64,000 nucleotides of DNA from Lobosporangium transversale (Eukaryota): NCBI RefSeq assembly GCF_002105155.1, contig NW_019028982.1:620001-684000 (forward strand), given 5' to 3'. The notes under the pieces are model-generated. The model was not told the DNA's origin. It did not search any database and saw only the letters and a program-made list of their open reading frames with translations. The position numbers and the translations under genes are program-made. Below are positions 1 to 64,000 of this stretch, piece after piece (the stretch's first letter is position 1; each line of letters opens with the position of its first letter).

Positions 1-415
1 TGAGCCAAGGTTTAGAGCCTCACTGCTAATATAGGATTGGTAATTCAGGAGAGAGTTGCAAGTTCAAATAATGGATGCAAAGACATCCTTTTCTTAATCG
101 TCTTAGTGCTTTATCTGGTCATGCAATATTGGCTTGAAAATATTGTGGCATTTTTTTTTTAAATAATTCGTCTTATTACTGACCGTCTGCATCTTATGAA
201 TGTGGGAAAGCACGAGTGTAAAAACGATGATGCAGGGGCCAAGCCGCTAACTTGAAATATACACTTTCTTCCATCCACAGCCTTTTGGAAAAACAGATAA
301 GCTTAGTTGGATTTAGCTTACAAGTTCCTGATTTTGAACCAGTGAAGCACACTGAATTTTTTGAACGGGTCTACAGTGCACAGCCACACTTGAACTGTCG
401 CGTTGGACTCTGATT

Positions 416-2343
416 ATGCGACTCAATCCTCTCATCCATTTAATGGCTGATGTTTTTCTGACCATGCTTTCAAACCAAAGTGTCACCATCTTTGATATTC
501 CACTTATTCTTGAGCTCATTTCCGAGAGTCTGTCAAAAAAAGACCTTCAGCAATGTATTCTCGTCTCACATGCTTGGCATGATGCGTTTATCCCATTTCT
601 CTGGCATGACATTCGCATTTTCCTTAAATGTAGCCTAAAACGCTTTCGAGCTGAAGAAGTTCATTCTGTTTTGCTTTCCCAAAACAGGGCTTCTTTGATA
701 CATTCAATAACAACATATCGCGGGGAGCTTTTCCCATGGCTGCAACCGAATCCTCAAAGAAATAAACGAGAACGGAAGCGATTGCGTAGACTACAGCACC
801 AGCAGGTGCAAAGACAAAAATCTAGCCTTGACGCCATCGTTGATGTCCACAACAATAATATCATCAAAATGAATAATGAAATCGAGGATCAATGCAAGGT
901 CAAAGGCGGCGAGGATGCTCAAGGCAACATTCATTCGACCGCCTTTAGTCGTCTCCACTTGTCGCCCTCCAAATTTGCACCACCTCTGCCAGCACAAGTG
1001 TCCAGTTTTGAGCCTCTTGTGTTGACGAACTTGAAGGTTCTTCGATGTCTCTCGTTCCCATGCGACCTTCTCAGTACTGGGCACAACAATGAATATCTGT
1101 ACCAGATCCTGACATTTGTGGAAGCTTGCCCGCATTTGCACACGTTTGAGCTTGATCACTTTGTCTATGAATCTCATTTTATCATCCGTCTGAGTAAAGT
1201 CCTCTGCCACCATAGTTCCCTAAAGGACTTTTCACTCTTACCAGCAAAAGCCATTCACTTAAGGGATCTACAAATCTTGCTTCGGCATTGTAATCGGTTA
1301 GAATCGCTCGAAGTAGCTTGTTATCCTTATTGTCCTACAACTTCAAGTGAGGAGGAGATGAAGGAGTTAGAAGAGATGCCCGAGACTACAATTCGACACC
1401 TGAATTTCGCCAGGGTAGTTTCTTCGGGCCTCATTCCTACTCTAGTCGCATTTTTGAAAAAGTGTCCCCAATTAATCGAGCTACGATTCCTGGATCATAA
1501 TGAATCTCAGCTTCTGATGGAAACGATTACAAACTATTTACCGAAACTTTGCCGACTAGATTTTTCGCGTACTACAATACAAATTGCAAGGGTGATCAAT
1601 GCCTGCCAGACCGGGATAGAGTCCTTCAAGGGTAAAATGAATAGGTTGTTATCATCGAGACGATCAATACGTTGTTATTGCAACAATCGAGATATGGGTT
1701 CACATTACGAGATATCTGCCTTGCGAGTTGCTCTGCAGTTCAAGGTCGGGATATTCAGGCGATTTTGGTATCGTGTCCAAATCTCGTGAGTTTCCATGGT
1801 ATGCCTCTATTGGCTCGGAATGATTTCTTTATTAATGATGAATCGCCCATCTTGAGCGTGATTGACATGAAAGAAGAAGCTAAGACTAGAGCCAAAGACA
1901 AAGCCAAATCTACAGTCAACAACAACCGCAGCTTTTCTGCGACAGTGGATTGGGTTTGTTTGAGGTTGAGAGAATTGACATTGCGGTTCGAAGAAACTGA
2001 AATGGAAGTGTTTCCGAAGTTAATTACGGATCAAATCTGTGCATTAAAACAGTTAGAATACCTACGGTTATTGGTAGAGCCTCAACGTGTTTCTAACAAG
2101 AGTACCGACTCAGCTCCGACCCCCATTTATGCACCCATTGTTGAAGGAACGATGGAGCCTGAGCCATCGACCCTACTAGATCTGGATTTCAGGACAGCAT
2201 TTGAAAAACAGGTCTTACAATCCTTACCATTATTAAAGTTAGTGACTTATGATTATGATGTAGGAGAGTCGTCGCGAGAAAGTACAAACAACCAATATTC
2301 TATTCCAAACTTTGCCAAGAGTAATAAGATAACACCTACGTAA
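416..2343 (+). CDS. F-box/LRR(RNI)-like protein of a Mortierellaceae-type expanded family; split by one frameshift near 1641 (sequencing error or pseudogene)
   Basis: N-terminal F-box-like motif IFDIPLILELISESLSKKDLQQCILVSHAWHDAFIPFLW, LRR-like LxxLxL segments and a family-typical WVCLRLRELTL motif. ORFs 416-1789 and 1672-2343 overlap in different frames; adding one base at atgaat^aggttgtt joins them. Confidence 0.6.
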
Positions 2344-2648
2344 CCAAATAATATCAATAAATAAAATCAATGCCGGTAAATAAAAAAAAAAAAAAGTTCT
2401 ATTTCCAGTTCTATGACAAGGCATGCTCGCAGGAATTTATTGATGAGTCGTTTTTCTTCATATTATATGTGAATAAGAATAAGCCTCTCCATACTTCTGC
2501 TTTCGCTCCTTGTCCCTCTATCGTGAGCGTCATATTGTGTATCGTGCTGTGTGTTTAAGTGAATAACCGTCCAAAGTCGGATATGGGTAGAAAAAAATTG
2601 TGGACGAGAAAATATTTGATTTGCGTTCGTTCAGTTCAAATAGTTTTT

Positions 2649-3567
2649 TTAATGATGATGAGGCTTCTGCTCGAAACGGATGCCGCCTGGATCAGATTAA
2701 AGAAAAGGGAAAAAAAAATGGGTATTTAGTCAAATCACTCTGTCTCTACATAACACTCGTACCAGCATACATCAATTGATATTAAACGCTTAATAAACTA
2801 ATATAACGTACAGTATCCACATGCATGAGCGCCAGGACGATCCTATGTAGTTGAATCAGATAGAAATAAGGCGAAGAAAAAAAAAGTTGACACGATTAGA
2901 TACAGGAAAGTATTCAATGACATCTCCTTTTGTGCTTCAAATCTTATCAGAAATAGTGATGATCGATAGTTACCAAATTGATCCAAACAGCAGGATGTCC
3001 CAAGGATCCTCCGCCTCCATCGCATCGTGCACGACGACCCTCAACCAAACGAATAGGCTCCTCAGCAATCAACTCAACAGCAGCGCGTGGTTTAGGCTTG
3101 ATGTTTGAAGTAATAAGTAAAAATGGCAATGGTAGTAATCATTATAATAAATGAGAGATAAAGTTGTACAGAGTCAGTTATTGTGTGATCCTAGTGAAGG
3201 TTGAAACTGTTCCATTCCAGAATTCCTTCATCCTTTTGTAATGTCCCTGGATTTCGGATTGTCCGGAATCCTGAATAAAATTCTGTGAATCCATCTGCTT
3301 GCTCTTTTTTTTTTTTTAAGAATCTGGTGCATTTACCTGAGCCTCAATATCCACATGTTCAAAGCGGGGGCCTTTGAATGCAATCTTCTTTTCAACTTGA
3401 TTCTCGCTCCAAGTTGTATCTCTATTGACAGCCTGTTTGAGGTCGTGGCGGATGTTTTGAGCAACGGCTGTAGAGGATGAGAGTGTGCGGATTGCAATAG
3501 CGTTAACATTACGGACACTAGCAGCAACCACTGCCTGAGAGGCTCTGATGCACTTGACTGTGTTCAT
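2649..3567 (-). CDS. NDUFS6: NADH:ubiquinone oxidoreductase zinc-finger subunit (NDUFS6 / 13 kDa-A), 4 exons
   Basis: Mitochondrial presequence followed by TWSENQ..FKGPRFE, then spliced [67 protein letters not shown] zinc motif present; GT-AG introns. Confidence 0.93.
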
Positions 3568-4162
3568 GGTGCTTTATTGTTTTAGTGCAAAATGTCAATA
3601 GAGAGGAGTGATGGAGTGGAGAGATTACAATTCATTCAATCCACAACCCGAATTATACAAGAGATCTTTTTACAACCCCACTTGCTTCGGACTGTTTAGC
3701 TCCGAAATGGCATGGTACAATACAAATGTTGCTCAAATTGCGTCTTGAAAACATTTTGCACGTGCTCCTATTTAAATTTTTATGGCAGATGCTACTGGAC
3801 AAATCCAAAGACCCTTGAACGTCAAGAATTATAGATGTGCTGAAGCGCCACTTTTTCAGAGATAAGTAGCAAGGACGTGTAGACAAGGCCATTCATGTCT
3901 TGGCGGGTCTGTGCTCTCAATAAGAATATATGAGAAAAAAAAACTAACGTGTGTTGCTTAAAATACGTTGTTTCGTATGTCACAAGCTCCATCTGTTCTC
4001 GATACTCTTTTCCTATCGTATTCATACTTGTAATTTACTCTATGTGCGCTTGTAATCCAGAGTAAATACTAGGCTGGGAAATACCACAGGGTGCTTTCCT
4101 TTCTTTGGTAAAACCCTTATTTGTGAAAATCCCCCCCTACCTTCTGGTTAATTGAGAAGTAG

Positions 4163-4195
<33 letters not shown>

Positions 4196-4386
4196 CGAAT
4201 CGAATCTGTTATCAAGCTTTCCACCATCTCATGATGCGCTCCTCTCCCAGGTATGCGTGCCATGGTTTATCCCATGCACCATATTTATGACGGAGGTAAA
4301 CTCCTTGGCGGTGTAGCTGATGAAGCCACTCTCGAATTCCCGCCACTAAGGGCGAATTGGAGACATTCCGTGCAGATCCGGCTACT

Positions 4387-7176
4387 AGCTACATCTCAGG
4401 TCATGTTCTACATTTCAATGGTTCAAAGATCCATTTCCATCCTTGAGTATAGACAATTTACAGTAGGATGTATATTACCAACAACAGTGATTTCTATTTG
4501 AGAAAGAGCCTGAACTCACAATGATCAAGGGCACTCAATTTGTAATATTTCAGACAAACAATGTTTATTGCCAACTATTTGTTATTCTGCCACGCCCAAA
4601 CTGCGCACTCACCTCTTTTCTTTTCTTCTTCTTCCTCCTCTTCCTCCTCTTCCTCTTCTTCCTCCTCCTTCCTCTTCCTACCTTCATCTCCTTCCTTCCT
4701 TCTCTCTCCTCCATCTCTCTTTCATTGTGTGTGTCTGTGTGTGTTTGTCTGTGTGTAAGTGTGTTTGTGTCTGGTGTCTGGTGCCTGTTGGGCCTTGCTC
4801 TCGCTTCTCCAAGCTGAAGTCTCATTGCAGTAGTCTATCGAACAATCAGTCAATGAAGCCTCGCTTTGACCAAAGCCCCCTTGGTTCAGACGGCAGGAAA
4901 CAGGGTTACACAACATGGCAGTACAATTGCACGACCACGCGCAGCACGGTCGTAATTGGCCTAATCCGGAGTGATTCGGCGCATCGATATACCACTAAGT
5001 ACTTATACCTATATTTCCTACGCGAAAGTACCAAGAGCGCTCCGATCAAAGCGAGGCCCAGAGACTAGAAGTCCTCTAGGGCTACTGCAATGATCTCTCC
5101 TCAAGGGACTGCGTGAGGTCGGCGGGCGAGTGGAAGGGGGCCCAGTAGAGGGCCCGGCGGACTAGGTCCTAAGCAGCTAGGCCTCTAAAGAAAGAAGACA
5201 AAAAACAAACAAACACGTGGTTAGAATATTTGGGAACACAGCAGAGCTCTCCCCAGTACAAAGACAATAAAGGACAGGAAAGCACGACATAGACTCTAAA
5301 AGGGATTGCACTTACAGTACTGCTCTCATCCCATTTCGGTAAGCACTGCATAGGTTCATGGCAGGCTTTGGAATGATCGTCACCGTGGCTCCAGGGTTAT
5401 TGGCCCCTGTTACGGCTAGAAGAAAGAAGGCAAAAGGGTGAGGGCGAGGCGGTAAGTATACTGGATTTGTTTTGGTGATAGGATAGACAACAGGTAGTCA
5501 CAGGCAAAACAAAGCGAAGCTACGCATACACTGTAACTTACTTGATGTCGGCGGCGAGGGTACTTTGATGGACCGTGCTTTTTTCTGATTAAGCTCTTAT
5601 TTTTATTTCTATGCTTCTGGCTTGTTCAGGGCGTTTTCTGGCTTTGCTCTGTAGCTGGCTAGGAGTTTGTGTGGTTTGCAGTCTAAGGGTAGCATGAATA
5701 GAGGGAGAAGTAGACAGAAAAAAAGAAGGGTCGAAATAAGGACGATGAAGCATAGACTGGGAAAGCTGTGAACTTCAGTAGGAGTGGCTGTTTGGGGAGT
5801 GCTGCTTACCTTTCATCTTGATCGGGGCCGATAGTCGAGGAGACCGAGGAGAAAGAGAAAAATAGCAGTGGTCGGATTCCAAGGCGCGATACACCAAGTA
5901 CCTTGCTTGCTGTACGCTCAAGAGCGACCAATAAAATATCAACAACAAATAAAAAAAATATACGGGTCTTTGATATCCCTGTCATATTTCATATGAAAAT
6001 GAGGAAACAAAGTATCAACGTTTACATGTCGACCCATAAAAAGCACATATTGAGGGGATGGCGTGTTGTATTATTTTGGCGTTCTAAAAAGGAAAAAAGG
6101 AAGAAAAAAAGGGAAAAAGAAAAAAAAGTCTGTTCGGACAAAAACTGCCGCAGCATAGTTCCCACGATAGTTTATCCTCTTCCTTGTTAGAGATGAAGAG
6201 CGAGAATGGGAGAAGAGAGCTAAATAGTAAACTTGACTGATAAGTGCCTGATGGGCCCTATTACTAAGAACTAAAAGGTACTCGAGCTAAATACTAGTGA
6301 TAAACAGAGTATGCGAGCTTTAACAAGTTTGTGCTCTGAATCTCGTTCTTTTACTGCACTGTTTTTCTTTTTTTCTTTGTTGTATGCCATACAAAGAGAG
6401 CAATGTGGCTCGTGCTCTTGTTGTGCTGTTGCATGTATGACCCTGCATATCTTTGAGGATAGAATGTTATTAATGCTATTTCCACCTACACCGTGAGAGT
6501 TTTTTCTTCCTCCACCTTGCAAGCATATGAAAATTAACGAATGACATCACAGGTGCGCAGATTATCTATTATCAATCTTCTTCTTGAATAAGGCGTAAAA
6601 AAAGCAAAATGCTGAATATGTGTTTGTTATTCAGTCAATCCTTTAAAATCACAAATTGGTTTCAGGGACACGTCCAACAAATAAAAGCAAACCTTATTTG
6701 ACGAACGACAGTTTGGCGATTTGAATCCTTCCTTAATGTTGTTACCGTCATTTTTTCTTTTTTTTTTTGCCAAAAGCCTTGCACTGTTGACAGCAAGAGT
6801 CCCATTGTCAAGTTCCATCACTGTCTCCATAGTTTCGCATGAAAAAAAAAGTCACTGGATGTATAAATACCTCTCTTTTCCCCCGCCAAGCTTGCTCCTC
6901 ACTCAGGCACTTTACATGTGTTTGGTGCGTCTCCCCGCGGCGTTGCATCAGCCAGTAGTTCTGGTCCACCACAGGTGCGAACCAGGCGAAAATGTTGCTC
7001 CAGCGCTTCAACAGGTGTGGTTGTTTGTACTCGTTGATGATCGGTCGGCGGACTGTCAGAGAGTTGCGGGGCCAGCGGGGCGCATTAGTCAGACCACCTC
7101 CTCGTGGTGCGTCCTGGGCTGTCTGCTCATCTGCAGACAGGCGAAGAGTCTGACACTCTTTATAACTCTTAGTGTT

Positions 7177-7207
<31 letters not shown>

Positions 7208-8795
7208 TTTATTTTTTATTTTTTTTTAAAAAAAAAAAAAAAACTCTTTGTTCAACAAAGCATTAGCTCGTCTTGCTGGTGTACACCTTTCTTTCATCTC
7301 CTAGAGCAAAACTTCCTCGCAGCCATCTTTTTTCCGAATACAGAAGCGAATGATTAGCCGCTTTGGAGGCATGAAGGTTTTGGTTGATTGTTGTTTGTTA
7401 AACGATTCATTTGAGCAGGAATCAAGGAGTGAATAAACGAATCTGTAAGAACGGTTGACGCTACGTCGGGCGTGCTTTTTTCTGAGCATAGTGGATAGGA
7501 TATAGCTCAAATGACATTAGGGCAAACGACACGGGACATTGGATATAGAGCATAGGAAAACCTCGAGTCAAAATATAATACTCAAGGTCACCAACTGCAG
7601 TCAGCTTAAATGCTAGAGTCTCGAGAAGCTAAAGTACCCAAGTCAACCAAGATGCTCAAGATACTCAAGATCTCAAGGTCATCAAGTGCTCAAGGTGTTC
7701 ATTCTTTACTCGATGCTGTGAGTATCAGGCTCTCGAGGTAAGCTGAGACCCTTTTCTATTTCCTTCTTGCTCATTGAAGTAGATGTTTCCAAGTTCCAAG
7801 TGAGAACCAATAATAACAGTGAGAGTGCTAAGTGATGTAACTTGTATTGAAACTGAAGGCTTCTACAGTGCTGATTTTTTTTATTTTATTATATTTTTAC
7901 TCAACTTCTAATTGGTGTAGTCTGCGCTTTATCCCAAAGATCGGTATATTAGAACCCATTTGTTTAGTGTGTTTACCTAGCTATATGCTGAGGCTGTGTG
8001 AAAGCAAAGTGGAGGGTTCTTCAGCAGTCCTATCCACAGCCAAGGCATTAAAAGCTTTGTTACTAAGCTTTTATTCTATTTCCTGCAGATGTCTATATTA
8101 TTAAGATGCATGGCACCAAGTCAGGACCTGCAGAGCGAGAGTCTGCAGCTTCTGAGACTGAGGCAGTAACTCCGGTAGGTGGTGCTTTGTCAAGGATCTA
8201 GGCATATAACAACGCGACATGGTATCTTCCGAGCTAAGCAGATGGTTAAGTCGTGGTAAGAGCACAATCAGTTGGGAGGGTAAGCTTTGGCGCTTATTGA
8301 GGACATTCGATGAAAACTATCCTAATGAGAACCATGTCTGTGATGGCACCAGCATGCTTATAAGCAACAAATCTATACAAGAAAGAAAAAAAAAGGAGGG
8401 TGAGATTGGAGGAGAAGTAACACACAAACACACAGACAAACACACACAGACACACACACAATGAAAGAGAGATGGAGGAGAGAGAAGGAAGGAAGGAGAT
8501 GAAGGTAGGAAGAGGAAGGAGGAGGAAGAGGAGGAAGAGGAGGAAGAGGAGGAAGAGGAAAAGAAAAAGATGAGTGCACAGTTTGGGCGTGGTAGAATAA
8601 CAAATAGTTGGCAATAAACATTGTTTGTCTGAAATATTACAAATTGAGTGCCCTTGATCATTGTGAGTTCAGGCTCTTTCTCAAATAGAAATCACTGTTG
8701 TTGGTAATATACATCCTACTGTAAATTGTCTATACTCAAGGATGGAAATGGATCTTTGAGCCGTTAAAATGTAGAACATGACCTGAGATGTAGCT
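4387..8795. mobile_element. Degenerate element bounded by ~370-bp inverted repeats (putative non-autonomous TIR DNA transposon, or an inverted duplication)
   Basis: 4387-~4755 is the near-identical reverse complement of ~8420-8795 (agctacatctcaggtcatgttctac... / ...gtagaacatgacctgagatgtagct), including a (CCT/CTT)n tract and a (GT)n tract. No intact transposase ORF inside. Confidence 0.6.
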
Positions 8796-9600
8796 TGCAA
8801 GCTCGAGCAGCTCTGCCACTAAGCGCAAACACGCATGCCTATCTCAAACACCCAACACCCGTATCCAGTATGGCTATTGATAAATATTTTTTAAAGAACC
8901 TTTATCACACACTTGGATTATACAGTATCTCGCGGATGCAAATTTTAAGCTTGGGCTATTTGTATGAGCGCAGGCCAAGCCAAACCATGCACATGTGGTT
9001 GTACAGTGCGACCATGAAGAGGGATTAGATGAAAGCATATAAAGGAGGTTGGAAGATCGGCAAATATAGGCGAATATGGGATGTTCACATGTCAACAGAC
9101 TTCATCGCGGACACCTGAAATGGCATACGTTTATCAGAGTTGTAACCCAAAATCAATGAGAAGGGATATTGCATCGATACTTAAAAAAAGAACTCGGTAA
9201 GCTTATAGGTATATATTGAAAGACACTGAGGGCGTAGTGAGTGGCAGAAGAAGACGGAAAGGATCGCTCTTAGAGAGCCATCACATGAATACTCCCTATT
9301 AGAAGGTGTCTAGCAACTGAAGGAAGCCTGTAGCGTCTGTATGTATGAAATGGTCAGTGAGAAACAATCAATCCTTTACCCATATCCAAGTTCTTCACCT
9401 CTGTCAGTGAGCGTTAGTGCATTGCACACAAGCCGCACAGGCTGGTTACGAGCCTACCTCTTTGTAACAAATAACACAAATATAACAAACATAAAGGTTT
9501 TTATCAAGTTCACGCTTTTGTTAAATAGTATCGATGTGGTTTATTCACTGAGGGTTTGGATGAATTATAGAGGAGAAAAAAAACGGATTAAAGATAATTT

Positions 9601-9631
<31 letters not shown>

Positions 9632-10090
9632 GTTATCTAATTTACAACGAAGCTTTTTAAATTCCTGTATCTAAAGAAAAGACACCTCTATTTGTTCTGA
9701 CAAGAGAAATAGTTTAGTATCAGAAGTTAGACATTTCATCAGGAAGCCGTTTGCTTCGCCACTAATGCTATGAAAGACCGTTCAAGCAAAAATATTCTTG
9801 AAGAGTTTGGGTTAGAGACATTTGGACTTTATCAATTCCCTCGTATCAATAAGACACTGGTTATGAAAGATGGGCGTCTCACAAAGACCTAGAAGGTGTT
9901 GTGTTTGAATTTTTTTTTATTCAGCCAAGAATAATGATGCCCCAATTGTTAGCAGCACCTTGCAGGAATAAAAAGAGGAACCTGTTCAAAAAGACGAGCA
10001 GGGAAAAAAGTTATGAATGTTCATTTATACAAAACTCCACAAGGAGACTGATAGTGAAAAAAGGTAGAGGTGCCGCGTTTTCACAAAATC

Positions 10091-10321
10091 TTAACGGCCT
10101 TTGCCGTCGGAGCCGAGCTTGACAGTATGGCCACTTGGGGTCGTGTAGCGAGCGGTACCGGTGCTTGGGTTGGCGTAATAGGTAGAACCGTTCGAATTTT
10201 GATAGTAATACGACCCGTTACTATTGTTGTAATAGTATGAATTCGGGGAATTCACGTAATAGTAAGTGCCGTCCGACTTAGTACCATGGCGATTGCCAGA
10301 AGCGTAGCGTGGGTTACTCAT
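10091..10321 (-). CDS. Small Tyr/Asn/Ser/Gly-rich repeat protein (uncharacterised fungal family)
   Basis: 76-aa ORF with four 9-aa repeats: YYYVNSPNS, YYYNNSNGS, YYYQNSNGS, TYYANPSTG. Confidence 0.7.
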   Translation of the reverse strand: MSNPRYASGNRHGTKSDGTYYYVNSPNSYYYNNSNGSYYYQNSNGSTYYANPSTGTARYTTPSGHTVKLGSDGKGR

Positions 10322-10795
10322 GATTGAAAGGATTGAAAGAGGTGATTCCTCTTGAAATGGAAGAAGACGGTGTCATTTTGAACAAATGTGGCTTAGCTAG
10401 AGCGAGGGAGTATTCGTTCACGCGATGTGGTTATAGCTATTGACACAAATACTGCCCAGACACAGCTTGCGGTTGACGCTTACCTCAGCTGCCATGAAGG
10501 CCAAAAACGCTGTATCCTATATTATTCTCATGATACGGCGCCTAACTCCTTTAGCTAACAGCAAATAGACTGTTGTCACTCCATTCTATGCTTCCATGCT
10601 CCAGTACCCCTATATTAGCGCTCTGCACTCTCTAATGCGGAGCTACGCTTAAGACACGAGGGCTTGGAAGCCCTCATAGTTTAGGTGCGGAGCTATTCTA
10701 GATGTGCTGTATGAAAAGGATTCTATTTCTTTTATAATATTTTATTTACTTCAAATCCTCTTCTTCCTCCAGCTATATACTTCAATTCGATTCCT

Positions 10796-11071
10796 TTAAA
10801 AGCAAGTGCCACCCATAGCTCCATTTCTTTTGCACAAGTCGTAGAACCAGCTCTTCTCGTCGGTTTTAACGTTGTAAACATGGTATTGGTCATCTTTCCA
10901 GCCTTGCCACCAGTGCCTCGCGCCCTTCAAGTAAACTTGTTTGGTGACTTCCTTACGGCGAACACATGAGGAAGATCCACAGTCAACACAGTAGCAGGAC
11001 CAAGCCATGGTTACGTTGAGGAACATTAAGCAGAAGACGAGCACTGCAAGCACATTATTGATTCTGCCCAT
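10796..11071 (-). CDS. Small secreted cysteine-rich protein (KP6 killer-toxin-like cysteine pattern)
   Basis: Hydrophobic signal peptide ending ...NVTMA, then a 68-aa basic mature part with 6 Cys: WSCYCVDCGSSSC...WFYDLCKRNGAMGGTCF. Confidence 0.8.
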   Translation of the reverse strand: MGRINNVLAVLVFCLMFLNVTMAWSCYCVDCGSSSCVRRKEVTKQVYLKGARHWWQGWKDDQYHVYNVKTDEKSWFYDLCKRNGAMGGTCF

Positions 11072-12827
11072 TTTGTCGTATATTTTTGTTATTGATGGGT
11101 GGCTAGGAAAGAAAAGAAAAGAAAAAAAAACAGAGATGAGAAGATGGTACTAGGGAATGATAAATGAAGGGGAAAAGAAGTATTACTTACCTTGTGTCAA
11201 ATGTAATGTATGTCACGAAAAGGAAGGGAAAAAAGAAAAGAAACAGATGAGATCGGATTTTATAAGCAAATGTCCTGACTTCTCAAGGCTCTCTTGTCCA
11301 TGTCCCTGCAATCGAACATTGAGAAGGATACCAAATAAAATTTTTGTGCGGCGTGCTTGTATTAAAACTCGACATTTTCCTCCTCGGTGTCATTCTATGG
11401 TGTAACACACAACGTCCTTCAGAAATCGCGGCGTTTCTGGTGTAGATACAACTTTATTATTATTTGTTTGTTCACACTGTAAGGGAATGCTTTTTTAACT
11501 TCTTCTATTCAGTCGGCTATGCTTCGTAACTCTTCCAGGTCTGCTGTTTTACGGTTGCTATCGAAAGCAAAGGACAGTTGATCGGAACTAACGACGCGGA
11601 ACTTTTTCCTGGAAATGCCTTTGTGTGTTCGCAGTTCTTTCTGACATTGAGTACACACAACCCTTTTTTTTTGTTGTGCCCAGATATCTGTTGCCTTTCA
11701 AGACCGCGTGGCGAAGGAGCTTGCTTCCCAATAGGCTCTGTCTCTTGTTTCAAAATTGCTGAACGCCTTGCTAGATCGATATTAATTGACTATATAGAAC
11801 AGTCGTTTATATTTTTATTTTTTGACCTATTACTACACGACGTTCAACAACTCATACAATAGAGAGCCAATGCAGTCTTGCTATTGTAAACGTTGTAATA
11901 AGTGACGAAATCATCATGAGAGAGCCGCTGCTAATTCCCTCACAGGACCACAAAGTGAACTTCTCATGATCTATATGATACATATTATTGCGCATTATAG
12001 CTTTTTTTTATTTTATTTTTTTTATTTAGTTCTCTGGAGTAGTTGCCTTTGTAGCATTCGACATTTTTCGAGTGCCAAGGCCAGTGAAGTAAACTAACGT
12101 ATGGTTATATATTGGTCTTTTTGGACTAGCTTTTTTGGCTACAGAACCTAGCTTGACTCCCTCCCTCAGACCCTTGCTCTTTTTTGTTTTCCCTGAAGGC
12201 TGAAGCATCTTCCTGAGCTCTGTCATTTCGCCTCCAGTGCATTAGCATTCATACGAATGCGAGGCAAGCTTTTCCCCCTAGAGGCACTTTTATTGTTTTT
12301 GATGGTGGTCTGTGCACTTTTTTTTTTTTTTTTTTTGTTAGAAAATGTAGACTTTCAATATTCTTCATACAGCCAAAAACATGTAAAGACTGCTCTGGAA
12401 TGCTATAACCTTTGACTGGAGTGCACATTGTTGGTGCTGGACCATTCAGGTGTTAAAAAAAAATGCTGGATATGGATTTTTTTTTTTTTTTTTTTTAAAA
12501 AAACGAACTAATCAGAATAGAAGATCCCTAACCAATCAGAACTTTAGGCCACCAGATTCACGATTTCCTTTTTAGTATAGGTGACGTACAGGTACATGTC
12601 AGGACGACAATGTCATGACCAATCCATTTAAATGGAACTTCATTGAACAAATGCATTGCATCTGCCCTCTCACCTTTTCTTTTTTTTTTTTTCTCCCTTT
12701 ATATTGCTCTATCTCATATCTTTTAGTCACCACAATAATTTTCTATCTCTCTTTCCTCCTACATCACCTCCCAAAAAAAGCATTTTCATTCATTCAAACA
12801 TTCAAATACATACACACAAGTGAGGCA

Positions 12828-14398
12828 ATGTCATTCTCTTGGTCCAGCACATTCCTCGTTGGGACAGCTACAACGTTCTCTCAAGGTGACAAGATTATCC
12901 TCCCACAAACAGCTCTCGAATCTATCATACAAGCCCATGCCTCTGCACCTTCTTCTTATCCATCAGACCAAACCGATTCAACCTATGACCCTACTTCCTG
13001 GGAGAATCCTCCCAGCTACTATAATAACAATAACATAAGCAAGAAACAGGACTTGCCATCCCCGCTCACTTTTCAGATCCGTAACCCTGCGAATCGATTA
13101 TTAACCCATGGAGGCGTTCGAGAGTTCTCTGCCTTGGATAATCAAGTTCATTTACCTCTCTGGATGATGAATTCCTTATCAGTGTCTGAAGGGGATCAAG
13201 TTATGATCAAATATCTCCTGTTACCAAAGGGAACTTGGGCTAAATTTCGACCCCTGACAACCGATTTCTTTTCAGAAGTTTTAGATTTAAGAGCTCTATT
13301 GGAAGCCTCTTTAAGATCTCATTATACAACACTGACAAAGGGAGAGATCTTGAAAGTTCAACAAGGGAACAAGGAGTTTGAGTTCTTGGTAGGGGATTTG
13401 AAACCTGAACATTCTGCAGGACAAGCTGTTTGTATCACCGATACAGATTTGGAAGTCGATATTGAGCCATTGGAGACAGATATGCAACAGCAACATCAAC
13501 ATCAACAGCAGCAGAATTCTGTGATACAAAATGGGAAAATAACTCAGACGAATGGGATGTCAACAAGTTTGTCCCACATGATGAATTCAAGTAGGGATCG
13601 ATCTTTAAAGATCGGTTTTGAAAGTCATGGAGAAGTAGTCGTGGATAGTTACCAATGTTGGTCGATTGATATTCCGAACCGTAACTCTGGTATCCAGATC
13701 ACAGTAAATGTAGTACCGCCAACAACAACAGCAGTGTCAGTAGATACAGAGGATTTAGATGTGGTGGTTTCAACAAAAGCACCCGTGTCTCTAGAGGACC
13801 ACATCTGGGCCAATTTTGAATCATTGAATCCACGAGTCATCACCATCCCTGCTAGCGATCAAGAATACTCGAGGAAGCAAGAAGACGGATCACAACTTAT
13901 ACACATTGGTCTTTATGGGCGAGCCTCTTCTACTTCTTCTTTGACTTCAGAAGCATCTTCTAGCTCAGCAATGGCAACGGCAGAAACAGTAAAAGGAATT
14001 GTTCGCTATAGTATTGTAGTACGGTATTATGATGGTGAATCTTTATCAGCGTCGTCGTCCTCAGGAGCAACAACAAATGTACAACAACAGCAAGAGATCC
14101 CCAATAAGGATGCGCCAGGGTACCAAGAATGTACCAACTGTGGATCATGGATTCCAGAACGGACAATAATGTTGCACACCAACTTTTGCCTTCGTAACAA
14201 TGCTAAATGTGATCGATGTGGCCAGGTCATGAAGAAGGATGAACTTCCCAATCATTTTCACTGTGATCATTGTGATAAGGTAATGCATATTCATTATTTA
14301 TATGAACATGATAAAGAAAGAATCGTGAAGGGCATTTATTATCGTCATATATTTCATTAAATCTAAATAACTTTTTTCTATTTCTTTTTTATTATTAT

Positions 14399-14436
<38 letters not shown>

Positions 14437-15310
14437 TGGACATATTTCAGAAAAGAAGAAGCATATGGAAATCTATCATGGCTGGTATCAATGCACGTGT
14501 CAACGATTCGAAACTCCATCCCTTCCAGAGCTTGCACTTCATCGACGAACCGAATGTCAAGATCGATTTATCATTTGTCGTTATTGTCATACATTGGTCC
14601 AACAGGGCTCTTTAGCGTCTAATGCTCGAGATATGATCCGAGGTCTACACTCTCATGAATCCTATTGTGGAGATCGAACGATTCAATGTCAAAAATGTTC
14701 AGCCATGGTCTCTCTCAAGGATGTTCAAGTCCATGCTCAAAATCATGAATTCCAACGACAGAACCAACCAGCTCCTCAGCTGTGCTCCAATCAAAATTGT
14801 CTTCGCATCAAATCTTCTGGCGGTGGTAATGCTGGTGCCGGTACTGCCAGTGGTGGTAGCAACAATATCTTGGGTCTCTGCCAACTGTGTTTTGGGCCCT
14901 TCTGGATCCCGACCGAAGATCCCAAGAATCAAAAACTGGTTCAAAGGCTTGCTAGAAAATATCATTCACAATTGATGACTGGTTGTGGGAACTCGTGGTG
15001 TCGGAATGAATACTGTGCAAGTTTTAGAGGTCAAGGATTAGATGCGACCACGGCAGCGACTGAATTGATGGGGATCTTGAAAGAGGCTAAAGTGGGTGCT
15101 TCTACTACAAGTTATATTCAAGGTGGCAAGACTTGGTTATGTGTGGATGAGGGTGCGACTCGGAAAAAAGTCATGGCAGAGTTGTTACATCAGGATCTGC
15201 AAGCCAAATATTCGATTGAATGGTGTATCAAAGCACTCGAGATGGAGAAATCAGATCTGGAAGCTGCTTCACAATGGCTGAACCTCCATGCACCAAGAAA
15301 ACAAAAATAA
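12828..15310 (+). CDS. UFD1-domain protein with tandem zinc fingers, an AZUL-like zinc finger and a C-terminal UBA-like domain; one intron ~14280-14434
   Basis: UFD1 motifs GDKIILPQTAL, THGGVREFSA, LPKGTW and YTTLTKG; CxxC/H repeats; RKYHSQLMTGCGNSWCRNEYCAS; C-terminal ALEMEKSDLEAASQWL. Confidence 0.85.
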
Positions 15311-15559
15311 TTAGACATATTTTTTTATTAGATCTCTTTTTAATGATTTGAAAAAGATTGACCGCTATTGTATTTTTAAATAATATTCCTCTCTGTTTCT
15401 CTGTCCCTCTGTATCACTGTCTTTCTGTTTATTATGAAATTATTGAGGTAAATACTTTTTGCTTATTGTATTGCACAAAAAAAAGAAAGAAAAATTATGC
15501 AGTAGTGTAGCGCAGTGCTTGAGAACTTGAGATGGAAAAGATAAAGATTATATTTTTTT

Positions 15560-17777
15560 TTATTCCCGAAGAAGTGATGCAACAACATGGCTGACTTTCA
15601 TGTTCTTTAGATCAGTGTAGGTTTGGCCAGTTCCCACAAACAAAATTGGCTGCCCTGTTGTGTATGTCATTGATAATGCAGCTCCGACTTTATCATCAAT
15701 CGTGTCAAACTTTGTCAAGATCATACCATCAATATGACGTGGATTCGCCATTCCTGAAAAGTCTTTCAGCGCTGCATTAAATTTCGTCAATTGATCCACT
15801 GCTTCGTTACCCACCAATGCCTCGCCTACAAAGATGATCTTATCTGGATTATTTACTGTCACCAGCTAATTATGTTCCATATAAAGATAACAGTAATATA
15901 TCCGTTAGGGTGTTATTTTACAAAGCAAAAAATGAATCAAATAAAAAACATAATCTTGCACTTATGTTGTCTTACCTTGGCAAGAGCTCGCATCAAAGGA
16001 TCATTATCTTGCATACGTCCAGCTGTATCAATCAGAACCACATCATGTCCTGTTGTCTTGGCAGACGAAATAGCCTCCTTTGCAATCGTTGCAGAATCCT
16101 TTCCATATCCCTTTTCATACAGATCCACGACCGCGTTCTGTTCTAATGCTTTCAAATTCCGAACATGAACTCGAAGCTGCTCCACAGCTCCAGAACGGAA
16201 AGTATCACAGGCTGCAATCAAAACCTTCATATTGTTTTGTAATAGCCAAAAGGCGGTCTTGGATAAGTTGGTGGATTTCCCCACACCATTGACACCAATA
16301 AAGACAATTGTATAAGGTCTTTTCTCTGCTTGTGCTTGTGCAATATCGCGTAGTAAATCGACAGAGGTTTTTGGTGTCAAAATTCGTTTTAATGCCAACT
16401 CCATGTTCTGCTTCACATGTGCCTGTACACCTAGTTGACAGTAAATGATATAAGATTAGGAGAATAATTCAGCGAAATGCTCAAAATAAAATAAAAAGGA
16501 AATAAAAGAAATACATTGTCTCCTTTTTTATTGTTCTTACTCTTGAAGCTGCCCAGTGTCTGCCCAACAAGTCCTTTAGCAATAGAATCACATAAATGTT
16601 GAGCAATGTCGGCAGCAACATTTTTATTAATCAAATGCTCCTTCATCTTTCTCATAATAGGCTCCAGACTTTCTTCTGTCATCTCTTTTTGTCCTGTCAT
16701 ATTTTTGAAAAACGACAACAGTCCATTTGAAGCAACAGGCTTTTTAGCTTGAAGGGATCGTCCCGAAATCTTTGTATAACCGCCATCTGAATCATCTGAG
16801 CTGTAACTGTCCTCAGCATCATCGCTTGCCTCCAAATCTGCAACGCTGTAGGTACCATCTTTGCTGTGCTGACCCATTCCACTTTGATCAACCTATAGTT
16901 AAAAAAAAAAAAAAAAAAAAAATTTTTTTGTTAGACTCGGCAATACATATTTAAATATAAATACATAAGGTAAAAAAAAAAATAATTACCAAGCGATCCG
17001 TTTTAACAACTTCAGATATATCTGAATTACTATAATCCAAACTCTTTGCATCTTTAGCTGAGATCTTGCCATCCCATTTTCTTCCTTCCTTGACCTTCTT
17101 TTTCGGCGAATCATCTGATCCAATAACAGGTGATGTAACAGGTGATTTAGCTCCTTTGCCCTTCCGACCGCCCATCCTAGGTGACGCTGTCTTCTTTTTA
17201 AGCAATTCTACATTTCTACGGAACTCGTCTTCATCTAGTAGAGGTGATTTGGATCCTATCTCATCTATATATTGTAAGTATTAACATTAGAAGAAGAGAA
17301 ACGGAAAGGATAAAAGAAGTGTTAATCATCTCAAATATAGCTTTTCCATATTTAAAAGCTTATAGAAAAGGTACTCCGGCATTTTTACCTGGCTTGGATT
17401 TAGCAAAAGCCAATGTATTTGCATACCCCACTGTTTCCTCAAATTTGCGTGGCTGTTTAGCTTTTTTTGACTATTTAAAGAAGAAGGAGAAAAAAAAAAA
17501 TCAATGGTCAAAATGATTGATACAAAGGAGGAAAAAAAAAAAAAAAAAAAAAGTATGAAAAATCAAGAAAACAATAAAAAAAACTTACGGAAGCATCCTG
17601 ATCTTCAACAGTCTGTAACAAAGCTTCGAATTGTAAATCCCAATCCTTGAGCTGCGGAATGCCACCATTGCTTTTACGCAATATCTTTGCACCGTATAAA
17701 TCACTGAATTGTGTACTGACAACTTTGAGCAATGTGTCGATATAAGTCAATCCAAGAGTCTTTGGATAAACGGCCTG

Positions 17778-17817
<40 letters not shown>

Positions 17818-18081
17818 AAGAGAATTGTTAAAAAAAAAAATAAGAATAAAATAAAAGTACCTTATGAATAAGCTTAGACTTACAATAAAGATGAGGTCAA
17901 GGTCATTGACAAATGTCCATTTGAGTGCATAATTGTCCTTGTAATAGATTTGAGTGGATGAACGCTCTTCGATGAGTACTTCTTGAATCAAATGATTGAT
18001 GGGTGATGTTGATGAGGCACTATATGCTTTTGACCATAGGACAAGTCCTCCTCTGGTGGTGATAGTGAAAAAATCAAGCAT
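15560..18081 (-). CDS. SRP101: Signal recognition particle receptor alpha subunit (multi-exon)
   Basis: N-terminal [16 protein letters not shown] (SRX longin domain); GTPase motifs [31 protein letters not shown] and [13 protein letters not shown]. Confidence 0.95.
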
Positions 18082-18678
18082 TGTCTTTTATGTTTTTATC
18101 TCCTGAATATCGTTGATAACCGATCTGATCCTTTATTTATTTTATTTATCTTGTTTTTTTCCTATGTGTTGCTTGACTGAAGAAGACGGAGAAGAGAAGA
18201 CGATGGAGTAATAATAAAGAGATGGAACTTTAGGAAAGTCTTTTTGGCCAAAAAAAAAAGAATGATGGAACAGGACAGAATAACCAGTAAAAAACCAGCC
18301 AATTAGAGTGCAGCAGCAAAGCAAGCTTAATTACACTTCATATATCAGCCTGACTTTTTCTTTTTTTTTATTATAATTATCATCGTTATTATTATTTTTC
18401 TTTTGTCAGTATAAACTCTTCTCCTATTTATGACGAAGAAAAGGAAGGGTGATAGAAACGGAGAACAGACTACAAAGTCGTCTGCTTTAGGGTATATGAC
18501 ACTGTGAAGGAAAGAGGAGTGACCAAAAAAAAAAAACAAAAGGCAAAAAAAAAGAAGTGCAACCAGTGTCGGTGCTCTATCTACAAATTTTGTTAAGAAA
18601 AAAAATGCACTCATTTGTAAAAAGAATGAAAGTTATTAGGAGAACAAAGATACAGAAAAAAGAGAATAAAACAAAGAC

Positions 18679-20772
18679 TTAAAAAGCAACGCTCTTGAGT
18701 TCTTCCAAAGAATCGATCCTGATGGGTGTCTTGATGGACTTGCCAGCAACGATCTCAGCAAGACCTTCACCAGAATAGGTAACAAGGGGTGACAGCTCCA
18801 GTGTGGGAGCACCCTCGAGTTGCTCATCACTCTCTCCGACAATGATCTTGCCACCTGCTGCCTCAATAAAGCGCACATGCTGTTGAAGAATATCACGACG
18901 AGAGGTCTCGGGGCAGTCCTGTCCAGTACCAGGAGCATTCTTTAAGGGCGAGAACTCTTCGCGACGGTCGACCTCAAAGACGGCCATTCTCTCTGTGAAG
19001 GGGAAGACATCAAAGACAAACATCTCGAGCTTCATTCCATTGACCTGCTTGGGTGCAATGACCTCTCCGGTGTGCATATCAAGGGTCTTGATCTTTTTGC
19101 GGGCAATGTGGTATTCCAGATCGCATTCGAATGACTCGACCCTGTTCAAAAAGTCGATTGTGTAAAAGTGGTTGGCAATGTTACCAGCACCGAAGGCAAG
19201 CTGACCATTCTTGGGATTGATGGCATGGGCAACCTCCTCATCAATCTCAGAATACTCGACTACATTGAAAGCCTTATTTCTAAGGCAGACAACACCGACA
19301 GGCTCGTCAGGAGCATTCTTACGAACGACCTTTGCACCACAGTCGGCATTCTTTTGAACACAGTAGCCGATAAAGACAGGGTCAGCAACACGGACCAGGC
19401 AGTTGTCGACACAGTAAGCATGGAGGTACTCGATCTTGCGCTCCGCCATGTTTGTCAACACACCTGTGCCACGGAGAGCAGCATACACGCCTCCGTTGCC
19501 ATCAGGGGCCACGGCAATCTGAGATTTGGATTCCATCATGATCTTGCCGTCGAATGTCAAGCATGGGAGGGTTCCTAATTTTTTTTTAAAAAAAGACTTG
19601 ATTTTAGCTCATCGTATTCGTACTTTTCATGGGTATATTGATGATTGCTAATGAATCTCCTCTCAGTCCTGATAATATCTCTATAATATGCTCTCTATAC
19701 AATTTTTTTTTTTGTTCGCCTGACTTTCCGCTGAACTATTTCTGCTTGTTTATGTCATTGTTGCTTATGCATTTCCTCTTCCTGGTGTAGTGAAAAGATG
19801 CCTCGCTGAAAATAAATGTGTTCCTTACTATTCCAGGTTCACTAGTCTGGTCTGATTGTTGGTGAGAATCCAAAATTAAATGAAAACCAAGGCGAAAGAC
19901 AAAAGTAGAGAGCCCACTCCTCTTTCATATTTCGATCCCCGTCTCCGTCTAGAGGGTAAATTGGGCATTGTTACCCTTTCTGGATACTCTTCTTTGGTAT
20001 TCCTTCCCCCCTGGAAATGACATTATAATTGTTGTCATTATGATGATTGTCGATTGCCGATTGCCGATTGCCGAATATCAAAGCTTTTTTTGTTTACTGA
20101 TTTTAGAAAAAGAGACTTACCCTGTTCAAAGAATACGATGTTGGAGCTAGATAGACCAAAGTAGTTGTTCTCCTGGAAGAAGGCAACAGTAGCAGGGCGT
20201 GTAGGACCAGAAGTCATGACATACCAAGGGATAACAACCTCAGCAGCAGCGCCGGGCTGCTTCTGTGCCAATTGTTGGAGCTTGAGAATACGCTCGGCTT
20301 GGATCTGGAAAAGAGACTTGTTTGAGGGCAAGTTAATATCATAACATCCCTTGGGGGCAGAGGATCCAAGACGAGTGCCTTGACCACCAGCCAATAGGAT
20401 GACAGCGACCTTGTTTTGACTAATTTGGTTCAATCCGATGGTCTCCCATTCGTGGATCTTGTCCTTGGAAGCCTCCAAGGTGGAATCGAAGCACTCTTCG
20501 GGCAAAGGAGCCAAAAGTGCTGATTGGTTGCTGAGCATAGGGGAAGGGCAGGTAGTAGCCTTCTGATGGATCCTGTTGACACGTTCTACGTTCAAAGCCT
20601 CGAGCTGATCGATCAACTGCTGTTGTTGGTCAGCAGAAAGATCATCGTAGAAAGTGAAGAGATGACCCTGTCCAGCAGCCTGGTAACGTTCCTTGAGTTG
20701 ACGGACATCAGAGGGAGCACCGGCCTCTTGGTGCTTGGGGGTCTGGATAGAGAGAGATGATGCGGCAATCAT
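18679..20772 (-). CDS. UAP1: UDP-N-acetylglucosamine pyrophosphorylase; 2 exons, intron ~19577-20121
   Basis: Motifs LLAGGQGTRLGSSAPKG, APDGNGG, KLEMFVFDVF and EEFSPLKNA. Confidence 0.96.
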
Positions 20773-22960
20773 GGCGATGTAATAGTGGTGGTTGTAGTAG
20801 TTTTAAGATAGAATTGCACAAAAAATTGTGAGACTGAGACTGGGAGACTTTGAGACTAGGTAATAGTTAGAAAGAGGAATGAAAAGAAAGGAATGGAAAT
20901 GTATAAAAGAGAAAGGAGGAGAGAGGTATAACGTGGTGAATGAGAAGTGATGTTGACAATGAGAACAAAGAAAGTGATGATGAAGAGTTGAGGAGGAGGG
21001 GAGACAGACGATCTTTTATAGACTCAAAAGTAAGGAACAAACTTTTTTATAACTCACTGCAAGGGTAAGTATAAAATAAAATACGCTAAAATAAGTAATA
21101 ATAATCAATCAACTCTGTTTAATTATATTCAGTTGTAATAATAATATATATTATATATATGTATATATTATATATAAATGTGTATATATACTATTCTCTT
21201 TCATTTGCAGTGCAAAAGCTTTGAAAAAGATAGACATGACAAGCAGGACAAGCAGACAGGCGCAAGAGCCTTTTTTAATGTATTTTTAACTCTTTTTTTT
21301 TTTAAAAGTTGTCTGGGTTGTTCCTGTTCCTGTTCCAGTCCATGCTCTCGCCATGCCCACATCATCGCTTTGATATAAACACATATACTTTTATCCTGAT
21401 AGTAATCCCTGTATATATCATTTAATTCTTACATAGTACATCGTGCTTCTTGACAAGCACAAGCATGGCAGACTAGCAGACTAGTGAAACATAGCATAGC
21501 AATGTACTAAAACGGCAGGAGACACAAGGGAAAAAATAAAATAAAATAAAATAAAAAAAGACTCGACAGCAGATACCAGATTACAGATTAGATATCTCGA
21601 GTTATGCTGATTCTCCTTTTTTTTTTTATGGAAGATGTGAATGATTGCATTGAGTGTAAAGTCTCACACATGACAAAGGCCCGACAAAGACAATGATTTA
21701 GACTTTTTATTTTTAGACCGGGGATCAGTCAAATGGACAGGAACGCGTTTATTGTATCAATTTAATATAACTACTTTAATTTATTTCTCACACCTACACC
21801 TATAGTATGTACATGTACTTGGGCACTGCAAATTGCTTTGAATCTACATCATGTCTATTCCTTGGCTGTGTGCTTTTGCTGATTACATCTACCAGCAGAT
21901 CTTTCTTTTTTTTTTTGTTTCCCTTTTATCCTTGTCCCATGATTGTGTCAGTGCAGATGCATTGTTCTCGTTCTTTCATATGCGGCCCTTTTTTTTATTT
22001 TATTTTGAGCTACAAAGCCCCATTTTAACATGACCCAGGTCAAAAAAAAAAGGATCTTCCGTTTCCTCCTTACCCTTACCCTTTCCCCAACTTCACTCGC
22101 TCTCATCGCTTTATCCTATCAAGTCTGATTAGGGCAGCTTTTTTTTTTTTTTTTTTTTTTTACAAAAAGAAAAGAAACAAGCGCAAGCGAACTCAAACAT
22201 AGATGCATATTGAAACAGTATAGTGAGGCAAGCTGAAGCTCAAGAAATAGAAGGTTCATGCACTCACGAATCAGACAGATCTGATATCATATCGAAAACA
22301 AAAAAAGGTAGTGCGCAACACTTGGTATTAAGAGCACAAAGGATCAAGAGATTCAGCGTAAAATAAAATAGGAGATCAGTACTAGTCTATCGATCAAAGT
22401 GCATCCATTACCCTTTTTTTATTTACTTTGGTATTGCCTTTACAGATGGCTATCATAGATGACGAATGAGAGCTACAGCTCCCATAAGAAGGTATCAAAG
22501 ATTAAGAAAGAAGAGGAAAAATGAAAATAAAGATGTTACCATCCTTCATCAACTGTCAACGATCTCAGCGACCATCGCGTCTTTTTTTTTATTGTTCCTT
22601 TTGTTCTTGTGCTGTGTGTTCTAGAAGTGAGATTAGATAGAGCAATGTTAATAATAAAGAGTGATTCAATAATACACAAAAACTCAATGTGAACCTAAAA
22701 ATAATGTGAGTCTGTGTTCCAGATAAAAGAGAGAGCGCTAAATTAAATTTTATCACATTTATTTGTCTCTACGAATCAAAATCCACCCACGGACTCCAAG
22801 TTATTGTCTGTATTTATTATTTCTTTATTTACTTTTTTTTACATGTTGTGGCGATGCGAACATTGCCAAACAAATGGCTGTTCTCTTCTTGTCCTTGTAG
22901 CAGCCCTCTTTTCTTTTTTTTTTTGTTGATTTGGAGTTATTATGTTCGACCGCTTGAATG

Positions 22961-22991
<31 letters not shown>

Positions 22992-23831
22992 GTCGCGTGT
23001 CCCCTCTTCCCAAAAATGGCTCGTTGATTAATGGCTTATGGTGAATGAATATCAATAGATCGACATGAAAATATTATATAAATATATATATACCATATAT
23101 ATAGTGTAATGTTACCCTGTTCGCAATATTTATATCTGGATATACATGTTCATGTATTCCACGCTCATCAACCTTATCTATCCTCCTATATCTGGCCTTC
23201 ATTTAACCCGCTGGTGCAGCATAATCTCTCTCTGGATATATTTATTTTTTCATTCCTTGGTCTTTTTTATCTTGGACCGTGAGCTTGAGAGCAAACATTG
23301 AAACCTGTACCTGCATTCTCATGAAAATAAATGAATACCACATTTTCTATTCCCATTGAGGCACTCACGACCACAAGGAAAAAAAAAAAAAAAAAAGAAA
23401 AAGCATCCATTAACCACTTGTTCTTTTATCACTCTCCCTTAAATCTTCCCTCATCTACAGGTTAATAAGGCCAATTTATCTAATAAGCATGAATAATTCC
23501 CCCCTCCCCATCCATCCGAAAGATTTACCAAACGTACAATAATCTTATCGCTTATCCTCGGAAAAAAAAAAGGACGCAGTGCATATGCATAAGATATAAT
23601 ATATTTATACAAGTACAAAGTGAGGTACAAAAAAAAAAGATCTTGCTGCTGTAAGCACTTTCTATTTTTGCCTTCACCAACAAACGCATAGTGGCAATCC
23701 AAAATTTGTTTTTACTCGCCACGCTCAGGGGGTGAGTAATATCACGTGTTGAAAAAGAAGCTCGCGTTCGCGTCCGAGTCTTTTTAATCCTTCTCTAGCC
23801 CAAACTCATCATTCAAACAACCCAATTCACA

Positions 23832-24485
23832 ATGAGCCGAATCACAGTAATCAAAGACGAGGCCGAGTATAGGGGCTTTTTTTCTGTGCCTTATGAACGG
23901 TTTGTAAGTCCAGACGAATAGCTATGGTTATACTAATAAAATAAAAAAGAAAAAGTGTTGACTATAATATAAAATGCTAATCGTCCAAAAAAAAAAAAAA
24001 AAAAAAAACTGTATCCTTACTTCATTGATAGATTGCTGTTGAATTTACCAGAGGAAAACCGAGCTCCAAAATGCTAGATTGCTCCACACTTTACCACAAA
24101 GTCATCTTCCTTCAGGTATATCAAAATAATAAAAGAAAAAAGATATTAGTAATAATTCATAATTCATACATCAACCTTGAATTCAATAGAAGTGAAGGTG
24201 ACATTTTTTTCCCCTTTTGTTGCTGCTTTAATAGGTCGACGTGGATGAGCAATCTGGGATTGCTCAAGGGGCTGGAGTGACCGCTGTGTATGTTTTCTCG
24301 TCTTTGTTTCATTTATCTCTTTGCTCGCCTTGTGATATCATACCTAATGATTGACATCTCCAAACTCTCCTAGACCAACTATCCATTTCTACAAGAACGA
24401 CGAAAAGCTTAATGAAGTCCCAAATGCTGATCCTAAGAAGCTTAAGGACACACTCTCTCAGCACTTCGGGTCGAAAATACGCTAG
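23832..24485 (+). CDS. Atypical thioredoxin-fold protein lacking the CXXC active site (106 aa, 4 exons)
   Basis: Exons 23832-23903, 24032-24115, 24235-24287 and 24374-24485 splice at GT-AG into an open frame: MSRITVIKDEAEYRGFFSVPYERF|IAVEFTRGKPSSKMLDCSTLYHKVIFLQ|VDVDEQSGIAQGAGVTAV|PTIHFYKNDEKLNEVPNADPKKLKDTLSQHFGSKIR*. The VDVD and cis-Pro 'VPT' thioredoxin motifs are retained. Confidence 0.75.
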
Positions 24486-25187
24486 GACCGTATTAAGTAA
24501 CAAGTAACGAGAACAAATTAAAGATCTTTGTAAAATATATGATGTTAAAATCTTCACCATAGTAAGAACCTCAATGAGGTATGGGACATAGTTCTTTTAT
24601 TTTTTTTTGGGAGGATGAGCTGGGTTTTGCAGGAGCGCAACATAACGACATTCCTCAGTGTCAGTAGTATCACACTGCTCCCTGTAGCAGTTATCGAATT
24701 TTGCCAACCGTCCGAGGATAAAACGAATCATCTCGAGCCCACTTACTGCTTCTTTCCTCCATTGCGGTTATGATTGAAACATAAGAAAAAAAAAAGCTCC
24801 TCCGAGGAATTAAACTAGAGGATCAAGGCGACTATTTTGTTTGTCAGCAATGGCTTTATCGTGCCAGAAAGCGTACACTCTGACAACACTTCTTGTTGGA
24901 TAATGGAGTATGTGATGCTCTTCTAATACCACTTGTTACATGAGTGCATACCTCATACTACCGTTCATCATCACACCACATCCAGTGGACACTTCAATCC
25001 CGCCTTCCTCGGATGCCTGCAGAAGGCGTGCTGCATTCCTACTACGACAACAGCCACGATCCTCCACGGTCTTGCGCCCTTTCATGAATATCGAGGGTGG
25101 CTATTGGTCCAAAGAGTCCTCTATGAGCTTGTAGTACTCAGTTGACAGCTTTGGAACCACTCTTTGTTTCTTGAAATGGGGTTTGCC

Positions 25188-25566
25188 TAGGCTCGTACCC
25201 ATCCCTCTTCACTTTATAAAGGTGACAGAAATTCCATTTCCTTTTTGAGTCACCTAAAGTGAAGGGGCTGGGAAAAAATCTTCGCTTATTAGCTGGTAGC
25301 TCAAAAAGGAAAAAAATTGTGCACTTGAGGGAAATTTACTCCGTATATACACAGAATAAAGTTAATAACTGTACTTTTTCCTATAAAAAACACTTTATCG
25401 AGTGCATATACGGAAAAATATTCCTTCAAGTGCACAATTTTTTTCCTTTTTGAGCTACCAGCTAATAAGCGAAGATTTTTTCCCAGCCCCTTCACTTTAG
25501 GTGACTCAAAAAGGAAATGGAATTTCTGTCACCTTTATAAAGTGAAGAGGGATGGGAACGAGCCTA
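25188..25566. mobile_element. Foldback MITE (Mutator-like), 379 bp, with a 9-bp target-site duplication
   Basis: Near-perfect inverted arms of ~175 bp (taggctcgtacccatccctc... / ...gagggatgggaacgagccta). Direct repeat GGGTTTGCC at 25179-25187 and 25567-25575. Confidence 0.85.
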
Positions 25567-25601
25567 GGGTTTGCCTATTTCCTGTAACGACTAATATATC
25601 T

Positions 25602-25775
25602 GTAAAAAAAAATAAAAAAATAAAAAAATAAAAAAATAAAAAAATAAAAAAATAAAAAAATAAAAAAATAAAAAAATAAAAAAATAAAAAAATAAAAAAA
25701 TAAAAAAATAAAAAAATAAAAAAATAAAAAATAAAAAAATAAAAAAATAAAAAAATAAAAAAATAAAAAAAAAAA
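25602..25775. repeat. (TAAAAAAA)n microsatellite
   Basis: About 20 tandem copies of an 8-nt unit. Confidence 0.95.
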
Positions 25776-25899
25776 CTCAAATAAACAACATCAACAGCAA
25801 TAACCCAAGGTGCTATTTAGTACGTGTCATTAAACTTGATCATTACCTCCAGGCGGTTCTTGAATGCATGTGAATGACCCTTCAATTACCTACTATACA

Positions 25900-26560
25900 C
25901 ATGTGTAATGCTCAGTAGTTGATAACTTTTAAGCAGTATCCGCTGTTGTCTTGAAATATGCAGTAGGAGTGTCCCTTCCATTTACGATGCAGTTCTCTCA
26001 AAGTTGGTTCCTCATCTTTGAGGGCAAAGACATTTCCGCCTTGATTAAAAGAGGCTTTATGCATGTCCACAGGTGCATGACTAAGGGTTTTTTCCAGCTT
26101 ATCGTCGTCGAATTGAAGCCAGGAATAGATGCAGGTCATTTAAGATCTTTATACCTTGGTATTGTTTCCGTCAACGGGCTTGCCAGTGTATCAAAACAAA
26201 GTTCATGGCAGTATCGCTGGGAGGGGTCCAATGGTATTATGGGTCTGTCTCATCATTGCTCCCGAGAAGGCACGAAACGCCTCCTCATAATGAGTCATAG
26301 GTGTTAGAAAAGCCACCTTTGTGCTCAGAATCTCGAAGGACGACATCGTTGTCGTCTTTACCCTCGGCTTCGACCTCATTAACCTATTGTATTTTGCAAA
26401 CAATGTTAATAAGCAAGACGAATTATCTTACAAATGTAAGAAGGCATAAAGGTCACATTCATTAGAGCTGCTATCTCAGTTCAATACGGCTTTCTGAGCC
26501 TTGAGATCATTGTAGAGTCCTTCGTCATCGGTGTCAGTCAAGTTGATAATTTCTTGATAA
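25900..26560 (-). pseudogene. Degenerate coding relic of unknown family
   Basis: Protein-like ORF pieces 26203-26403 and 25912-26139 lie in one frame, separated by several stops. Confidence 0.35.
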
Positions 26561-27135
26561 ATGCCATGCCATAGTGAATGTGATGTTGGCTATTTGGAGT
26601 GTTGAGGTGATCTCGATTGAAAATCTAAATGGTAGTTAGTAACTTTGGTCTTTTTTTTTTTGTTTTTTGAATCCTATTTGCTTTTATACATGGCTCTCTC
26701 AATACTTGTGAACTATCATTTTTACCTGCTGGAATTATGCAAACGCGACGACGCGCCATTGTCTTCACAACACGTCTAGGCATCAAAAAAAAAAAAAAAA
26801 AAAAAAAAAATCCAGCACGACAATATTCAGAACGCGCAGATAAAGCACAAGGTCCCTTGCCTATTTGTTTTCTTCATTGGAACAATGCGACAGATAAACA
26901 TTGATCTTTACTTTTTTTTTTTACAAAAGCGATTAGGTAATCTAGAATTCAAATCGTTTTTCCCGAAGGGCAAAGGGCAAAGGGCTGTCTATGCTCGTTC
27001 AAGGATGGTTAATGTCACGTGGGATGAAGAAGAGGTTTGTTCTTCGCGTCACACGGTTTTTCTTCTTCAATCCCTTAATCCATTTAATTCTTTTTTTTTC
27101 TAACCCAAACATCAATTAAACATCTCCAATTCACA

Positions 27136-27945
27136 ATGGCAGAATCTGACAAATTGCAAGCTTTTAATGACACTCTCAAAGAGTCCAAACATGTAAGTCT
27201 ATATGAACAACAATAGTTATTCTAATAAAATGATAAAAAAAAGTGCTGAACAATACAAAAACTAATTGTTCAAAAATTGTATGTTTCTTTCGTTCTTAAT
27301 TTATTACTTCATTAACAGGTCGTTGCCTACTTTACTGCTGTAAGGACTTGTTTAATAGATCCATAATATGTTTTTTTTTTTTAATATTGTGATTGGATGG
27401 GAAATTATGTTGTTGTTGATGAATAGCTTTCTTCTTTTACATTGTGTGTCTGTGTCGGCCGATCCAATAGCCTTGGTGTGGTCCATGCAAAGCAATCGGT
27501 CCCGAGTTTGAAAAACTCGTAGTTGAGTATCCCAATATCAAATTCGTTAAGGTAAATCAAAAAAAAGACATTAGCAATAATTCATAATTTATACATCAAC
27601 TTTGAATTCGATAGAGGAAGCGAAGTTGACATTTTTTTATTGCTATTCTACTGTTGCTTTAATAGGTCGACGTGGATGACCAAGTTGAGATTGCTCAAGA
27701 ATATGGAATAAGATCCATGTAAGTTTCTCTCATCTTTGTTTCAGATATCGTCATTATGCATCTTCATAACATCATTTATCTGTTTGCTCGCCTTGTGGTA
27801 TTACACCTAATGATTGACATCTCCAAACTATCCTAGGCCAACTTTCATTTTCTTCGTGGGCGGCCAAAAGGTTTTTGATCTCGTGGGTGCTAAGACCGAT
27901 CTGCTTAAAGAAGGGGTTGCTAGGCTCGCTAGCCTCCAGCAGTAG
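27136..27945 (+). CDS. TRX: Thioredoxin (106 aa, 5 exons)
   Basis: Exons 27136-27192, 27319-27339, 27471-27551, 27666-27718 and 27837-27945 give [111 protein letters not shown] active site present. Confidence 0.93.
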
Positions 27946-28637
27946 CAAGCTCTATGAAATTTGCCGGGATCATTTTAAGTGACGAGAACAAAATAAGGGT
28001 CTTTGCTAAATAAAAAAAGGTTGATTATCGTAAAAACCTCAACGTGGTTTATATATAGATATAGATAGGATGATGAAAAAAAAAAAAAAAAAAAAAAAAA
28101 AGAATCTAGTTTTTGCAATCGTGTGGAAGGGAACCCAGGATTGGTTTTATATACGTGTTTGAAAAGAGAAATTTACATATTACACCACTGCACAGATTTC
28201 AATAAATACTTCGGGGCATGTTGCTCAAAGCAATCTGCATGTTTATTTGTAAATACCCATTTATTGTGTTGGTGCCAGCGCATGTTTGTTTATGTATCTC
28301 CAGCCAATGGCCTTCAGAAGGCTCCATCAACTAATCTACTAGTCTACATGTGCAATACATTCTAATAACTGTTGTTTTGGTACTCAGCAGCCAACTAAGA
28401 CACTTACTAAATCTTTCCATCTTTCTTTTTTTTCCTCACTCACTGTCACACTTTTTTATTTTTTTCTTTTTTGTCAGCCCTCAAAACCCAGTAAGGGATA
28501 GCACACATTCAGGACTAATAAAATGAACATTGCCGTCCATAAACAACGCTACTAACAAACACTCAAATAAAACAACCCTTCTTTCTTTGGAATGAACAGA
28601 CCACAATCCAAAGGAGTGAACAGAAAGACAACGAGCC

Positions 28638-31600
28638 ATGTTTGGCACAACAAAGACTCCGGCAAGAAGTGCACTCTTGCCAACACAGGCTCTGAGACTC
28701 TTCAACTTCTATATGGAGGGCACTCGCACCATGAACGACGACAAGGGCATATTGACAGAACTATGCCTCGATGCTGGCTCTGTACTGGCTCGAATTCAGC
28801 AGCCTGCGAGAAAGGCCCTCGCCTCATTGTCTTCAGCTTCTTCAGCTTCGAATGGAGACATGGCATTGCGTCAAGGTATCGCCTTAGCCTACCATGAGCT
28901 TGCTCGCTTATTTGAGCATCTGGGCTACTCAGGTGAAGTTCACAGATATGATAGGAAAGCTGAGAAATGGGGATACATCCAAGGAAGCAGCAACAATAAC
29001 AGCGATAACAGCGGCAGTGGCAACAATACCAACAGTAGCGAGGAAGAAAGCACCAGAACAAGTGGCAGTAGAACTGAGGCAGTTCCAGCACAATTCATTG
29101 CAACTATCTCAAAGGATATATTCAATCACGATGAACCTCCAACAATGGTCAGGCACAGCTTACCAGAACCTGGAGCTCACCTGAATAATATCCACCAGCT
29201 TACATATTGCCTTAGTCTACTTCCTACTATTCCTGTTCTACCAAATGATCTCAATGAAAATGAAAGGAAGTGGCGCCAGGCCTTATCGAACGATCAGGAT
29301 GAGTGTAAGCGACTGCATAAACTTGCCTGGGATGTAATTGGGTTATTCGCCAGCGATGAGATCAAGACCGAAGCGACTATTGCTGAGGTCGTGTCTCTGG
29401 CCCCAGCTCTTGATCAAGATCAGTTCAGGACACTGCTTATGGCTTTGGTTAATGGGATCGGCCGGAATATGATATTGAAGCCCCATTTACTGGAAGGATT
29501 GGCTCAGTTGATCCAGCATGCTCCTCCTGGTTATCTCGACTCGGATGATCTTGTCTTAACTCTCAATACTCTCAGTTCCCGCTTACGAGGCACACATACT
29601 CAATCTGATGATCACCTCTGTCGCCTATCTGCTGCTGTCTCAGATGTGCTTGATGCCATGGTCAGTAACCAGGTCAAAGGCCTAAAGCGCGAACAACTCC
29701 ATGAACCACTTGCAATATACCTCAAGGAGCTGAAAGCCAACTCCGATCCATATTTAGTCTATCAAGCAGCTTATGCCTTCCAAGCTCTACAATATGTTCC
29801 AGACAACGAATCAACAGTGCAAGCCATGCTTCGACGGACATCGGCAGTACTCCGAGGAGTGTTTGGAGCATTAGGTGCAGTCAAAAGCTTAGATCTGAAA
29901 GTCTTCATGGATGAGATAAGCAACATCCAGAAAGAACTTCCTTCTGTAACAGGCGCCATTGATATGAGTCTGAAAGTATACACTGGTGCAACCTCACTAT
30001 ATGAGGGTGGGACGACATTTAGACAGTGTATGGAAGAAGGACTTAGCTTTAGTCACAAGTCAGCATGGTATCCAGCACTGCGTGGAGCTGATGCACTACT
30101 CCAGAGAGGCGAGTTCACTAAGTTCAAGACTCTTGTGTGTGAAGCACCCTGTCGAAATGAAGCAGCATTCCAATGGGGATTATGTCAGAGACTAGGATGG
30201 ATCGCGGCTGATACACGGTGGACCATAAATACTCGACAAGATGCCATCACATTTCTAGGAGAGATCTACAAGAATGACCAAGAATGGAGTGACCATGAAC
30301 ATGTCAAACAATGGATCATACACATCCTTAGTAGGCTATCTTCATTATCACCAGATTTCCTACAAGGTGTGTGCTTCATTCTTTTCTGTATATATGGCTG
30401 ATGAAAGCGCTGGCAGCACCCTGCATATGGTGATTAACTCATTTGTTACATACATCCTCTTTCCCGCTTTTACTTTCAGCCATAGCTGCTCTCTTGAATG
30501 ATCTTAAGACGGATGGAGACGTCAAAAAACGAGAACTATATAAGAAATGCCTCCAGGAGTCAATGATCCAACACTCCTTCATCTCCACACTTACTCCATC
30601 TACAGCTTCACATTTACTTGGCCGCGCGCAAAAGAGGCCTGATGTCGAGGATAGTCTACGGCAACTAAAAAAACACCGGATTGAGGTTGGAAATGACCAA
30701 GAGTTCTACATCCCACAATATGCTAAAGCAAGCCCTCAAGCAAAGGATGACAAGTTATTCTTACTGATGAACAAGGTGAAACAGTTTCTGAATAGTAATC
30801 AGAAAGTGCTACTTGTCCAAGGAGATTCAGGAGTAGGCAAGTCCACATTCAACCGCACTTTGGAGCGCACGCTCTGGGATGCATACCAGAAGGGAGATGG
30901 TCGGATCCCATTGTTTATTAATCTTCCAGCCATCGACAAGCCAGAAAAGCAGCTAGTCGCGAAGCAGTTGCGAGACTATGGCTTTACAGATCCACAGATC
31001 AAAGAACTGAAGACGAATCGGTCATTCATCCTGATATGCGATGGATATGACGAGAGCATGCAGACCAATAATTTGTATGTAGCCAACCGGTTGAACCAGC
31101 CTGGAGAATGGAAGGTCCAGATGGTGATTAGCTGTCGCAGTGAGTACCTTGGATTGGACTATCGAGATCGCTTCCAACCTATGAATCGCAATCACCAAGC
31201 GGATGTTGGATTGCTTGAAGAGGCTGTGATCATGCCATTCTCTGAGACTCAGATCGACGATTATATCGAGCAATATGTCGATACCATGGATCCAATGTGG
31301 CATGCGGAGGACTACCGGCGTGCTCTCAAAATAGTACCCGGCTTACATGACCTTGTGAAGAACCCATTCATGCTATCGATGTCGCTACAAGTTCTACCAC
31401 GTATGGTAGATCCAAATCAAGACATCTCCAACACCAAGATCAAACGTGTCATACTGTATGACCAGTTCGTTGAACAGTGGCTCGAACGAGGCAAGAAACG
31501 ACTAGGCGAGACACTAAGGCCAGAAGATAAAAGAATGTTTCACAAACTATTGGATGAAGGGTTTGCACACAATGGGATCAAGTACCTTACGGAGCTAGCT

Positions 31601-34600
31601 GCAGCGATCTATAAGCATCAGGACGGCAACCCAGTCGTGGAGTACTCATCATACAAAGACAAGAACACATGGAAAGAAAGGTGCTTTAGCAACGAGAATG
31701 GAAGGAACTTACTACGCGATGCTTCTCCCTTGAACCGTACAGGCAATCAGCATCGGTTTATTCATAAATCTATTCTCGAGTACAGCCTTGTACGTGCGAT
31801 CTTTGAGCCACAACTAGCAATGAGCGCTTCTGCAAAGGATGGAGAAGGAAAGGCAACAGCTTCAACCTCTCGTCGACAGAGCGTTAGCTCAATGTATAGT
31901 TTTGAGGGCATGAAGATCAGTGAAGACGAGCAGGAAGTCGATCCAGCCAAAGTTGATGAGAGATCACCTTTGGTATGGAGAAGCTTTGTAGATGAGCCAT
32001 CTATTCTTCAATTCCTGGAGGATCGTGTCTGCCTTGAGCCAGCATTCAAGCAGCAACTGTATACATATGTAGAGCTCTCAAAGAGCGATAGCAAGTGGCG
32101 GATAGCAGCAGCCAATGCGATGACAATCTTGGTTCGAGCAGGCGAACCATTCATCGGGACAGATTTGCGAGGCATCCAGATTCCAGGAGCAGATCTCAGC
32201 CGTGGTATTTTTGAGTATGCTCAGCTTCAGGGAGCAGATCTGAGGAGGGTCAACTTAAGGAAATGTTGGCTTCGTGAAGCAGACTTGAGTGGGGCAAAGA
32301 TGGCAGGTGTGCAGTTTGGTGAATGGCCACTGATGGAAATAGGTGGCAAAATATTGGCTGGAGCAGCTTCATCTGATGGCAAGACAGTTGCTGCAGGTAT
32401 CATAAATGCACCAGATGAGCCATATAAATATTCAATCGCCATGTATGACATATCAACACGGAAGAAGCTTCTAGCTCTGGGGACCGATGCAACTGTCTAC
32501 GTATTGTTATACTCGCCAGACAGCCGCTATATCGCCTTCTGGCATACTGCTGAAAAAAAAGTTTCGGTTTGGGATACAATATCAGGAGGATTGATTTCGT
32601 TAGACCATACAGAGAGAACTGGCCGTGTAGTGTATTCGCCAAGCGGAGATCATCTTGCAGTGGGTAGTGAGTCGTCAGTGTGGGTGTGGAACACCCAATC
32701 AGGCTTGCTCAAATACACATTGGAGGGTCATACTGATACTGTGGAGTCTGTGGCATATTCACCTGATGGACTTCATATCGCGACTGGTAGCCGTGACAAG
32801 ACATTCCGACTGTGGGATGCGATATCAGGGCAGCAGTTGATGGTGATGGATCATGAGTCTGCTGTTCTGGAAATTCTATATTCACCTAATGGCCAGCAAT
32901 TCATAGTTCATAATGCAAAGAGTTATCGCCTGCAAGTGTGGGATGTTGCATCACTTCAAAAAAAACTCGACTTGAAGCATGAATCCTTCATCGCAGGCAC
33001 CCAGTATTCACCTAAAGGAAGATTCGCTTCAATCAGCAATCAGAAAGTATATCAATGGGATATGCAAACAGGAAAACCTCTCCATATTCTTGAAGGACCT
33101 TCCGATCAGATCACTCGCCTAAAGTATTCACCAAACGAAGAACAGATAGTCGCTTGCGTTAGTGACTACACAATATGGATTTGGAACACGATATCAGGGC
33201 AACTCATAAATATACTTTATGGTCACTCTCGTGTAATAACGTATTTGACATATTCACCAGACAGTCAGCAAATTGTATCCTTAAGCTTGGATAAGACGAT
33301 ACGCTTTTGGGATACTCGACCACAACAATCTAACCATGGCTCACATGGCCATTTGGCAATGATCCGGAACATTAGGGCCTCACCAGATGGGAGGCAGATA
33401 GCTTCAATCACTGAGGATGCTACAGTACGCTTGTGGGATGTACGGACAGGATACTCAACCCATACTTTACAGAGCAGCAATATGATTAGAGGCGAAATTA
33501 TGTATTCACCGGATGGTCAGTTGCTTGCTTCCTCATATAAGTCAGGGGCCTACCTTTGGAATGTTCAAACAGGTCAAATCGCCCACACCTTGGAGCTCCA
33601 AGACAACGGCCTCTGGTGGTTTGATTTCTCACCTATTGGCCACCAAATTGCCTCTGTTCATGAGTCTGGAGAGATAAATATATGGGATACACAAACAGGA
33701 ACGCTTTCCTACACTCTACAGAGCAATGGTGTGTTTCCTTTGTATGCGGAATTTTCACCTGATGGTTGTCAGCTCGCTTCGTGTAGCGCGGAAGACGATA
33801 CTCTCAGAGTCTGGACTGTTCATTCATGGAATCTTCAATATGCAGTAAAGCTCGAAGTAGAAAGCTACTTTTTTGAATACACACCTGACAGTCGAAAGAT
33901 TGTAATCTACCCCTGCCAATTCGATATGTGTCTGCAAGTACTAAATGCAGAGACAGGTGAGCGCTGTTACATAGCGCAGAGTGAAGGCTGTAGAGGAAGA
34001 GCGGCATTTTCACCATGTAGTCGATGGATGGCTTTTGGGCCAAGTGATAAAATCTTAGTGATTGATTTGGAATCGGGAGCAGTGCTGCATAGGCTTGAAG
34101 GCAATACCTATAAGATCGTTGCGATATCTTATTCGCCTGATGGAAGGTATTTTGCCTCATCTAGTTCTAATGGATCGGTACAAGTGTGGGACTCAGAGAC
34201 AGGCCAGCGTTTGGTTGAAATCTTATCTGAAGATGGGATTGTTAAGGCGTTTGTATGGAATATCTTTGAAGGAGGCTACTTTCTGGTCACAGGATGTGCA
34301 GATGGCCTTATTCGGATGTGGCAGATTGTGCAGGAGAACAATCAATATCAGTATTACTTGAAATGGAGCACCAAACAAACAACTCTTAATGCTCGTAACA
34401 CAGTTATTCAAGATGTAGTTGGATTGGATGAAGTCAACAGAGAGCTCCTGAAGCAACGAGGAGCTATAGACGAGCAATCCCTTTCATTGGTCACACAAGA
34501 GACATCTCAGTATATTGAAGCGACGCCACCAATGACATCCAACTCCAAGGCTTTCTCCAGTCAAGTGGATTATCATCAAGACCCAGTGGAAACAGATTCA

Positions 34601-34741
34601 GAGGAAGTGATTTTGAGAGAAGGGATATCGCTGACACCACCAACAGGGCCAAGTAGATCGATCAAAGACTATAAGTTCAAATACAGCTTGTGCAGCAAAT
34701 GTAATTTTGCACATGTCATTTCATGCAGACCTCACGGCTGA
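28638..34741 (+). CDS. NLR-like STAND protein: helical/Arm-like N-terminus, NACHT, pentapeptide repeats, WD40 repeats (~1996 aa; intron 30367-30479)
   Basis: Walker A GDSGVGKS; Walker B FILICDGYDE; HRFIHKSILEY winged-helix motif; pentapeptide run DLRGIQIPGADLSRGIFEYAQLQGADLRRVNL; many GH...YSPDG...WD repeats. A phase-1 GT-AG intron joins the two ORFs. Confidence 0.92.
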
Positions 34742-35427
34742 AAAGATCAATAAATAAGGCACCATTAGACTTAAAATTGAAAGGATGTTTGTGTCTTTTG
34801 AATAAAGTCTTGTCGAAAGTGGTTTTTATGATTATAGAGCCAAATATGACACAAAATAGTTTAAGCTAATACATTTTCCTTCAAGTTCGTGCTTTGGAAT
34901 ATGTTTTATCCTTCTCGAAAAAGAGCAGAGTGGGAGCAGACTTGGCATCCCTTTGTTAACGTTTCTTCCTTTTCTTTTGTTTAATTTGTATCATATGCGC
35001 CATCTTTTACGGATGTCAATTCATCCATTTTTATGAACAATTTCACTGCGTATTTATTCATAATAACCCATTGTCCATCGGAACAAGAGCCTTAAGTCAG
35101 CTCTATAATGAAGCTGCTGACAGGCCAAGTCCCATCTAGGCATAAACAAAAAAAAAAAAAAAAAAAAAAACATAAGGAATTGTATTAAGCAAAAAGAGTA
35201 AGTAGACTAGCGAATCTCGATATAGCACATTAAAGAGACATGATTGCCATTGAGGAGTTACGCGAGGGGGAGGGAGACGACACTTATGTTGCTTTATTCA
35301 TCCATGCAAAGGTTAATGTTATTCCCTATCTTTCTTTTTTTTTTTTTTTTTATAAATATACATATGGCTCTTACGCTTCTCGCACATGAACATCCTCCAC
35401 AGATCCATCATTTAGCCAAAGGCCACT

Positions 35428-36686
35428 TCAAGAACGAGTATATGGGTACAGGTCGGCAAAAGGATCGTCATTCGCATCTTTATGCCAGGAGTATTCAATA
35501 AAGTTGGAAACATTCTGTGCATTCGCAAGGCTTGTAAACTCTGAGAGTATGTAGAGAGCAGCATCCATGCCTAATTATTGATATTAAAGCATATATCAGT
35601 TAACATCACTTTACATTATAATGCCAATACTCAGGTACAAATGATTGTGTTCTAGCTATCGCTTAATTAAGTCCCCTGTCCACTGTACCAGCAGATACTC
35701 CTGAAGAGGTGACATATTTCCCATCTTGAACCCAGCGTGCTCGCTTAATCCAGTTGACCTTCGCATCTTCTATAGTATAAAGAGTGAAGCCCATGTCAGT
35801 CAAGTGGACGGCGTCTATCGGACACTATCCAATCAAATCACTACATCAATCAGGAAAAGAAAAAAGAGCTACCTGAATTTTTTACGACCCATTCGAAATC
35901 CATCTTATTGGTACTATTTATAATGGATGAAGGGCATTCAAGGTGGTTAGTATTATAGCTTCATTTAGACTGCTAGTAAAAAAAAAAAAAAAAAAAAAAA
36001 AGTGGCGCCTTCAATAGGCTCGTACGTCATATTGTAACCATCCATGAGGTCGGTCTTGGCTAACACCGCAGATCCAACACAGACAGTCATTGTCCAGGTC
36101 GATTCCTTGACACGCTTAGTGACCTGCCGCATAATCTTTGTAGAGTTCATAACAGGAATAATCCCGGGACCTTTTTATGACAAAGAGGCAAAGGGTGTTG
36201 AATTAGAAAAAACAAGGAAATAGACATTTAAATATTTTAACACCTAATAAAAGATATCACATCTGTTTTACCTCCAGGGATAAAGAACAAGTCCATCTTG
36301 GGTGCATTGCTGAGAGTATACTTGGGAGTGAGTAACACACTTTGTGCAGTCTTGACAGGCTTCAGAGAAGTTCCGATAAAATTAATCTTGATGTCAAGGT
36401 TGTTAAAAGGCGCACCGAAAATCTCCATTGGGCCTGTAATCTGTAAGAGCGGTTAGAATAGTTAATAGAAAAAAAGAGACACAGGTAAGTTCAGTCTATT
36501 TTTTTTTACAGCACTTACGTCTAACAACTCTGCATTGTCGAAAATAAAAGCACCGAGTTGGATTGTACCCATATCCTTGGGAACCTTGGGGAAAGGGCCA
36601 TGGTACGCAGCGTCACTCAAAAGTGAAAAAGCGACATTGATTGAGGTGGCAATAAGGAAGATGGAAAACGAACTAAAGTGCTTCAT
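35428..36686 (-). CDS. Secreted DJ-1/PfpI (ThiJ; isonitrile-hydratase-like) protein, copy 1, multi-exon
   Basis: Signal peptide; spliced motifs ELLD|ITGPMEIF, DLFFIPGG, nucleophile elbow TVCVGS, KRARWVQDGKYVTSSGVSAG and MDAAL...IEYSWHKDANDDPFA. Confidence 0.85.
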
Positions 36687-37228
36687 TGTTGGGGAAATAG
36701 TCGGCTGTAGAGTTGAGTACTGCTTTTACTTGATTATTTGGTTGATTGCTTGATTGTCTGTTGTCTACGAGGAGGGATGACCAGTTATTTATACTATCTC
36801 GTTAGACATAATAGTTTCTTCATCTACTTGAATGAATAACACTCTTGTTGTTACGCCTTGATCCTTACAACCATTTGTCTGCGACCTGCACAGTACTGAC
36901 ATCGTACTGCCGATAAAAGAAAAAAAAAATTGAAGAACAAAAGAATGACAGGAAGAATGAAAGGAAGCGAGCGCCGCATCGGCAATAATTTCTAATTTCA
37001 TGCATCATTATATTAGCTTGTTTCCGAAGCATGCTCCGAGAGCGACCTCATTGGTGACCTTGTCATTTTTGACAAACCCTCATTTGGGAGTGCTACAATC
37101 TCGCTGCGCTGTAATCTAATCGAGTGTGTGAATGTTTCACAATAACTTCATCAATTGTTGGCGTCGTATTCAAATTGACTAATCGATGGCACGTTGTCAC
37201 ACTCAAAAAAACCCTCTGCGGCCCGCGC

Positions 37229-37259
<31 letters not shown>

Positions 37260-38278
37260 TTTCCTCTCTCATAAAGGCATCACGAAAACTGGTTGGGGTC
37301 CTTGGCCTGTCCAAAGGAGCAGTAATAATAATAGTAATAGTAATTTGTCATTTGTTTATTTGTTCCTCCAATAAAGGAAGTTGTCTCGATCAGTACAGGT
37401 ACGGAAGCCTCCTATTTTCTTGAACGTCCTTGCAAAGCACTTTGCTTTCTGTTGCTACCGATCAATAATGAAAATTCCAGTGAGAAGCGATCCGGTAAAT
37501 GTGTCTTTCTACGTCACAATACAATGCAATGATAAAACAAACGGTGATGATGGGTTATGGATTGAAATCGGATGCCATCAGACAACGTGTTCTTTTATTC
37601 TGAATGAGAGAGAGGATGGGCCCATTGAGCCTTGTCCATAGAGTCAAAAAAATAATCTAACGTTCCAGTGTGAGAATAAAATGAGTCATTTTTATTGGTT
37701 CATCCGTTCTGTTTCTTCTACTTCCTCTCCTTTGATTCTTAGCCGATCCTGGAGTGCTTACATAATTATGTTGATGACTTCGCAGAAAGCTAGTGACCTT
37801 GCCAACCAATATGTTATAATACTTTTGGTATCATTTCTCGATATACCACACAAATATGCCTTGGCTTATTGCTGATTTCCTCCCCATGGTATACAATATG
37901 CGACCTCTACGCTGATCGGGACGCGTAAGTCATGGTGGTGTTAGGATGTAAATGGGGAAGGAGGAGGAAGTGTTTGGATATGGCATTCTGTCTTTCGAGG
38001 AAGATCAATGAAATGGGACGGAAGAAGCTGCACTAAGAAGCGAAAAGAGTAAGCAGACTGGCGAACCTCGATGTAGCATGTCAAAAGATGCGATTGACAT
38101 GGAGGAGTTGTGTGAAGGAAAAGCTTATAGTGGGACGACATTTTAAATTTCTTTATTGTTTCCTGTTTTTTTTTTTTTTCTCCTTTATATATATAGCCCC
38201 TACGCTGCTCGTACATGGACATCCTCCACAGATCCATCATTTGATATAGAGGCTCGCGAGCATCATTCAAGGGCCATT

Positions 38279-39524
38279 TCAAGAACGAGTTTAGGGATAC
38301 AGATCAGCAAAAGGATCATCATTCGCGTCTTTATGCCAGGAGTATTCAATAAAGTTGGAAACATTCTGCGCATTCGCAAAGCTTGTAAACTCTGAAAGAA
38401 TGTAGAGAGCAGCATCCATGCCTAATTATTGATATTAAAGTATATATTAGTTAACATCACTTTATACTATTATGTCAATGCTCAGGTATAAGCGATCAAA
38501 TTCCTGTCCACTGTACCAGCAGCTACTCCCGAAGAGGTGACATATTTCCCATCTTGAACCCAGCGTGCTCGCTTAATCCAATTGATATTCATGCCCTCTA
38601 AAGTGTGGAGAGTAAAGTCCATGTCAGTCAAGTGAACACTATCTATCGGACACTGTCCAATCAAACCACTACATTAGTGGAGAAAAAAAACCCCCAAATT
38701 ACTTGAATTGTCTACGATCCTTTGGAAAGCTGCCTTATTGGTACTATATATAATGGATGAAGGGTACTCAGAGTGGTTAGTATTATAGCTTCATTTAAAC
38801 TGCTAGTAGGAAAAAAAAATGTTGCTTTCAGTAGACTCGTACGTCATATTGTAACCATCCATGAGGCCGGTCTTGGCTAACACCGCAGATCCAACACAGA
38901 CAGTCATTGTCCAGGTCGATTCCTTGACACGCTTAGTGACCTGCCGCATAATCTTTGTAGAGTTCATAACAGACGCAATCCCAGGGCCTTTTATGACAAT
39001 GACGACAAAAGATGTTATATTAGAAGAAAGCAAGGAAATAGATACGCCAATAACTCAATAGCTAATAGAGAGTCTCATTTCTATTTACCTCCAGGAATAA
39101 AGAACAAATCCATCTTGGGTGCATTGCTGAGAGTATACCTAGGAGTGAGTAACACGCTGTGTGCAGTCTTGACAGGCTTCAGAGAGGTTCCGATAAAATT
39201 AACCTCGATGTCAAGGTTGTTAAAAGGCGCACCGAAAACCTCCATGGGGCCTGTGATCTATAAGAGCGGTTGTAACCATTAAAGAAAAAGGAAACGTGTC
39301 AATTACAAAATACATTCCTGGTCACGTAAAATAAAAGACGGATAAAGGCCACTTACGTCTAGTAAATCTGCGTTGTCAAAAATAAAGGCACCGAGTTGGA
39401 TTGTACCCATATCCTTGGGAACCTTGGGGAAAGGGCCATGGTACGCAGCGTCACTCAAAAGTGAAAAAGCGACATGGATTGAGGTGGCAATAAGGAAGAT
39501 GGAACACGAATTAAAGTGCTTCAT
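38279..39524 (-). CDS. Secreted DJ-1/PfpI protein, copy 2 (tandem paralog)
   Basis: Same exon structure and motifs as copy 1 (DLLD, TVCVGS, WVQDGKYVTSSGVAAG, DDPFADLYP). Confidence 0.85.
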
Positions 39525-40480
39525 TGCTGGGAAGTAGTCAACTGTAGAGCTGGGTGTTGCTTTTGTTTGATTTTCTGTTGTCTGTGGGGAGGGATGGGCG
39601 GTTATTTATACTATCTCATTAGATATTGCTGCGTACTTCATGTAACGTTTGTCCACAACCTCATTAAAGAAATGTGCTATTTCAAATCTAAAAAGTATAC
39701 ATATTCGTGTTACACTCGTGTATTACCATATCCAATATGGATACTTTGGATACATGTTCAACATGGATATGTCTTACCCATATCACTCATAGACATATAT
39801 GTAGTTATGTTTTTGGCACCTCTTTGATAATAACTTCGATAAATGCTCCATGAGTGGGGTGTGTAGAACATCTTATTCCCGCTTACTTTACAATTTGTCT
39901 ACTCATCCGTTAAAAACTTTTCAGACATAAAAGCCTCTTCTTCATTTTCTTGAGCGAATAATACTCTTGGCGTTAAGTCTAGATCCCTCATTTCCGCAGC
40001 CATTTGTTTGCGGCCCGCACAGTGTTGGTATCGTATCACCCGCAGAAAAAAAAAAAAGAAAAAACGAAAGAAAGCGCCACATTAGCATAATTTCATGCAT
40101 CATTTATTAGCTTGTTTCCAAGACATGCATCGAGAGCGACCTCATTGGTTACCTTGTCATTTTTGACAAACTCAACTTTGACATACTTTGACAAGTGCTT
40201 TAGTGTACATGTCATGTAAGGAGTGTTACAATCTCGCTGCGCTGTAACCTAATCAAATGTATGAATGTTTCACAATACTCCGAAGCGATGGCACGTTGTC
40301 ACACTCAAAAAAACCCCCCTTTGCGGTCCACACATTTTATATTTTTGTTTTTCCCATCTTTCCTCCTTCATGAAGGCATCAGGACAACTGACTCGGGTTC
40401 TAAGTCTATCCTAGAAAATAATGACAATAAGAATAGTAATATGTCATTTGTTTATTCCTCCAACAAAGGTTGACCTTTTA

Positions 40481-40517
<37 letters not shown>

Positions 40518-41465
40518 TTCTTTTCATAAAGTGGGAATAAGGAAAATGATTGCCAAGCTTCTATACACCAAACCATTTCTTTTTCGACCTTACAACTTTG
40601 TTGTGAGTTCCTAGCATAATATTGATTCTTACAGTATTTCAGCATTGTATTTGCTGTAGTTGTCTTGGTCAGTGCAAGTACAGATGTCTGTTTTTATTTT
40701 TTTTTCTTTTCTTGAAAATCTTTAAGTAAGCACTTGGCTTCCTGCAATTGTGATGGATAATGATAATCCCAGTGAAGAGCAATTCGGTAAATGTAATCTT
40801 CTATGCTACAATGCAATGGTAAAATTAAACTGCGGGGATGGGCTAGGGATTAAAATTGGATGCCCTCAGGCGCATCAGGAAACATAGCGCGTTGTTCATA
40901 ATCTGAATGAGTTAAGGAAGTAATCCAACACCTGAGTGTAAAATGTTTTTTTTTATTGGTTCATCTGTTCCGCTTCATCTACTTCTACCCGCTTCTTCAG
41001 CTTCCTTACCGACCCTGATATGCTTGCATAACTATGATGTTGACTTCGCAGAAAGTTGGAGGTCATGTCAATGCGTTATAATATATATCTATATACTCTA
41101 TATATTAAAAAAAGACGAAAAAATTAGGTGTCTGCGAAATTAGGTGACTGCCTTCGGGTACCATAAATAAGCAACAGCTTGAGCATTCACTCATCTGTGG
41201 GTAACAAGAATCTGGGTGGCAAGGATCTCATTTAATTGGAGAATGGGTATCCAGTATAGAGTGATTGGATATTGGCTGTTTTACCAAGAGTCAAAATGTG
41301 ATTCCCTTTACTCCATGTGACACAGCCCTTATTTTGAAACTTTAAATTAGCATCCACTCTGCACTGTAGATTTGTTTTACTGTTCTAATTCCTCAACACA
41401 CCTTATTCTGAGTCCCTGCTTTAATTTTCCTCAGACCTTTTTTTTCATTGCTTTCGTTTATTTTA

Positions 41466-42161
41466 TCTGCTAAAAAAAAAAAAAAAAAAAAAAAAAAAGC
41501 CTGCCAAACGTTTTACACGTTCGTCGTCGGCTGCATCTCCCAGAAGCCAGTTGCCTACCAAGCGCCCTCGCTCTATTTATGGTGACTCGAACCACTCGGA
41601 AGCCGTTTCTCCGTCGGACAGCTTCACATCAGAGTTATGCAGACGCCAACTTCCAATCAAGCCAGCCTTCGCCATGGCCATCTCTACGTTGCTTTATCGC
41701 GGTGTACTGACCCAAACAATCTTAAGGTGCTGGTCGGGAATGGAAAGGTAGAAGATAAGCCTGGGATATACACCCAAACATTGTCTTCAAGGGTGCTTTG
41801 TAGTCACAATATCTTTGGTCTTCAGGTGTTCTGTCGCTTCTTCATCTCCAAGTCATTCACGTCGACTTTCAGCTCATCTCCATTGTTATTCTATCTGATA
41901 TTATTTCGCCAGATGTGTATTTTACTTTGTATTTTATTTTATATTTTACTTTGTATTTTATTTTATATTTTACTTTGTATTTTATTTTATATTTTACTTT
42001 GTATTTTATTTTATATTTTACTTTGTATTTTATTTTATATTTTACTTTATATTTTTTTTGGTACGATAATGATAACCTATTATGTTGTTCTCGCAAAATA
42101 ATTTATTGAGTTTTTTTACGAGGCAAGAGCAGGCCGTGGCGAAGCCACGGTCTCCGGCTCG
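41466..42161 (+). mobile_element. Non-autonomous Helitron remnant with a PIF1-helicase C-terminal fragment
   Basis: Helicase motifs RRQLPIKPAFAM and HGHLYVALSR. 3' hairpin CCGTGGC-GAA-GCCACGG (42134-42150) followed by CTCG|T (variant of CTRR|T). Candidate 5' end A|TCTGCT at 41465/41466. Confidence 0.75.
41917..42052. repeat. 24-bp minisatellite (GTATTTTATTTTATATTTTACTTT)n inside the Helitron remnant
   Basis: About 5 tandem copies; they generate the spurious LCILFYIL and KYKIKYKV ORFs. Confidence 0.9.
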
Positions 42162-42353
42162 TGTCCTTTATTCCAACAACATATGACTGTTGATGATTGT
42201 GAATGCATTGAATTCATGTATATTTTCTCTTTATTTGTGTACAATAGATGCAAATATATATACAATGTAGGTGGATACAGTAAAGAAGATACAATAATAA
42301 ACACATAAATCTATTCACTTCTCTCTCTCTTTTCTCGCCTTCGCGGTTCCCCC

Positions 42354-45070
42354 TTAGATCTGGACTTTACCAATCTCGAACACTTCATAGTCTTTAGGGT
42401 ATACGCCCTTAGTCAACTTCCTCTGAGAAGCAACAACAATTCTATAGACACCAGCAGGTAATTTGACAGGCACCGTTGAGGTCTTGGACTCCATAACCTG
42501 GCCTTCCCATATTCTCGGCGTAAAGACAAGATTACCTTGATCATCTACCATCTTATGCCTACCCAAGGGGCCGTAAGCTGTACCAGTCTTCGAGCTAAGG
42601 TACCCTCTGAAGACATTCTGGGAGTCATAGATACGGATCTCCCCTGAAGGCGTATGCGAGCCCAGACGAGTCAAGGCCACAGGCTTCATGGACGTGAGGT
42701 CAAAGAGATAGTCGCCTTTTTTCGAGACATCGGTCAGGTTACCAGTCGCGACATCCAAAGCACTCAAGGCCGGGAACCCAAGGCTAGTATCCATGATTGG
42801 GACCTGAGAAACATCTCCCTTGAGGCCGATATAAGGAATGCTGATAGGAATACCGTCCTTGGACGTAGGGGTCGCAGTGAGGTAACCAGAGTACAATGGG
42901 AATTGAGAGCTCTTCCCCGGCAGCAGGCTCGCGGAATCGAATAGTGACGGTTGCAGACCTGCCTGCTGGAATCCTGACCGACGTGGTCGAAAATGTGACG
43001 GATGCATAGTCAGCCTCAAGGACTGGCTGTAGCAGAGGGAATGTATTGTTTCCTGGGTACGAGTTGAGGGCATCAGCTGGTACATGCGATAAAGTGTAAG
43101 TCTCTGTACCCTTGCCATGGTTGCTAAGAGTAATCTGGACTGTTCTTTGGAGATGGTTTGTGTCCAGAAGGTCTATGTGATCCGGTGTAATGGAGGATGT
43201 GGCAGTAAGGGCATTAAATACATTGAGCAGACCAGCACCTTGCTTTGCAGCCGAAGTGTAAGTGTTTGTGATCGGATCCTTGAAGAAAGTAGCTGTGTTC
43301 TTGAAGACCTTGCGAACATCATCACCACGTGGTTTGGTTTTCTTTGCTTGAATGTAGAGAGCATGTGCGCCGGCGAAGTAAGGTGCAGCCATAGAGGTAC
43401 CAGACATGACTTTGTATCCCCCCAATTTGAGAGGGAAAGCCGATAAGATGTTCCCACCAGGAGCCGAAACATCGGGCTTGGATCGTAGATCACCATCCAC
43501 ACCAAGGGAAGAGAAGCTTGATGGTCGACCGCCGCCTCGACCCAGAAGCTGGCTGGTGTCTTACTCCAAGTGAGCCTGTGTTGAGAGTCTTGTTTGTAAG
43601 CGGCGATCAGCTCTGTGCCGGTCTTGTGTTCAATGGATGCCATAGGGAACTCCGGGATGCCACCGACGCCTCCCAAGCCAAAAGGGATGGTCTGAATTAG
43701 AATGCCAGCTGCACCAGCCTCTTTGGCGATCGTACCGCGGTCACCAGACTTGCAGCGGGCGAGATCTCCGAGGACGAGGACAACCTTCCCCTTGACATTT
43801 AAGCCTCCGTATGCGTCCGCGTTGCATCCGTCCGCAAGTGTACCGTTCTGATGGAGCACAGGGACTAAAGTGGCAGAAATAGGGAGGTTGATGGCCTTGC
43901 CATAGGCATCTGAAGGCACATAAGAGTATCTACCTCCAGCGTATGTGAAGTAAGCATAAGTACCAACAATGTTATCAAAGGAGCCCACAGAAGTAGAGAG
44001 ATCACCAAGGCTTGAGTCTGAGACCATCCAGACACCATGTTCTCCATCGTTACCAGCTGCTACAATAATGGCCATTCCTCTAGCAATCAGTTTATCGCCA
44101 AGCACAGCTGGTGGATTACTTTTGAAAGCCGATCCTCCGCCTAAGGACATGTTGATCAGCTATGATATGACAAAAAAAAAAAAAGGTTTGTTTGTATTTG
44201 TTTGTATTTGTTTGTATTTGTTTGTGTCACAAAAATGTATGCAACTTTTTTTTTCCAACCTACATCCATACCGTCGTGGTATGCGCGCTCCATTGCAGCC
44301 ATGATTAGATCATCTGTGGTACTACCTGTACACCCAAAGATACGATACGCGCCCAAAGTCGCCTCAGGTGCCACGCCTACAAATGGCTGTGGAGGCTTAA
44401 GGCTGGACTTGATGTTCAGAGCATCCGCTCCAATAATACCTGCAACATGTGTGCCATGGCCTTGGCAGTCCATAGGATTTGGCCCAGGCGTAGGCTCGTT
44501 GCCACCATTGTACTCATCCCCTACAAAATCCCATCCATACGCAATACGGCAGTTCTTCCCAAAGCACCCCTTGGTGGCACCACGGCCTGCGAAGGCTGGG
44601 TGGTTGTAATCGATGCCAGTATCGATCACCCCAATTTTGACGCCTCTACCTGTCAGCTTCAGCTTACGGTGGACAATATCAACGCCTGTCATAGAGTGGT
44701 AGGAGGCTGCTGCAGGGTCCGTAGCATTGATGGCAGAAGGGCGAGGCTTTGGAATTGAGTATAAGCGGATCGGCCAGACATTTTTGATAGTGGGAATGAC
44801 TGCTAAATCGTTGCCATCATGGGCTGAGAGGACAGAAATGGCTACACCATTGAAGATACCATACTCATTCCTGACCTCATAGGAAACTTGATGATCATCT
44901 AAGGATGAGTAGGCGTTAGAGTGCATGACTCCATCCTCATACTCAATGATGAAGCCGCGAGCAACGGTTGTGTCTAATGGTGATGACATAGGATCAAAGT
45001 CGTGATATGTCCCAGCAGAGACGAGAGCCACAGCTGTGAGCATCGAGACAATAGTGTTGAGGGTCTTCAT
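42354..45070 (-). CDS. Secreted subtilisin S8 protease (Vpr/C5a-like, PA and Fn3-like domains); one intron ~44159-44261; two frameshifts (~43535, ~42917)
   Basis: Signal peptide; catalytic VIDTG, HGTHVAG, AAGN and SGTSMA. The domain chain is spread over three frames after the intron, switching at G-rich sites. Confidence 0.88.
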
Positions 45071-47261
45071 TTCTCCAGGCTAAGTAATATCTGGATTGAT
45101 GATTGAGTGGCGAAATGTGTGCACTAAAAAATAACGGCCTCTCTAATTGAGGTCTTCTCTAATGATAAAGGTAAAGGGTAAAGTGATGATAAAGGAGTCG
45201 ATAGCGGTAATTGAATAGATGACGAAGTTAGGACAAGAATATGAAGATCAGAAACAAGTCGATCGGAGTAGAAGGAAATGATAAGTTGAATGAAAATATG
45301 AGAGAGAAACAAGGTCCTTTTTATATCTGATCTGTGGGTGCGTGCGCAAGTGGCTGTGTAACAAGCCAGAACTCCGAATCTAAAAAAAAAATGCATTCGA
45401 AAGACGAGGCGCAAATCATGCTGCATCCAACGGACTACCGAAAATCAGAATTCTAAACGTTAAACATTACATTTTCGAGGCCAGGTACATCAACTTATGG
45501 CACTCCATTTGTTCTGAGTACTGATTTCATTTGTTGGGCGTGTTTCATTTCATTAGACACACTACAGGGCTTGGTATTCCCAAGGAAGAAATGATTAGGG
45601 CAATAAGCAGCCTATAATTAATGATGACCGAAATGAACAACATCCTGTCATTTATAAGGTCTTTACCATTGACAGTGTGGGTTTTTTTTGTTGTTGCCAT
45701 GAAACCGTATTTGAATTGGTAGGCTAATAAAGCTCAAATGCAGCTACGTACATCCCAAGCCTCATATAAGCATAGTAAGTTTTTGATGTTTTGGATGTAC
45801 CAGTTACTGTGAGCTTGATAAGTACCATTGTTCCCTTCATGAAGCCCACTGCAATGCTTTTCCCTCAGCCTTTTATCTTACAATGAGAACTACCTTTGAA
45901 CAGAGCCTCTATTTAATTTCTGCCATTGAAACTCTTGTTGCTGTTATCTCATACCTGCTTTAGAATTCTTATATGGTTCACCGCTAGGTATTTACTTCCC
46001 TGCCTTCGTCCCGTCTAAATTAACTAAAAGATACCTTTCTCCTTAGTTTATCGCTCATTTTGTCTTCTACTGATGAAAATACTGCAGAGCTTGGAAGATG
46101 ATCCTGTCTATACTGAACCTGATGCTTTACTATACCTTTATTCGCTTTAAGAGACGCGATGCAGTCCTGCCTTTCATGAGCGAAAAACATAGGAGTTCTT
46201 TTTATTTATTATCTATCTCTATTTTCCGTGGTGCTGGAGAAAGTAAGCGCTAAAGGAGCCGACTTTCTCGATAACTGTGTATTAATTAAGATGCTTGAGA
46301 CAGCATCAATGGCATTCGAGTTCAGAACCTATTCCAAGTAAGGCAGGCTTTGGCCATGATATCTACAAACTGGTTTCTGGAAAGTGAGCTAACCAATTAG
46401 ATATTAGCTCGATTGCAGCGTGTGCAACGAACGCTGTAAGCACGTTTTTAACATCTTAAGCACGACAACACTTCTTCTAGCGCAGCGGATTAGAACTCTT
46501 TTTTTTAGCTAGGAACACATTGGGCTGGGGACTTTAGTTGGAGAGATCTGATTTGGCGCAAGGTTCAGATCTTTCTGTACAAATGTGCGTGCAAATGTCC
46601 ACAGATGGTCCACAGGACAATATGTCTATGAAATTTATATACATTGTCACTGAGAGACATTCCAGCACAGAAGTAAGATCTCCAAAAGGTGGCAGTGCGA
46701 ACTTTAAATTGGCTGAGTATGTTTTCACCAAAAGTGCGAGACGAGTGGCTGCAAAGCTTTGTTTGGAGACAAGAATAGGAATTGAGTTTTGAATGTTAAT
46801 TACAAATAAAAACTTGTGATAGATGCATTATACTGAATAAACAAAACATGCGAACTCCAGGGCACTCCATTTTAAATGTCTTGGTGAAGATAATGGCCGC
46901 AGAGTCCATGCCTGGCCTCTTCACTGCCACAACCCATCAGAAAGGCTCTCTTTTTTGCTGAATCTTTGATGACAGAGTCAACGCACTTTTCTACCAACGC
47001 TTATTGTTTTGATTTCCGCTGTTTTGGGATTAAGGTACCAAATAAGGAAGCCAATGACGATCGGCCACAGCACTGCCATCCGCACTCTTTCATATAAGCA
47101 CAGCTCGTATTCTACCCTCTTTGATTTTCGCCATCAGTATTCTACAAGAGCTGCTCAGCTACTCACCACTTCTCCTCTTACCTTTATTTATTACGAAAAC
47201 ATTCTTTATATGCCCCTATTCCTATTAAATCTCCATTCTGAAAAAGTCTAAACGCATAATC

Positions 47262-47691
47262 ATGGTTGTACTATCACTCCGTAATCTGATCCTGTCAGTA
47301 TCCCTGGCTACGTTCGCTACTCTGACACCATTTTCTAATGCTGCACCTACGCCTCCAGTACCTCAAGTGGATGCCTGTGGGGTGCTTGGTTTTATGAACA
47401 GCTCATCAATCACTTACGACGATGTCTCTGCTTGCTATAAAGCCATTCCATATGATCCAGTGGTGGCAAGTGCGACCTTGAAGACACTTCATGCCTTCTT
47501 CAATGATAACTATGTCTTCTGTGATTCAGCATTGACCCCAGATCTGAAGGTACCCTTCTCCTGCCCCCCTGTGGACATTGTCAAGGAGTTTGAGCGGATT
47601 GGGCAGACAAAGTACACTGGTGACTACAGCTTTCACTTAGATGTCTCTAGGGCTATTAATGGACTCTATGATACCCACGCTAGTTATAACA
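47262..47691 (+). pseudogene. Orphan first exon of a secreted fungal peptidase S41 (CPAF-like) family gene; truncated
   Basis: Signal peptide plus DACG...ITYDDVSACYKAIPY...VDIVKEFERI...YTGDYSFHLDVSRAINGLYDTHASY, resembling the fungal S41 N-terminus. Donor GTAAG at 47692; no downstream catalytic exons before the next gene. Confidence 0.6.
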
Positions 47692-47927
47692 GTAAGCTCT
47701 AAAAAAAAAAAAAAAAAAAAAAAAAAGATAACATTTGTAAATTGCTAATTTCCTCCTTCATGGTATAAACGTAATATACAGCTTCAGCTCTGATCGGGAC
47801 GCGTAAATGTGGGGAAACTACGGGAGCAGATGAAAAAAAATATTCAAGCTGTTCTTTCTATCCTTTGATCCGAGCGGTAATCCATCTGTTTAGCTCTTCT
47901 TTTGGGTATTGAGTTCGACATGGTCAT

Positions 47928-47959
<32 letters not shown>

Positions 47960-48502
47960 GTGAAGAAAACATTTTAATCATCAAGTGAATAGAAAGGAGT
48001 AGATCAGAGATCGGGTGCAATGTCGTTCGTCAATGCCGAGCTTTAAGGAGACACATGTAAGAAGAGTCTATACAGTATTTTTTATTATTTTTTATTTGGA
48101 CCCAATTTCTTCTCTTCCTTCTCTCTTTGCCGTCCACGACAGTAGCATCAAGCATCGAGGTAGCTTACTTTTAGGGGTATATGTATTTGCTCTTTTATTT
48201 TTATTTTATTATATTTTACTTTTTTTATATTCCTCTTTCCGAACATTGAAAAAACGTTTGTTACTTTATCATTCTCTTAGACTAGGAACCCCATACAAAT
48301 GTGAAATTTGCCGAAGAAAGCATTCCGCTTACGCAGAACAGATGTGTATGCGTTGCCTGTCTCTTAAACAGGTCCATCGGTTTTTTGATCACGGTGCTCG
48401 GCAGCTTTTTTTTTTCAGAGTGCAACATAGACTAGGTTTTTTTTTTTTTTTTTTTGTTTTTTTTTTTTGTTTGTTTATTTGTCAGTTGCCTTTGTTTCTT
48501 CA

Positions 48503-49359
48503 CTATTGATGCCCATCATCCATCTTCCCATCAGGGAAACGATCACTAACAACGCCTAAATGCAAGATACGACATCCACTCTGGCAGACTGGGTCCACAG
48601 ACTTGCCCACAACAATACCGTCCTCAGGCGCATAATACCGATGCTCCTCCTCGCCAAAGATGTTATACAACGTCGCGATCAACTCACCCTTGCGCACCCA
48701 TGTGTTCACGTCCGGCAACACATTTAGAATTCCACCATCCTTGGTGAAGATCCAATACTAGTAGGAGCAATAGTATTGAGCAATGATAGACCGTAAGTTA
48801 TCACAAATAAAATAAAAAAAAGATTTGTTTTTTTTTTTTTTCTTTTTCTTTTTGGTGCTTACACTTTTGGCGCAGACAACGGGGTCATAATCCGGGGCTT
48901 CATGTTCGTCCTCAATCATCTTGAGATGGCCCAAGATATTGGTCACACCCAGGATCGCACTCTTTACAAATCGCTTCTGGAACCTTGCAGGGTCTCCGAT
49001 CTCGACTGTAATGGCCGGAATATTATATTCCTGCATCGCTGCTCCGCGCAATGATCCATCTGGTGATGTATTATGCACAATGATCTGAGGGTTCTGTAAC
49101 CGGGCCATGTGACGTGTTGTTGGGTTTTGCATATTTGCTCGAACATACAACGAGTTTACACGACCCTTGGATGCAGTGTGAAGGTCGATCAGGTGAGTGA
49201 AATGACGAATAACTCGAGTCATCAGATTGTACGAGTATACTTGCGATGTCGATCCATTCTTCTTGCTGTAACAGCCATAATGAGAGTAATAGTGTTATTG
49301 TTGTTGTTTTCCTCAAAGGCTCATATAACAGAGCAATCATCAACCAGATCATAACTGGC

Positions 49360-49410
<51 letters not shown>

Positions 49411-50909
49411 TTACCCTGGCATTACTCGATTGAGATCAATGCCATCACTAAACCCACGTTGACCAAGCAAGTATCCAGGAACATTTGCAACAGGCACAGC
49501 AACCACAATTCCGTGGAGAGCCTGGCATTGAATTTCATGAAGTACAAGTCGATGCGTCAAAGGAATTCCATTCAGCTCGTTGCCATGTAGAGCTGCGGTC
49601 TATTTGCGAAAATAATAAGAACATATATTGATAGATAAAATAGTATGGTTTTAATAAATGGTACAATTCCCAACCTTCTTGCCACCCTTGGCCTGATCAA
49701 TCAAAGTATCAAGAAAAAGAAAAAGAAAAAGAAAAAAAGACTGGTTATACACATATTATACATACCAGGCCCACAACAGGTCCAGGACGGACTCCTTTGG
49801 CAACAATGACAGGTATTTTGATAGGACTGCTCATTGCGTCTTGCGCAAGCATGATCCAAAGACGTGTCAAGCGGCCAGAAGGAAGACTATTTAAATCTAG
49901 ATCTTCCAGTACAGGATAATCTTTGGGATCAAGGTTTAATTGCATCGGTGACACTCGTTCAGCTACCACAGGCGCACGTTTTCTCCATAGCTAACCAGTC
50001 ACCAGTAAAGAAGAAAAAAGATGTTAGTAGATGTGCATATGAAGCTATTTGTCTTCATAAAAACAAAAACTGCTATGCAAGCAGTCATTCTTTTTGCGTC
50101 ATATGCTTACTGTTCTGGCTTCAGCCAACAAATGTTCGTCCTTCTCACTCTTTGCAAATGTCCTCTCTGTCACCATCTTCCAAAACTCAAGGCTCAAAGT
50201 CGAGACTCCATCAATGTAATTATAATAAAAGATACTCTTGGAGTTAGTTTGAGGTGAATTTACATTGCGAATAAAGTCCTGTGCATAGAGGCTGGATGCT
50301 GGCTCGGGATAGTTACGAGGTAAATAGATCGTGGGTGTGCTTCGACCATGGCCTTGAATACCAAGAGCATTGATCATGGTCAAAGATGAAGCAAGGTCAG
50401 AATCCGCTTGTGGTGTAGTAGGATAAGCAATCGCATTAGGTGAATCAGACTGATGTTTCCTTAACAAGCCACTGCCACCACCATTGACAGGGGTATGGAT
50501 GGCAGAAGAGTCTGGTGATGATGACAACGCTTGACCTGGCGCTGCTACGTTACAACTACGGTAATGTTTGTCAAACTTTTTGATGATCTTTTTGAAGCCA
50601 GTAATATTGGTCTGGCTGAACTCACGGAGGTATTCTAGGTTAAGAATTAGGACAGTAAGATCGCTGCGCCTAAAGTTTCCATTCCAAAAAAAAAAAAAAA
50701 AAAAAAAAAAAATTAAGTGTCAATGACGTTAATTGAATAATATGTTCGATATGTAACTGCTTTTTTTTCTGTTCGTTATGGTCACAACTATTATAACGCT
50801 TACCAATGCTTTAGCTCCGCTGGTGTAAAGTTGGATCGCCACTAATAAAAAATAAACATAAAACCAAAAAGAAAATCAGATAAGAGAGAACTTGGTAAAA
50901 GTGAAAGAG

Positions 50910-50940
<31 letters not shown>

Positions 50941-51426
50941 AAAAGAAAAAGATTCACATACGCTTGCATTCAATCGGTCCAGACTAACAGACGCAACACG
51001 TTCTTGGGCGTCATAGCGCGCATTGACTTTTTCTAGCTCCGCCCAGAGCAAGGCCTTGAATCCATCAACAATAGCATTCAAGCTTGCCTCTTGGGTCTTT
51101 GCATTCGCATTCTTCTCATTTCTGATGGTTTGATTCTGTATCTTTGCAAGATCAATTGTTCCTTTAGCTGCCAATGCTTCCTGGTTGGAGTGTTCTCCTT
51201 GATTTTTGGCCTCAGTTGCAGGGCTGGCATAACCCACTTCCAAAGCTGCGTCTGCATTAGAATCCGAGCCGTCAATGGCTGTTGTTGATCTAGGTTTTGA
51301 TTCAGTAGTGGCAGTAGAGTCATCCTGATCACTCTGACCCGGTTTTTCCTGATCTTCATGATCCACGCTCTCTAATGACTCTAATGGCCCTGATAAACAG
51401 AAGTAGATCCACAAACTTGATTAACT

Positions 51427-51457
<31 letters not shown>

Positions 51458-51615
51458 GTTTGTTTGCTTTGTAATCATTATTAATTTGATATGATTCCTT
51501 TACCAGCCAAATCCCTAAAAGATGTTTTGATGTATTGCTTCAAAGACTTGTAATCAATGTAATAAGGAGCCCAACTAGGAATACTCCTAAGACCAAGTTG
51601 TTTTGCAAACTTCAT
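48503..51615 (-). CDS. SPX domain fused to an AstE/AspA (succinylglutamate desuccinylase/aspartoacylase, M14-like) zinc deacylase; 8 exons, 734 aa
   Basis: Exons 51615-51504, 51389-50962, 50841-50804, 50669-50111, 49990-49766, 49599-49415, 49265-48863 and 48757-48503 total 2205 nt, all GT-AG and phase-consistent. SPX motifs: MKFAKQL, WAPYYIDYKSLKQYIK, NITGFKKIIKKFDK. Deacylase motifs: ALHGNELNG, DLNR, IDLHT, ITVEIG, plus a C-terminal barrel (YAPEDGIVVG). Confidence 0.88.
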
Positions 51616-51758
51616 TCTTGCTTATTTGCTTTTAAAAATAAAATAAATATCTAGCTATGATCTAAGCGTGTGGCTGTGACAGCTGCTAAAAAGTCGAGAA
51701 GTGAAATTGAATGTACAGAATGTACAGAATGTGCAGAATGCACAAGCAGTAATGACAG

Positions 51759-51794
<36 letters not shown>

Positions 51795-54320
51795 TGCCCT
51801 TCAACAACAACTCGGTGCAAGTAAGGGATGTAAAAAAAGTGTGAAAAGGAAAAAGAAAAAAAGGAAAGAAAAAGAAAGGAGAACAAGGAGAAGAAGAAAG
51901 GAGAGATAATAAAAAAGGGAATGACACGCCACTTCTGACACCTTTACTTTACTTCACTGACGCGAAAAAGAAAAAAGAAGAAAAAATAGTGGTTGCATAA
52001 ATCCCCCTCTCTTTGCATTGTCAGTATCCCCACTTCCCCTTTTTTTTTGTTGATCTGGACATTTGGAGGTTGATATGCTGCACAGGTACACATGCAGAAA
52101 CACATTACATTCATTGGCACACACAACCTTAAGACAAAAGAAGTCTTAATGATTATGAATCATCCTTCACTCCCTCTTTTCTTCCTCTCACTTGATCTTC
52201 TTCAACATCAACACCAACATCGGCATCAACAAAAAAGTTATCAGATAGCAAGTAGGATGTAGAGAATTAACCGATCCAATACAAATGATCTTTCTTTTTT
52301 AAACCCTTTATCAATTGAACTCGAAAGAAAGGTCTTTATATATGTATATTTGGTCATCACTAAAAAGAGGTCCCATTGCTGTTCACTTTTTAAAAGAAAG
52401 GAAGTCGAAAGAAGGGGGAAACTGGTTTTTTTTTTTATTTATTTTTCGCTGTGCCAATGTAAATGTACGGATGTGAAGCGTATTTGTTTCAAAAATAATA
52501 ATCATATCAGCGTGCTCAATGAAGAAACGTGTTCTGGATTCTGCATCCTGGCCCTAGAGAATTTTTTAGTGCACGTGATGGCTCTCTCTCTCTTTGGGGA
52601 TGTTATTTGACTTTTAATAAAAAGACTCGGTATCCATGTCCATATGCCTTATTATTAATACCTAGGCTTAAGTAGGAAGATTCGGCTGCTTATCATGACT
52701 CCTACGTAGTGTGTAGTGTATATGCGATCGGAATAAGCAAGACCGCAAACCTCAACATACAACTTGTATGGCAGCCAGTGAAAGAAGAAAAAAAAAAAGA
52801 ATGAAGGTTTAATCGAGCTTTATAGGTTGGTATACCATAATAGAGTGCAAATAGAAAAGTCCTCATGCCTTTTTTCTTTATTGTTATAATTACTACGGGT
52901 TGTATGTAGGATGTATAATACATGTAGGGCGGGAATGAAAAGCACCACGACCTCGAGAGAAAGGGCAACAATTGATAGTCCAGAGAGAGAAAGAAGGCGC
53001 CATCCAATCAAAGACACGATAGATTGATTAAAGACTAAAGTGACTGCATCTGATGGGCAAAGCAAAAAAAAGAAAAAAAAAAAAAAAAAAGTGTACAGAG
53101 CGATCGATATGCATGTGTACATATATTGTTCTCCACTTCAAATTCAGGTCGTAACTGCTTTAACATTGGTACATACACTTTTTATCTTTTAGAATGGATC
53201 GGCATGGGTCTAATGTTTCCATGAAGAGACATAGCCGTGTATATAAAATGGATCCGTACATATATGCCGGAATACTTTATTAAAAATATAGTAATACAGT
53301 GGAATCTTCGGAGTTGGGTTGAGCATTGTGGGGAGAAGAACACACGGACAAGGACAGGGGCAAGGGGTATAGGAACGCAACCCAGCAACTCAAAAAGAGG
53401 AAAGAATGAAAAAAAAAAAAAAAAAAAAAAAAGATTTACAATCGATTGAAGGATCGATGATAAAACATATATAAAAACAAAAAAAGAACGAAAAAGAATA
53501 CATACGTGGCTGTGAGAACAAAAGGGATTGACTTTAACAATGCATGAATATGATGATATGCAGCAACGTTGGAGGAAGTGTGTGTGTGCAAGGACCCTTT
53601 TTGATGAACTTTTTTTTTTTTTTTCTTTATCACATCTCGACTTTTTTTATGCAAATAAAACATTAAGGTATCATGCTGATCATTTCTGTATGAACTCATG
53701 TCTGTGTGCTTGCAAGTGCGGGGGAATTTCTATCACACTTTATTTTAGACAAGATTGTCACAAAAAGATAATTTCTGATCAGTCCAATCATGTGCCTATC
53801 CATCCTCGTGCTAGACCCATGTAAAAACCAATCTTCCAGTTAAAGATCCCATCGCATATCATATCTCTCCATCTCTTCCTGTAGAAAACACACATAGACA
53901 TTTTCCTCATATCCCAAACCACTGATGAGCACTTTGATTCATCGCTGACAGAATCCATATACACATTCACTAACACATTTCCAACATGCACCATACGCCA
54001 TAGAAAATAGATAGTAGATAATAGATAATAATAAAAAGAAATAACACTGTCCTTATTTTCTTTTTCTTTTTCCTTGTATAAATACCCTTCACTTTTCCTC
54101 TCTTTTTTTCCTTCCTACTTCACTTTTCTCTCTCTCTCTCTCCTTTCCTCGCCTGCTGTTCGTCAGTTTTTATCACCACCCTCATTTTTATCTAATACCA
54201 ACATTGCAATAACAAAGCGTTTTTGGACTTTTCCATTACCAAATAAAAACCTTCGCCTACCAACACCGTATCACATTTCATTACCCTACCTTACTTTTAT
54301 TTAAATAATATCCTTCCAAC

Positions 54321-54706
54321 ATGCCTCCACACGCCAACTCAATCCCCAACGTCTCCTCCAGCCCATATGCTCCCAAGTTCACAGACTCGCTCTCCCGTCT
54401 GACAAATTGGTCCATCATTGAATCTACATTGCGGGAGGGTGAACAATTCGCAAACGCCTTCTTTGACACCGCAAAGAAGATTGAGATTGCCAAGGCCTTG
54501 GATGATTTCGGTGTCGAATACATTGAACTCACCTCCCCTGCTGCCTCTGAACAATCCCGCCAGGACTGTATTGCCATCGCCAACTTGGGTCTCAAGGCCA
54601 AGATCTTGACCCATGTTCGCTGCCACATGGACGATGCTCGCATCGCCTGCGAGACTGGTGTAGATGGTCTTGATATCGTCATTGGTACTAGGTAAAGTTG
54701 CACTTG

Positions 54707-54738
<32 letters not shown>

Positions 54739-54774
54739 GATCCTCTCACTTATTTCTTAACTGACCTTTCTTTT

Positions 54775-54806
<32 letters not shown>

Positions 54807-56077
54807 TTTCGCCCTTGTAATAATAGCTCCTACCTCCGTGAGTTCAGCCACGGAAAGGATATGGAGCGCATCATCAAGGATGCGACCGAGGTCATCAACT
54901 TTGTAAAGTCTAAGGGTTTGGAAGTCCGTTTCTCATCCGAGGATTCTTTCCGCTCAGATTTGGTCGATCTCTTGAACCTTTACAAGGCTGTTGACCAGCT
55001 CGGCGTTAACCGTGTTGGTATTGCTGATACAGTCGGTTGCGCCAACCCTCGTCAGGTCTATGACCTTGTCAAGACCCTCCGTTCCGTCTTGAAGCCTACC
55101 ACTGACATTGAATGTCACTTCCATAATGGTAATAACCTTCAAACAAACGAACAAAAAAAAAAAAAAAAAAAAAAAAAAGCTCACAAAAAAAGATCTTCAT
55201 GCATATCCTGTATTTTTATGTCTTCCATGTCCCCCCAAATCCATGTATCCACATCCATATCTATATCCATCGCGATATGTAGTCTATATAAAAAAAGAGT
55301 CACATTTATATTATCGGACACGTACACCGAGATCGGCAAAAAATCCATCAGTGAGGAATCACACGTAATCCCACGACTACAACATCTTACTGTTTTAGAA
55401 CTTGACTGCTAACTTTAAATTATTTTCGATTTTTTAATAATTTAGACACTGGATGCGCCACTGCTAATGCATATGCTGCCTTGGAGGCTGGTGCTACACA
55501 CATCGATACCTCAGTTTTGGGAATCGGTGAACGCAATGGCATCACACCCATCGGAAATTTGATCGCCCGTATGTACACCGTTGATCCAGACTACGTTGCT
55601 TCCAAGTATAAGCTCACCCAGCTTCGTGATCTCGAAAACTTGATTGCAGATGCTGTCGAGATCCAAGTCCCCTTCAACAACTGCATCACCGGTTACTGTG
55701 CCTTCACCCACAAGGCCGGTATCCATGCCAAGGCCATCCTCAACAACCCTGCCACCTACGAGATCCTCAAGCCTGAAGTCTTTGGCATGACTCGTTATGT
55801 CTCCATCGGTCATCGTCTCACAGGTTGGAACGCTGTCAAGAACCGTGCCGAACAGCTTGGATTGGCCCTGTCTGATGATGAACTCAAGGCCATCACTGGC
55901 AAGATCAAGCAGTTGGCTGATATTAAGAACCAAAGCATGGAAGATGTCGATGGTCTTTTAAGAAATTTCCATGCCTACAAGGTTGCTGGTGATCACTCGG
56001 CCATTCAGAAGCTCTTGGTCGTTGAGCAGGCTGATGCTAGCCCTACCCCAGCACCTATTGAAGTAGCAGTCAACTAA
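54321..56077 (+). CDS. LYS21: Homocitrate synthase; introns ~54692-54826 and 55129-55445
   Basis: Motifs [40 protein letters not shown] and [11 protein letters not shown]. Confidence 0.97.
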
Positions 56078-56395
56078 ACATAAAATAACCACCTCACGCA
56101 TTTGTAAAAGCACTCACATATCAACCATACCTGCATATTCATCTTTCTCCTCTCTTTTCAACGCAAAAACCAAAACTGGAACCAAAACAAACCAAAAAGT
56201 TAAATAAAAATAAAAAAAAAAGAGTGATAGTATAATATCGCTCATTGTACAGTAAAAAAAAAAAAAAGTGCAATGGTCAAGATTGATAGCAACATAAATA
56301 CACGTATACAATTCCTTTCTTTGCTTATTATTTTTGATGTATATATATTTTTTCCATTCTACTGTTTTTTTTTAGTTCTTTTTTTCCTTTTTTTT

Positions 56396-57284
56396 TTACT
56401 TCTTCAAAACGGATTGTCCAATCCTGAAATCCAATCTGGAAAAGACCATTGATGTAGCAAAGATAACCATCAACATTGAGGCCGCAGCAAATGGTTTGAT
56501 GAGGTATGACGATGCAGAGTATTCATATTCCACCAACATCTCCAGTCGTCCATGTTCTTCAATCAGGTTGTGCGCATAGATCGTCACTGTATGTCGTCCA
56601 GCACTATCCATATATGTCTTTGTTGTCGAATTCTCAACCGCATCCACCTCATAAGGCAATTGCACGTTGACGTTTCTATGGAAGAAAAAAAAAAAAAAGA
56701 AAAAAAAAAGAAAGTTAATCGATCAATCAAAGGTCAGACAAAGTATTAAAAATAGATAATACCAATAATAATAGTAATGATAATAAATTAATAAAAAGTA
56801 TGAATAAAGCTTACTTGGCTCCTTCTGGAAGAATGATGCGGATATCAATATCGGTATAGCTGGTTTGAGCCAATGGCACCACAGCAGGGAACTTGAGGAT
56901 ATACTTGTCAGTTCCTGGAACACGACGAAGATATTCATTCAAGGGAGCATTATAGCCCATGTACCAAGTCGTATTCCAGCCTCCAAAGATCGGGAACCGA
57001 GGTTTGAATGTGAGCAAAATATTATCAGGTTGATGTAAGATGGCCGAGGTTGAAATGTTGCCAATCTCATCACGATAATAAATATCGCGTGCCAACTTGG
57101 GGATCTCGGCTCTGAATGCTGTAATCATGTTGCCTTCACGAAGTGTCACCGGGTTACGCATATAATCCAATCTGTTAAACTGACCCTCCAACCTAGGAAA
57201 GAAAAAAAAAAAAAAAAAAAAAAAGACATATGTATTAATATATATTAAGAAAATGATATTGCGATGATTATGTCAATTTCTGAT

Positions 57285-57323
<39 letters not shown>

Positions 57324-58548
57324 TAAAAAAATAAAAAAAAAAAAAAAAGACTTACAAAGCTCCTCGGTTGATAAGATTGTAATGCTCCTCAACAGCGAGG
57401 TTGTTGCCCCAATGAGAGATCTCAATATCGCGACGAAGATGACGAACATGAGGCAAAGGTCCTGGGAGTTGGTATTGGACTTCAAAGATGCCATGCTCCA
57501 ATGGCTCAACATTAGTGAAGGGTCCAAGAACAACCTGGTTGGCTGTGACAGTGGGCACATTCTCCTCCAGATGAAACAAAATCTCCAACGTGCTGGTGGG
57601 TGCACTGTATTAAGGCCAAAAAAAAAAAAAATTGGATGATGGTTATTAGTTGTATTTTTACCCCAGATAGAAATAAATTAAAAAAAGTAAAATATTGGAT
57701 TATAACTTACACAATGGTCGTCTTTTGCTTAGCAGCAGGGTAAGCTGTGAGAGCGAACGAGTTTCCAAAGTACGAGAATTGTTGACGCTCCCCTTGTTTA
57801 ACATGAGTCGGGAAAGGACGGACGAGGTTCGTGAAGTGGGCTGTCACCGTGATCTGAGTCTTTTCATTTGGGGGAAGAGGTGCTGACAGCTTGATGTGGT
57901 AGTATTGATAGTCCCTAGCAATGAAGAAGGGAAAAGAAAAAAGAAAAAGAAAGGGAAAAACCCATTCATTCGGGTTAACCAACGTTAGAAAGGTAAAACG
58001 AAAAAGAGCTTTTTTTTTTTTTTTTTTTTTTTTTTGACGCGCTGACAATAAACAATCACAAGAATACTAAATGGTATAGATGGATATAAAAAGCAAAAAA
58101 AAGGAAACAAAGAAAGAAACAAAGAAAAGACTTACTCGTTATGGTACTTTGGATCTCTAGTCATTTCTAAAGGCTCCTTTGTCTTTCTGTTCTCAGCCTT
58201 GATAAAGGCCAAGTTCTTTAGATAACCCGAATCCAATGGGAAATAATAGTCCGTGACGCTTTCGGTTCCAATGTTCAAGATGGCTACAGAAGTGACTTCT
58301 CGGACAATGGGCTTTGACAGATCAACTGTACGAAGCAAGTTTGTGATCTTGAAGACCTGAGGGACTAAAGGTACATCCCTTGGAGGAGGCTCATCCGAAT
58401 CATCACCTTCATAACCAGAATCGTTCCCTAACCAATCTGTATCTGATTGTTGTCCCTGTCCTTGTCCCTGTCCCTGTACTTTGACCAAACTTGTGAATGC
58501 AAGAGTTGCCAGAAGAGCCACGAGGACCTTACTGGATGAGAATCTCAT
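56396..58548 (-). CDS. OST1: Oligosaccharyltransferase subunit 1 (ribophorin I), multi-exon
   Basis: Signal peptide; motifs RDIEISHWGNNLAVEEHY, IYYRDEIGNISTS and PRFPIFGGW; C-terminal transmembrane helix. Confidence 0.95.
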
Positions 58549-58984
58549 TGTATTCTGATGATGTCGCGTAAAATATATTTAAAGAAAAAGGATTCGTATA
58601 TATTTATGCGCGTTTTTCTTCCTTTCTCTTTTTTTTTTCCTTTTTTCCTTTCTTTTGAGCAGTTATCCTGAAAAGCAAAGCAAAGAAAAGGAGAGAGATA
58701 TAGATATAAAAAAAAAAAAAGAAAAGAAAAGAGATGAAGGAGTAAGAGAATGCAAGAGATGAAAGGACGTGTCTTTAGTGAGCTTTTGTTCCTAGTGAAT
58801 TCACACAACTTTGGGACTGTGTGTGAGAACGAATGGAATTCTTCCAACGGTTGGATCAAAATTGGATGTGATATTCGTGATATTACATGCTTCTCTAAAC
58901 GACGCTCTTTTACTTTTTATTACACGCCTTTTTACAAAAAAAAAAAATCCTAGGTACTAAGCATATTATCCATTGCTTTCTTTT

Positions 58985-60287
58985 CTAGACCTTCTTAATA
59001 ATCTGCACAACATCCTCGTCTGCCAAAACATGCTCCTTTCCAACCTTTTGTGGATTATGCTTTGCTGATGATCCCCAGACCAGAGCACTAAAAAAAAAAA
59101 AAAGAAGCAAAAAATAAAATAAGAATTAGATAAAGACCCGTTACGCGTCGTTCATATCTGCAAATACAAAAAAAAGAAAGAAAGACTTACTATTTAAATT
59201 CACGTAAAATAGCCTTGTGAATAGTATTACAGAATCCTTCAACCGTTGCTGTCTCTCGTCGCAATACCACAGGAGCAGAATAATCCGGCAATTGTCCTTT
59301 CGGTTTAGTATAAATTCGAGCCAGATCCAAATATTCCCAAGCCTTGGATAACAACTCATCAAAGTTCCACTCGTGATGTGCACAGATCGGGACTGCATGT
59401 GGAATCTTACAGACCAACTCCAACTCCTCGATTGAAATCTGATCAATCTTGTTCAAAACATAAATACAGGGGATATACACGCGATTGCCTTCAATCACAT
59501 CGATCAGTTCATCGATCGTCGCATCACATTTGAATGAAATATCCGCATTATGGATCCTGTACTCGCTCAACACTGCCTTGACCTCATCAAAATCTAAATG
59601 GGTCAAGGGTACAGTATTGGTCATACTAATGCCTCCTTTGTCCTTCTTCTTGAAGTAAATGTTGGGAGGCTTTTGATTCAATCGGATACCAAATCCTTCC
59701 AATTCCTTTTCGATAATCCGCTTGTCGCCCAAGGGTTTCAACACATCCAACACTAAGAAAATCAATGAGCATGTTCGAGCCACCGCAATGACCTGACGAC
59801 CTAAAAGTACACAAAATCAAAGGGAGGAATTCGTTGGTTTTTTTGTTTTTTTTATTGCATGAGGACTTAATGATCCTAATAATTGATATTTCAACGACAT
59901 TGAAGAGAAAGGGAAATAAAGAGAGATAAAGAAAAATAAAAAGAAAGAGAGATGTAAACACATACCACGACCCTTTCCATCCTTGGCACCCTCAATAATT
60001 CCAGGAAGATCCAAAATCTGGAGTTTGGCTCCGTTGTACTGAACCACACCGGGCACTGTTGTTAACGTTGTGAACTCGTATGCTGCCACTTCAGAGTGTG
60101 TTCCTGTCAATTTGGACATCAATGTTGATTTTCCAACTGAAGGGAAACCCACGAATCCAATGCGTCCAACTCCTGTCTTGGCGACATCGAAACCCACTAA
60201 TAAATTCGAGGGAAAGGGGAAAAGATGAAGATGTAGAAGAAAATATATATATAGAAGGTTAGTATGAACATAGTTGAAAGAAATTAG

Positions 60288-60319
<32 letters not shown>

Positions 60320-60646
60320 GAAAAAGGGGAAAAAACCTTACCACCAGGACCGCCACCGCCAGCAGAGCTAGGAGTCAACAGCTCACGTCTCAGCTTGGCC
60401 AGCTTGGCCTTGAGCTGACCTAAATGTTGAGACGTTGCCTATGCAAAAAGGGAGAGAAAATAAAGGCAAAAGAAAAGGGGAAGCGAGCCCAATAAAGCAG
60501 TAAGTAATGACATTGTCTTCAGCCACTCTTAACTTTTTTTTTTTCCTGTCCAATAATAATAAATACCAGTTGTCAATGCACACCTTGTTCTTTTGAGTAC
60601 GGGCCATTTCGGCCTCGATCTCTTTGATTTTATCCACAGTCGTCAT
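58985..60646 (-). CDS. RBG1: Developmentally regulated GTP-binding protein 1 (DRG1/Rbg1), multi-exon
   Basis: Motifs [48 protein letters not shown] and NKID; TGS-domain end [10 protein letters not shown]. Confidence 0.96.
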
Positions 60647-61046
60647 TGTTGAATACTAGAGAGGACGAAGAGAGGAGGGGAATGGAGGGTGATTCAAGAA
60701 TGCGATGCGTGGGCAAAAAAAAAAAGAATGAGGGATTGTTTGAATGTCCGATTGAACAGGTGGACTGAAAAATGAATTGTTTCTATTCAATTGTGTAATA
60801 AACATAAAATAGATCTTTTTTTTGTTTGTGTCGTAAAAGCCACCGAGGACTCTTCTCGCTTCTTTTTTTTTTGTCCTTTACACAGTTTCAACTTCTTCCA
60901 TATCCCGATAAAAGAAGAAAAAGTCAGGAAGAGAGGAAGAATCAAAGGTTGTGTGTAACTCAGTAATATACAAGCCCGACTTGTCTTCAGGGACGTAATA
61001 CACATACACATACACACACCAAGACCCCGGATCCAGGATAGTCGCC

Positions 61047-64000
61047 ATGCTTGGATCTGCGCTGAAGACTGTGCTTGTGCCCAGAAGACAAATCACTCTC
61101 ACTCCACTGTCTCTGGCATTACTGAACACTATTAATAAAAGGTCAATCTCCTATCATTCATCAAGAATCCATGCTGGATCTAGATCGACTGTATCTGAAA
61201 GTGGACTACCACTGACCCCACTTCTTCAAGGCTCAGCCTCAGTAACGACAGCAACAACAACAATAGTATCGTCGTCAATGACAGTAGCGACGGCCTCACA
61301 CTCTATCCCCAGCCATCTTCAGACCCGCTGTATCTCAATCAATTCAATATCCCATTCTCCATCAGCTTTAGATAAGCAACTGAACAATATAATTGCTGCC
61401 TCCTTAAATCCTGATATAATCATTGGCGATGTTACGGCTGCAGAGATCAAATGCAACGATCCGCTTCTCTCAAAGAAAACTAAGGAGGCTATCAGACTGG
61501 CCAGGAAGAGAGCCAAAGATGAACAAAATAGAGCAAAAAAAAAGGCTGCTCGGGCTGGCCGTAAGGGTGAGGACCTGATCCGTATTGGGGAGCAAACCCG
61601 TGTGAAAACGTTGGAAATTAATTTAGCCAAACTCCTTCCTCCTGAAGTGCAGTCACCAGTGATTGCAGCAAAGGCAGCAGATTTGGCGAAGCAGAAAGAA
61701 AAGGGGGCACAAGTGTCCGAGCAACTGAAACCGAAAAAAACAACAACACCATCAACAACACCATCAACGGCAACAGCACCAACAACAACAAAGACTAGCA
61801 CAAAGTTGATGAACGGATCAGACGAACAAAGTCCACCAGCCAGTACTCCTGATAGTACCTTAACATCTACAACAGTGAACACCAAGATACTGCCAGCTGT
61901 TGTCCATCATACCTCAGCTAAACAAACACCGCGCACATTACCAACCGCAAGGATAAGACCCGCTGTAGAACATCATCATCGACTAGGACCTTCACATCGC
62001 GCTATGACAAAGCCGGTGGAGTTTGTAGCCGGTTCTGAACCTGTCAGCATACCCATTCAAATATTATGCGATGCTTTGCTGGAAGCCAAAGTGAAGCAAG
62101 TTCGAGATGGGCCTCCTGTCTTTGTTGCATCCACTTATGAAGCAGCAGAACAGGCGATGGAACTCTTTATAGAATATTACAAGGAAGTGAATAGGAGCAA
62201 AGGCAAGGATAAGAATGGTAAAGAAGTTAGTGACGGCGCTCCAGGACCCGTAGGATTTGATACCGAGACCTCAACGTCATTAATCCCAAGGAGTGGGCAG
62301 GATACATCCCTGGTCCAAATCGCGACACGCGACATCTGTTTGATGTTTCAGGTCTACAGGATTGCTACTGACCCACGCTCGCCTCAACGGTTTCCTCCTC
62401 GGCTGAAAGCTTTTCTCGAAGATCCGAATCAGATCAAAGCCGGGGTCGGGGCCACCATGGATGGTGAGCACTTGAAAAGATTCTATGGCGTGAACTGTGC
62501 GGGTATAGTCAGTCTGGAGGCCATGTCTGCTGAACGAAAACTTGCGCCTGTATCATTACAAGAATTGGATGCAATGTTTGGCCTTCCAGGACGTGAAGTT
62601 GTGAAAACCAAGGCAGTCATAAAATGCAACTGGGATAAAAAGCAATTAGATCCAAGGTGGATTTGGTACGCAGCCAAGGATGCGTTTGCGGGCGCCATAA
62701 TTTATGAAAATATGATGGCCAATAATGTCAGGAAAGACTATGTTCCATATAACGAGCAGTTTCCCTTGTCAGAAAAAGAGGAAAACGACGAGATTTTTTT
62801 GCTCTTGGCGCGCTCATTAGGGAAGGGCAAGGTAAAGGAAAGAAAAAAAGCATTCATCCAGATCTTTAAGGAGTAACCATGCTAAATGCTAACTCACTCT
62901 TCTATACACAAATTTTGGGAATTAAAAAAAAAAAAAAAAAAAAAAAAAGTCTGCACCACTCTTTGTTGTTCAAACCATCACCACTAATCACTATCCTCGA
63001 TTCCGCAAGCTTTATCATGTCGAAGAAAGGAAAGAACAAGCCATGAAACGTATTCAGATGCTGTTGGACGAAGGTCGGCTCCGATTAGCTGACGACAGCA
63101 AAAAGACTACTTCCGTATCTGAGTTGGGAAGCAACGATATCATTATAATTAAAGGACAGTCGATCTCTAGCATGATAACAACCCCTGAAGGCGTCGAAGT
63201 CCTTAAGCCATATTTCAACAATCCGCCATTGGATTCATCAGCAATAACTGGAAGCCAAACTATGCTCATAGATAACATCATTAGTAAAGATGGATTATCA
63301 TCTTCTGAAGCTTTTGGAGCTGTAGCTGCTTTGGACCTAGACCTAATGGATCTCAAATTATTCTTGAAAGGGGAGCGTCTTTGGGACCGTGAGCGAAGGC
63401 CCGGTAGTTTGGTTAATACCTATATCCATTTGAGGAACATGGCGAAAAAGGCAGAAGATTTGGTCGATGAGATAAGAGAAGTCGAGTCTGCGGACACGAA
63501 GAGCACATTTAATGGTAGCAACGACAACAACAACAACAACAACAACAGCAACAACAACGATAATAGACCCGATCCAATAGTGACAACAGAGACAAAAGAA
63601 CAGCTACTATCAGAGCCCGAGACGATAACCCCACAACGATCATCTGAAAAGGGTTTTACAGAAGAAGCAGCGATAGTTGAAGCAAGCGTAGCAAAAGAAG
63701 GAGAGCAAGAGGAAGAAGAGGGAGGAAGGGGAGGAGCAAAAGAGAAAAGAGCATTCTTAACGGAATCTAAAATGGTGGATCGCAAAATGAACAGCTTCCT
63801 TGCCGATTTTATCAGACGGCTCTTGGAGCGTGGAATTTTACATTGGGCCAGGGACGGCATAGTGGCCATATCGCCTGAGCTTGAGAAGAAATTGTTGGAT
63901 GCAGTTCCGTCACCACCTCCACAGGCGCTTGAGAATGTGGATTTAAACTCTAATCCAAACTCAACTTTAGATGGAGAAGACCAGGACCAGGATCAGAACG
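61047..64000 (+). CDS. WRN/EXD2-like DEDDy 3'-5' exonuclease with a putative mitochondrial presequence; intron ~62832-62948; runs off the window end
   Basis: ExoI VGFDTET, LVQIAT, FLEDPNQIKAGVG and ExoIII YAAKDA; Arg/Ser/Leu-rich N-terminus. The frame stays open after the intron to position 64000. Confidence 0.8.

What the first reader, a model, noticed from the sequence alone, without database searches (positions are those of the whole stretch)
48503..51615. SPX phosphate-sensor domain fused to a zinc deacylase (AstE/AspA family): candidate InsP-gated enzyme
Seen in sequence: eight GT-AG exons join with matching phases into one 734-aa ORF that the ORF track shows only as pieces. The N-terminus has the SPX hallmarks MKFAKQL, the phosphate-binding cluster YIDYKSLK and the lysine cluster GFKKIIKKFDK. 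The C-terminus is a complete AstE/AspA deacylase with HGNE and DLHT zinc ligands, DLNR and the catalytic Glu in TVEIG. Established: SPX domains bind inositol pyrophosphates and are classically fused to EXS, MFS, RING, VTC, CitMHS/Pho87 or ankyrin/GDPD partners; I do not know an amidohydrolase among the canonical partners. Inference: this is a phosphate-status-controlled deacylase or peptidase acting on an N-acyl amino acid or a glutamyl/aspartyl conjugate. The catalytic half looks bacterial-like (DLHTASKGRVNSLYVRA), so it may have been acquired horizontally and then placed under SPX control.
Basis: partly seen in the sequence, partly recalled or inferred. Interest (0 to 1): 0.88.

Follow-up and report, generated by a model that had tools for sequence, protein, structure and literature searches.

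The report
Phosphate-sensing amidase with orphan ligase partner
This fungal gene joins a phosphate-status sensor domain to a predicted zinc amide-cutting enzyme in one spliced transcript, and because its closest bacterial relatives sit beside an unstudied ATP-driven ligase that many of the same fungi also carry, it likely lets phosphate supply control the breakdown of a still unknown small amide compound.

Summary
Confirmed. Eight GT-AG exons give 734 aa. One spliced 2,381-nt contig bridges the SPX-deacylase junction. All six inositol-pyrophosphate-binding positions and the zinc and catalytic residues are intact.

The fusion is ancient: 45 named genera, mostly early-diverging fungi, plus Pneumocystis, Fonticula and protists. 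A C-terminal DGH tail occurs in 108 of 122 eukaryote-type rows and 0 of 89 bacterial.

The closest bacterial enzymes lie beside ATP-grasp ligases in 71 of 80 loci. One ligase has no Pfam family and a circularly permuted, GshA-like fold. It is also conserved in at least 25 of those 45 genera. Best reading (0.45, inferred): an inositol-pyrophosphate-gated hydrolase for that ligase's unknown amide product.

Against: 40 of 64 ligase-bearing genera show no fusion, and an AU test leaves separate origins open. Binding, activity and substrate are untested. No paper found. This scan noted the fusion (e1-9752783, e1-7322260) and the bacterial operon before, on other DNA.

The parts
51504..51615 (-). Exon 1: start of the SPX domain, with phosphate-binding-cluster residues Y22 and K26
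   Evidence: (SPX 34.1 bits, over cut-off); residue definition from PMC9911596 passages
50962..51389 (-). Exon 2: long low-complexity insertion in SPX, then the long SPX helix
   Evidence: (SPX 19.1 bits, under cut-off)
50804..50841 (-). Exon 3: 38-nt micro-exon within SPX
   Evidence: 41-letter interval in the spliced contig
50111..50669 (-). Exon 4: SPX lysine cluster K220, K223, K224, K227, then a second low-complexity insertion and the last SPX helices
   Evidence: (SPX 28.2 bits)
49766..49990 (-). Exon 5: linker and first strands of the deacylase; the intron 49991-50110 before it is spliced out in the contig
49415..49599 (-). Exon 6: zinc ligands H459 and E462; likely carboxylate-binding R502, N511, R512
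   Evidence: roles by analogy with CphZ (PMC9974463 passages)
48863..49265 (-). Exon 7: zinc ligand H545, subfamily motif with R551 and N553, H580, R589, catalytic E604
48503..48757 (-). Exon 8: small beta domain and the eukaryote-specific C-terminal DGH tail (731-733), then stop
51616..51754 (-). 5' untranslated region covered by the same contig (at least 139 nt)
   Evidence: table 8

Best explanation
This is one spliced gene for an SPX domain fused to a predicted zinc amidohydrolase of the AstE/AspA family, which likely binds inositol pyrophosphates and is likely switched by them to break down a small amide that an orphan ATP-grasp ligase, found in many of the same fungi, is predicted to make. 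Shown: the gene, the transcript, the residues, the wide spread, the bacterial ligase-ligase-deacylase gene order, and the ligase's presence in many of the same fungi. Inferred steps, each with its own odds: (1) active zinc hydrolase using H459/E462/H545 and E604, 0.9; (2) SPX binds InsP6-InsP8, 0.85; (3) binding changes enzyme activity, 0.7; (4) the substrate is the product of the circularly permuted GshA-like ligase, an acyl or isopeptide amide with a free terminal carboxylate, 0.55; (5) the residue released is acidic (Glu or Asp), 0.6; (6) the enzyme is on when phosphate is ample and off in starvation, so that the amide accumulates and no ATP-burning make-and-break cycle runs, 0.55. The conserved DGH tail would be the part that links SPX to the active site or to an oligomer contact (0.4, a guess from co-occurrence).
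For: One transcript. SPX positions among 122 eukaryote-type rows, counting only rows with a residue there: Y22 91 of 97, K26 97 of 98, K220 105 of 112, K223 103 of 112, K224 110 of 111, K227 101 of 111. These match the Vtc4 clusters Y22/K26/K133 and K129/K132/K136 in spacing (PMC9911596). H545, E604, R502, N511, R512, R551, H580 and R589 are invariant in 122 of 122 rows; H459 and E462 in 121 of 121 with one gap. The AlphaFold model of the compact orthologue P0040 (pLDDT 84.8) matches EutE/DoeB (6twm, E 3.8e-24), CphZ (8ein, E 1.3e-18) and, separately, the XPR1 SPX domain (8tyu, TM 0.84 of the target). Of 80 bacterial loci, 60 carry a ~480-aa ligase, 56 a GshB-like ATP-grasp, 45 both and 71 either. 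The ~480-aa ligase lies in loci titled Bacteroidota, Bdellovibrionota, Myxococcota and Pseudomonadota; in L037 most of it is fused in frame to the deacylase. Its model (pLDDT 87.4) is an ATP-grasp fold, best matched by 3k1t, a putative gamma-glutamylcysteine synthetase (Z 17.6, rmsd 4.1, 329 aligned), with eukaryotic glutathione synthetase next in Foldseek. The top hit of its profile among 1.84 billion representatives is a Podila protein. It occurs in at least 25 of the 45 genera that have the fusion, including Lobosporangium. The fungal ligase and the fungal deacylase are equally far from their operon counterparts: mean identity 50.7% (59 rows) and 50.6% (75 rows). R589 aligns with an aspartate in DoeB, whose substrate is basic (read from the HMMER alignment), which points to an acidic side chain.
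Against: No binding, activity or substrate was measured. 40 of the 64 named genera in the ligase list, among them all listed Mucorales, Rozella and Batrachochytrium, show no fusion, so the two genes are not obligate partners. For 20 of the 45 fusion genera (Pneumocystis, Saitoella, most Kickxellomycotina, all five named protists) I saw no ligase; that list was cut at 120 of 3,605 hits, so this is unknown, not absent. The 80 bacterial loci are the best 80 of 591 from a truncated scan and are dominated by Saprospiraceae, so they are far from independent. The L037 fusion is from one assembled metagenome genome and lacks about 100 C-terminal ligase positions. 63 of 89 bacterial enzymes have His where the eukaryotes have R512, so specificity may have shifted. 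No eukaryotic counterpart of the second, GshB-like ligase was sought beyond the fusions themselves. The model has pTM 0.63 and a low-confidence linker, so no SPX-enzyme contact is predicted. Some Kickxellomycotina rows have lost lysine-cluster residues (K223 to E in 9 rows).
Confidence: 0.45

Rival explanations
1. The enzyme is gated by inositol pyrophosphates, but its eukaryotic substrate is unrelated to the orphan ligase: a common N-acyl amino acid, a gamma-glutamyl or isoaspartyl dipeptide from turnover, or an acidic protein tail.
For: Ligase and fusion overlap only partly. They are not neighbours in this window: ligase queries gave no tblastn hit there at E 0.01. R512 differs from most bacterial operon enzymes.
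Against: The subfamily motifs are shared with the operon enzymes and not with the RimK-linked paralogues: A547/S548, Y556, H580/N581, D585/G586, K702, R713. Both genes are retained at the same distance from bacteria.
Confidence: 0.3
2. SPX does not gate catalysis. It docks the enzyme on another SPX protein or compartment (for example the VTC complex by SPX-SPX contact) or sets its turnover, or the signal runs from the amide ligand towards phosphate handling.
For: SPX-SPX contacts broken by inositol pyrophosphates control VTC (PMC10167327 abstract and section 10). The model shows a flexible linker, residues 173-183 of P0040 under pLDDT 50.
Against: Catalytic residues are invariant. The DGH tail appears only with SPX, which suggests coupling within the protein.
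Confidence: 0.17
3. It is an ectoine-pathway deacetylase (DoeB/EutE), a succinylglutamate desuccinylase or an aspartoacylase, as some database names imply.
For: Best solved relatives are EutE/DoeB. P0081 and P0134 carry such names.
Against: NCBIfam scores are far under the cut-offs: DoeB 62-65 bits against 402.7, AstE about 20 against 170-306, aspartoacylase 17-25 against 180. Identity to EutE is 21-22%. The recurring neighbours that I identified were ATP-grasp ligases and polyamine genes.
Confidence: 0.06
4. Two adjacent genes merged by gene prediction.
For: A few database rows hold only the catalytic half, for example P0015 and P0069.
Against: One contig bridges the junction. 90 of the 120 rows listed carry both Pfam families, across fungi and protists.
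Confidence: 0.01

Closest known systems
SPX-enzyme fusions Vtc4 (SPX-TTM polyphosphate polymerase) and Gde1 (SPX glycerophosphodiesterase)
   Same: N-terminal SPX with the same phosphate-binding and lysine clusters, followed by a catalytic unit.
   Different: Those enzymes make or release phosphate compounds. This partner is an amide hydrolase with no known phosphate substrate. It is not among the plant, yeast and human SPX classes named in the PMC8644344 passage.
EutE/DoeB N-acetyl-diaminobutyrate deacetylase (PDB 6twm, 6twl)
   Same: Closest solved fold: catalytic domain plus small beta domain, H-E-H zinc site.
   Different: 21-22% identity; NCBIfam 62-65 bits against 402.7; acidic residues where this family has His-Asn and Arg; no SPX.
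CphZ cyanophycin dipeptide hydrolase (PDB 8ein, 8eip; PMC9974463)
   Same: Same family and chemistry. It breaks down the product of a neighbouring amino-acid ligase and uses Arg/Asn-Arg for the terminal carboxylate. Best model for how this enzyme would work.
   Different: 14-15% identity, below the paper's 30% membership threshold. Its substrate ends in Arg or Lys; here the pocket looks basic.
RimK-linked AstE/AspA-type deacylases
   Same: Nearest paralogues in the same bacterial genomes, also beside ATP-grasp genes; they share R589.
   Different: Separate clade on a long branch (SH-aLRT 100) with different motifs at 547-556 and 580-586.
GshA (ATP-grasp type, PDB 3k1t) plus GshB glutathione synthesis pair
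   Same: The two operon ligases resemble these folds, which suggests two-step peptide building.
   Different: 11% identity to 3k1t; the GshB-like ligase is under the NCBIfam cut-offs (118-153 bits against 272); the product is unknown.

Membership tests
SPX domain (PF03105) | Profile score over the curated cut-off at the N-terminus | tested here: met
   Exon 1 34.1 and exon 4 28.2 bits against 27.8; orthologue P0040 62.5 bits
SPX domain (PF03105) | Phosphate-binding cluster (Tyr, Lys, Lys) and lysine surface cluster (three Lys) | tested here: met
   Y22, K26, K224 and K220, K223, K227, spacing as in Vtc4
SPX domain (PF03105) | Helical SPX fold | tested here: met
   Model of orthologue P0040, not of the window protein, matches 8tyu and 5ijj at TM 0.82-0.84 of the target
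SPX domain (PF03105) | Binds inositol (pyro)phosphates and regulates the attached domain | not testable with these tools
   Needs binding and activity assays
AstE/AspA zinc amidohydrolases (PF24827, M14-like) | Profile over cut-off; H-x-x-E...H zinc triad; catalytic Glu; carboxylate-binding Arg/Asn-Arg | tested here: met
   roles from CphZ passages
AstE/AspA zinc amidohydrolases (PF24827, M14-like) | Zinc-dependent amide hydrolysis | not testable with these tools
   No assay possible
DoeB/EutE (TIGR02994) | Equivalog score over 402.7 bits | tested here: not met
   62.1 (P0002) and 64.8 (P0040) bits
AstE or aspartoacylase (TIGR03242, NF003706, NF002601) | Score over curated cut-offs (305.65, 170, 180) | tested here: not met
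   17-25 bits for P0002 and P0040
CphZ | Over 30% identity to CphZ at over 70% coverage (threshold in PMC9974463) | tested here: not met
   14-15% identity in the structural alignment of P0040
CphZ | Acidic pair D222/E223 for the Arg side chain | tested here: inconclusive
   No residue-level alignment to CphZ was obtained; it was not among the sequence hits
Bacterial ligase-ligase-deacylase operon subfamily (uncharacterised) | Shared subfamily motifs and grouping apart from RimK-linked paralogues | tested here: met
   about 51% identity
Bacterial ligase-ligase-deacylase operon subfamily (uncharacterised) | Partner ligase in the same genome | tested here: inconclusive
   A ligase is on record for Lobosporangium transversale (P0322), but no whole genome is held for this window; 25 of 45 genera confirmed

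The most novel reading that the evidence does not exclude
Early-diverging fungi and scattered protists run an undescribed make-and-break pathway for an unknown glutathione-like amide, shared with a bacterial operon. In eukaryotes its breakdown step was put under direct inositol-pyrophosphate control by fusing SPX and adding a DGH tail as the switch. That would be a direct enzymatic link from phosphate status to amino-acid or nitrogen metabolism, lost in most Dikarya.
Probability: 0.35. Interest if true: 0.88.

Novelty: new variant of a known kind. Interest (0 to 1): 0.72.

Why it matters
The SPX proteins named in the papers I read move, store or release phosphate, or control proteins that do. 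An SPX-gated amide hydrolase would extend inositol-pyrophosphate signalling to amino-acid-derived metabolism. It occurs in mycorrhizal fungi, Mortierellaceae and Pneumocystis. The link to an orphan ligase makes the substrate findable: two knockouts and one metabolomics run, or a three-gene bacterial operon in a laboratory strain, would name a new metabolite. They would also give a function to a ligase family with 3,605 hits and no Pfam model.

Tried and rejected
No whole genome is held for this window, so the ligase could not be located in it and synteny was not tested. No run on record as RNA was listed; X1 is RNA by guess, supported.

Trees. The first tree (92 rows, quick fallback) used two near-identical outgroup rows, which fell inside the protist fusions on a zero-length branch; I took that as a long-branch artefact. 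The second tree (57 rows, five outgroup rows) made the 28 fusions one clade (SH-aLRT 99). My first AU test (p 0.14) was ill-posed, because its constraint is compatible with a single origin. The second (fungi with close bacteria, p 0.21) did not reject a separate origin. Both trees used subsets of the rows held, thinned by hand. The ligase tree was FastTree only, with long branches.

Other checks. Ligase profiles found no ligase domain inside any of 135 deacylase-family proteins. The E-box-like pattern CACGTK (recalled as the Pho4 site) occurs 33 times against 31.6 expected; sites at 52526 and 52572 are chance level. A promoter scan of L031 was at chance. The ESM Atlas gave only bacterial or archaeal deacylase clusters under 0.9 for P0040 and unnamed clusters for the ligase. 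A complex prediction of fusion plus ligase was not available, so binding is open.

Paper searches: SPX domain + aspartoacylase, 0; SPX + succinylglutamate desuccinylase, 0; SPX domain + deacylase, 1, about GPI inositol deacylase; SPX architectures in fungi, 0; SPX + M14 + Pneumocystis, 0. 'Circularly permuted ATP-grasp' gave 3 listings, none on this family by title or abstract start. One search showed nothing on this architecture in its 20 listed of 330; one search did not list the EutE structure paper. PMC10167327 classified SPX architectures from UniRef100, but its text and three supplements hold no aspartoacylase, desuccinylase, M14 or peptidase term; the full class list was not found there. 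Subscription papers and bioRxiv supplements were not searchable.
Full report
Observation. The gene is as described. Eight minus-strand exons with seven GT-AG introns give 734 residues and every named motif. Pfam finds SPX in exons 1, 2 and 4 and AstE_AspA_cat in exons 6 and 7; all but exon 2 pass the cut-offs. One 2,381-nt contig of run X1 follows the exons without a mismatch and skips the 120-nt intron between the SPX and deacylase halves. X1 is RNA only by guess, but it also shows the neighbouring homocitrate-synthase-like gene spliced and leaves the intergenic DNA almost uncovered. A partial NCBI model named Lobosporangium transversale is identical apart from a 29-column gap.

Spread. A search with exon 7 gave 636 hits; 90 of the 120 listed carry both Pfam families. 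A profile search added more. Named carriers are 45 genera: 10 Mortierellaceae, 2 other Mucoromycota, 4 Glomeromycota, 3 Basidiobolus/Entomophthorales, 9 Kickxellomycotina, 10 chytrids, Saitoella and Pneumocystis, plus Fonticula, Plasmodiophora, Spongospora, Balamuthia and Hondaea (grouping of genera from my own knowledge). Some of these records are partial or score under the SPX cut-off. No Mucorales, budding yeast, filamentous ascomycete or basidiomycete is named in either list of 120. Compact orthologues have about 515 residues; the extra length here is two low-complexity insertions.

Anatomy. The Vtc4 ligand clusters are Y22/K26/K133 and K129/K132/K136 (PMC9911596, passages). They map by spacing to Y22/K26/K224 and K220/K223/K227 here, each kept in 90-99% of the rows with a residue at that place. 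The zinc triad H459/E462/H545, E604, R502, N511, R512, R551, H580 and R589 are invariant in the 122 eukaryote-type rows, with one gap. In CphZ the matching kinds of residue bind zinc, activate water and hold the terminal carboxylate (PMC9974463, passages). A model of the Basidiobolus orthologue matches EutE/DoeB and CphZ in its C-terminal part and XPR1 and Gde1 SPX in its N-terminal part; the linker is of low confidence. This holds in 108 of 122 eukaryote-type rows, 0 of 89 close bacterial rows and 0 of 8 paralogues; several of the 14 misses are truncated records.

Origin. With five RimK-linked paralogues as outgroup, 28 fusions form one clade (SH-aLRT 99) next to or within the close bacterial enzymes. 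The 11 fungal rows form a clade (99), joined by Fonticula and two unnamed rows (88) (quick tree, hand-thinned rows). An earlier tree with two outgroup rows rooted inside the protists, and an AU test did not reject fungi grouping with bacteria (p 0.21). One origin is therefore favoured by the shared SPX and DGH tail but not proven, and the direction of any transfer is not shown. It is not a recent gain of this lineage.

The partner. I fetched the best 80 of 591 confirmed bacterial loci from a truncated scan and clustered their ORFs. A ~480-aa protein is in 60 of 80 loci, a GshB-like ATP-grasp in 56, both in 45 and either in 71, mostly back to back with the deacylase. In L037 most of the large protein is fused in frame to the deacylase. 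The large protein has no Pfam family and no solved sequence relative. NCBIfam matches its N-terminal part to the end of ATP-grasp profiles and its middle to their middle, which indicates circular permutation. Its model matches 3k1t at Z 17.6 and eukaryotic glutathione and glutathionylspermidine synthetases. Its profile's best hit among 1.84 billion representatives is from Podila, with others from Cyanidium, Reticulomyxa, Naegleria, Trichinella, Trichuris and a rotifer. Outside Mortierellaceae the listed fungal copies are 67-77% identical to the Podila protein and group with the operon ligases and some protist rows (support 91, FastTree). At least 25 of the 45 fusion genera have it, and both fungal proteins are about 51% identical to their operon counterparts. 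Against a strict pair: 40 of 64 named ligase genera show no fusion, and 20 fusion genera could not be checked because the list stops at 120 of 3,605.

Mechanism. Shown: one protein with an intact sensor surface and an intact zinc site, whose nearest bacterial relatives travel with amide-forming ligases. Inferred: the ligase spends ATP to make a small amide, probably an acyl or gamma-glutamyl-type bond to an amino acid, and this enzyme cleaves it next to a free carboxylate, as CphZ does for cyanophycin dipeptides. R589 stands where DoeB has an aspartate, so the released residue is more likely acidic. Inositol pyrophosphates rise with phosphate and activate VTC (PMC10167327, abstract and section 10). 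By analogy I commit to activation when phosphate is ample, which would let the amide build up in starvation and avoid a futile ATP cycle; the direction is only 0.55. Overall confidence 0.45. Rivals: gated enzyme with another substrate (0.3), SPX as docking or turnover device (0.17), a DoeB, AstE or aspartoacylase activity (0.06; NCBIfam far under cut-off), two genes (0.01).

What is known. The SPX classes named in the PMC8644344 passage are single-domain SPX, EXS, RING, MFS, Pho81, Pho87/90/91, Gde1, Vtc2-5, Syg1 and XPR1; no amidohydrolase. Searches pairing SPX with this family found nothing relevant. Of PMC13712823 I saw passages only. Of PMC10167327 I saw the abstract, sections 10 and 22, term searches of three supplements and part 2 of 2 of one. 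Databases already label some records 'SPX domain-containing protein', so the architecture is annotated but, as far as I found, unstudied. This scan noted the fusion twice and the bacterial operon several times on other DNA. I read those notes after reaching the link between the two; the excerpts shown did not connect them, but I saw only excerpts.

Verdict. Real, spliced, ancient and apparently uncharacterised: a new variant of the SPX-enzyme kind, with a concrete candidate pathway that makes the substrate findable. Interest 0.72; 0.88 if the gated make-and-break pathway is true (probability 0.35).

Noticed in passing
P0136, P0322; L052:1562-3001: An orphan ~480-aa circularly permuted ATP-grasp ligase with no Pfam family; 3,605 hits, highly conserved across early-diverging fungi and present in a red alga, Naegleria, Reticulomyxa, nematodes and a rotifer.
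   Followed up: yes
L037:2708-4957: In-frame 750-aa fusion of most of the orphan ligase with the deacylase in one Comamonadaceae metagenome genome.
   Followed up: partly
L003, L009, L014, L027, L028, L044, L045, L052, L064, L079: An ornithine/arginine-decarboxylase-family gene lies near the operon in 10 of 80 loci, an arginase-family gene in 9 and a deoxyhypusine-synthase-family gene in 5, in varying orientation: a weak hint of a polyamine link.
   Followed up: no
L004, L011, L017, L023, L070, L075: A SET-domain gene lies near the operon in 6 of 80 loci.
   Followed up: no
L054, L061, L076, L080: One Lewinellaceae lineage has a RimK gene plus a paralogous deacylase directly upstream of the GshB-like ligase and the close deacylase.
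   Followed up: partly
window 54150-56200 (+): Divergently oriented homocitrate-synthase-like gene (HMGL-like, HCS_D2), spliced in run X1; link to the fusion not tested.
   Followed up: partly
window 43173-45079 (-): Subtilase gene (Peptidase_S8, PA domain) whose reading frame changes near 44156-44159 between two long ORFs; possibly frameshifted.
   Followed up: no
window 47229-47702 (+): ORF with a signal-peptide-like start and no Pfam hit in this first exon, converging on the fusion gene.
   Followed up: no
window 56348-57200 (-): A spliced transcript of high contig depth (about 498) next to the homocitrate-synthase-like gene; not identified.
   Followed up: no
P0073, P0076, P0083, P0085, P0086, P0088, P0089, P0091, P0093: Several Coemansia and Kickxella orthologues have Glu in place of a lysine-cluster residue, so ligand sensing may be weakened there.
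   Followed up: no
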